A stretch of DNA of 64,000 nucleotides from the human T2T-CHM13v2.0 reference genome, Homo sapiens. This document shows positions 1-64,000 of this stretch, piece by piece. The notes under the pieces were generated by a model that saw only the letters and a program-made list of their open reading frames with translations, was not told the DNA's origin and did no database searches. The stretch lies in the NCBI RefSeq assembly GCF_009914755.1, contig NC_060938.1; one strand, given 5' to 3'. Both the position numbers and the translations under genes were made by a program. Each line of letters opens with the position of its first letter. Positions within the stretch are counted from its first letter, which is position 1.

Positions 1-161
1 AATGAAAAGGAATTATGGGGTTTGACTTTTGTGGGAACACTTTGGGTGGTTTGTGTGGCAGGAATGAGGTTACCATCAGGTGCAGGGAAAGGGAAGCAGA
101 TAGCAAGATAGGAAGACACTCTTTTTTTATTTTTATTTTTATTTTTTGGAGATGAGGTCTT

Positions 162-451
162 GCTGGGCATGGTGGCTCATGCCTATAATTCAAGCACTTC
201 GGGAGGCCAAGGCAGGAGGATCACTTGAGCCCAGCAGTTTGAGACTAGCCTGGGCAATATAACGAGATCTTGTTTCTACAAAAAATAAAAACAAATTATC
301 TGGGTGTGGTGGCATGTGCCTGAGGTCCCAGCTACTCAAGAGGCTGAGGTGGGAGGATAGCTTTAACCAGGGAGTTATGATTGCGCCACTGTACTCCAGC
401 CTGGACAACAGAACAAGACCCTGTCTCAAAAAATAAAAATAAAATAAAAAA
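162..451 (+). mobile_element. Alu (AluJ-like), preceded by a short inverted Alu fragment at 121-162
   Basis: Dimeric Alu with A-rich tail, diverged. Confidence 0.9.
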
Positions 452-3106
452 AGAGAGAATGGGGTTCTAAAGGGGAAAGCCTGTTTTTAGAAATGTGTGG
501 AAAGGGAAGGAGAAAGGCAAGTGATAACTGTCTAGAAGAGCATGTATCCTAAAGGAAAGGCTTCTTTTTTAGATGTCAGAGAAGTGTGTATCCTGAGGGA
601 AAAAGATAATAGTGCAGATGAGGTTGAAAAGAGGGGTGGCAAGCTTACTGATAGTGCAAAGGCAGGAGCAGGCTGGAGACGCTGATCCACCAGCCAGAGC
701 CACTGGTTTCAGAGAACAGGTGCAGAGTTATCTCACCTCTGAAACAAGAGGGCAGGGTGATAAAAATGCCCTCTGCAGAATGCAGCTGGGTATTGGGCTC
801 CCGCACCTCAGGCTGGGAGAAAGAAATGACTGAGTGTGACCAGCATATGGTGGTTTTCAGGGCAGATGAATTTGAAAGATAAAAAATTCAAGGTATTGCA
901 GTCCTTGTGGAGGGGTGGCTAAAGAGATGTGCCTTAGTAGTTAATCTGAAAGGCGAAGAAAATGAAACCAACCCTGTGGATCAAAAGAAAAAGAAGATAC
1001 TGGTAGATTGGCAGTCCTAATAATGTTAATTGGCAGGTGCCGTGAAAGCTGGGAGGAAAAAGTGCTGGTATGAGATGGGGTGTTAAAGATCTTGGAGGTG
1101 AAGCTGTACCAAGGTCCATGTATACACTATATTTCCCCTACCAGCTCGTAAGTTCCGAGAGGTGGAAGACTGATATAGATATACATTGTCGTGTTCCTCA
1201 GAGTTCACTATGTAAGGAAGGTTCAGATCTCATTTCTCTCATTTTATTACACATGTTGTGATGTATTAAAGGATGCTTGGATCATGTAAACTCTTTAGTA
1301 CCAGTAAAATAAGAAACAAGTTCACTCTAAAATTGTTTTTTGTATCAGTGTTATTAAGAACTCAAAGGAAAAGAAAAAAGGCATTTCTAGTCCAAATACT
1401 GCTAAAATCACTTCATTTTTTCATTTTATCTCCCAGACTTTATCCATGTAAATATTTAATTTTTAATAGATTGTAATTAAGATATACACACAATTATTCT
1501 AGTTGTCAAATTACCTCATTTTGGAATGAGATGAAGATTGAAATAAATATTTTCTATGTTCCTTAATGGTGCCATAATTCATAGGTCTATCATATTTAAC
1601 TATTGTTGGACATGTAGGTTATATCCAGTTTTTCAGTATTCCAAAGTATATGATAGTGACCATCTTTTCTGCATATAACCCTTTTTAAAAAAAACTATGT
1701 GTCTCCCTTTCCCCCTAACGTTTTCTTTCAGATTTTTTTCCTTGGGATAAAATTCTAAAAGTAGGAAAGGGACTTAAAGGTGAAGCTCTTTAAAAATACA
1801 TACTGCTGGAGTCATATTTACACTGCCACACCAATGTATATATTTTGATACTTTCACCAAAAATTTGCCAACAAAACCAAGAGCTAAGCACAGAATATAT
1901 TTAGTCTATGCCAATAAACTCTCAGATACTAGGAGAATAGTATTGGATAGGGGAAAGAATGCTGGCCGGACCTTAAGGAAGTTCAGATTCTACCCTGAAA
2001 GTTCCTTAGGATATAACTGTGTGACCTTGGTCAAATTGCTTAACTTCTCTGTTCTCATGATTGCTTATCTGTACGAACGTGTTTACCAAAATGATTGTTA
2101 GTGTGTCTTTTTTAAGCAAAGATTTCTGTTCCTAGTCTTCCTTACAATGACTCATTGAATAATAGCTAACTTTTATTGAGTACCTTCTGTGAATCAGTAC
2201 TTACAGTCACTGCGTAAACACTTTATATACATTGTCCCATCTAATTTGTACACAAATGGGGGGCATTCAGTCCAATTATACTCAAAGAACTGATGCAAAA
2301 CTAAGATTCAAGCCAGTGCAATGGAGGCTGCCTGAGTTCTCATAGTTGTAATGGGGAGATGAGGGATTCAAAGGGCAGCTTAATTCCAGTGTCCTGTTTC
2401 TTCAACCATGCTACACTGTAAGGCCTTGGCATATTTCCTCCTCAAAAAACTCCAAAAACGTTAACCTTGAACCAGTGTTTATTGTTGCAGATCTTCTCTT
2501 AACACCCCAAAGATAAGCAAACTCTGTTCCATTTACACAGAGTCCCAGGAACAGCTGAGTTGCTTGTATTTTTGTTTTTACAAAAGCTTTTGTTTTAAAT
2601 CCAACTTTTGTTTAGCATGCTCATTTCTCTTGCTAGAATAAAAATAACTTCACTTGTCTGGCTGTTCTCAGTTTTTGCATGTAGTTCATTTAATTCATGA
2701 CTATTTATCTTACTGTAACAGAACCTGGGTTTTTAATTGGCATTCCCTTATATAGGTTTATACTGCTCAAGATTGTTGCCTATTACTCTGCCCATGGGGC
2801 AGCTTTTATTTAAAAAGAATCAAATTAAATTGCTTCATAAAATTACAGCATGCGCTCAGAAAAGTTTTAAAAAAATTCTTTGTGCCTGGACTTCATTTTT
2901 TATTAAGAACTGCATCCAGCAGACTTCCTGTTTCAAAAGTTATGGAGTGGTACCCCCTAGTGGAAGATGCAGAGAAACTTTAATTAACTAGCACTGTAAG
3001 CACCAGAGGCACAAAAGACAGAAGCGAATTCTCTCCACTCCCTGCCACGGTGTGTTGGTTCTTTGTCACTAACTTACTGCAAAACAGTGGTCAAAGAGAG
3101 GGTGAA

Positions 3107-3382
<276 letters not shown>

Positions 3383-3520
3383 GAGGGTGAACTGTGAGCA
3401 CAGTTGGGTGGGTTGAGTTGCAGGGGGCAGTATAAAGTGAAAAATGGGACTGAGATGGATAACAGAAGGTCTTAAACAGCAGAGGCATTAGGTATGGGAT
3501 GGCCAGATTAAAAGACAGTT

Positions 3521-3797
3521 GGCAGGGTGCAATGGATCACACCCATAATCCCAGCACTTTGGGAGGCCAAGGCGGGTGGATCACCTGAGGTCAAGAGTTA
3601 GAGACCAGCCTGGCCAATATGGCGAAACCCCGTCACTACTAAAAATACAAAAATTAGCCAGGTGTGGTGGCATGCACCTGTGATCCCAGCTACTTGGAAG
3701 TTGAGGCAGGAGAATCGCTTGAACCCGGGAAGCAGAGGTTGCAGTGAGCTGAGATCACACCACTGCACTTCAGCCTGAGCAACAGTGCAAGACTCCG

Positions 3798-3830
<33 letters not shown>
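3521..3830 (+). mobile_element. AluS
   Basis: Full dimer with a long poly(A) tail. Confidence 0.92.
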
Positions 3831-3832
<2 letters not shown>

Positions 3833-4024
3833 TAAACCAGCAAGGATAGGGCTGGACTTGAATTGTGTGGGTAGAGTTTGGCTGTAGGGGTTGTGCTTGG
3901 TGAGTTGGCAGGAGAGCAACACCAGAATAGGCAGAGGACAAGTTAGGTGACAGAATTGAGACAGAGGGGAAGGAAGAGCTCTGTACTGGAAAGAAGAGAG
4001 GGGGTTGACTCAGAAGTGAATTAG

Positions 4025-4321
4025 GGCCACGCCCGGTAGCTCACGCCTGTAATCCCAGCGCTTTGAGAGGCCAAGGCAGGCAGATCACTTGAGGCCAGGA
4101 GTTTGAGACCAGCCTGGCCAACATAGCGAGACTCCATCTCTACTAAAAATACAAAATTACCTAGGCATGGTAGTGCACACCTGTAATCTCAGCCTCTTGG
4201 GAAGCCGAGGCATGAGAATTGCTTTAACCTGGGAGGTGGAGGTTTCAGTGAGCTGAAATTGTGCCACTGCACTCCAGCCTGGGCAACAGAGTGAGATTCC
4301 GTCTCAAGGAAAAAAAAAAAA
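4025..4321 (+). mobile_element. AluS
   Basis: Full dimer; TSD-like gaagtgaattag/gaaactgaattag. Confidence 0.9.
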
Positions 4322-4859
4322 GAAACTGAATTAGACTGCCCAGTGTGGCCAGTGAGAGGGGCTTTATACCCAAGGTGAGGACTGGAAGAGGGAGGGGGAC
4401 ACCATGACAGTGTCTGTGGAGCCAGCCAATCTTTTGAGGCTAGAAGTCACCTCCTCTGCCATCCTGTCCCCAGTGTAGTGAAACTCACTGGTTTGGGGAA
4501 GTCTTCACCTCAGCGACCTCAGACTGGCTTTACCCTCTGCATAGTGACTATATCTGTTTGAAACTTTAGGAATTTCTTACGTATCAGGTAAATAATTAAA
4601 CATTTCAAAAATTTCAGAAAGTTATCAGATTTTAAAATTGAATAAATATATATTGCTACATCAGAGCAAAGCCATATATTCTAACAGCCATAAACTAGGG
4701 AGAGAGGGGTGACATCCTTTAGGAAAACTCAGGTGCCCAACAAAGACATGCTTAGATGTCTTTCCCTATGTGATATCATCAATGAGCCAAATACACATAC
4801 TCTGTTTTTTTCATTTCTTCCCCCAGAACCACCGGAAAAAAAACTAAATACAAATTAAA

Positions 4860-4990
4860 TTTTATTTTTTTGTAGAAAGAGAGTCTAGCTCTGTTGCCCA
4901 GGCTGGTCTTGAACTCCTGAACTCAAGCGATCCTCCTGCCTCAGCCTCTCAAAGTGCTGGGATTACAGGCATGAGCTGTGGTGACAAGCC
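4860..4990 (-). mobile_element. Alu monomer (FLAM-like)
   Basis: Left-arm Alu sequence on the minus strand. Confidence 0.85.
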
Positions 4991-6020
4991 TCAATAAACA
5001 TACTTTCAATTCCATTACCTAGGTCACTGATTCAAATGCAAAAATACCTTGGCCCAGCACCCTAGGAACCTATGTCATGTGTGCTGATCAATACTGACTT
5101 GTTAATATTCAATCTGGAGATCGTATACCCATGGAGTGTTGTAGGGGCCCCTGACTTTTTCTCTGAATAGTAACTCTGAATTCGTAATGGCTGTGTTTAA
5201 ATTTTTAGTTTTCTTTCTGTAGGAAAAGTTCTGTGAGGATGGCTGCATTGTGTCAACTTCTAAGCCAAAGTTTGGGAATCTTAATGAAACCAAGACTGTA
5301 GATGTTACCAGGAAGTTCACTCAGAGCAGGCTCTGATGTGATGATAGGAGCTCTGGGAGCCACTCACCTACTTCAGCTTATTTCATCTAGCAATTCTCTT
5401 TGACTTAGTCGGAAATTTCTGGGATGCAAGGAACGGAAACTTATTCAAATCAGCTTTAATAAAGAGGTTGTTATTGTTCAGAGATGAGGGATGTCACAGA
5501 AGGAAGAATTGAAGGAAGCAGATCTGGCTGTCACAGGAGTAGAACGTCATCAGGCAGCTCCCTTCTCTCTGCATTGTCTTGCCTCTGCTTCTCTCTGCAG
5601 CTCAGGCAGGCCATCTTCAGCAAGGCTCTTGGTTTTTGCACCTCCATATCTTGGCTTCTATGGCTTTTGGTTGCCACAGCTTTGACTCTGGCACCAGTGC
5701 TGTGTCACCTTGCAGGTGATACAGGCATGAGCCACCACACCCAGCCCCACTTTTAAAACATTACTGGGTGAGCAAATTCCTTAATAAGAACATCTCTAAA
5801 CCCAAGTTAAGTGTAAAGGAAGGGGACCAGCATGATGAGAATCTAGATCCAAAGAGGACCAGTTCAGGGAACTAAGCATGTATAGGCTGGGCATAAAAAT
5901 CTTGAGGTGAACATAGTAGCCATCTTCAGCATCCTTAAAAGGCAAGGAGTGATTTTATTCTGTATTACTCCAGAAAATGAACCTAGAATACATGAGGGTC
6001 ATTACCAAGGAAACTGCCAA

Positions 6021-6310
6021 GGCCAGGTGCAGTGGCTTACACCTGTAATCCCAGCACTTTGGGAGGCCAAGGCAAAAGGATTGCTTGAGTGAAGGAGTTT
6101 GAGACCAGCCTGGGCAACATGGCAAAATCCTGTCTCTATAAAAAATACCAAAATTAGTTAGTCATGGTGGCATGTGCCTGTGGTCTCAGCTACTCAGGAG
6201 GCTGAGGTGGGAGGATCACTTGGGTCCAGGAGGTGGAGGCTGCAGTGAGCTATGATTGTGCCACTGCACTCCAGCCTGGGTGGCAGAGTGAGACCCTGTC
6301 TCAAAAATAA
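6021..6310 (+). mobile_element. AluJ
   Basis: Full dimer with J-type right arm (ggtgggaggatcacttg). Confidence 0.9.
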
Positions 6311-6606
6311 ACTAAGTATTGAGGGTGACTTTACACAATAGAACAACATGCAAAAAATACTTCACAGCATAAGAGTGAAGGCAGAAGGAATATATTTTGT
6401 AAAATAGAATGGAGCTGAGTGAGAAGCTGGTTTGTGAAGCACCTGCCATGAAATCCTGTGGCCTTGCTGGTGGTAGTCTGCAGGGCTGCCTCAGGTTTCC
6501 TAGTGGCCAGAGAAGGGAAAGGATAAGTCATTGCATCTGTGAGAGAAAATAAGCCATTAGCTCAGAAGAACTTTAAAGATTTCTGCCTGAGAGAATAGGA
6601 AAAATG

Positions 6607-7006
<400 letters not shown>

Positions 7007-7889
7007 CTAGGATTGTTTCTTGTAACATCTGCCAGAGTGAGACAGGATGGTGCTCGGTCAAGGCACAATTCAGAGGCCCCATGATCCAGTCTGGGTGTGC
7101 CATTCTGTGGGTCTCTGCCCTGATGTCTAAGGATAGGTTAGAGGACCTAGCAGTTTTTCCAAGATGTCCTCTGAGGGGCAGCTTCCCAACATCCCATTCT
7201 CCTATCCTTGGGCTTCTAAGAAAGACAGGGTTTGAACAAGGATTCTGTGGTTTAAAGAGTTTGAAACTGACCTAAAAGAAATGGGTGCATTGCTGTCCTT
7301 CACATAATCCTCTGCAAATATCTCTCATTTCCCAAAGTTCAGTAGTTAAGGAGCAGCAGTGAGTTACAAGATTAAGTATCCTTCAGTTAATAGGGTTGCT
7401 TAAAAAAAAAGAGAGAGATTAAACATCCTGATAAGTTCCTGGCACACACAGCATCCGTGTTGCCAGTTAAATACAGAGCCATATGTTTTAATAAGCCAGC
7501 AAGCTAGGGAGGGATTGACAACTTCTTATTAAAACTGAGGTACATAGCAAGGACATATGGTAGACAGAAGGCCACTGCACCTCAGCTTGGAGGTGGGCTA
7601 AGAAAGGACTGTCTGTCTGTGCTCAGATTCTCCTTAAGAAATAATTTAGTGTTTGCTCCAACAAGATAATATGCCAAGTACAGCCTCAGAGATTTTAGCC
7701 TGAACAAAATTTAAATTTCTTATAACCAAATGTCAGTTTTATCCATAAACAAATCTCAGTAAGTCCCTTATAGAACATCTAGCTTTTTATACTGAGAAGG
7801 GTATATGTGCATAAGTTTTAAAATATATATAAATTAGAAAGTTGGGTTTGGATTTAGAGCAACTGGCCCTTCTTTGTGATAATAGCTAA

Positions 7890-8237
<348 letters not shown>

Positions 8238-8797
8238 TGATAATGAAACCATAGCATTGATGAACCAGAGAAAGCCTCTGATGAACCAGAGGAAGGTCTC
8301 TATATTTCTTGTAATTGGAGTAAACACTGTATCTAATCCTCAATGGACTGTTACTCTTGACCTTGAAACGCGGTGGTATTAAGTGCAGGTTTCTTATAAG
8401 CTTTTGTGGCTGAGGGTGGGAGTGGGGATGGGGAATCAATACTGAGCTTGCATATCTCAGCCTATAACTGATTTCAGTCATCTGAGTCAAAGATTATGGA
8501 AAGGTCAATAAAAACTGCGAGCGCTCTTAGGTTTTTCTTATCAGATTGCTCCACAAAATTGATAAAGACTTTAATAATGATCAGTGGTGAAATAGCTGGG
8601 CCTCTAGAACCTTGTGTAGAACATTGGCCCAAGAGTCCCGGAACTCACATTTTATCAGTCAGGAAGTGGCATGTATTTTAGATGCACCACCTAGTAAATT
8701 AGGAGGAGAGTTAAAAAATTACCCTTGGGAAAAATGTGGCAGATCAAACTCTGCTCCAATCAATAAGGAAAATTTTCTCATTAAAAATACCACCAAA

Positions 8798-9525
<728 letters not shown>

Positions 9526-10675
9526 AAAAATACCACCAAGAAGGGATTTTCCCTGTCTGCTCACAAAACCAGGTGATTATTCAGCCTTTATTTCAAGAGT
9601 TCTGTGGGAATAGTGTATATGCACCAGAAGCCCTATGTAATAAAGTGGCACATGACTAAAGAGTGAAAGTGGAAAGTAATAACATTAATAAAACATAAGC
9701 TCATCTTCATTAACCTCCCAAGAGGGCAACAGGAGAGGTACAGGTGGGTACCAACTGTCTGTTAGGGCAAAACCCTAAAATGCCTGATTGACTACAACTG
9801 CATGGACAGATAGACCTTCCATCTTCACAGAGGGCCTGTCAGCTGGTGCAAAAGAAGCACCTGCCCTTTTAACCTCATCTCAAATGACCATGGCAAGGGC
9901 AATACGCTAGAGCTTAGAAGCCTGGTGGGCTAGGCAGCAAGTGTGACAGCAACAAAGTACAGGCTTCTGAAGGACTGGTCCCAGGTCTTCCAGAAGCAGA
10001 GAAGGGACTTCCCATTGTCCCCTCCCCTTAAGGTCCACACAGCCCACCTCTGGCTGACCTTACATTCAAGTAGATATGGAATCTTATCGCAGCACTAAAA
10101 TGACAGCGTTTCTTCTGTCCAGCTTGTACAAACGGAATACTCAACCAGAGACCAAATCACTCAGTTCTCAGAACACCTGAAGATTTTTTTTAAAATTGTT
10201 AAAAATCAGAGCTATTTATTAGAAGCAATCTGTGGGTGATAATAAATCTGCTTTTAGAGTTTTATTTAGCTAGATTTTTTATTGTGCTAAATAATAGAAG
10301 GTTACTGCCAGCACCATCTCTGATCAGTCTGCAAACTTAGAGCGGTCAGCCTCTGCTTGCAAACTGAAAAGTTAGTTTCCTAGACAGCACCTGTGGTCTG
10401 AACTTCAGTACTTCTCCAAGGAAAATCTTACCAGGAAAACTCTGCCCCAGAATCTGTCTATTAACAGAGCTGATAACCAAGCTCTTTCAAGGTAATAATA
10501 TGTTTATATTGAGTTTTATACTTTCCATGTTCCGAGGTGGCCATTTTCATTGCATATGTCATCCCACTAACGTGGCTACACTTATTTGTTTGTTGATGCC
10601 TGACAGTTCACGTCAGTCAAATTGCCTGCCCCTCTCAGGTGGAACGCTCTCCACTCCCAGAGATGTGGGATTTAA

Positions 10676-11014
<339 letters not shown>

Positions 11015-11280
11015 GTTGAAGTTTTAGATTTTTATTTAAATTTTATGTTGATTTAGGATCATAATTCCCATTTATTAATATTATTTATGTTCTGATTCTT
11101 TATATCTAGTATATTAGGCTTGTGTCACCCAAGCATGTGATCAATATAACCCTTCATTCAAGTCACAAATAAAAATCTTTTAACTGTGATGGTAGATTTA
11201 TTGATGGAATATAAGATGAGAATTGAATATATTGTTGCAGACCTATTTACTGTCATAATAAGATATCAATAATACACTGA

Positions 11281-11783
<503 letters not shown>

Positions 11784-14089
11784 TAATGTAATTGACATGC
11801 AGTTGTTTTATAAACAGAGAACATGAAAAAGGATTCTGTATTTTAAAAAAATTCAAAAGAAAAAATATCAAAGAGAGTCCTGTGGTCTCTAAAGAACTTC
11901 CAGGTCTGAAAGACTGGTTTCAGATTGCCATGTTGCACAGAATTACTGGAAAAGATTTTTAAAAACATCTCCCCTGGGAGAGTCACCAGGTGATACTGAT
12001 GTTGTCAGTCCCTGGCCAGCTAGAGGACACAGCCATGTAATTTAGCTATTGACACATCTAACTCCTCTGCCTCTTACTAAATATGGGACCTCAGGTTACT
12101 TGAATTTAATAAAAAAATTTTGTTTCTCCTGAGCGGCAACGTGGAATAGTAACATGAAGGATGGTAGTGAGGCTTAAATGGGGTAATGCCGAATCCAGTG
12201 CCTGGCACAAAGTAAAGCCTAGTAAGTGATACGTTGGTCTCCATAGCATCTAGCCCATGGTTCTCAACCTTATCCATAGGTGATTCCATACCACACGTCT
12301 TCCTTCTTCTCCCTTTGCAGCATATTCTAGACCAAGAGGAAGTAAAGAAAGCAATGGCTTAGTATGGCTGTTACTGTTGCTGCCCATTTGTGGAAATCAT
12401 TGTTTCGAATGCTCTCTGCATAAAGTGATAACCCCCTGATAAATAACTTATATTTTCACCCTTTTTTTTTTAAACCCTTTGCTGGTTTTCTTGTGGCTTT
12501 CCCATTATGGTGGAAATCCCCCTTAGAATTCAGGTAAGCCTGGAAGTTCATTCAAGAAACATTTGCAGTTGTGCCTGAAGCGGTCGGCTAGGGATTGATA
12601 TGATCTTCATTCCCCAAAGAACTTGAAGCCAAGTGGAAAAGACAAATCAGTAAAATACCAGTTTCCACATCATAACATGTTAGAGGAATTTTTGTTGTTT
12701 TGAATATCTCACTTGCTGGGAGAGAGTAAAAGGGTAAACTTTATTTTTAAAATTCCTTTTTCAAATAGAGCAGGATATTTAAAAAGCAATTCTTATGGGG
12801 GAGTTACCAATTTTGTATAGAATATGGTTCAAACCACTTCAGAAGGGCTGAGATCAAAGAGCCTTAATCTTGAAGAGGTCACAGAGCTATGAGGCATTGT
12901 TCTTGGGGTAGCAAGCTTGGCAGCTCCTCGGGGGATCGGCTAAGCTGATACACACCCCTGCTCCTCCCATCCCTTCTCCATGTGTGCTGTACCACTTCCA
13001 CACTTATGCCCCCAGAGTTGGGTGGCAGTGTGAGCAATGGAAAATTCCTTTGACCCCAGAACTGAGCTGTGAAGGTCATGCCACGGGGTGCATCTTTCCA
13101 AAATAGAACCAATGGATCTCAGCTCAGCTTCACTTTCTTTCTCTAAAGTCCAAGATACGTTCAGTAGCCCCATAATCTCCTCTGTCTTGAAGGGCTGCAG
13201 GGAGAATGGTTAGAATAGTCATTTTCCATGCAGAAGACTGGCCATCTGCTAAACTTGTAGACATCAAGATAATATCCTTTTATCTATCCCCCTAATCTTA
13301 CCCTCCCTTTAAAAAACTATCCTAAACATATTATTTCATCCAAGGTATTTCTAATGATTTTGTTTCTGTGGGAATAGTGTATACGCATGAGGAACCCTAT
13401 GTATTATAGTTTCAGGTGATTGAAGAGTGAAAGTAGAAAGTTGTAAAGTGCATATAAGTTATGGTTTCAGGTTTGTCATGAATTATTTTAATTTAACATG
13501 TGATCTGTAGTTATCTATGCAATATGATCATTTGTAACTCACATGATTGTAACTCACATGACAATGACTAAGGCAAAGATAAAATTTTTGTAGGCAAGGG
13601 CAGTTAACTATGCAATTTTGAAGCTTGTAATGTATTAGATTTTACTATTTTATTATTATTTCAGTTCTGATTCCCTTTCTTCTTCTTTTGGCTTATGGTT
13701 TGTGACCATTAGATGGCACTGTGCATCTCAAATATGGAAAGCACTTGGCATTCAAATGCTAGGCTATGCAGAAGAAAGTAACGTGCATTAGTTAATATTT
13801 TCATGCTATGGTTTCAATCAGGGTAGAAACATTTTATTTTTCATATAAAATTTGCCAATGTTACAGTTTATTAAGGAGAAATCCAGAATGTAATTCCACA
13901 GTCTTATGAAACTTACCTTGCATACAGAAACTATTCCTTTCTGTGTGACACAAGAATAATCCCTCTCAAACTTAGACTTGGGCCTGGGGCTCCCGAGTCA
14001 AATGAGAGAATACAGTTCCTTCACCTCCACTTCAGAGCATTATGCTGCTGATTTTCTAAGAATGTTGGTGAACTCATATTTGTCTGCTG

Positions 14090-14424
14090 CAGTGGTCTCC
14101 AACCTTTTTGGCACTAGGAACTGGTTTCATGGAAAACCATTTTTTCATGGAAGGGGAGGAGATGCTTTCAGGATGAAACTGTTCTACCTCACATAATTAG
14201 ATATTAGATTCTCATAAGGAATGTGTGACCTAGATCCCTTAAATCCGCTGTTCAGGATAGGGTTTGTGCTCCTGTGAGAATGTAGTGCTGCCACTGATCT
14301 GACGGGAAGTGGAGTTCAGGGGGTAATGCTGGCTTGCCCGCCACTCACCTCCTGCTATGTGGCTGGGTTCCTAACCGGCCACAGGACTGTTAACTGTTCG
14401 TGGCCTGGGGGTTGGGGACCCCTG
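14090..14424 (+). mobile_element. MER1B-like hAT-Charlie DNA transposon
   Basis: Terminal inverted repeats cagtggtctccaacc ... ggttggggacccctg; degenerate 8-bp TSD gtctgctg/gtctagtg. Confidence 0.85.
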
Positions 14425-14679
14425 GTCTAGTGTGTTCTGTCATTTGTAGGTCCTTATCACCAGAAGCATTTGCTTACAAATAGGACGCAAATTCATTTAC
14501 AAATTACAAATCATCTGAGGTGCTAGTCTTAACTCTAGAAAAGAATAAAATTAATTGGCTTTCAATCCCAGGAGCTAGCTTTTTTACTCTCATCTTTAAT
14601 CAGCTAATGGAAGATGATGTTACTGACATTTCATCCCCAGACTTTGTCCCCTACATAGCACAGCCCTTGATACACCAAC

Positions 14680-15050
14680 AATCTCTTTGTTCCCCTTAAT
14701 CTCCAGCCTTCTCTCCTACTGTACAACCCCTTCACTCCAGAGCTCTGCCTGAGGCCTTGTGTCCTCTCCTTCTACAACTCCCCTGAGCAGTCTCACCTGT
14801 GCCCAGGACTCCAGTTCCTTGATGGTGTTAACGTTTCCCAGTCTGTATCTTCAGTCCATGCAGCCACTTCTTCCACTTGGATGTCTTCAGGCACTTCTAA
14901 ACTTAACTCATCCAAAATAGTGCTCACTATGCCCAACTTCAAACTTAGTGTTCCCTCTCTCAGGGAATGCCGCCGTCATCAGTGACATGCCCCATGCAGA
15001 GATCTGAGTCAGGATCAACCTTCTCTTGCTCTCATCCCTCAACTTACCCA
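14680..15050 (-). mobile_element. L2 fragment
   Basis: ccacttggatgtct...gcacttctaaacttaac..tccaaaa is typical of L2. Confidence 0.6.
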
Positions 15051-15360
15051 GGGATGAGGGGAAGAGCCAGGATTTGGAACCAGGAAGTGCAGCTCCACAT
15101 CACGATCCCTAATCTACAACATGATAGAGAAAACAAATAAGATACATATTCATTTACAAATTACAAATTATCTGAGGTGCTAGCCTTAACTCTAGAAATG
15201 TGAAACAGATTTTCATTATTTTAATTGAGGATACTAGTATCTATTTAATAAAACTTTGTCATGTGGCCCTGTTTCAGTACGTAGATATCTGAGAGTAAGA
15301 GGGTAGTTTTTTTGTTTTTGTTTTTGTTTTTACCAAAACTCTTTTTTTCCTGCTTTTTAC

Positions 15361-16249
15361 TGTTACCAGCGGTGAATCCCTCTGGGTCTGCAGCAACCTC
15401 AATTCTTGCCTCCTCAGAAGAAAGAATTTGACCAAGGGGCATAAAGCAGAAAGATAGTGCAAGGCAAGTTTTAGAGGAGGAGTGAAAGTTTATTAAAAAG
15501 CTTTATAGCAAGAATGAAAGGAAGTACACTTGGAAGAAGGCCAAGTGGGCGACCTGAGAGATCACGTGCATGGTTTTACCTTTTGACTTGGGGTTTTATA
15601 TGTTGGCATGCTTCTGGGGTCTGGTGTCACTTCTCCCTTGATTCTTCCCTTGGGTTGGGCTGAGATAAAAGCACTATCTTATGTTCAAAGATCACATAAT
15701 GTAGGGTAAAGGAGAATAACTTCATTTACACCATGAGAACACAGTGTATAGGTGCCGTAAGGGACATGTGTACTGGTGGACATGGGTACAGGGAGGGAGA
15801 ATTTAAATCCTCATGGTGGTTCCAGAAAGATTACACTGAAGAAGGGTCTGCATGTGCAATGGCCAGCCAGTGCCTGGGAGGGGCTGCATGCTCACTGTGT
15901 TTATTGGAGTTGTATGCATGCTCACCTGAGGCGTTCTTACCTTACCAGTCAAAAGTTCCTAGAAGGTCATATATACCAGTTAAAGTCTGCCATGTTGCCT
16001 CCTAATGCACATGCTTGAGCCCACTCGCCCAACTCCTGAGATCTTATCGGGAAGCTGCGGATCACAACTTTCAGGTTTTTTTCTACTGGGAGACTGCCTT
16101 CCCCTGGGGCCACCTGTGACCAATTATTATTTTAGAGAAACAGTGTAACAACCACCTGACCATCACTTGATGTTGGCCTGACATTCCTGGTGGGGCAGGA
16201 GGAGCCCTCTTCTGCCCTGCTCATACCTGATTAGCTATCTACTGTAATA
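15361..16249 (-). mobile_element. ERV1 solo LTR, MER50-like, with a foreign ~185-bp insert at 15661-15845
   Basis: Termini tgttacc...ctactgtaata; interior matches the recalled MER50 consensus (gggtctgcagcaacctcaattcttgcctcctcagaagaaagaatt); flanks ttac/gtac. Confidence 0.8.
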
Positions 16250-16969
16250 GTACCACAGCATCCTTGTCTCAAAACCTTGCAGTAAACTTGCAACCTTTTG
16301 CCTTTCAGGTTTTCAACTCTACTTTCATCTCCCATGAGACCTTTTTTTGAGACAAGCAAAGCCTCTCAGTTCAGCTTATATATTTTTGAATACACCCTCC
16401 CAACCTAAAATCAAACTAGAGCTCTGCAATTAGAACATAGCTACAGAAGTTAACAAACTGTATTGTTATTTGATATAAGAAAATGTGATCATAAACCTAT
16501 GCATTATTATAAAACCTATTTTAAAATAAACATTTCAAAGGACAAATAACATTTTTCATCAGTTTGAATACTGTCTCACCTTTTGGGAAGTAATTCCATT
16601 GCAAAGATCCTTTCCCCATATGTAAGTTTTTCTTTCTCTTATAATCCAAAGCCTGTGAGTGTATGTCCAAAGTCTCATTTCTCTACTTCACTTTATCTCA
16701 TAATATAGTTTTCCTTTCTCTTTTCTATTTTTCATTTAATATTGAACTGGAGCATTTTTGAGCATTTCATTCAGTATCTGCTATCTAATCTTTTTGTTTT
16801 GTTGTGTGTTTTCTTTCTCAGGGGTTTTGGAATACTTCTGTAGGATATGTTTTCTTAGATAACGTGTAACAGGAAGGGAATCAAATTCAAAGGAAAAAAT
16901 GTTTAAATCATCTTCTCAAGACCAATAGTATATTCTGACTGAAAGAATCTCCATATGACTATCATTCAA

Positions 16970-17880
16970 GCACTTGATGAAACAGAATTTATTGAGCACC
17001 TGCTAAGCCTGGCAATATGACAGGCACTGGGAAAATGAGATAAAAGCACAGTCTTATGTTCAAAGATCACAATGTGGGGTAGAGGAGAATAACTATATTT
17101 AGACCATCAGAACACAGTATACAGGTGCTGTAAGGGAGATGTATACTGGGAGACAAGGGAACAGAGGGAGAATTTAAATCGTCATTGATATAGGAGTTAA
17201 AGAGAAATATTTAGGCAGATAGTGAGGGTAAGGAAGTCCTTGGTAAGGTTTTCCTTTTAATGAAAAGTAGCCCCCAAATCCTTCCTTTTCTAACAAAAGC
17301 AGGCTGAAAAATCGAGCTGCAGACTGATAAGCAAGCTGCAAGCTTGCACGGGTGAATGGCTGGCAGCTGTGACAATAGGAAAAGGCTACCTGGGGGCTAG
17401 GCATGTTCAGCATGGCAGTTCCATCTTCCCTTTTGTCAACCTTGTGAATGGTAAAGAACAGAAAACGTGGCACTGGCAAGGTAGAAAATCCATTTGCAGA
17501 ATAAAAGATTAGGGTGGGGTGGTCAGCTTCTTCTCCTGTTATGTAAACATCACACCTGGTCCAACCGATCTTTGGGCCCTATGTAAATCAGACACCACCT
17601 CCTCAAGCCAGTCTATAAAACCTGTGTACTTCACCATGGGACCGGAAGACCCACTCAGGCGCCCCGCTCTCTCTGCAGGAGAGAGATTCTCTTTTCTCTT
17701 TCTTTCGCCTATTAAACTTCTGCTCTTAAATCCACTTCTCGTGTGTCCATGTCCTCGATTTCCTGGCTGAGAGAAGGAACCTCAGGTATTTACCCCAGAC
17801 AATGACTCTACTTCATCATGGTGGTTCCAGAAAAATTACACTGAAGAAGGTTCACAAGCTAAATCTGGAAGGATGAATCA
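16970..17880 (+). mobile_element. L2 3'-end fragment, interrupted by an LTR
   Basis: tttattgagcacctgcta...aggcactgggaa is characteristic of the L2 end. Confidence 0.6.
17186..17815 (+). mobile_element. ERV1 solo LTR (LTR9-like)
   Basis: TG...CA termini, perfect 4-bp TSD TCAT (17182-85 / 17816-19), TATAAAA ~17614, ATTAAA ~17711. Confidence 0.85.
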
Positions 17881-18159
17881 GTACAGTCATTATTATCATC
17901 ACTGAAATAAATATGATTGGGTTTGAACTTTGGAACTTTTATTCAGAAGGAAAATAAACATTTTTCAAATAAAGTTGTAGGATATGTTTTGCATTTTAGC
18001 ATATATCGTACCTAAGATATCTCAGGGGACTTTTTTACTTCAATTATATTTAAGATTTAAAATGTCAGAATGTTTCACATTTTGTGTTTATGTCATAGTT
18101 TTTGGCATGCAACTTATATGCTCAAGGTAACGTGTGCATACAGTGAAATGTACACATCT

Positions 18160-18447
18160 GTTCAGGCACTGAGGCTCATGCCTATAATCCCAAAACTTTG
18201 GGAGGCTAAGGCAGGAGGATTGCTTGAGCTCAGGAATTGGAGACCAGCCTGGTCAACATGGTGAGACCTTCTCTCTACAAAAAATACAAAATTAGCTGGG
18301 TGTGGTAGTGTGTGCCTGTAGTCCCAGCTACTCAGGAGGCTGAGGTGGGAGGATCACTGGAGTCTGGGAGTTCAAGGCTGCAGTGAGCTGTGATTGCACC
18401 ATTGCATTCCAGCCTTGGTGACAGAATGAGATCCTGTCTGAAAAAGA
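18160..18447 (+). mobile_element. AluJ
   Basis: Dimeric Alu. Confidence 0.88.
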
Positions 18448-18803
18448 AGTACATATCTTAAAGGCAAAATTTTATGGATTTACCAAATGATACACCCTTG
18501 TAACTACCACAAAAAGTTTATGATATAGAATTTTTTTCATCATTCCCAAGAGTTCTCTCATGTTCTCTTTCAGTTGACATTCTACATAGGCAACCACTGA
18601 CCTAGTTTCTATCACTACAGAGTTTTCCCTGTTCTATTTCTTTAACAGAGACAGGGCTATTCAGATTTTCTGTTTCTTCTTGTGTCAGATTTTTACATGT
18701 TGTATTTTTCAAGAAATGTGTCCAATTTATCTAAGTTGTTGAATTTATTGGCATAATGTTATGCACAATATTTCCTTATTATTCTATTAATAACTATATG
18801 ATC

Positions 18804-19161
18804 TGTGGCATAAAATGTAAGCAAATACTTACCATAAATCCTGCCTTAAGCAAATTATAGGCTGTGAAGCATATAGCATTCTTGCCTTTCCCAGAGGGGT
18901 CCACTTCAGTTGTTTTACACAGTCCTTCTGAAGCAGGACTTACATGCCTTTCTTTATGGCATATAAGCCCTGGGTCCGGGTTGGGGGAAAGTGTGGGGAT
19001 CCACCATCTCATCTCATGGCTGCCCTAGACATGGCTTCTGTTCCTAAGTTCCTATTAAAGGTTTCTTTCTGAGAAAACGGATTTGTCAGCCTCTTTCTTC
19101 AACATCTCAGCTACCTTAATTTTGGGGGGTAGGTTTGCATAGACCTGCTGTCTATGGAACA
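18804..19161 (+). mobile_element. ERV LTR fragment nested in L1
   Basis: TATATAAG, ATTAAA and terminal ...ggaaca, with a compositional break from the surrounding L1. Confidence 0.55.
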
Positions 19162-19612
19162 TCCACAAATTTTGATTTTTAAAATTATTATTCAGGCTAA
19201 AATATCTTTTAAATTTACTGTGATTTCTTCTTTAACTCAGTTATTTAGAACTATGTTGTGGGACTTCCAAATATTTGGGAGTTTTAAGATATCTTATTGT
19301 TATTGATTTCTAATTTCATTCTGTTATGTTTAGAGAGCATATTCTGTATTTTTCAATCCTTTGAAATTTATTAAGCCACATTTTATATTTCAGCACGAGA
19401 TCTATCTTGGTAACTAGTCCATGTGCACTTGAAAATCGTTGTTTATTCTGCAGATACTAGGTGAAGTATTCTCTATTTATCAATTAGGTTAAGTTGGTTG
19501 ATAGTGTTCAAATCATTTATATTCACATATCTATGTCTAGTTCTACAAAGTACATGTAGGTGAATTAAAAATGTTCAACTGTGATTACAGATTTGTATAT
19601 TTGTTCCTTCAA

Positions 19613-20020
<408 letters not shown>

Positions 20021-20474
20021 TGACCATTTTTCATTAAGGAATGTCACTCTTCAACTTTGATAATTCTTTTTGACTTGAAGTTTGTTTTGTATAATAATAG
20101 TATATCAATACCAGGTTTCTTAGATTTGCTTGGTCTATGTTTTCCCTTCCTTTTACTTTCAACCTATCTGGATCTTTAAAATGCATTGCATCTCATGCCA
20201 AAGCTCTTACTTGAATCTTGCTTTTTATTCATCCTTGCAATCTTTTTCTTTTCTTTGGACTGTTTAGTTCATTTATATTTAATATAATTATTGATTTGGT
20301 AGGATTTAAGTCTATCACCTTGCTATTTGTTTTCTGCTTGTCTCATTTTTTGTTTGTTTCTCATTTCCTCCTTCATGGCTTTATTTTGGTTTATACAATA
20401 TTCTTAGTATTCTAATTCATTTATTGATTTTAAAGTTATATGTCTGTATTTTTTTTTTTATGGTTGCTATAGGG

Positions 20475-20679
20475 CAGCATTCTCCAACTAAATGTTCTTT
20501 AGTAGTGAAAATGTTCTATGTCTTTCCAATATGGTAGACACTGGCTACCTGTGACTGTTGATACCTTGAAATATGGCTAGTACAACTGAAGACTGAAATT
20601 TAAATTTTATTTATTTTTAATTAATTTAAGTTTAAATTTAGTCACTTGTGGCTACTGACTACCATAGTAGTCAGCACAA
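20475..20679. mobile_element. MER3-like hAT MITE
   Basis: tccaatatggtagacactggctacctgtgactgttg...aaattttatttatttttaattaatttaa. Confidence 0.75.
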
Positions 20680-21136
20680 CCTTAACAGTCTGTTTAGAGT
20701 TAATATTATACTACTTCATGTGAAATGTAAGAATCTTACAATAGTACAATTTTGTTAACTCTGTCCTTTTTTTCTTTCTCCAAAAGCATTGCTTAAAATA
20801 AACACACACACACACACAAACAAAACCCTCTGTCCTTTTTTGTTATTGCTGTCATGTATTTTACTTCTACATGAATTGAGAGTCCTACAATATATTTGTC
20901 TTTAAATAGTCTGTTTTAAAAAAATGAGAAGAAAAAAGTTCTTTATATTTACACATCTACTTACCATTTCTGGTGCTATTTATTACTTTCTGTAGTTTAG
21001 ATTTCCCTGTGCTATCATTTTCCATCACCACCGCCCCCAATTCTTCTATTAGTATTTAATATAGTTTACAATGAATCCTCCCAGCATTTGTTTATCAGAA
21101 AATGTCTTTTTTGTTTTCATTTTTGAGAAAATGTTA

Positions 21137-21438
<302 letters not shown>

Positions 21439-21789
21439 GCTGGGTTGCTCTATTCTTTCAGTACTTTAATGGCATCATTCCATTTCTTTTGGCCTCCACT
21501 GTTTCTAGTAAGAAGTCAACTGTGATTCATAGCATTGTTCCCCTTATGTCATTGACTTTTTTTTCTGTTTCAACATTTATTCTATATTTTTGGTTTTTAA
21601 CCTTTTGACTACAGTGTAGCTGGTGTGTTTTCTTTCTTTATTTTATTTTTTGTATTTATTCTGCTTGGAGTTTGTTGATTCTTCAATCTGTAGGCTGATG
21701 TTTTTCACCAAATTAGAGAATTTTTTTAAAAATTTCACTCTACCCCATTTTCTTTTTCCTTTCTTTTACTGAGACTCTAATTATTATTA

Positions 21790-22064
21790 TCTTTTATTTT
21801 AGAGATAGGGTCTCACTCTGTCCAGCACGGGCTGGAGCACAGTGGTACAATCAGAGCTCACTGCAGCCTTTACTTCAAGGCTTAAGTGATCCTCCCACCT
21901 CAGCCTCCCAAGTAGCTAGGACTATAGACATGTGCCACCATGCCCAGCTTTTTTTTTTTTTTGGTAGAGATGGGGGTCTCACTGTGTTGCTCAGGCTGGT
22001 CTTGAACTCCTGCCTCAGCCTCCCAAAGTGTTGGGATTACAGGTATGAGCCACCATGCTTAGCC
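21790..22064 (-). mobile_element. AluJ with internal deletion
   Basis: Dimeric Alu, minus strand. Confidence 0.85.
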
Positions 22065-23717
22065 TTAGGACTCCAATTATATATATACTAACTTTGCAGG
22101 GTTGTTCCAGAGTTCACTGAGGCTGTTTATATATTTTTTCCAATCTTTTCCTTTCTGTTATTAAATTATATAATTTCTATTGCTCTCTGTTAGAGATAAT
22201 TCACCCATCCTTTTGCCATCTCCAAACTGCTCTAACCATCGAATAAATTTTACATTTCAGATATTTGCTTTTTATTTCTAATATATCCATTTGGTTTATT
22301 TCTTTGCTGATCATTCTCATCTGTTTAATCACATATTCATCTTTTCCCATGCATCCTTACATATATTTATAATAGCTGTTTTAAAGACCTCATCTGCTAA
22401 TTCCAACATTTGGGTCATCTTGGATTCTGCTTCTATTGACCATGTCTTATTTTGATTATGAGTCACATATTTCTGCTTCTTTACAGGTACAATATTTTTT
22501 AACCTCCTGTTGAATATTGTTATAAAGGAGTTACAGAGAGTCTGGATTATGTTATCTTCTTTTAAATGGTGTTGAGGTTTATTCTATCAGGCTATTAAAC
22601 TACTAAAAAATCCTCTTGATCTTGCTAGGCTTTGTTTTGTTATGTATTATTATTATTTATTCTATGTCAGTTTTATCCTTAGTCCTGAGACATGGCCCTT
22701 TGTCTGGGACATGGTATTTACTCCTAAGGTCTATCCTCTTTAGAATTTCAATTGAATGGATGAGGTGCTTAGTAAGGTCTCTCCATTTAGGCTGGGACAG
22801 TATTCCAGTGTTTGCAGTACTGCACAGTCTATGATATCTTGGCCCAGTTCTCTTGTTCATAGCAACCATTCTCTGCTAGGCCTCATTAAGTCCTATCCTG
22901 CACATGGGCTACACAGGAATGCTTGTGAAATCTTCTTTGTCCTCTTCTTCTGCATACTCCTTTCTTTGTGGTATTCTGTCTTACAAATTTCAGGGATGAC
23001 AACTACTCTAAACTTTTGTCTAGATTTCTTCAGCTCAGCAAGACTTCCATACTTCCTTGGATTCCACTTCCTTTTAGTCTACTTGGTGTCCCCAGACAGA
23101 AAGCTGAAGAGGACGTGCAGATCACATTGTGTTTCCTTTCTCTCAAGTATCACTGCCCTGCAATGTTTGTTGTCAAATGTCTAGAATCAGTTATCTTGTG
23201 TATTTCTAGTTGTTTCTAGTGGGAGGATGTGTCTGGCATTAGCTACTATCTATGGCCATAAGTGAATGTCCTCTGATGTATGTTTTGGTATATTGTCTAC
23301 AACTTAATAACGTACGAAAACACACAATCACATTTTTCCTTTTTAAATTTAAAGATCTGTCTTTCATTACTGTATTAGGCCACTACTCTTCATGATTATA
23401 GATATTCTTAATGTAACTTCAATAACCATTAGTTTGTTGAAGTTCCTTTAAATGACTGTAATTAACATTTCTAAATTATAATTATTAATAATTAATGTGA
23501 AATATACATCTGTACGACTCATTGCAGCTTTTACCAAACACTGAAAAGACATTTTTAAAGAGTTTAACACAAGATTTGGGTATAGAACAAAGTATATTCT
23601 AATATGCTTCTATTTTTTTAAAGTGAGATAAAATAAAATTTCAAGACAATAAAATCATCTATACAAACCTTGTTCACTGGTACAAGATTTAACTTGTAAT
23701 TTTCTTAACAACAACAG

Positions 23718-23850
23718 GGCCGGGTGCAGTGGCTTGTGCCTGTAATCCCAGCACTTTGGGAAGCTGAGGCAGGAAAATCGCTTGAGGCTAGGAGTTCAAA
23801 ACCAGCCTGGAAAGCATAGCAAGACTCTGGTCTCCACTATAAAAACAATA
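23718..23850 (+). mobile_element. Alu monomer (FLAM-like)
   Basis: Left arm only; flanked by aacaacaaca/aataacaaca. Confidence 0.85.
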
Positions 23851-24433
23851 ACAACAGTAAATAACTTTTTTTCCTACTGGTTATAATTTCACTGGCACAT
23901 CAAAGAAAATTCCAGAAACAAACTTGTCACAGACATTGTATTTCTAAGAAAGGTGATATATACATCATCAACAACAGCATAATTTATATGTTTTACTTTA
24001 TTGTTTAACAAACCATATCAAAGCAATCTAAACAATAATGCTGTTTAAATCAATCAATCAGATAAGGCCTATTGATCCAGTAATTTACTTGAGATAGGAC
24101 CCGCTCTGGGAGCCTCTAGCCTTACATTCTGAAGACCCAGAGAATGTGTAATAAAAAACATGCAGATACTCAGCTCTGATTCTGGCTCCTCATCTGTAAA
24201 ATAAAGGTTTGGTCTAGAGTTCTCTAGCATATCTTCAAATGGACCCATTTTTCCTGTGTTCGTCTGGCCCATCTTATTACAATGCTGTTTTTTTGTTTTT
24301 TATCATAAAACATTCATTCTATACATTTATTTTCATCTCAAAGTAATGATGGCCATATTTCTGTGTGATTATAACAATCTTCAAATAACTATAAATGGGA
24401 ACAAAAATAAACATGCAGCTAAATGCCAGGTAA

Positions 24434-24750
<317 letters not shown>

Positions 24751-25230
24751 TGAAAACTTAAAATGTGTAACAATTATTCTATAAATATAATGCATTGAGT
24801 CTCTGATTGCTATTACATAAATGGACCAAAACTAAGAAACATAGCTTGTGCATTTACATGGAAATATAGATGCTAGAATGATATCACTGCCTGCCACCAG
24901 TTATCTAAAACGGAGTCCAAGTTTTTAAAGTCATTTCCTAACTAATGTTAACAAGCACAGGTGTTTCCTGATTTCAGTTGTTCGGACTCTTAAAATGAGT
25001 AACTCAGGGAAATGTGTAAAATTCCTTTGTTGACTTCCTTTCTCCTGTATCAAGCCCAAGTTTCATCTTAGTACTCAGTGTGGTTTTTATATTATCACAC
25101 CCATTGTACCCATGAGCTTATCATCTGCCTTTATTTTTGTTATACTCACCAGAGCACTTGTGTCTTTCTTGCTACTTGTGTTATTTTTCAAGTGTTCCTC
25201 CACATATATGTGTGTGTATGTTATATATTA

Positions 25231-25530
25231 TTTTTTATTTATTTTTTGAGACAGAGTCTCGCTCCATTGCCCAGGCTTGAGTGCAGTGGTACAAACACGG
25301 TTCACTGCAGCCTCAAACTGCTGGGCTCAAGTGATCCTCCCACCTCAGCCTCCCGAGGAGCTAGGACTACAGGCATTTGCCACCACACTGGGCCTAGTTT
25401 TAAATTTTTTGTAGAGACAGAGTCTCACTATGTTGCCCAGACTGGTCTTGAATTCCTGGCCTCAAGCAATCCTCCAGCGTCAGCCTCCCACAGTGCTGGG
25501 ATTACAGGCATAAGACATCACGTCCAGCCT
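25231..25530 (-). mobile_element. AluJ
   Basis: Dimeric Alu. Confidence 0.88.
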
Positions 25531-25574
25531 CCTGCATATTTAGAATCTCAGTTTAAGTGATTATATTTGGACTA

Positions 25575-25894
<320 letters not shown>

Positions 25895-26383
25895 TTACCT
25901 CTGATTTGAAGGTTCTCTGCAAATGGCAGGGTTGAGCCCCCTGCATAGTCATGGATCTGTGGCAGGGGCCAAAGGATGAGGTGAATAGGAGGGGATCTGT
26001 GGCAGGCAGGAAGGATAAAGCAAATGGAAGGGAAAGTGAGCAGCAGGATGAGGCAGAGCTGATAACATTAATACAATGCTGCAGGGCTTTGCAATGCGCT
26101 TTAAATTCAGTTTCTCATTTAATTCTGTGCAATTATATGATTTGTCCAAGGCCATCTAGCAATTTTGGGAGGATGCAAACCAAAGTCTTTGAAAGCTATT
26201 GTCTCCTATGCCTAGGGTTCTTAAACTTGAGAGAAGAAAAATCACCCAAATTTGTCAAATATTGTCAAATCCCAATATTTGGATCATCTAACTCCCCATG
26301 CCACCCCAAAAGGTCATGAATGGAAGATCTGAATTACCTTGCTATTACCTACTGGCTTCTAGAACTAAAATTATGTTGACTAC

Positions 26384-28725
26384 TTTATTAGTCCATACTG
26401 CTATAAAGAACTGCCCGAGACTGGGAAATTTATGAAGAAAAGATGTTTAATTGACTCGCAGTTCCATATGTCTGAGGAGGCCTCAGGAAACTTACAATCA
26501 TGGCAGAAGGGGAAGCAGGCACATCTTACATGGTGGCAGGCAAGAGAGAGAGTGCAAAAGGGAAAGAACCCCTTATAAAACCATCAGATCTCATGAGAAC
26601 TCACTCACTATCACAAGAATAGCATGGAGGGAACCGCCCCCCCTCCGTGATCCAATCACTTCTCTCCCTCAACAAAACACATGGGGATTACAATTCGAGA
26701 TGAGATTCGGGTGGGGCACAGAGCCAAACCCTATCATTCCATCCCTGGCCCCTCCCAAATCTCATATCTTTTCACATTTCAAAACCAATCATGCCTTCCC
26801 AACAGTCCTCCAAAGTCTTAACTCATTTCAGCATTAACTCAAAAGTCCACAGTCCAAAGTTTCATTTGAGACAAGGCAAGTCCCTTCCGCCTATAAACCT
26901 GTAAAATAAAAAACAAGTTAATTCCTTCCAAGATACAATGGGGGTACAGGCATTCGGTAAGTACACCCATTCCAAATAGGAAAAATTGGCCAAAACAAAG
27001 TGGCTACAAGCCCCATGCAAGTCCAAAATCCCGCGGGGCAGTCATTAAATCTTAAAGCTCCAAAATGGTCTCCTTTGACTCCATGTCTCACAGCCAGGGC
27101 ACACTGATACAAAGAGTGGGCTCCCATGGCCTTGGGCAGCTCCACCCCTGTGGGTCTTCAAGGTACAGCTCCCTTCCTGGCTGCTTTCGAGGTGTTGGTG
27201 TTGAGTGCCTGTGGCTTTTCCAGGCACCTGATGCAAGCTGTAGGTAGATCTACCATTCTGGGGTCTGGAGGATGGTAGCCCTTTTCTCACAGCTCCACTA
27301 GGCAGTGACCCAATGGGGACTCTGTGTGGGGGCTCCAACCCCACATTTGCCTTTGCAGTGCCCTAGCAGAGGTTCTCCATAAGGGCTCTGCCCTAGCAGC
27401 AAACTTCTGCCTGGACATCCAGGCATTTCCATACATCTTCTGAAATCTAGGTAGAGGTTCTCCAACCTCAATTATTGACTTCTGTGCACCTGCAGGCCCA
27501 ACGCCAAGTGGAAGCTGCCAAGGCTTGGGGCTTGCACCTTCTGAAGCAACAGCCTGAGCTGTATGTTGGCCCCTTTTAGCCACAGCTGGAGCTGAAGCAG
27601 CAGTGCATGGGATGCAGGGTGCCATGTTCCAAGGCTGCACAGAGCAGAAGGGCCCTGGGCCTGGCCCATGAAACCAAGTTTTCCTCCTAGGCCTCCAGAT
27701 CTGTGGTGGGAGGGGCTGCTGCCAAGATCTCTGTGACATGCCCTGGAGACATTTTCCCCATTGTCTTGGCAATTAACATTTGGCTCCTTGTTACTTATGC
27801 AAATTTCTGTGGCCAGCTTGAATTTCCCCCCAGAAAATGGGTTTTTCTTTTCTATTGCATCATCAGGCTGCAAATTTTTCAAACTTTTATGCTCTGCTTC
27901 CCTTTTAAACATAAATTCCAATTTCAGATCGTCTCTCTCAACTTCAGAGGCAAAATGCCATCTGTCTCTTGGCAAAAGGATAGCTCCAGTGTTCAATAAG
28001 TTCCTCATCTCCATCTGAGACCACCTCAGCCTGGGCTTCATTGTCCATATCACTACCAGCATTTTGGCTCCAACCATTCAACAAGTCTCTAGGAAACTCC
28101 AAACTATCCCATATCTTCCTGTTTTCTTCTGAGCCGTCCAAACTGTTCCAACGTCTGCGTGTTACCCAGTTCCAAAGTCACTTCCACATTTTCAGGTATC
28201 TACAGCAGTGCCCCACTCTTGGTACCAATTTACTGTATTAGTCTGTTTTCACACTGCTACAAAGAACTGCCTGACACTGGGTAATTTATAAAGAAAAGAG
28301 GTTTAATTGACTCACAATTCCACATGGCTGGGGAGACCTCAGGAAACTTATTTCGGTTGGTGCAAAGTAATTGTAGTTTTTGTAAATGTAATTGTGTTTA
28401 CCTTTAATGGCAAAAACTGCAATTACTTTTGCACCAATCTAATACAATTATGGTGGAAGAGGAAGCAAGCAAGTTCATCCTACATGGCAGCAGGTGAGAG
28501 AGTGTGCAAAGGAGAAAGAGCCCCTTATAAAATAATCAGATCTCACAAGAACTCACTCACTATCATGAGAACAATGTGAGAGAAACTGCCCCTATGATCC
28601 AGGGTGGTTGACATGTGGGGATTAGAGGTCCCTTGACATGTGGGGATTACAGGTCCCTCCCTCGACATGTAGGGATTATAATTCAAGATGAGATTTGAGT
28701 GGGGACACAGAGTCAAGCCATATCA
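26384..28725 (-). mobile_element. Complete THE1 (THE1D-like) MaLR element: LTR 26384-26736, internal 26737-28233, LTR 28234-28725
   Basis: Two direct LTRs (t[g]tattagtc...tatca), THE1-int sequence between them, perfect 5-bp TSD ACTAC (26379-83 / 28726-30). Confidence 0.92.
28351..28442. mobile_element. MADE1 (Hsmar1-derived mariner MITE) nested in a THE1 LTR
   Basis: Inverted repeats ggttggtgcaaagtaattg / caattacttttgcaccaatct; TA duplication; the sister LTR shows the empty site aaacttacaatc. Confidence 0.88.
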
Positions 28726-28847
28726 ACTACATAGTGGGATTTTATTAAATTAGTACTGAAAAGAAGCAGTACCTTAATTTACCTACTTTACTTGTCCAGC
28801 GTTTTGAATAAACATTTGCTAAATTTCTGTGTTCAAAACAAATGATT

Positions 28848-28955
28848 CTTGTGCTTCAGCTTCCTAAGCAGCTGGGATTACAGGCATGTGCCACCATGCC
28901 TGGCTCATTTTTGTATTTTTAATAGAGATGGAGTTTCGCCATGTTGGCCAGGCTG
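28848..28955 (-). mobile_element. Alu fragment
   Basis: Central part of an Alu. Confidence 0.8.
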
Positions 28956-29110
28956 GCCAACATATTTTACACCAAATAGGGTCATGATGAATTACAGTTT
29001 GATAGCCTGCTTTTTTCACTAACAATATATTGAGAAAGTCTACAATGGCTACTCTAGTAAATAGCTATGGCTACATCCTGGTAAAATAGTCAATTTAAAG
29101 TGAAGCTCTC

Positions 29111-29469
29111 CATATTGGTCCATTTTCATACTGCTATGAAGAAATACCCGAGAATGGGTAATTTTTTTTAAAAAGAGGTTTAATGGAATCTCAGTTCCAC
29201 ATGGCTGGGGAGGCCTCTCAATCATGGCAGAAGGTGAAGGAGGAGCAAAGGCACGTCTTACATTATAGCAGGCAAGAGAGTGTGTACAGTGGAACTGCCC
29301 TTTATAAAACCATCAGATCTCATGAGATTATTCACCATCACAAGAACAGCATGGGAAAACCTTCCCCCATGATTCGATTACCTCCCACTGGCTCCCTCCA
29401 CAACATGTGGGGATTATGGGAGCTACAATTCAAGACGCGATCTGGGTGGCACACAGCCAAACCATATCA
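29111..29469 (-). mobile_element. THE1 solo LTR (THE1C-like)
   Basis: Ends aaaccatatca; 5-bp TSD CTCTC. Confidence 0.9.
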
Positions 29470-30071
29470 CTCTCCCCCCGCCTCCCACAGCTATGAAAAA
29501 CATAACTAAGAAGGCCTGAGTGACCTCCTTAACATTAAGATCATTTGAATTGATAATAAACATTTTGTGTATTAAATTTTATCACTATAAAAACTATTCA
29601 GTTCAAAGGCTAAAAGAGTGTGTAGAGGTTTTCATAAGTGACCTAAAGGCAATTCCAAAGGATTTTGAAAAATCCAAGTATGATGCCCAAGGACAAGAAT
29701 GAAATTACTGACTGGATGGTCACTGAGTATACCAGAGAATGCCATCAAGACCTAGAGAAAACCCAGTAAAGGGTAAAGAGAATGATGCTATTACCGCAAA
29801 ATAGTCATTTTCCTTTCACAGGTTTCTTACACAAGCCATACAGTTTAATAATTTGGTTATGACTTGTAGTTAATAACTACTTGGCTTGTTAATGGACAAG
29901 AACCAAATGAGAAAAGTTAATGGAACAACCTGACCATTAGCTATATTAATAATAGCTTTAGAGAAAATGATTACTATTTTAAACCATATTCACATGCTTC
30001 TATCACTAATCCTTTTTTAAAATGTCAAAAATATTAAGTTCTGCATTCAGAATTAAAGAATTTTAAACCAT

Positions 30072-30636
30072 TTTATTTTGAGACAGGGTCTTGCTCTGTT
30101 GCCCAGGCTGGAATACAGTAGTGTAATCATGGTCGGTGATCAGCCTCAACCTCCTAGACTCAACCACTCTGTATTAGTCTGTTCTCATGCTGTTGATAAA
30201 GACATACCCGAGACTGGGCAATTTACAAAAAAAAGAAGGTTTAATTGGACTCATAGTTCCATGTGGCTGGGGGGTGCCTCACAATCATGGTGGAAGGCAA
30301 GGAGAAGCAAGTCACATCTTACATGGATGGCAGCAGGTGAAGAGAGCTTGTGTAGGGAAACTCCCCCTTATATAAACGTCAGATCCCATGAGACCCACTC
30401 ACTGTCATGAGAACAGCATGGGAAAGACCTGTTCCCATGATTCAGCCACCTCCCACTGGGTCCCTCCTACAACACGTGGGAATTCAAGATGAGATTTGGG
30501 TGGGGACACAGCCAAACCACATCACGATCCTTCTGTTTTAGCCTCCTGAGTAGCTGGGACCATAGGCATGTGCCACCATGCCCAGCTAATTTTTAAAATT
30601 TCTTATAGAGACAGGTTCTCGCCATTTGCCCAGGCT
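30072..30636 (-). mobile_element. AluJ split by a THE1 solo LTR
   Basis: Alu sequence at 30072-30169 resumes at 30525 (cgatccttctg...agcctcctgagtagctggg). Confidence 0.8.
30170..30524 (-). mobile_element. THE1 solo LTR (THE1B/A-like)
   Basis: tgtattagtctgttctcatgctg...gccaaaccacatca. Confidence 0.9.
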
Positions 30637-31944
30637 TACATTATTTTAGTTTGAAAAGATATTTTTGCCTCATTTGGTGACATGCTAGTTTTACGTGTTA
30701 GAAGTGGATACAAAGAAATGTTTGCAGTGACTAAATGCAGTTAGATTTGGCTCCCCTAAATAATTTATCTCTTCTTTTTTATTGTGTATGAAGTCTTTTT
30801 TTTGTGTATGAAGTTTTTTTTATTGTGTATGAATCTAAAAAACTATAATTGGGCTGTCATAAATCTGTTTCTTAATAGAATGGCAGCAAGGTTTTCCAGG
30901 GTTCACACTATTGCTAGAAAGGCACTTAGATAATATAAAGGATTTCAAAGGAAAATATTCTAATATGGATAGATTCAAGTAGGTGAGATGTCAAAAAATA
31001 AATTAGCCATAGAAGAGATTTGTATTTGTTTTGTTTACATACATAAAATATTTAACCTCACTCGATTTTCCTGTTAGAAAACAGTGGCAGAAATGTTTTA
31101 TGAAGTCGTTGCTCTTGATCACCAGGCTGTCTGGGCAGTTGTCAGTACAAAGTGTTACTAACTTGACTGCTTTTTATGGGAGGATTATTTTTATTTGTGC
31201 TTTTCTGTTCTGATCTCAATCCCTGGAATCTGTCTTACTTAAGTGGACTTTTGAGGCAAATAGTCATCGAAGGCTCTTCTTTTGGGGAAACCTGAGGAAG
31301 GGCGAGAAGCTCTCCCTGTCTCCTGGATCTGCTTGCCCTCTTAGGACCCTTCCCCTTTGGGTTTCCTTCCCTTTATTCTCTCTCTCATCATGAGCTGTGC
31401 ATCCACTGACACCCTAACAGACTGGCCGTCAGGACCCTTTGGCTAGCTGAAGTCCTCACTCTCTGATCTCAGCCCCCCATGCCACCCCGCCCTGACTTTG
31501 TCTCTGTTTCTTCCTCCAAGTCATTGAAGATCTTTCCTTTATCCATCATGAAGTCTGGAAACTTCCCAATGATATTTCTAGTTGTGGGTCGTTCTTTACT
31601 CGTTCTGCCCAATATGCTGCATCATTTTCAATATGAGACCAGTGTTTTTCTTTCATTCTGAGAAATATTACTATATCTTTGAAATATCTTACATTTTCTG
31701 TTCTTTTTGTCCCATGAGGAGGACAGTATGGCCCCACTTATTTAGATGTATCTTTGCATACTCAGAAATGGATATAGACAGGCACTTCTAGGACCCCTGC
31801 CCTGCAAACCACTCTCTCCTGCTTGCTGAGAGTCTCAGTCTTCCCCTTTGTACTCAGTGTGTAGTAGCGGTAGTTTTCAATCCTACTATCCGTTAGAATC
31901 ATGCTGGGATGGAGCTTAGGCATTTATTTTTCCAAAAATTCGTC

Positions 31945-32110
31945 AAATCTCAGCTCTACCATGTATTAGCTATGTGATCCAATTCACTTAACGCTTCAAC
32001 TCTCGGTTTCCTTATTTGTGAAATAGAGATAATAACATTTCATTTGGTTGTCATGAGGATCAAATGAATAATGTTTGTCAAGTGCTTTGTTGGCTGGTGG
32101 ATGCTCAGGA
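31945..32110. mobile_element. MIR fragment
   Basis: MIR core ctcggtttccttatttgtgaaatagagataataa. Confidence 0.65.
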
Positions 32111-32358
32111 AATTATAATACAGAAGCCAAGGTAACAGCTGAAGTGTACCATGTGCCTGGCAAGGTATCAAATGCCTTATGTTAATTATTTTATCTCCAG
32201 AGTCCTTTAAAATAAGTACATTTATTTGTACAATGCTCTGAAAATTGTTTTAATTTACCCGTGTTGCATTGTTTTCTTTATCCTTTTGTATACATATTTT
32301 TTGTACTTCTTAGCATATTTATATTTCTTACTCTAGTTTTCAAATGTTATTTACTGGA

Positions 32359-32706
<348 letters not shown>

Positions 32707-33789
32707 TAATATTCCATTAAGTTGCTATTCTATAATATACTCAGCCATTCCAATATGGCTGAACTGGTTCTTTAGGCATAGAACTCATTTTACTTTGAAA
32801 CTTCTGATGTACACTGTCAAACTGCCCCTCAAAGCCTGTGCCATTTTATAGTAACACGGGGTCACATTTGACCTGGCTGTGTTATTCTCTAAATTCTCTA
32901 ATTCTATTAAATGGAATGGGAGTTGTGTGAAATGTTCCTTAAGAAATTAGAAAAATGACAGTGATTCAATCAAGCAACCAATCAATTTAAAAAGCATTTT
33001 GATAATGTACTAGGAATTATATACAGAGAAGTCTAAAGTTATAGTGTGACTAAGACAAGAAACAGTAATAGTGATCATGGAATAAAACCCTCTAGTCTAT
33101 AAAAGGACCTATAATACAGATATATCTATATTGCAATAGTTGCTATATTGTATCACATACAATCCATTAGTGATCAGCGTGGGATGTGTAGAGAAAGGGA
33201 ACCCCTTGCTCCCCTGCTTTCAGGGTCAGGGCCAGCTCTGGATAAAAGTTGTTACATAGGAGAAGTTGGTATTGGCAGACAATTCCTTCTTACGGAGACC
33301 TTGTACTGTGTGCTGCTCCCTACCTGACCTTATGTCACATAACATAGGCTGGAGACAATTAGAGTTTTCCTGGAGATTAATTTTGAGATGCTGATAGCAA
33401 AGATCCTCATTCTGCTGGGGCTGTTAAGCTGGGAATGTAGGAAGTTGGGGCTGTTGATGACCATCTTCCCTGGCTGTATTTAGGGAGCCAGTTGCAGGAA
33501 GAGAAAATGAGGAACAGGGAGAGGGGAGCAAAACCAACAGGTGATGAGAGGGGGAAGGAAGGAGACAAAAAGTGCTTGAGCCAGATGGTGAGAGGGTAGC
33601 TTGACAATTACCACGGTAGCCTGTATTTTGCCTGTAGCCTTTTGGGGTTTAAATACTTCACGTCAAACGTGTGACTTCAATCAGGCAATTTTGGGCGGCA
33701 GGCTGAGAGCCACAACATAGGTGTTTCTTTTTAACTAAGGCCCATGCTTTTGCCATGTCTTGGGTGTCATTCCCTCCTGCAGTCTCAGA

Positions 33790-36060
33790 ACGCTATGATC
33801 TCTCTCCTCGGTGTTGCTTACCCATTCTAAACAAGCCCTTCTTCTAGTGATTCCATCTTCTTCCTCAGCTCTCACTCTCCTTCCCATCCCAGCCAAACTT
33901 CTTGAAAGGGTGCCTACATTCACTCTCTCACACACTTTTCACCTCAACCTACCCTAACAGGCTTCCACTCACAACTCCCTACTGAAACTGTTGAAAGATT
34001 ACTAAGGACCTGTCCATGCCAACTCCACATGCCATTCTTTTTAAATTTATTTTTATATTTTGTAGAGACAGGGTCTCACTTTGTTGCCCAGGCTGGTCTT
34101 GAACTCCTGGGCTCAAGTGATCCTCTTGCCTCAGCCTCCCAAAGTGCTGGGACTACAGGCGTGAGCCATGGTGCCAAGCCCATGTGGCGTTCTTTAGTCC
34201 TTGCCTACTACATCTCTTGACATCATTTGACCTAGCAGACAATTCCTCCCTGCTTGAAAACTTTTTGGTTGGTTTCCATAATACCTGGACACCACATCTT
34301 CCTGGCTACTGCTTTTCTCTTACCTCCCTGGCTACTGCTTGTCATCCCACTTGCCTGCTTCTCCTCCACCTATAAATGTTGGAGTTGCTGGAGGGCTCTG
34401 TCCTGGGTCCTTCTCTCAAGTTGCATTCTCTTCCTATCTTCCCATAAAGAGTCTGATCCACTATTCTAGCTTCAATTACTATCTGTATACCAATGGCTCC
34501 CAAATTTGTCTTTAGCTAAGAGACTGCCCCTCCGAGTGTCACAACCACATAGCCAATTCCCCACTTCAGATTTCTGCTTAAATGTATCAAGATATATCAA
34601 ACTTGATAAGTTTTGAATTGAGCTCTTCATCCTCCCCTCCCACCCCCAACTCTTTATCCCTGCCCCAATCTCCTCTTGCCATGTTTCTTTCTTTTTTTGA
34701 GACAGGATCTCACTCTGTCACCCAGGCTGGAGTGCAGTAGCATGATCATAGGTCACTACAGTCTCAACCTCCCAGGCTCAAGTGATCCTCCTGCCTCAGC
34801 ATCCGAGTAGCTGAGACTACAGGAACCTGCCACCACGCCTGGCTAATTTTTATATTTTTTTGTAGAAACGAGTCCTCACTTTGTTGCCCAGGCTGCTCTC
34901 TAGGCTCAAGTGATCCTCCTACCTTGGCTTCCCCTGTGAACACAGGCACGTGCCCTGGCTAGTTTTAAAAAGTTTTTTTTTTTTTTTTTTTGTAGAGATG
35001 AGAGTCTCCCTATGTCGCGCAGGGTGGTCTCAAACTCCTGGGCTTAAGCCATCCCCCCACCTTGTCCTCCCAAAGTGCTGGGATTACAGGCATGAGCCAC
35101 CACACCTTGTCTCATGCCGTTTCTTAACTCCCTAATAGCTCCCTAGTCCACACAGTTGGCTCAAGCCAGATTCTGCAAGTCATCCTTGATACCGTCCTCT
35201 TCCTCATTCCCTTCAATCTGTCATCAAGACTTGTCAGTTCTACTTCTGAAACACTTCTTGAATTCATCTATTTATCTTCATCTCCATCACTACCACCTGA
35301 GTCCTGGCCACCATCTTCTCACCTCTGGACTTTGGCAACAGCTTCATAAACTGGTCTCCCCACACTCGTGCTGCTTCTTCCAATCCACCCCCGAGAGAGA
35401 TATTTTATTTTACTAAAAAAATAAAATGGGACTACAGGCACATGCCACCACATCCAGCTAATTTTTTTAGTTTTTATTTTTTGTAGAGACAGTCTTGCCA
35501 TGTTGCCAAGGCTGGTCTTGAACTCCTGGGCTCAAGCAGTACTCCTGCCTCAGCCTCCCAAAGTGTTGGGTTTATAGGTGTGAGCCACCTTGCCTGTCCC
35601 CAGAGAGGTATTTTAAAACACAAATCCTCATCTTACCCTGGCTCTGCTTAACAGCCTTCAGAGGCGTCCAGTGGCCCATAGATAATGTCCAAGGCTTTCC
35701 TGTGATCTACCAGTCTGGTCAGTGTGACCACCTTTGCAAGCTCATTTCAGCCACTCTCCCCTCACCTTCCTCAGCTCCAGCCACGCCTTCCTCAGCTCCA
35801 GCCACGTAGGGTGCTTTTGGTTCCCAAACAGGCCAACCCATCTGTCTCCTCAGGAGCTCTCAATGAGCTGATCTCTCTGCTATTTGCTTTTTCAAGGAAC
35901 CCTTCCCTGACCACCCATCCAGTTATAATACATCACCCCTTGGCACCGTGGGCTTTTCCTTCACTGCACCCTCTTCTATTAGTTGTTTTTCCTCCTTGTG
36001 GGACTGTAAGCCCCAGGAGGGCAGGCACCATGGCTGTCTGACCCACTGCTCTGTCACCAT
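33790..36060 (-). mobile_element. L2 relic with nested Alus (34040-34181, 34686-34960, 34973-35107, 35428-35600; all minus strand)
   Basis: CT-rich L2-type sequence (ctactgaaactg; ggctcccaaattt; ctgtaagccccaggagggcagg) interrupted by Alu pieces. Confidence 0.7.
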
Positions 36061-36651
36061 TGCCAATCCTGATAGGTACTGATAGGGTGAAGATGGAGTG
36101 TCTGGTATCGTCATATCCCAGTCCCAGGACAGCTGTGTGGCCACCTACCATTTGGGGACTGTTTTCTTTTTAAAATTTAAAAAAAAATTTAAAGTCTACA
36201 CCCCATGATTCTGTATGGGGACTGTTTTCTTTTAGCCCCAAAGTCCAACAGGAGCAAATCCTTTAGTGGCTCTTAAAGCTAGAGTTCAGCTGTTTGGAGG
36301 AAAGGGTGACAGAGCTGACCCACAGGGTAGATGCGACATCTTCCCCTGGAGCACTAAGGCCAAACAGGAGCCCCCTGGACGTTTGGGAGCAGGCTTTACA
36401 AGCCCTGCCTAAAGCTAAGATGTCATTAGAGTGATGCGTTGCATCCCTGCCTTGTTCTCTAAGGAAGCTTTGGTGTTTTCAAGACAGGCCCTCTCCCCCC
36501 TGGCCCATTGTCCTTACTTGTTTTCATTCTGTATAGTGCTGTTATTACGGGTCAGGCCTCCTTGCACTCATGTGAAATCGTTGAGAACCTACTCAATTAG
36601 AAAGTTCTGAACAGGGCCTTAGAGGAGTGGGGGCTAGAAAGATGAACCTGG

Positions 36652-36800
36652 GGCCAGGCACGGGGGCTCATGCCTGTAATCTTAACACTTTAGGAGGCAG
36701 GGGCTGGAAGATCACTTGAACCTGGGAGCTGGAGGTTATGGTGAGCCATGATCACACCGCTGTATTCCAGCCTGGATGACAAAGCAAAACCCAGTCTCTA
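36652..36800 (+). mobile_element. Alu monomer (FRAM/FAM-like) with GAAA-rich tail
   Basis: Single-arm Alu. Confidence 0.75.
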
Positions 36801-36923
36801 AAACATAAAAGAAAGAAAGGAGGGAAGGAAGAAAGAAAGGAATGAAAGCAAGCCGAATCTGCTCTGAGGGAACCAGTATAGCAAGACAGAATGTAATCAA
36901 GTATCTTAAGAGTGGCCTAGGCT

Positions 36924-37240
<317 letters not shown>

Positions 37241-38230
37241 AGTGGCCTAGGCTTTTTGGGGAACAAATTGGTTGTGGCTGGCCCTCAGGGAGCAAGCTTT
37301 GCGGCATAGCAGCGTAGGCTAAAAGGTCCTCCCCGGAGACAAAATCTGCAGGGACCACGGGGTGGGAAGCATCAGAAGGCTGCCCACTCTGACTGCAAAT
37401 ACAACAAGCTGGAGTGTTCCTAGAAGAGGCAATTTCTTCCGCGTGTGTGTTGGGGACAGCCTGTGTGTGTGAACATTTTCTGCCCTTGCCGCGCAGGGCT
37501 GGGTGGACCAGGAACCACCCGCAGAGGAAGAGACTTATTACCTCTTGGCCATGTCTGTCTCCAGAAGAACCGACCTTTCCTGCTCTATGTGCAACAAGAC
37601 ACACCTTCCGAGGAAGGAGGCGAACAGGATTTCCATCATTACTACTGCCCTATTAAAACACACACATACACACAACTGTGTAATTAGCCTCTGCAGGAAA
37701 GGCGCACAAACAGGATGCGTTCGAGCTGACCCCGGGATGAGCCATCCCTGTAAATATTAGGAAAAAGAACCTCCCCGCCGTGCCCCCGCCTCCGGCCAGG
37801 GCCTCTTGGGGATGGCCCTGCAGGGTCACCAGCCCACCGGGGAGGTTGGGAGAGAGGGGGCGGGCGACTCCTCGCCGCGCGGGTTCCTGGCTGGAGCGCC
37901 CTCCTCTGCGTCCTCCCAACCTTCCATCGCTCCCCAGGTCAGTCTACCACGCCTCAGGTGTTTGCTCGGGCTGGGCCACGAACCCTTTCCTTTTTGGCCT
38001 GCGCCCGGGGTGGCCCCTAACCCGCAGCGCACGGCCAGACCCAGCGCTACAAGGAGGGCGCGCAGGGCGGCGCAAGCGGGCACTGGCCTCCCGGGGGCTT
38101 GCGCGGGGATCCACCCACCGCAGGGCCGGGCCGCGGACCGCGGGCCACGCCCCTGGGGTCCGGAAGGCGCGGGAGCGGACGCGGGGGTTCTGTGAACTTG
38201 GAACCTGGCGGTGCGAGGTTCTCGCCGGGG

Positions 38231-38287
38231 ATGCGGCGGCGGCAGCTGCTTCCTGGTTTGAAGCTCGCCGAGTGGGGGAGAGCGTGA
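38231..38287 (+). CDS. uORF1 in the PRKCH 5' leader, 18-aa MRRRQLLPGLKLAEWGRA
   Basis: gggATGc at 38231, TGA at 38285-38287. Only relevant to transcripts starting upstream of 38231. Confidence 0.75.
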   Translation: MRRRQLLPGLKLAEWGRA

Positions 38288-38566
38288 GCCTTCGGAGGCG
38301 GGGGCAGGAGGAGAAGCAAGAGGAGGCGGGGGAAGAGACGCTTGGGGCTGGGGCTCACCGGACGGGTAGGTCCGGCTCTCCAGGGAGAGGAGCTGCCCGG
38401 CCCTGGAGAAGGGGCGAGTCCTGCGCGAGTCCCCGGGAGGCGCCGCGCGCTTGGAAGGGACGGTCGGGCTTCCCCGGCCCGCTGAGGGCTCGGCGGCGGG
38501 CTCCCCTCCTTTCCACCTCGGGAGGGAGGGGAGGAGGGGAGGGAAAAGTCCCACGGAGGAGGCAGA

Positions 38567-38647
38567 ATGGCCAGTCGAGGGGCGCTTAGGCGCTGCCTTT
38601 CCCCAGGGCTGCCTCGACTCCTGCACCTGTCCCGAGGGCTGGCCTGA
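38567..38647 (+). CDS. uORF2 in the PRKCH 5' leader, 26-aa peptide MASRGALRRCLSPGLPRLLHLSRGLA with a pseudosubstrate-like motif
   Basis: agaATGg (A at -3, G at +4), TGA at 38645-38647, 67 nt before the main ATG and in a different frame. SRGALRR resembles the PKC pseudosubstrate RKGALRQ. Confidence 0.9.
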   Translation: MASRGALRRCLSPGLPRLLHLSRGLA

Positions 38648-38714
38648 GACGGGACTCCCGGTTCTCCCGCTGCGAAGCAGCGCGGCCCCCCGGGGCCGGG
38701 GCAGCGGCGCCGGC

Positions 38715-39077
38715 ATGTCGTCTGGCACCATGAAGTTCAATGGCTATTTGAGGGTCCGCATCGGTGAGGCAGTGGGGCTGCAGCCCACCCGCTGGTCCCT
38801 GCGCCACTCGCTCTTCAAGAAGGGCCACCAGCTGCTGGACCCCTATCTGACGGTGAGCGTGGACCAGGTGCGCGTGGGCCAGACCAGCACCAAGCAGAAG
38901 ACCAACAAACCCACGTACAACGAGGAGTTTTGCGCTAACGTCACCGACGGCGGCCACCTCGAGTTGGCCGTCTTCCACGAGACGCCCCTGGGCTACGACC
39001 ACTTCGTGGCCAACTGCACCCTGCAGTTCCAGGAGCTGCTGCGCACGACCGGCGCCTCGGACACCTTCGAGGGTTGG
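38715..39077 (+). CDS. PRKCH: Protein kinase C eta, coding exon 1 (aa 1-121, N-terminal C2-like domain)
   Basis: Translates to MSSGTMKFNGYLRVRIGEAVGLQPTRWSLRHSLFKKGHQLLDPYLTVSVDQVRVGQTSTKQKTNKPTYNEEF...DTFEGW, the PKC-eta N-terminus. ATG at 38715 (ggcATGt), second in-frame ATG at 38730 (accATGa). Ends at the canonical phase-0 donor TGG|GTGAGT (39078). Confidence 0.98.
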
Positions 39078-40604
39078 GTGAGTAGCGGTGACCCCTTCCC
39101 TTTGTGTCCACCCAACCCCCGTTCCCCTTATGTTTTTCAAAACTCACCCGGGTCCCGCTTTCCCATCGCTTTGTGGCTGAGGGAATTCCCTCCAGACTTT
39201 GGTCTTCGTCCAGGTGGCCGCGGCACTGGTGACGCGACCGCGGTGGGTGTGTGCAGGCGCAGGTGTGTCTCCAGGAAGCCGGCCTGGACACGATCCCCTT
39301 TCAGGACAGCGGCTTGGCCTAACGGGAAGTCGGGCAGGGGTCCAGGGCGGTCACCCTTTCCGCCCAGTCTTTGGGTAAGGAGCTCCAACTTTCAGCACGC
39401 GAGTGATAGGTAGGAAAGGCAGGGAAGGAGTGATACAAAAGGGACTTGATTTGGGTAAAGTGCTTCAAGCGCTACTTAGGAGAAAGCCGTACATTCTCGC
39501 GAGTATTATTCATAATGTTTATGGATACATGTTGGTTCAGCCGCTCAGACGTGCACACGTGTTTCGGCTTGCACATCCCAGAGGTACATGAGCTACACTG
39601 GCAGGGAAATGAGCGCCTGGGTCTGCACGTTGGCAGTTTTATTATTTAGCATTTTTCCAAGGAGATGAGATTTACATATACTTGCAGGTAACTTAGTCAG
39701 TCCGAGGTGGGAGTCCTGCAGTGTGGGTTTCTGCTGCTATGGGTCTGAGAAGAGGCTGTAAGGACTCCTCAGGAGGTTGTTAACTGTCTTCCCTCCCCCC
39801 ATCACCAGCCTGTGTTCCTGGGTATTGACGTGTAGCTACCCGCAGCTCTCCCCTTGCCTCTGCTTTTCACATAGTTCCCATGAGGCATAATTTCTGCTGT
39901 AAATCAATTAAAACTTCTAGAGCGCTCTACACGGTGCTAACATGCTTTTACTGCCTAATCCTCACACTGTCTTTGTGATGCAGGTGTCATCGTTCCCACT
40001 TTGAGATGATGGAATGATAATTATAATAAAGTAGTCTGGTTTGGCAAAGTGGAGTACGCCATTTGAAGACTCTCAGGAGTTTAATAGTTTAAGTTCTGGA
40101 GGGAGTCAGTTTTGAACCCAATATCAGTATTGAAAATGTTTGAAATTTACAAGTGGTGAAATCAGATGGATGGTGATGAAGGCTCATTTAGGTATTTATT
40201 TTATACTTTGTGGAATTAGTAATTTTACCGTATATTTTCTAAAATTAAAGATGGCTTGTGGAGCTATTCCTTTCTTTTAAATAGAAGTACAAAAACCATA
40301 ATGACTAACCTTAATCGTCAAATTATATTGAGTTAATTTCCCTTCAGCCTAATTTACTTTGTGGTACTTAGAAGTGGGGACTAGAGAGGAATTGCTAAAA
40401 TACAGTTAGATATTTACATTTATCCTGTGAATTTCTGGAAATGAAATAGAAGTGAGTGTAGGCATCCAGATGGAATTGTTGAGTTCTATTAGTGTCTGAT
40501 TAGGAGTTAGGTCGGGCAAAGCTCTAGAGGAACTAGGTTCTGAATTATGGTGGTGCAGATTGGCCAGTGGCCATGAGAAGCATCTCTTCCTGGAGATAGC
40601 CTAG

Positions 40605-40770
40605 ACTCGTCCTTCTCAACCATAATCTTCCCACTTGAATCACCCAGGGACCTTTAAAAAATCCCCACTTTTAAAGATTCTAGATAGGAATCTCTGGCTG
40701 TGGGACCCCATCATCCGTACTTTTAGGCTCACCAGGTGATTCCAGTATGCAGTCGAGGTGGAGAACCTGC
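40605..40770. mobile_element. MER5-like hAT MITE
   Basis: ttctcaac...gaatcacccaggg...gaatctctgg...caggtgattcc...ggtggagaac. Confidence 0.65.
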
Positions 40771-41244
40771 AGCCTACATGAAGACCAAAAGATGAGGACT
40801 TCTTGGTGTCATAAGTGTAGGAAGATCCACGTTATCTGACTAGGTGGCATGTACAGAGCTGCTTATTGTTCCACTGGATGAATATTCAATGTAAATCAGA
40901 TATCGATATTTATAATGGTCTGAAATAATTACACTTAGATGTTTAATATAACCCACTGGTGGTGTTTTGGAAAACGTTGAGTGGTTGGTAGGGAGGGTCA
41001 GCATTTAAATGACCTTGAAACCAGCAGTTTTTCATGCGTTTGCATGCATCAGAAGGCAGATTTTTTTGTTGTTGTTTTTTTTAAAAAGGTTTTGGGTATT
41101 TCAGAACTGTAAGGATATGGAACATAGGTTGGGCAGAGTGTTGTTTCTTTTCTTTTTAAAGAAAATCTTGTTAAAAAAATTTGGAAATATATGGAATGCA
41201 TGCTTTTTTAAAAAAGTATCCTTTATAGGTTCAAAAATGCTTTA

Positions 41245-41372
41245 AAAAAATAGAGATGGGGTCTTGCTACCTTGTTGACCAGGCTGGTCTTGAACTTGTG
41301 GCCTCAAGCCATCCTCCCACTTCAACCTCCCAAAGTGCTGGGATTACAGGTGTGAGCCACTGCATCTGGCCC
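41245..41372 (-). mobile_element. Alu monomer (FLAM-like)
   Basis: Left-arm Alu. Confidence 0.85.
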
Positions 41373-41629
41373 AAAGGTGCTTTTGAAGTTCAGGATTAAA
41401 GAAATACTTATTTATCTTTAGTATTTTAAATTGACATGTAGTTTATTCAGAGAGTTAAATGTGGAATAATTGAATTTACTCCATAATAAATTTATGGTTG
41501 CAAGTGGAACTACAGATTACTGACTTAAAAAAAAACTATTGAAGTTGCAGGTTCAAAAAACCCCCAAAACCTAGTGACTTAGTTTTTGCTAGATCCAGAG
41601 AAGCTCTTAGCTGTAGGTTATGGATGAGA

Positions 41630-43225
41630 GGATTCAATATGGTTAAGATCTCAATTCTTCCCAAAGTATTCAATAGGTTCAGTATAATCTCAGTCAAAAT
41701 CTAAGTTTGTTGTAGAAATTGACAGACTGACTTTAAAATTTATATGGAAATGTAAAGTACTGAGACCAGTCTAAGAATAGTTTTGAAAAAGAACAAGTTG
41801 GGGGACTTAGAGTATCTGATTTCAAGGCTAACTGTAACATGACCGTAATCAAGATAATGTGGTATTGGAATAAAGAGAGTCATACAGATCAGTGGAATGA
41901 ATAGAAGAGAGTCTAGGAATAGATCCACACATATATGACCCACTGATTTCTGATAAAGCTGCCAAGAAGGCAACTCAGTGGGGGAAATGATAGTCTTTTC
42001 AACTAATGGTGCTTGAACAACTGGATAGCCACATACAGTAATATGAGCCTTGACACTTACCTCACATCCTACAAAGACATTAATTCAAAATGGATTATAG
42101 ACCTAAATGTAAGAGTTTAACTGTGAAACTTCTATAAGAAAACAAAATTGTAGTGACCTTGGGTTCAGCAAAAAATTTTTAGATAGCGTACAAAAGGCAC
42201 CAACTATAAAAAAATCAGTAAGTTGGACTTTATCAAAATGAAAAACTATTGCTTCCCAGAGAATGTTTAAGAAAATAAAAACCCAAGCCACAAATGGGGG
42301 AAAATAACTGCAACACGTAAATGAAAGATGTGTAACATGAATATATAAAAGAACTCTAACAGCACAATAATAATGAGAAAAATACCTAATTTAAAATCCA
42401 ACAAATGACTTGTAACTTGTCAAATATTTCAATAGGCACTCACCTTCATGCCAAATAGCACATTAAAAGATGCTCAAAATCATGAGTCATTAAGGAAATG
42501 CAAATTAAAACCAAAATGAGATCTCAGTATGTTCCCACTAGAAAGGTTAAAATTAATAAGACTGACCATACCAAGTGTTGGTGAGGAAGTGGAGCACCTG
42601 GAACTCTCATATGCTATGGTGAGGAATGTAAAATGGTAAATCATGTTGGAAAATAGTTTGGCAGTTTCTTAAACTATCAAACATATGCCTACTATATAAC
42701 TTACTGTTTAGTATTTACTAAAAGAAATGAAATCATTCATACAAAAGCTTGTCCACGAGTGTTCATAGCATCTTTATTTGTAATAACCCCCAAAGTGGAA
42801 ACAACTCAAATGTCAACAGATGAATGTTTAAACAATTGTGGTTTATCCATACAATGGAATATTACTCAGCAATAAAAAAGATGAACTATTACACATGTAA
42901 CAACAGGAATGAATCTCAGAATAATTATGCTGAGTGAAAGAAACTAGACAAAAAAGTACGGTTTCATTTATGCAAAATTCTAGAAATGAAAAGGAGTCTA
43001 TAGTGACAGGAAGCAGATCAGTGGGTGCCTAAAAATGGAGAGTGGAGGTAAGGGAGGTGGATTACAAAGGAGGCAGAAACTTTTAGGGGAGATGAATATT
43101 TGTGTTATTCTGATTGTGGCAATGATTTCACAGTTATATACATATGTCAAAGCTTATTAAATAGTTCACTTTAAGTATGTGCATGTTACTATATGACAAT
43201 TATACCTGAATAAAGCTGTGGGGAA
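41630..43225 (+). mobile_element. L1M (L1MB-like) 3' portion: degraded ORF2 end plus 3' UTR
   Basis: ggaaatgcaaattaaaacc, ccaagtgttggtgagga, catacaatggaatattactcagcaataaaaa; ends tatacctgAATAAAgctg. Confidence 0.88.
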
Positions 43226-44581
43226 AAAAACCAATCAGCGCTTATCCATATTTTACTGAAGGTGTTAAGTAAGATGCTAGTAAATGACAGAATTTCAGCT
43301 GAGCCAAGTCTGACTCTTGAAAACTACATTTCCTCTTTAGTGCAGAAAATATTTATGAGAATGGGAGCGTAGAAAAAATGAAATCACAATAAAACAAATT
43401 AGTTTCTGATTTTTGGACACGGTCTCATTTTCTAAATTATCACTGTCAGTTTTTTTTCTGCTGCTTCTAGAACATGTTTATTTTGCATAATTTCTCTGGC
43501 TTCCAAAATCTGAAGAATTGCCTCTGTTTAAACTCTATTTTCTTCTTTCGTGTACTTGCTCTTGATTTGCTGACCTTCTAAATGGGGACCAGCATCTAAT
43601 GCTTAATGCAGAGTGCTGGGGACATGGGGAGGCAGGAGGAGCTGGAGGCTGCGTCATGGAAAGACCTTGGCGCCCCCTCAGGAAGGAAGGACTGGCTTGG
43701 CAGGATCCCAGGCTGTTTTCCTGGTTCAGCCCTCCCGAAGACATTGTGTTCTCTGCAGCCCTGGAGGGCCTCTTTCTCTCAATTTCTCAGTGAGGTACCT
43801 GTTTTGTAATCAGTCCTGTCAGGTGAAGCAGCCATGTTACTACTGGACAATCATGGATTATCTTTTCCCTTCCTTCCTGGATCCAGGTGTCTGAATTTAT
43901 ACCACCAAAATTCTTCCAGATTTTCTATCTAGTGGTTCATTCTCTTTTGTACTTTGTAGTGCCGTTGTTTATTCTCATGATTGATTTTTTTCTGAGCCAA
44001 TTGGAAGGAATGTCTAACACTGACTGATCAACCCACAGTGTTTAAGAGGAAAAATATATTTTAGAATCTTGAGGGAGTTTTATTTCAGTGTATGTGAATT
44101 GTATTGGCTATGTAGCGTCTTCATTTTCATTGTAAGAAGAATTTTGCTACAGTGGGACCGGCTGCTTCTCATCACAAACAGGTTGTGGCTCAGATATTTT
44201 CCCCTTTGGAGAGCATTTTCCTGGTCATATTATTATCTTGTTGTCTTTCGTTGCACTCATTGCTCTCTGAGATCATTTTGTTAATGAATTTGCTTATTAT
44301 ACTTTCCTCCTTTAGATTACAAATGGCTTGAGAGCAGGGACCCACCTCTCTTATTCACTGTCCTAACCCTGGGACAATGTCTCATATGTAGTAAACATTA
44401 AATATTTGTTAAATGAAATTTTATGTGATTGGGGGACAAGTAAAGTGTAAGTACTTTGGGAGCATCTTTCCATCTTTCTAAAAGAAAGAAATGAAAATAG
44501 TTGAGGAGTTACTGGATGAACAGTATTCCTCTGTTAAATCAATCAATGACATACCAATATGTGCTTGAAAGACTGGGCCTG

Positions 44582-44893
<312 letters not shown>

Positions 44894-45317
44894 GAAAGAC
44901 TGGGCCTGACTGCTATATTCTTTGAATATGGTAATGGATTGAAAACCTTGTGTATGGAAAATTCCCTGCTCTTACGTCATTTTAAAAGACTATGATTTTA
45001 AAACTTGTAATACGTTATAACGTTTTTCACTTATAATTTTCACGCCCAAAATGTTAAAGTCAGGGCAGAAGCAAGACATCAGCATTTAAAAGGTTGTGCC
45101 TCAGCCTTGGAGAGGAATGAGGTTGGTGGGTGGAACGTGAATCATTTTATCTTATGCAACTCTTAGTGAAGTTTTGGTATCTAGTAAGTGTTAAGAATGG
45201 TGATTAGTGGTGATGGTAAAAGTGTGGTGCATTTTTATGAGAAGAGTAGCATTTGCGTAGAATAATAGAGGTGCCTGGGATTTTTGGTAGTCCTTTTTTA
45301 TTTAATAAAGCAACTGG

Positions 45318-45659
<342 letters not shown>

Positions 45660-45846
45660 TTAGCTCCACTTTATTAGAATGTGATAAAAATGAGACCTAA
45701 GTGGAAACAATCCCTGTCCATTGTTTTCCACTCTTATCATTACTGTATCCAAAATAGTCTTTCTCAATTGCCAAACCAATAGTCATTTCTTTATTTAAAA
45801 CTCCTCCTCTGTGGTTCTCCACTGCTCTTAGATAAACTCCTGAGTC

Positions 45847-46154
45847 TTTTTTTTTTTTTTTTTTTTTTTTTTTTGAGACAGAATCTCTCTCTGTTGCCCA
45901 GGCTGGAGTACAGTGGCACGATCTCGGCTCACTTCAACCTCCGCCTCCCAGGTTCAAGCGATTCTCCTGCCTCAGCCTCTCAGTAGCTGGGATTACAGGC
46001 ACACACCACCACGCCTGGCTAATTTTTATATTTTTGGTAGAGACAGGGTTTTGCCATGTTGGCCAGGCTGGTCTCAAACTCCTGACTTCAGGTGATCCGC
46101 CCGCCTTAGCCTTCCAAAGTGCTGGGATGCAGGCATGAGTCACTGCACCCAGCC
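45847..46154 (-). mobile_element. AluS
   Basis: Long poly(T) head; TSD-like gagtcttt. Confidence 0.9.
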
Positions 46155-47474
46155 AAAGTCCAGAGTCTTTAAAATGGTATAGGATGTTCTCCATGATCTG
46201 TACCCTGTGTTCCTCTTGAGCCTTTTCTCTTACATTTCCCCAAATTACAATGAGCATCTTTCAGTTCCTCAAAAGGAGGAACACTTCGCTTTGCTAATTC
46301 TTCCTTGTGCTTCAGGTCTCATTATGGGCATTAATTACCCAGACAACTGTCCCTGATGTGCCAGTCTGGGTTTGGTCCTCCTCCTAGTGTTCCCTCAGTA
46401 TCCTGAGATCTCTTTTGCCGCTGTCTCCTCCAACCTGAAAGAACGGACGTATGAATGGATTGGCCTCTAATGGAAGCGTGTGACACTGGTCACAGGGAGT
46501 TCAGGGTGTAGTTGTTTGAATGATTGACTAAGATTCATCCGCTTGGCTCTTGTAGTAGTGACTCTGACAGACTATTACATGTTTCTATTTGAAATGCCAA
46601 GCCCTAGGTGAGCATCCAGCCACCAATGAGCATGTACTAAGTACCAGGCATTGTGCTCTATCCTGTAAAGTCAAGTGGACAGGACACACATGACCCATTC
46701 TTTCGTAGGGCTTGTAATTCCAAGGGGGAGGGAGATTGGGATAAAAAGCAAACAAAAGCAACTAGGGAATTACAGAAGTACTTACAGGCAGGTAAGCCCC
46801 TGGTTTGGGGAGGTGGGGAACATCTTCCTGGAGGAAAAACAAAGAGCTGACTTTTAAGGACCCAGCCTAGAGAGCCACAGCCTGCTTCAGTTAAATGACT
46901 GTGAACAGTCTTTGCTCAAAAGAAGAAAAGGAACTTCTGACCTGATAATGTTTCCCAGAGGGACATCGCAGATGCCCTTTTGAAAGGTAAATGTTCCTGA
47001 CCCACAGAAATGTTTCCATCTTTGGAAAGTTTGGGAGGGAACTGTTTCCATGCTTGTGAACAGATGACCTGCAAAAGAACTTTTGACTCCACAAAGGCAG
47101 AAAGTAGGAACACTATATTTGAACCATCAAATACCTTAAGTTTTGTATAGATCATAAAATAATCATAGATGTTGAAGCAGGATGATCATCTAATTCAGAA
47201 CAACAACAAAAAGCCTGATAGCTCTTAGGCCTGCAGACAGCCTGTAGGTCTATTCATTTGGCACAGATGTTTTTAACATTGAAACTGAAGGCATTTGGTG
47301 CTGTGGTGCTCCAGTTTGCCACAGACCCCTCCACTCCCTGTTATGAAACCAACTCTCTTGACTCATTACTTGCTTGGACCTGGGACATTTTAAATTTTGT
47401 GACACTATAGCTCAAGCCTTTGTTTTCTGAATGTGGGAACCAAAGTTCCAGCCAAATCATTACTGTTGCCCTAA

Positions 47475-47697
47475 CAGGGGTGTCCAATCTTTTGGCTTCC
47501 CTGGGCCACGTTGGAAGAAGAATTGTTTTGGGTCACACATAAAATACGCTAACACTAACGATAGCTGATGAGCTCAAAAAAAAAATCCTCAAAAAAATCT
47601 CATAATGTTTTAAGAAAGTTTACGAATCTGTGTTGGGCTGCATTCAAAGCTGTCCTGAGCTGCATGCAGCCTATGGGCTGTGGGTTGAACAAGCTTG
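47475..47697. mobile_element. MER30 hAT MITE
   Basis: caggggtgtccaatcttttggcttccctgggccac...ttgaacaagcttg; ccctaa flanks. Confidence 0.88.
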
Positions 47698-47994
47698 CCC
47701 TAACTCATGAGAAGTGTAATATACATACATTTAATATGTATTAATATCTATCTAATCTATATCTACAAAAATACAGATATACTTACTTAGATTTATTTAG
47801 ATATGTAATAATTTATTAATTTATAAAATGCATTAGTTTAGATATATATTTACTTAGATTTTTACTTACATAAAGATTTGTGTCCTAGTATTTCAGAGAA
47901 AGCTAGCTTACTAGTAAATATATGGGGAGTTAACTTTTACTGCAAATTAGTATTATATTAACTATCCAATTTAAAAAGAAAGCAAACTCTGCCA

Positions 47995-48172
47995 GGCTGG
48001 TATGGTGGTGTGCACCTGTAGTCCCGTGTACTGGGGAGGCTGAGGCAGGAGGATTGCTTGAGCCTAGGAGTTCAAGGCTGCAGTGAGAGCTATGATCGAG
48101 CTGCTGCTCCTCAGCCTGGGCAACAGAGTGAGACTTTGTCTCAAAAAAAGAAACAACAACAACAACAAAAAA
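47995..48172 (+). mobile_element. Alu right monomer
   Basis: Right-arm Alu with A/AAC tail. Confidence 0.82.
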
Positions 48173-50794
48173 ACCCCTCTTTTTATTTCGTTATACAACT
48201 CCCAGCAATAGGGGAACACTGTACTTTAATGGGTGTCAGGAGAACTGGGTTCAAGCTGTGACCTTAGGCAAGCGTCTGCTTATCTGGGTCCCATTTCCCC
48301 GTTATATTGTGAGGGGGCTGCACTAAACGGTCTCCAAAGACTTTTATATCTCTAAAGCCTCTGCTTCCATGTGTTAGGCAATCACATAATTTCTTCCCTT
48401 TTGGAGTAATTGGTTTGGTTTAAACTGTCAAAATGAATTATGTGTTATCAAAGTTAGTAACTCCTAAGAATTAAATTGGTCCAAATCTAAATTGCTTAGA
48501 GTTGGAGAGGATTTAGCTCCCATCTAAGTGACTTGTATAGCATCGCTAGTGATGTTGGTATTATTTTCTTGGTTTAGAATCAGCCTTAAGGCAATACATT
48601 TCAAGCCATGCAGTTGTATTTCTTGATTTATGCTAACGCACTCCTTGTTCTATGGGATGGTTGTAAGTTATGTCCCTGTTACGGCAAGTCAGAGAGAGAC
48701 TGAGAATCCCACTGTTTTGCTAGAAGCCATTCTCACTAGTTTGGCAATTACAGCATTATTGTCCCAAAGTATCTGTAGCTACCAGTCTATGTATCCACCC
48801 AGGGTGATGACAAATACTACAAATCACTGTAGGACAGACATTTTAATTAGAGGGAGGAATGAGCCCAAGGGTATTGACTATGGTAGTGTTTAAGTGCTGT
48901 GTTAAAGAATTTTATGAGACAGGAAATTTTTGTTGAGAATCATGGTCCTATCTGGAGATATTTATCAAGATTATTATGTTAGTGTGCTTCTGTAGCACCA
49001 GTAAATTAGAGCAGTATCTGTCAAAGCACATAGGACTTTTGTAGTAGAAAGCCCACTTAATAGGAAGCTTACCAGCAGTGCTTTTATTATGTACTGCCTT
49101 CCCAAAAGTTCCTTTGATTGCGTATAAGTTTTACCCTTGCACGCCTTTGACCTCACAGGGAGATAAATGCTTAAAAGTTACCAAAGATGTTTAGTTTGTG
49201 CTTGTGGTAAAAAATTAAGAAATTTGCCAGAGCATAAAACCATGGTCAACATGATCCCTGTCATAATTGCATTAATAAGTCATATAGGCCAGAGTGAGCA
49301 TATTCTATACCTCGTCCTGTATTTCCAATTTCAGACCTAGCCTCTGTTCTCCATGCACTTAGACAAAAACCGCAAAGCTGCATATTTATTCGTAAGTCAC
49401 ATCTGTCCCTTGTACTAGCATAGCTCTGTCTCTCCACCTCTCGTGTCGCAAGCCCTTAAATATGATACACTCTTTCCTTACAATGGACTTTGGTTTTTGC
49501 GTCTGTGATGTTGGAGGGCTGGGCCCCTTGAGCTCTGTGGTCCTTCCGGTGTCAGAGTTTTGTGGTTCTGGTAATGGTTCCGTTGGACAATGGAAATTCT
49601 GCTCCCTTCTGAAATATATTCAGGAGACTTCTGATACTCAGATTTGTTCTGGGCTCTGAAATTATTTTGGGAAGGGCACCCAAAAGTCATACGTGTATTA
49701 GCCTAATTCCATAAACAGAATACATTTATTTATTTGCAAGCTGTGGGCCTCTTAGATGCTTTAATATAGATTACTGTTGTTTAATTATGGTACAGAAGAG
49801 TTGAGAGCAGATTCCATCTAAATTAGTGCTTTTGAAACTGTTGTCGAGCCCTAGACCCTTTTAGAGATGATGAGAGCTATGGAGCTGTTTCTGGAAAAAT
49901 GCACATATGTGCATATTGATGATATTCTGGGAACAATGTCATCTGATTAGTAGCCCTCCTAAAGCCTTTCCTAAACCTTAAGGACACAGGACCTCAGGTT
50001 GAGAAACCTCAGTTGAAAGGGTTCAAAAATAAGGCTTTTATTAATTCCTAACATTCAGGGTGTGGTTCCAGTGTTTTCCTTTGTATTTGAGGACATTTTC
50101 ACTTCAATTAATTATAGAAAATAGTTACTTAGTAGAAAACAGGAGCTAGGAGCTATAAATTTTAGAGAAAAAGATGTTCTTAAAAATGTGTTCTCACTTA
50201 CGGCTTCTGGTGAAATATACTAGATGATGACCCATTTTAGGACCTATTTGGTTGTGTTATTTAGGTGTTTTCAAAAGCCTCTATTTTTTTAAAGAGTTTC
50301 TTTGAGGTTTGCAGTAGATGAAAACTTAAAAAAACAAAACTAGGACAGTTTGAGTGACCCTGGCTTGGTATCTTTTGTTAATATAAACTTTTCCCTTGTA
50401 AAAAGAAATAGGATTCATCTTTTTCATACGCTTTTTCTTAAAACATTCACCCTCTTTTTGAGCTGCAGTGGGCATTATGGTGTTCTGCTGTGTTAGTCTA
50501 AGACAAAATGATGAGATTGGTGAGGCCTGCCTGATCCTCTTACCCTTTGAGCCCCAGTCTCCCATGGTCTGGGTCCCCGTGACCCAGCAGATTTTTTGGT
50601 CCTCTCTGGAATTCCAGTTCACTCAGTCAGCATCTTACAGACAACCCGATGTTGGTGGAAACTGAGCTGAATGGAGACTGTCCACAGAGCAGCCCCCTAG
50701 CTAAAGGTAAAGTGAGAATCCAGCTCTCTAGACTTCAGGCCAAGATTCTTTCCCGACTCCACCTCAGTGTGTGGTGGAGGCAGCAGGGTAGCCA

Positions 50795-51240
50795 TCCAGT
50801 CAGTCATTCATAGGTGTTTATTAAGTATCTACCTTGTGCCTGAGCCTGTTCTAGGTGTTACAGGTAGGGCAGAGAACGCAAGACCCAGCATCTCGGCTCT
50901 CCAGCACTGCCGCCCTAGCACAGGGAGGTGGATAACAAGCAGGCAAACGCACGATGAAGAAAATGACAAATGCTGGGTAGGTACCAAGTAGAGAATCAAA
51001 GCAGGGTGACTTGATTCAGTGTGACAAGGTGGCTGCTTTATCTGGAGTGGTCACTGTCTGCGAAGGACAGGTAAAGCACTGTGCAGCAGACTTGCTGCAC
51101 AGAGCGGGTGACAATTCAGCTGAGGCCTGACTGACAAGAAGCACACAGCCCTGTGAAGATTAGAGAAAGAGCATTCCAAGCAGAGGCAACAAAGGCCCTA
51201 CCGTGAGAACAAGCTTGGCAGGTGGAAAAACAGTGGAGGG
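50795..51240 (+). mobile_element. L2 3' fragment
   Basis: cattcataggtgtttattaagtatctaccttgtgcc...ctgttctagg. Confidence 0.7.
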
Positions 51241-51479
51241 TGGCAGAAAGAGAGTCGGCTTGGTGTCAGAAAGCTCGGGGCATTGTCCCAGATCTGTTGC
51301 TTCCTAGGAGTGTGAACGATGAGCAAGTCCCTCCATCTCTGATGATTAGTTTTTTCTTTTGGAAAATGGTGCTAATGTTTGCTACCTTATAGGCTTGGTG
51401 TGAAGATTAGATGAACTACATTAAACATGCCCAGCACAAGATAGGCACTGGAGAAATGCTAGCTTTGGGTGCTTTTTAA

Positions 51480-51620
51480 ATTAATTAATTAATTTATTTA
51501 ATTTTTTTAGATATGGGCTCGCCATGTTACCCAGGCTGGTCTTGAACTCCTGGGCTCAGGTTATCTTGCTTCAGCCTCCCAAAATGCTGGGATTATAGGC
51601 AAGAGCCACCACTCCTAGCC
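51480..51620 (-). mobile_element. Alu monomer
   Basis: Left-arm Alu. Confidence 0.8.
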
Positions 51621-53408
51621 TGGTTGCTTTTTTTATTTTAATCTTTAACAAAATTATTTATTTATTTATTTTTTGTAATCTTGGCAGGCAAAGCTTTGGT
51701 TGCTTTTAATTTCCTGAGGAAATGAATATTTTTGACAAGGGCCTTCTGAAAAGAATCGTACTGGCTGAGGATAGACACCCACAGGGTTGCCTCTTAGAAA
51801 AGAGGGTGGTGGTATGAAAGTTTCTTAGGGGTGGGGTAGGGTATAGTCTTGTTGGCGCCCTCAAATGACATCATAGAAGCATCTAGTTATCTCTACCCCC
51901 TTCAGTAACATGTTTTCTAAAGAGAGGATGGGGAAAGGAAACAAAGACTCTGAAGTTTATTCCGTATTTTTCAGTTTCTGAAAAGTGTATTTGTTTTCTA
52001 TGGACTCATAAATATTAATGGAAAGTTTCAATAATTTAGATGGACAGGATAATTGCATTGTAGTGGTATAACTGATAGGGCCCCAACTTGTTTTTATTTG
52101 TTACAAAACTATACATTTATGGCTGAGAATTAATAAACATACTAACAGTAATCATAAAGGAAATAAAACCTCAGCCATTGTAAAAAATAAAAATAAAAAA
52201 AACCACAACCCCCCCATCTGCCAAAACTAGATATAATTGATTCTTGCTTAATTCTGAAAGCTCATTTACTTTTTGGATTATAATTTTGTGAACTAACTCT
52301 GGATAATTTTGCCTATTTTGAATAGTTTTAGATAATGCCTATTTTGGCATCTCCCTGAATATTTCTGACCATCCCTTCAACATTTATTTGGTCTGTTTAA
52401 AGAAGACACATTAACATTTGCCTAAGTCACATGAATTAGGATGCAGAATCTATAATTATGGACTAATGATACACAAATACAGGCTTTGAGGAGTATTTAT
52501 TGGACAACTACCATAATTATCAGTGCATCATAGTGTGATGGTTGGGTGTCAGCCAGATTGGGGTTCAGCTATTCATTCTGCCTCTCATTAGCAGGGATAA
52601 TTTAACCCCTGCAAGCCTGTTCTGTCATCCACAACACAGTACCTGCCTCACAGGGTTACTTCAGAACACAGTGAGGACTTATGTAAACCATCTACACAGG
52701 GCATGACATATACTACCGCAGAAAAATGATTGTTGATGTCACTTTCATTACCACCACTCTACCCTCAGCACTTCAATATGAAGTGATGGGCCCAGCCCTT
52801 TTCTGAAGTTAACTTTGAAAGCAGTAAGATATTTATTTACATAGAATTCAAGAGAAGGGATTTTTGAGTACAACTTCCTCACTGGTTTTGCTTTTAATGT
52901 AGGATTCTGGAATGTAAATCAGTAGGAGATTTCTAGTTACTGGTGGAAGAGAAGATGGCTTCCTTATCCCGGAATCACAGGGATTGGGGGTAAATTCTGT
53001 ACATAGGTCCTCTCTGGAAGTTCTTGCAAGGAATATGGGAAAATGAAGCTGGAATTATTATAGTTACAATGTTGGCTAAAGTTGGTTCATGGAAACCTTG
53101 AAATTAAGTTTGTTGGTTTGCTTATTCAATATTGGACAGCAGAGGGTCTGAGTTAGTGAGAACCAACAAACCAGAAATAAATCAAGTTGCAATATTTAGC
53201 TGCAAAGGACAGAAAGAGGCCTTTGAAAAGCTGAAGTGAGTACTTTTATTGCTGTAATTAAGGGAAATAATGGTAAACAGGCTCTTTCAATTGGCATTAA
53301 AATATATTTTCCTTGGTTAGTTTGAATATCCAATACAAGTTGGTGGATGTGAATTGTTCTGTCATGCTTTCAAGGAGGAAAACTCTAGTTTTAAAAGTAC
53401 GTCATTAG

Positions 53409-53712
53409 GGCCAGGTGTGGTGGCTCATGCCTGTAATTCCAGCACTATGGGGGGCTGAGGTGGGCAGATTGCTTGAGGTCTGGAGTTCGAGACCAACCTA
53501 GCCAGCATGGTGAAACTCTGTCTCTACTAAAAATACAAAAATTAGCTGGGCTTGGTGGTATGCACCTGTAATTCCAGCTACTTGGGAGGCTGAGGCATGA
53601 GAATTGCTTGAACCCAGGAGGCGAGGTGGAGGTTGCAGTGAGTCGAGATTGTGGACTCCAGCCTGGGTTACGAAGTGACAGTCTGTCTCAAAAAAAAAAA
53701 AAAAAAAAAAAA
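53409..53712 (+). mobile_element. AluS
   Basis: TSD-like aaaagtacgtcatt/aaaagtacatcgtt. Confidence 0.9.
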
Positions 53713-53761
53713 GTACATCGTTTGAATATGGATTTATAGATGTATTCAAGGACACCAACAA

Positions 53762-54345
53762 TTTTTTTTTTTTTTTTTTGAGACAGGGTCTCACTGTGTC
53801 CCCCAGGCTGGAATGTAGTGGTGTGAACATGACTCACTGCAGTCTCAACCTCCTGGGCTCAAGTGATCCTCCTGCCTCAGTCTTCTGAGTAACTGGGACC
53901 ATAGGCGTGCGCCACCAAGCTCAGCTAATTTTTTAATGTAGAGACAGGGTCTTGCCATGTTGCTTAGGCTGAACATTTGATTTGGCTTGCAGAAAATATG
54001 AAGTACTTTTTTTCCTATGTGGACTCAATTAAACAAAAAATTTTATTTTACAGAGATAGGATCTTACTCTGTTGCCCAGTCTGGAGTGCAGTGGTACATA
54101 CAATCTTAACTCACTGTAACCTTGACCTCCTGGGCTCAACTGATCCTCTTGCCTCAGCCACCTGAGTAGCTGGGACTACAGTCGTGCACCACCGTGGTTG
54201 GCTAATTAGAAAACCTTTTTTCTTATAGAGGTAGGGTCTCACTATGTTGCCCAGGCTGCTCTCTAATTCCTGACTTCGAGTGATGCCACCCTTCATGGCC
54301 TCCCAAAGTGCTGGGATTACAGGCATGAGCCACCATGCCCCACCT
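53762..54345 (-). mobile_element. Two AluJ elements (53762-53970 partial; 54040-54345)
   Basis: Minus-strand Alu sequences. Confidence 0.86.
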
Positions 54346-55834
54346 GGGGACTCATTTGAAGGTGATCATTTCTACTTTTATTTGTTTACTGGACACTTGT
54401 TCTGGGACCTAGATCTTTCACAGTTGATTTTAAGTGAAAGGTTTCTGAACTGTATATATACAATATTTCAGAACAGTAATTTCCTTTGCTTCATAGTACG
54501 GCACAACAGTGTTTGCACTTGATGTTTAGCGTAGCCTTGGTTTTGGTTGTTCAGAAGCCTTTGTTAGCTCTTTGGTTGTGCCAAGAATATATTGTTTTTG
54601 AGTCTCCTTGCCGGGCCTCCTCGCCTTCTTGTCATGCACATCCTGTACCTGGGTTGTGGTTGTATTGATTTGCTGGGGCGCTGCTGTTGCAAATGTCTGG
54701 AGTGAATGAGAATGTGTTTGTGGGTGTCTGCCCTCACCTTGGCCACTGATCTGCTTTCAGCCCTGAAGTACTGCCATCTGCATGAACATTAGGGACCCCC
54801 AGCCTCCCCCACCACTTAGTAAAGTACCCTGCACATGTTTGGGATTCAGGAAATGTTTGTAGAAAGGAAAAATTCCTTATCATTCCTTACCATTCTCTGT
54901 CTTGAGTCTGAGTCATGATTCAAACACTTTTGCTAAAAGGTTTTCGCTTGAAAAATTCATATTCAGGTACAGATTTACTTTTTTTTGGTGTGTGTGAGTT
55001 TAAGAGCTGCCTCAGGAGTAGTTTAGAGAGAATGAATATACCAGTATGGTTTTTATTCCCTTGATTACTTAAATAAGTATTAAAGGTGTGTGAAAAGATT
55101 AGCTGAATCCTAGGTTCCTCAAACAAAATGTTAACTTTTGTTTGGGTGGTAAGAGATGGATTTCAAAATGGGAAAAAGCGAGACTGAAACCATCATCCAG
55201 CACACACTATGTCAGGAATGTATTAATGACAGCCTGCGCTTGATAAGAACAGGACACCAACAGGGGGCATAAACAAGATCTAGGTACAACTGTGACCTTG
55301 AAGTGACCTTGAGTTTAAGTTGCCATTTAAACTCATTTTCCTTAAACTGTCCTTTTCTGGCAAAATAAGTGACTCCTGAAGTTGCCTCATTAGAACTCCA
55401 ATATGCATTTTTCTCTCTGAACTGTTTCTGATGGGTGTTGACTCCTTCTGTTGTCATTTGGTCCTATAGGACCAAACTTGTATATGTAGAATTTTATTTT
55501 AAAATAGGAAAAATCATGATTCTGAAAAATTGTGCCTGTCAAGATATTAAATGACTGTTCCCATTAATATTATTGCCATTAATATTTTGAAGTCAAATTA
55601 CATAGTGACAGCTCTCTGCCTGAATGATACTTACGTTAAAAGGAAGAAACTGTCTGAGAGAATTGGAAGAGATGATAATGAGGCCTCCCCACCACTTTCC
55701 CTTTTAAGCCCCTCACCTATCACCTACTCCTCCATCCCCTAGACTTAAGTAGGTTCCCTTACTTTTCTTCTGCTTGGGCCATTGTTTAGAAAGGTCTGAG
55801 TCTTGGGATGAGCTGGCCTCCTGTTCAGGCTTAG

Positions 55835-56271
<437 letters not shown>

Positions 56272-56273
56272 AA

Positions 56274-56601
56274 AGTTAAGGTTGCAGTGAGCTGAGATTG
56301 CACCACTGTACTGCACTCCAGCCTGGGTCTCACTCTGTCATCCAGGCCAGAGTGCAGTGGCGCAATCTCAGCTCACTGCTACCTTAACTCCTAGGCTCAA
56401 GCCATCCTCTTACCCCAGCCTCCTGAGCAGCTGGGATTACAGGCATGCGCCACCATGCCCCCAGCTAATTTTTTAATTTTTCATAGAGACAGAAAGGTCC
56501 TCTAGGTTGCCCAGGCTGGTCTCCAAGTGCGGGGCTCAAGCGATCCTCTTGACTTGGCCTCCCAAAGTGCTGGGATTATAGGAGTGAGCCACTGTGCCTG
56601 G
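56274..56601 (-). mobile_element. AluJ (56327-56601) with a fold-back inverted copy of its own segment (56274-56326)
   Basis: Arms 56274-56326 and 56342-56389 are reverse complements. Confidence 0.82.
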
Positions 56602-56988
56602 CGAAACCTTCATTTTAAAAACATACCCAAATCTTTCTGAGCACTCAGCCTTTCAGTCCTCTGTTGGCCTTGCCCACTATCCTTTTGAGGTGGGGCACAG
56701 TGTTTTCCTTTCCCTTCTCAGCCTCTTCCCTGACAAGCTGTCTGCAGATGCCCTTCCCTGCCCTGTTCATTTTTCTTCCCGGTGCCCATCCCCAGGAGAC
56801 TGCGCTGGCAAAGCCCAGGAGTGACAGTGTAGTCAGGTCAGTTCTTCTTTGTCTTGTTGGCTGCTACCTTCTTCAGATTCATTGCTCCCCTGTTTCTGTG
56901 TTTTTCCAATGCTTACTGATGTGTTTTTAAGTTTCTTTTTGTATCTTTCCTCATCCCTCAACCTAGTAAATATTGGTGTTCCCCAGGT

Positions 56989-57023
56989 GGGAGGGGGCGG
57001 GGTGGGGGGCGGGGGTGGGTGGG
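56989..57023 (+). repeat. G-rich tract, G-quadruplex motif
   Basis: GGGAGGGGGCGGGGTGGGGGGCGGGGGTGGGTGGG, seven G-runs with 1-nt loops. Confidence 0.8.
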
Positions 57024-57309
57024 AGGTGGTTTGTCTTTACCTTCTTTTCTTTGTCATGGCGCATGGTCTCGTCAACTTTTAAGTCTCAACAATATTGCCC
57101 ATATGCCAAGGACTTCCAAAGCTCTGTCTCTTGTCTTCCCCCCTGAGCCCAACTATTGCTTCTGGAACTGGGGCAGGCTTAGGACAAACCACTTTATACT
57201 CCGTCTCCTTTAATCCTCACAGTAGACTGTGAGAGAGGAGGAGTGCTGTGGCACCTGCATTTCTCACCCGAGGAAACTGTGGCTTAGACAGGCCCGATAT
57301 CAGGTCCAG

Positions 57310-57780
57310 GGTCCCATGTCTGATATGCTTGCTGGACAGACCTGCTTGGACATCCTTTAGGCATCTCCAAGTCAACATGTCCACAATTAAATATCCCATC
57401 TTTCCCCTTGACCTGCTCCTCCTCCCATTTTCCCGGTCAGAACTGGTCTTGCCGTTGTTCAGTCACCTGGCCACCATTCTAGACTTTTCTTTCTCCTTTA
57501 CCTCTTTCCCCACCTCAGTTGATTGCCAAGTCATGCCAGATTGGCTTGGTAAATACTTTCTGACTCAATTTCTTCTTTTCCCCACAATTACCACACTCGT
57601 TTGTATCATACATATGGATTATTGTGATGGCCTTGGAACTGGTTTCCATGAATCTAGTTGTATTCCCTCAAATCCATCCTCCATAAACTGCCTGGATGAG
57701 CTGTCTAAAACTCAGCCCTAACCTCCCTCCTGCCAGAAGTCGTTTAAAGGCTTCCTGTGCCCTATAAAGTTCAGGCTCCT
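57310..57780 (-). mobile_element. L2 fragment
   Basis: cttggacatcctttaggcatctccaagtcaacatgtcca. Confidence 0.7.
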
Positions 57781-60700
57781 GGGGAGGGTTCCCAATCGGC
57801 TGGCCCTGCCTTCCCCATTCCATCTTCCACCTCTCCTTGCCTTCCAGTTTATGAGCTAAGTACTAATGGACAGACTAGGTTTTCTTGCCTCTGCTCATGT
57901 CTAATTCACCTTATTTACAATAAATGTTGGAGGAGGAAGGAAGATACTCCTTTGTAATTTGTACAGAAGGACTTGTATAACATTAGAAAAGATAGGGTTG
58001 AATAAGTTACATAGAAAAAATATGTCACTCTCCATGTAACTACAAAGACATCCATAAACAGGCCTGAGCATGCCACATGCACATGTCAGCACAGTTCACA
58101 GCATTCACTGAGCACCTGCTGTGGCCAGAGACCACAGTAGATGCTGGGGGTGAAAAGCTCAAGGAGCTCTCCCTGTAGTGAGGGAGGCAGCAGAAACCCA
58201 CAGTTTCATCATAGGGTAGTTGAGTTTAGGAATAGGAATGGGTACGGGATAGTAGGGGATTGTGAGCCTGAGTATTCAGGGAGGACTTCTTGGAGGAGGT
58301 GATGCACAAGTTCTGTCTTCAGGGAAAGTCAGTAGTAACCAGGTCGAAGGTAGTGTAAATTCCTTTTCTCCTTTTTCCTCTTTGGGATTTGTATTTTTCC
58401 CATGGAATTTTACCTGTACAGGTCATTTTACACTGGACTAACAATGCTTAAGTGCTTTTTAAAAGCAAACTGTGCCAGATTTATCCCATTGGTAGGAACT
58501 TTCTTCATGAGTTCAGAGGCTTTGTCTTGGTTCCCGTTGTATTGCCAGTGCATGGCCCCTGGTAGGTGCTGAGTAAATGTTGGTTGAATTGGATGCCTTG
58601 AGGTGAGGCATGAGAAAGGGTTCTCCTCCTCCCCCTGAAGGTGGTGAAGATAGTTGTGACAGTTGAGACTTGCATGGGGCTGACCTTGTGAGGTCCTAAG
58701 CCTGGTGACCAGCCTCTGCAGTGTAACTGGGCTGTCTCATGGGAAGGGCAGAGCCTTTCCTACGTGGCCAACTCTGTGTTCTGAACAGGAGTGCCAAACT
58801 CATTTGGAGGGGAAGGGAGCGCCCTTTTAAAGCCTCAACTACTAATTAAATTCAAGCAGAAGATGGTGAAGGTGGAGCTAACTCATTTATTAGCATATAA
58901 TATGATCAACCTAACTCATATAAATGTAGATTACCTTGGTTTGTCTTTTCCTGGCTGCAGAAAAGGCTTGGAGAGGTGCCTTGGATTGTGAGTTAGTCAG
59001 TGAGCAGCTGCTTAAAGATTTGAAAAATCCTAGAATATGTCATCTCTGTAGGCTTTATCCTTTAATTAATTATGGATTTTTATCTGCATATATGTGAAGC
59101 TAATGATTGACTTGGTTCGGACACTGAATTGTCGGCTTAAACCTGCCATTCCACTGGGCTTCATCACTATGTTCTATGGGTGTGAAGCCTTTGTTTTTTC
59201 AGAGACCCATTTCCACCAGCGGGTTTGCACTGTAAGTGTTTCCACAGGAACTCTGCCCTTTGCCAGTGTCACTGTTGTGGCTATGCAGCAGAACCCACAG
59301 GGCGGAGGTGTTTCAGCCCTCACTGAAAATGCAACAGATCTTAACATCTCTTGCTGCAAATTTTCCAGTGTGTTCTGGTCTACCTTGGTATCTTAAAACC
59401 AGGCTCACTGACTACCACATGAGAAATGACAGTGGGGTGTCTTAAATGATCTGTTGAAGACCAGCAGCCAAAAAGATTGCCCTTAGTGTTTCTCTCTACC
59501 GGCTAACATTAGACAATGCCATGTAGAAGCTGCTGTTAGGGTTTGAGAACTGTGTCGCCTCATTCTCAAGATAGCCAAGGAAGTGTCATCTCTGGAGAAG
59601 GCAGTTCTGTCTCTTTCAGTTTCTCCATGGATCCGATATTGTTCTGAAAGAGGTGGTTTTACCAATTCGTCTCACACAGACTTCTTGCCTTTACTTTTAT
59701 CTGACTGCTGACAGGGTGGGCTGGAATATAATCGCTACTTAACTGGACTTGACTTTCAAGGCCTGATTGGCGTTTCCAGTATAGCAGTTGCCTGAGTCAT
59801 CTAGTTTTGGAACTGATAAATCAAAGGACTGGCTTGGAGGCTAGTGTCCTGTCTGGAGAATGGGCTTAATGTAACTTCAGTTAAGAAATTAATGAATCTG
59901 AAATAGTTATAACCCAAGGAAGAGATTTTCCTAAAGAATGTCCCTTTAGAGAAATAATGACCAGTTCCCTCAAAAAAAAAAAAAAAAAAAAAAGGAAAAA
60001 CAGACACTAGACTGGATAGAAAAGACTTACATGTTGAGGCTGATGATTTCTCTTATGGAACTATAAAAGGACTGGACTCTAAGGAAATGAGGGTCTTCAA
60101 CTTCATTGGTGATATTTCCAGTTGTTCTGGAGCTGTGATAGAACCAGGACTAGAGAATGCAGGGCACGATGATAGATTTTTTTTTATGTAGCACTTTTAA
60201 ACATAAAAAATATATATCTAATGTGCCAATGCAAGACCTGGCCTTTTTGTAATCAAGTAATATTTTGAGTAATAATTGATTGCACAACATCCTGTGACAC
60301 ACTGTGAAAGAGTAAAATTGGCTTAAAAATTTTAAGTACAAAGACATTTCAGAAGAGTTTTGTCCATAACTTTGTTAGACTGAAATGAGGAATTACATTT
60401 GGCACCAGGAAATGGATCTGGATTATTTAGAACAAATGTTTTCCAGGTTTGAATCTTCTATGTGGAAGTACAGCCTGACTTCTTTGCCTTTTCCCTGGTC
60501 CGGGATCCTGACAGTCAGTTCTTCAGCTCTGTGCCTCCAGAATTTCATGTTTATGCTGCACAAGGCCTGTATTTTATAATGGTGGCTCTTTTGGACGATG
60601 ACTTCCTCGATGGTGAAACTTCCAGTAATCTCCCTCATCATACTGAAATGATATCAGTATATCATCAGAACACCATGGAGCTTGTCATTTGAGGGACACA

Positions 60701-62388
60701 GCTTGCTTGTGTGCTTGGGAAAGAAGAGGTTTAGCATGGTTTCAGGTCAGTGATGAGTCCAATGATCTCTGCAAGTTCCCTTAGCTCTGAGAATTCTGAT
60801 GTCATATGCACTTCTGCCGCCAGAGTTGCTGCTTACTGGATGCGTAAGAAGCAAGGAAAATAAATGTAAAATGCCTGGCGCCACTGAGGAAGTAGGGTGA
60901 GGAGTTAAGTTAGACAGTGACTGGCATTTCCCAGCCACACTAGTACAGAAGTGTCCTGTGGTACGAACGGAGGCAGGCTGGGGGGTTCCATTGTGTGCCA
61001 GGTGTTTCCATGAAAATAAACTGTTGAGTGCCAGGTATGGCAGCTGCAAACAGGGATTTGGGGGGCAAAATTTAATCTTTTTTTGTGATTTGTTGAATGA
61101 AGTGCCTAATGTGTCTCAGTAACTTACTTGAGAGGAAAAGAGCCACAAGCAAGGTAGTGGAGAGTGCTGGATGGTTGCCTTGTGACCAGACCTGTTCTTT
61201 TAAGGCCTCTGGAGCCAGCTGTGGGACGATCAATCCAGCAGCTGCAGGTACGCCTCGGGTGACACTTGGGTCTGTAGTCAGCGGGGTTGCCTGTGACTGA
61301 GAGTGGCAGAGTGGACCCTTGCACTGATGAATCCTGACCCTGCTGATCTTTGCTTGGGTGATGGCTGTTTGTGTGCTATTTCTAGAAGTTCCTCCCGCCT
61401 GCCTATGTGACCTGTTTTCACCAGATCCAGATTGCTAGCCCCTTAAAGCTTGAAGAACCTTAAAGGTCATCTGGAACAAAAGATTTATTTATTTTTAGCC
61501 CGGTGGCCACCCTGAACCCCCCAGTTGATTGATTGAGGCTAGTCTTGAGCGTGCCCTGCTTCACATGCTAGTTTTCCAGTTTCTACTTTGGGAGAATGAC
61601 CTTATCATTAGGCTGGCCAAGAGGGCTTCTTTCTGTTCCTGTCACAGTACTAGGCTGTATACTCATTCACCCTCAGTTCCCTTTTCTGGTATATTTCTTA
61701 ACAAATTATTTCCCTCTTTCCACTATTTTTAGGGGTAACAAGTCTAAGATATTTACATATAAATGGCTCTCCCTTCTCAAACCCTTTTCTAGCAAGCACT
61801 TTCTGGGAGGACAGTGTCTTACCAGGATCTTCTGTCACTGTGGTCCCTTTGAGGGTAGAAAGAATAGATTGTTGTGAAGTCTTTTGTCAGCCTCTTCATG
61901 GTTATAAACGTACTTAGTTTTCCAGACTATGTAGGTTTTAGACTTCAAGTGAAAAGAGTATACGTTGTTATGCAGCAATAGAAAACAAAACAACTACCAC
62001 AAAATTGTATTTTTTCTCCATCCAGAGGCTTTAACTTTCAACATTTGTATATGGAGGCAAGGCTGACAGCCACAGCAGTAATTTCATGATGGCTGAAATA
62101 GCTGTGAACTGTGCATTAACTTGTTCCTTCTCTCTTAAATTCTGCTGCAGTGTTGGAGCAGGGAAGGCGAGCAGAGGAGTGATGAATAGAGTAGCAAGTG
62201 GGATAATATACAATAATAGGAGATACACAATAAGGATTAATTAGGTGTCAGGCTAAGTATTTCATGTGCATTAACTAATTTAATCCTCAGAATACCTTCA
62301 AGATATTCAGATTCTCTTATTATCCTCCTCTTTGGGAGGCAACTGAGGCTCAGAGAGGTTAAGATACTTGCCCCAAATAAGTGGTGAA

Positions 62389-62490
62389 GGCTGGGCACGG
62401 TGGCCCAGCACTTTGGGAGGCCAAGGCAGGAGGATTGCTTGAGCCCAGGAGTTTGAGACCAGCCTGGACAACATAGCAAGACCCTGTCTC
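62389..62490 (+). mobile_element. Alu monomer inserted in a MIR
   Basis: Left arm lacking the tcacgcctgtaat segment and followed by a T-tract; MIR core ggcaactgaggctcagagaggttaa just upstream. Confidence 0.75.
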
Positions 62491-64000
62491 TTTTTTTTTT
62501 TTTAAAGTTGTGGAGCTAGAGTTTGAGCACCTGCATGGAACCACTAAGCTGCATTACACCTGCCTCAGGTGGTTGATATGAAGAAAAATAAAAATTTTTC
62601 AGATGGACTCTGGGTATTTGCCTTTTAAGGCTATATGCCTTTTAATTCTGATGTAAAGTGGTAGAGAAATGATTAAAGGTTTAAGAGTTGATAGGGCCCT
62701 GGGTAGCAGGGACACTTTACATGTGTTGTGTGTGCATCTGCAGCAGATGACAGCTCCCCAAATGGACATGCCTCCCTTGTTCAAGAAAGCTTGTCAGGGT
62801 GGCACCAATTTTTTTTTAGCAATTTAATGAATGAGGTATCAAATGATCACATAATACAAATTTGATTGATCTCCTTTTGGATATATCTCCCCTTAAACAT
62901 TGTGCTGGCTACACTATCCATTTCTATAATACCTTTGATTTTATCCTCTTTACTCCTAACAGTGAATTCCTAGGTAAAGTCACAACTGAATTTATCAGCA
63001 CAAGCATGCTGCATCATGTTGTACGTTCTGCAAACAGTAACTTGAGATAGTGTGTCATTTCCCAGTTCTTAAGGCTGTGGCCTACACCAATGGTCTTATT
63101 TTCCCTTTTGATTTTTTCAAAATTAACTGTTATTTTGCCAATAAGTTTAACATTTCATTGCAGCAATTATTACGTGTCTGGGGTTATGCAACACATGGGA
63201 TGTGCAGAAATAAAAAGATAGTTTCCCTGCCCTCAAGGAGCTTGTCTTATAGGGGAAACAGATACATAAACACTTCTAGGGCACACAGATTTTCATGTAT
63301 GTGTGTACTATGGTGTTAATGCAGAATTCTGTAAAGGAATAAAGCTTCCATGATCAAAGCAAGCATGGGCAAATGCTTCACATCTTTCTGCCTGTGTTTT
63401 GCGAGCCCATTCTGTTTAATGTGGACTTGATTTAAAGTCGACCTGCAGTCCTGGACTTCAACCAAACAGCCATTATAGTAATGAACATTTAAAGGAGTTA
63501 TTTTTCCAAAGCATTATAGTTTTTCACATCCATCTTTTCATTCCCTCATTAGCTAATGATGTTGATGTCCTCACAAGCATTGTTTAGGAATGGCTTAGGA
63601 ATTTTACCGTATGTTTACTTTGGCTTGTCTGCTGCCCCTTGCTTTGTAATCTGTTCACCGGTGATTCAGTTGTTTCTTTGAGTCCCTTTGAAATTGCAAG
63701 TTGACGGGTGGGGACTGGTGGGGAAAGAAATCCAGAATAGATATTCCTAAAACTGTGAAGTGAAAATTCAGGAGAGACTGTCATAACTCTGCTTATTTAA
63801 GGTGGTTTGGTTTGTGCCAAGCTAAAGGAGGGAATATTGATTGAATTACTTTTTTAAAATGCAATTAATTTTTATTTAATTGTTTTCCCTGGAGTTGTGG
63901 GGTTGAGGTATTGCAGTTTAAAGCAGTTTGGATGTGCTGATAATTTTTTTCTGATTATCTTCAAGTCTCCATGGACAGTGTCACTGCAGGTCTATTCATG

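What the first reader, a model, noticed from the sequence alone, without database searches (positions are those of the whole stretch)
38567..38647. uORF in the kinase's own 5' leader encodes a PKC pseudosubstrate-like micropeptide
Seen in sequence: a strong-Kozak AUG (agaATGg) opens a 26-codon ORF, MASRGALRRCLSPGLPRLLHLSRGLA, ending 67 nt before the PKC-eta ATG, whose context is weaker (ggcATGt). It is absent from the ORF track because it is under 60 aa. Established knowledge: PKCs are autoinhibited by a basic pseudosubstrate with Ala at the phospho-acceptor position (PKC-alpha RKGALRQ), and SRGALRR fits that pattern. Inference: one mRNA makes both the kinase and a cis/trans inhibitor, and the uORF also throttles main-ORF translation by leaky scanning or reinitiation. 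I recall this peptide being published as uPEP2, so it is striking but probably not undescribed.
Basis: partly seen in the sequence, partly recalled or inferred. Interest (0 to 1): 0.9.

Follow-up and report, generated by a model that had tools for sequence, protein, structure and literature searches.

The report
Known PKC-eta upstream peptide uPEP2

Summary
An ATG at 38567 (A at -3, G at +4) opens a 26-codon ORF, MASRGALRRCLSPGLPRLLHLSRGLA, ending at 38647, 67 nt before the PRKCH ATG at 38715. It is one of only two ATGs in the 523-nt leader of NM_006255.5.

It is not new. The peptide string is identical to uPEP2 of Jayaram et al. 2021 (PMC8501901). It hits Pfam PF21952 "PRKCH_uORF2" at 62.6 bits. 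A review lists it under UniProt C0HM02. The published CRISPR guide maps inside it.

My own additions:
- The motif is unlikely by chance: 5 of 20000 composition-matched shuffles.
- It resembles PKC pseudosubstrates only over six residues, 3/6 to 4/6 identical.
- Two old PRKCH-derived copies elsewhere in the genome keep the ATG and its context. Base by base they support M-A-S-R-G-A-L as the older state.

Verdict: already known, low interest.

The parts
38567..38647 (+). uORF2 of PRKCH, which encodes uPEP2 (26 codons plus TGA)
   Evidence: Searches give the sequence and translation. One search shows the identical string in PMC8501901. One search gives Pfam PF21952 at 62.6 bits, E 2e-17, covering 1-26 of 26 positions.
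38564..38570 (+). Start context of uORF2 (A at -3, G at +4)
   Evidence: The same -3 A and +4 G are present in all 10 rows of alignment A1, that is the parent plus 9 copies.
38576..38593 (+). Codons 4-9, R-G-A-L-R-R: the pseudosubstrate-like core with Ala-6 (38582-38584) at the phospho-acceptor position
   Evidence: One search aligns it on the Ala with the pseudosubstrates of seven human PKC genes read from this genome. One search reports A6S/T making it a substrate.
38586..38608 (+). Target of the published uORF2 CRISPR guide (20 nt) plus GGG PAM
   Evidence: The guide sequence comes from PMC8501901 and was mapped.
38648..38714 (+). 67-nt spacer between the uORF2 stop and the PRKCH ATG
   Evidence: Its fold is no more stable than shuffles (-36.1 kcal/mol, z +0.18).
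38715..39077 (+). PRKCH main ORF, exon-1 part (start context G at -3, T at +4)
   Evidence: Joining it with the 13 downstream exons gives an open 683-aa protein.
38231..38287 (+). uORF1 (18 codons, MRRRQLLPGLKLAEWGRA; context GGGGATGC)
   Evidence: PMC8501901 section 5 describes two uORFs, with uORF1 translated less than uORF2.
38192..38714 (+). 5' leader of NM_006255.5 (523 nt, 73% G+C)
   Evidence: The whole-leader fold is -304.7 kcal/mol, z -1.75, and 5 of 100 shuffles fold at least as well.

Best explanation
This is uORF2 of the PRKCH mRNA, which encodes the published 26-residue micropeptide uPEP2. It acts in two ways. In cis, its strong-context AUG captures scanning ribosomes, so fewer reach the weaker PRKCH AUG 148 nt downstream. 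Under stress, more ribosomes are reported to scan past it (leaky scanning dependent on GCN2 and eIF2-alpha phosphorylation). In trans, the N-terminal residues R4-G5-A6-L7-R8-R9 occupy the substrate site of novel PKCs (eta, epsilon, delta, theta) like a pseudosubstrate with Ala at the acceptor position. This inhibits catalysis and lowers the protein levels of those kinases. What is shown here: the ORF, its contexts, its identity to uPEP2 and to Pfam PF21952, the motif match, and the improbability by chance. What is shown only in the literature: translation, binding, inhibition, and cis repression. What is inferred: the size of the trans effect at natural peptide levels. Also inferred: the resemblance is a short-motif convergence and not descent from a pseudosubstrate exon.
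For: Identity: same 26 letters; PF21952, 62.6 bits against a cut-off of 27; UniProt C0HM02 in a review table; the published guide maps to 38586-38605.

Position: (exon 1 of NM_006255.5; only two ATGs in the leader).

Motif. The core P-2 to P+3 is identical at 4/6 to epsilon, alpha, beta and gamma, and at 3/6 to eta, delta and theta. Ala at P0, a hydrophobic residue at P+1, and basic residues at P-2, P+2 and P+3 are all in place.

Chance: (5, 9 and 30 of 20000 shuffles for the strict, family and loose patterns). In one search, about 21 kb of sense strand from the 5' regions of nine PKC genes held only four motif hits: the true alpha, beta and gamma pseudosubstrates and uORF2.

Age. Two PRKCH-derived copy lineages keep the ATG and its context. 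At every base of codons 1-7 the parent state is shared with at least one lineage. 72 of 81 uORF2 bases are so supported.

Literature: PMC8501901 sections 5, 6, 7 and 9; PMC12910040 passages; PMC3474909 passage giving 1.5-fold, 2.2-fold and 3-fold de-repression for single and double uORF mutants.
Against: All primary functional data that my searches found come from two papers, PMC8501901 and PMC12910040. I found no other primary study.

The IC50 is about 2 uM and no cellular concentration is given in the sections I read. The authors themselves say the endogenous role needs genetic study in mice.

The cell and animal work used synthetic myristoylated peptide. From established N-terminal processing rules, the native peptide with Ala at position 2 would probably lose Met-1 and could not be myristoylated. 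That is my inference and I did not test it.

Deleting uORF2 cannot separate the cis and trans effects on PKC-eta itself.

The resemblance covers six residues only. The basic cluster at P-3 to P-6 of true pseudosubstrates is replaced by M-A-S, and nothing after P+3 matches.

The retrocopy comparison shows age, not selection. Parent bases unsupported by either copy number 9 of 81 in uORF2 and 32 of 193 in the upstream leader, which is not clearly different.

A 2025 preprint concludes that most essential uORFs act through translation and not through their product, though it names uPEP2 as an exception.
Confidence: 0.85

Rival explanations
1. uORF2 matters only in cis, as a ribosome trap. Its peptide is a by-product whose Arg/Gly/Ala/Leu-rich sequence comes from the 73% G+C leader. 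The inhibition seen is then pharmacology of micromolar, lipidated, basic synthetic peptide and not a natural function.
For: The leader is 73% G+C. The resemblance is six residues long and lacks the upstream basic cluster. The IC50 is about 2 uM, the cell work used myristoylated peptide, and the authors give their own caveat. The retrocopy tally shows no excess constraint on uORF2 over the flanking leader. A preprint reports that most uORFs act through translation and not through their product.
Against: The motif arises in 5 to 30 of 20000 composition-matched shuffles. No other hit was found in the sampled 5' regions of nine PKC genes. Inhibition and binding are reported as selective for novel PKCs, with control peptides inactive, and A6S/T gives a substrate. 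Over-expressed uORF2 in PKC-eta knock-down cells lowered PKC epsilon and delta, and a start-codon mutant restored them. The peptide is reported as conserved at the same length in other mammals, and a Pfam family exists.
Confidence: 0.13
2. The ORF is a chance, untranslated reading frame in a G+C-rich leader.
For: None beyond its short length. No tool here measures translation.
Against: The AUG context is strong and is one of only two AUGs in the leader. Published ribosome-profiling peaks, luciferase fusions and antibody detection exist. The ATG and its context are kept in two old copy lineages.
Confidence: 0.01
3. uORF2 descends from a true pseudosubstrate-coding segment, for example a relic of an exon-1 pseudosubstrate like that of the classical PKCs, and did not arise anew in the leader.
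For: In classical PKCs the pseudosubstrate sits near the start of exon 1. The six core codons are 13 of 18 nt identical to those of PRKCA and PRKCE.
Against: There is no similarity outside the six codons at either the protein or the DNA level. A 13/18 match in G+C-rich Arg/Gly/Ala codons is weak evidence. The paper reports conservation only in several mammals, far younger than the split of the PKC subfamilies (that age is my own knowledge).
Confidence: 0.01

Closest known systems
uPEP2 / PRKCH uORF2 (Jayaram et al. 2021, PMC8501901; Pfam PF21952; UniProt C0HM02 as listed in PMC10743673)
   Same: Everything matches: the 26-residue sequence, the gene, the position in the leader, and the published guide target.
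   Different: Nothing differs. This window is the reference-genome locus of that peptide.
In-chain PKC pseudosubstrates (eta RKRQRAMRRRV, epsilon RKRQGAVRRRV, alpha/beta RFARKGALRQKNV, delta NRRGAIKQAKI, as read from this genome)
   Same: Ala at the acceptor position, Gly at P-1 (all but eta), a hydrophobic residue at P+1, and basic residues at P-2, P+2 and P+3. The core is identical at 3/6 to 4/6 positions.
   Different: It is a separate polypeptide from its own ORF, not a segment just ahead of the C1 domain. M-A-S replaces the basic cluster at P-3 to P-5. There is no V-H-x-V/I-x-x-H-x-F continuation. It is reported to inhibit novel PKCs only, although its core equals the classical one at 4/6.
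Synthetic pseudosubstrate-derived inhibitor peptides, e.g. the PKC-zeta peptide ZIP (named in PMC8501901)
   Same: A short basic peptide with Ala at the acceptor site that blocks the substrate pocket.
   Different: uPEP2 is genome-encoded and reported to be made in cells. In that paper it outperformed the eta pseudosubstrate peptide.
Stress-responsive regulatory uORFs of the ATF4/GCN4 type (named in passages seen)
   Same: Short uORFs in a long leader repress the main ORF, and repression eases when eIF2-alpha is phosphorylated.
   Different: PKC-eta is reported to use leaky scanning past the uORFs and not delayed reinitiation. In addition, the uORF product itself has an activity.
Other uORF-encoded microproteins with a function of their own (ASDURF, MIEF1 microprotein; named)
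   Same: A uORF product that is a working protein and not only a ribosome trap.
   Different: Those join chaperone or mitoribosome complexes. uPEP2 inhibits the enzyme family of its own main ORF.

Membership tests
PRKCH_uORF2 / uPEP2 (Pfam PF21952) | Sequence matches the family profile above the curated cut-off | tested here: met
   62.6 bits against a cut-off of 27, E 2e-17, positions 1-26 of 26; in a six-frame search of the whole genome this locus scores 60 bits, the best hit.
PRKCH_uORF2 / uPEP2 (Pfam PF21952) | Identical to the published human peptide | tested here: met
   The translation equals the string in the Peptides sections of PMC8501901 and PMC12910040.
PRKCH_uORF2 / uPEP2 (Pfam PF21952) | Lies in the 5' leader of the PRKCH mRNA, upstream of and not overlapping the main ORF | tested here: met
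   it lies inside exon 1 of NM_006255.5 and ends 67 nt before the ATG at 38715, in a different frame (148 nt between the two ATGs).
PRKCH_uORF2 / uPEP2 (Pfam PF21952) | Translated in cells | not testable with these tools
   Reported in PMC8501901 section 5: ribosome profiling, luciferase fusions, and immunoprecipitation of a peptide of about 3 kDa. The supplementary figures were not seen.
PKC pseudosubstrate motif | Ala in place of the phospho-acceptor, hydrophobic residue at P+1, basic residues at P-2 and at P+2/P+3 | tested here: met
   R4-G5-A6-L7-R8-R9 aligned on Ala with seven human PKC pseudosubstrates. It is 3/6 to 4/6 identical and 4/6 to 5/6 similar.
PKC pseudosubstrate motif | Further basic residues at P-3 to P-6 | tested here: not met
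   uPEP2 has M-A-S at P-5 to P-3 and starts at P-5. Eta and epsilon have R-K-R, and alpha and beta have R-F-A-R.
PKC pseudosubstrate motif | Part of the kinase chain, directly ahead of the C1 domain | tested here: not met
   eta's own pseudosubstrate is in exon 3 (residues about 155-166), and uPEP2 is a separate ORF. So it works like a pseudosubstrate but is not one in the structural sense.
PKC pseudosubstrate motif | Comparison with the atypical PKC (zeta, iota) pseudosubstrates | not tested
   the C1 exon of PRKCZ and PRKCI starts inside the domain, so the pseudosubstrate lies in an earlier exon that I did not locate.
PKC pseudosubstrate motif | Occupies the substrate site and inhibits catalysis; Ala to Ser/Thr gives a substrate | not testable with these tools
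   Reported in PMC8501901 section 6.
Regulatory uORF (cis repressor) | AUG in good context in the leader, with a stop before the main AUG | tested here: met
Regulatory uORF (cis repressor) | Loss of the uAUG raises main-ORF output | not testable with these tools
   Reported in PMC8501901 section 5 and in a PMC3474909 passage citing Raveh-Amit 2009. The 2009 paper itself is not held.
Conserved-peptide uORF | Peptide sequence and length kept across species | tested here: inconclusive
   No other mammalian genome is reachable here. The paper reports same-length peptides in five mammals (its Table S1 was not seen). Within this genome, two old PRKCH-derived copies support the ATG, codons 1-7 and the stop as the older state. 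That shows age, not selection.

The most novel reading that the evidence does not exclude
uPEP2 arose anew in the leader as a free-standing pseudosubstrate, convergent with the in-chain ones and not derived from them, and it is old. Its start codon, Kozak context, M-A-S-R-G-A-L head and stop position were already present when two PRKCH-derived copies split off. One of these is a processed pseudogene in a GPHN intron that now differs from the parent coding sequence by 11.5% at non-CpG sites. By a rough clock this puts the split near or before the base of the primates. Retrocopies would then serve as dated fossils for the birth of a working micropeptide.
Probability: 0.45. Interest if true: 0.3.

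Novelty: already known. Interest (0 to 1): 0.12.

Why it matters
The biology is striking: one mRNA encodes a kinase and a small inhibitor of that kinase's subfamily, and the inhibitor's reading frame also throttles translation of the kinase. The peptide is being pursued as an anti-tumour agent. But the uORF was described in 2009 and the peptide in 2021. The peptide now has a Pfam family and, according to a review table, a UniProt accession, so this scan adds no discovery. There are two modest additions. First, the resemblance to true pseudosubstrates is a six-residue motif and not homology. Second, old PRKCH copies elsewhere in the genome give an internal witness that the ATG and the R-G-A-L head are ancient.

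Tried and rejected
The Atlas search and the structure predictor need 30 aa or more, so I did not call them. No mammalian genome other than this one is reachable, so dN/dS or PhyloCSF-type tests could not be run.

Solved structures. phmmer of the peptide against PDB chains at E up to 10 gave 0 matches.

RNA elements. Rfam at E up to 1 over 37500-39500 gave 0 matches. Folds of the whole leader (z -1.75; 5 of 100 shuffles as good) and of the spacer, G-tract, uORF2 and start region (z +0.18, -0.95, -0.57, -0.18) do not exceed shuffles. I therefore claim no specific structure.

Descent from a pseudosubstrate exon. I considered this and set it aside. 9 to 13 of 18 core nucleotides match and nothing outside the core does.

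A shared 27-nt gap. The first ten-row alignment (A1) made both copy lineages seem to lack the 27 nt that include the annotated PRKCH ATG. A three-row re-alignment (A2) and BLAST show otherwise. The GPHN copy keeps that segment and instead lacks about 48 nt (a 39-column gap in A2) around the uORF2 stop and spacer. Only the acrocentric family lacks the 27 nt. I dropped the idea that the annotated start is a late gain. My note still carries the earlier, wrong wording.

Atypical PKC pseudosubstrates. These were not retrieved.

Raveh-Amit 2009 (PMC2772565). The paper is not held. I know it only through citing passages.

Supplements of PMC8501901. Table S1 (species) and Figs S1-S12 were not requested and not seen. 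They bear on the conservation and ribosome-profiling claims.

Full report
**1. The observation**

- An ATG at 38567 opens 26 sense codons, MASRGALRRCLSPGLPRLLHLSRGLA.
- A TGA at 38645-38647 closes them.
- 67 nt (38648-38714) separate the stop from the PRKCH ATG at 38715.
- The upstream ATG sits in GGCAGAATGG (A at -3, G at +4).
- The main ATG sits in GCCGGCATGT (G at -3, T at +4).

RefSeq's Select transcript NM_006255.5 has exon 1 at 38192-39077 with coding from 38715, so the ORF lies in the 523-nt leader. The merged exon 34978-39374 in the scan's annotation comes from one Gnomon model, XM_054376386.1, that reads through the exon-1 donor.

The leader is 73% G+C and has only two ATGs:
- 38231 opens an 18-codon uORF1, MRRRQLLPGLKLAEWGRA, in the weaker context GGGGATGC.
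- 38567 opens the ORF in question.

There is no ATG in 38056-38191, the extra stretch of the 659-nt leader quoted in older work.

**2. Is it more than chance?**

I read the pseudosubstrates of seven human PKC genes directly from this genome. To do so I searched it with PRKCH exon 3. The segments are:
- eta: RKRQRAMRRRV
- epsilon: RKRQGAVRRRV
- alpha and beta: RFARKGALRQKNV
- gamma: FCRKGALRQKVV
- delta: NRRGAIKQAKI
- theta: QRRGAIKQAKV

From these I wrote three patterns for P-2 to P+3. In 20000 dinucleotide-preserving shuffles of the leader, an ATG-opened and stop-closed ORF of at least 8 aa carried:
- the strict pattern in 5 shuffles,
- the family pattern in 9,
- a loose pattern in 30.

The patterns were written after seeing the peptide, which flatters these numbers.

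As a second control I scanned the three sense frames of about 21 kb from the 5' regions of nine PKC genes. For PRKCE, PRKCD, PRKCQ, PRKCZ and PRKCI this was only the first 2 kb from the annotated gene start, which may not hold the whole leader. The only hits were the true alpha, beta and gamma pseudosubstrates and uORF2.

**3. What it is**

It is uPEP2.
- The string in the Peptides section of Jayaram et al. 2021 (PMC8501901) is the same 26 letters. It appears again in PMC12910040.
- Pfam holds a family PF21952, "PRKCH upstream open reading frame 2". The peptide matches it at 62.6 bits (cut-off 27), E 2e-17, over all 26 positions.
- A review table gives UniProt accession C0HM02 for it (PMC10743673, passage).
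- The guide RNA that the 2021 paper used to delete uORF2 maps to 38586-38605 with a GGG PAM, inside the ORF.

**4. How it works, according to print**

I read the abstract, sections 5, 6, 7 and 9 whole, and further passages of PMC8501901. It reports the following.

Translation:
- Ribosome footprints peak at the uORF2 start and stop in several cell lines.
- Initiation-site profiling shows a peak at the start.
- uORF-luciferase fusions depend on the uORF ATG, with uORF2 stronger than uORF1.
- An antibody immunoprecipitates a peptide of about 3 kDa.

Cis effect:
- Mutating the uORF2 ATG raises PKC-eta.

Kinase inhibition:
- The peptide inhibits PKC eta, delta, theta and epsilon with an IC50 of about 2 uM. 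It does not inhibit alpha, gamma or zeta.
- It binds the four novel isoforms.
- A6S or A6T turns it into a substrate of eta and epsilon but not of alpha.
- The peptide lacking residues 1-9 is weak.
- Residues 1-17 alone are only partly active in cells.

Genetic evidence:
- CRISPR deletion in MCF-7 cells raises PKC eta, epsilon and delta and speeds proliferation.
- Over-expressed uORF2 in eta knock-down cells lowers epsilon and delta, and a start-codon mutant restores them.

Cis repression and stress-induced leaky scanning dependent on GCN2 and eIF2-alpha phosphorylation are credited to Raveh-Amit et al. 2009. I could not read that paper and know it only from citing passages:
- PMC3474909 gives 1.5-fold, 2.2-fold and 3-fold de-repression for the single and double uORF mutants.
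- PMC12910040.
- PMC3738444.

**5. What my own comparisons add**

*(a) The resemblance is a short motif.* Aligned on the Ala, the six-residue core RGALRR compares as follows:

| Isoform(s) | Core identity | Core similarity |
|---|---|---|
| epsilon, alpha, beta, gamma | 4/6 | 5/6 |
| delta, theta | 3/6 | 5/6 |
| eta | 3/6 | 4/6 |

- The peptide starts at P-5 with M-A-S, where true pseudosubstrates carry a basic cluster.
- Nothing after P+3 matches the conserved run into the C1 domain.
- At the DNA level the six codons match at 9 to 13 of 18 bases, with no flanking similarity.
- This fits a motif that arose in the leader, not a displaced pseudosubstrate exon.
- The core is as close to the classical type as to any novel type, and closer than to eta's own. 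Yet classical PKCs are reported not to be inhibited, so selectivity must come from elsewhere in the peptide. The paper's partial activity of residues 1-17 points the same way.

*(b) Old copies in the same genome.* A DNA search of the whole genome with 38192-38760 found PRKCH-derived copies in two groups.

The first is a copy in a GPHN intron on chr14, annotated LOC100419668.
- It matches across exon junctions, so it is a processed pseudogene.
- Its coding part is 85.8% identical over 309 nt.
- Over 562 aligned coding sites it differs by 14.9%, and by 11.5% at 513 non-CpG sites.

The second is a family of at least 11 fragments on the acrocentric short arms and pericentromeres of chromosomes 13, 14, 15, 21 and 22.
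- I aligned 8 of the 11.
- Those 8 are 96.4-99.8% identical to each other.

Over the leader, the identities are:
- parent to GPHN copy: 70.2%
- parent to the acrocentric family: 74.6-75.5%
- the two copy lineages to each other: 64.4-64.9%

All 10 aligned rows keep the uORF2 ATG with A at -3 and G at +4.
- The GPHN copy reads MASQGPFVSCFSPGLPPLLWLLRGL and then runs on through a deletion. It still scores 29.1 bits on PF21952.
- The acrocentric copies read M-A-G-stop. Their codon 4 is TGA. They also carry two deletions of 1 and 5 nt.

Base by base:
- The parent's state is shared with at least one lineage at 72 of 81 uORF2 positions.
- This includes every base of codons 1-7 and the stop codon.
- CGA (Arg-4) stands against CAA and TGA, both of which are CpG-decay products of CGA.
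- The first bases of codons 8 and 9 differ three ways and stay unresolved.

The two lineages carry different deletions near the main ATG, so they decayed independently there.

I infer that the ATG, its context, M-A-S-R-G-A-L and probably the 26-codon length predate these copies. From remembered primate neutral rates, 11.5% non-CpG divergence suggests an age near or before the base of the primates. This is rough and not a tool result.

The comparison shows age, not selection. Parent bases unsupported by either copy number 9 of 81 inside uORF2 and 32 of 193 in the upstream leader.

*(c) RNA structure.* No RNA family or unusually stable structure was found.

**6. Weak points of the published mechanism**

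- All primary data found by my four literature searches come from two papers, PMC8501901 and PMC12910040. The other papers are reviews or introductions.
- The IC50 is micromolar, and no cellular concentration is given in the sections I read.
- Cell and animal work used myristoylated peptide.
- The authors state that the endogenous role needs genetic study in mice.
- With Ala at position 2, the native peptide should lose Met-1 and cannot be myristoylated. This rests on established processing rules and was not tested here.
- The cis-only rival therefore keeps some weight. I put it at about 0.13.

**7. Comparison with what is known, and verdict**

This is a member of PRKCH_uORF2/uPEP2 on every feature I could test. 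It works like a PKC pseudosubstrate but is not one in the structural sense, because it is a separate chain, lacks the upstream basic cluster, and has no link to a C1 domain. It is also an ordinary regulatory uORF.

Novelty: already known. Interest: low (0.12). The biology is elegant, but the uORF was described in 2009 and the peptide in 2021, and the peptide is now catalogued. The one fresh angle is the use of retrocopies as internal fossils for the age of the peptide's head. It is modest and needs other genomes to be made firm.

Noticed in passing
window 38231-38287 (+): This is uORF1 of PRKCH: 18 codons, MRRRQLLPGLKLAEWGRA, in the weaker context GGGGATGC. It is the only other ATG in the leader. 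It is published as the less-translated of the two uORFs.
   Followed up: partly
window 38520-38543 (+), with 38501-38514: A G-quadruplex-type run, GGGAGGGAGGGGAGGAGGGGAGGG, ends 24 nt before the uORF2 ATG. It is one of 6 such motifs on the + strand of the window, with none on the - strand. In predicted folds it pairs with the C/U-rich tract just upstream (-35.6 kcal/mol, z -0.95, not beyond shuffles). It is partly kept in the old copies. It could hinder scanning ahead of uORF2.
   Followed up: partly
G000 chr14:61816913-61820995 (loci L035, L018, L041), inside GPHN: This is a processed pseudogene of PRKCH (LOC100419668), in four pieces covering mRNA positions 117-1333 and broken up by insertions. 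Its coding part is 76.8-85.8% identical to the parent and its leader part 70%. It keeps an open uORF2-like frame that scores 29.1 bits on PF21952.
   Followed up: partly
G000 chr13 (10.16, 10.81, 13.89 Mb), chr14 3.61 Mb, chr15 5.52 Mb, chr21 (6.90, 7.83, 10.76 Mb), chr22 (6.72, 11.05, 17.69 Mb); loci L024-L028, L036-L038: This is a family of at least 11 fragments derived from PRKCH exon 1 (window 38280/38374-38905) on acrocentric short arms and pericentromeres. The 8 I aligned are 96.4-99.8% alike and about 75% identical to the parent. They end inside exon 1, so I cannot tell whether they come from a retrocopy or from genomic duplication. They lack 27 nt that include the annotated PRKCH ATG but keep the second in-frame ATG.
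   Followed up: partly
window 38730-38732 (+): A second in-frame ATG (Met-6 of PKC-eta) sits in GGCACCATGA, a better -3 context than the annotated start 15 nt upstream. Ribosomes that leak past 38715 could start here and give a protein five residues shorter.
   Followed up: no
window 38451-38714 (+): The PRKCH reading frame stays open for 88 codons upstream of the ATG, overlapping uORF2 in another frame. In-frame near-cognate codons are TTG 38451, ACG 38460, 38553 and 38649, and CTG 38670. None is in a notably good context.
   Followed up: partly
window 34978-39374 (+): The long merged 'exon' in the scan's annotation comes from a single Gnomon model, XM_054376386.1. It starts 3.2 kb upstream and reads through the exon-1 splice donor at 39077. 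The curated transcript has exon 1 at 38192-39077.
   Followed up: yes
window 37985-38254 and 38405-38574: Two RefSeq 'silencer' elements overlap the PRKCH leader, and the second runs over the G-tract and the uORF2 ATG. An H3K4me1 enhancer element starts at 38536. The whole region 37800-39400 is a CpG island (60-78% G+C, CpG observed/expected 0.56-0.92).
   Followed up: no
window 39148-39431 (-): The first exon of PRKCH-AS1 lies in PRKCH intron 1 just past exon 1, inside the same CpG island. It is transcribed towards the PRKCH promoter. Its later exons lie upstream of the promoter, so the primary antisense transcript crosses the leader and uORF2.
   Followed up: no
window 36651-37246: Two masked repeats here match many places in the fetched loci at 70-80% identity, in both orientations. 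This is typical of a common interspersed repeat. I judged it to be an Alu by eye and did not test that.
   Followed up: no
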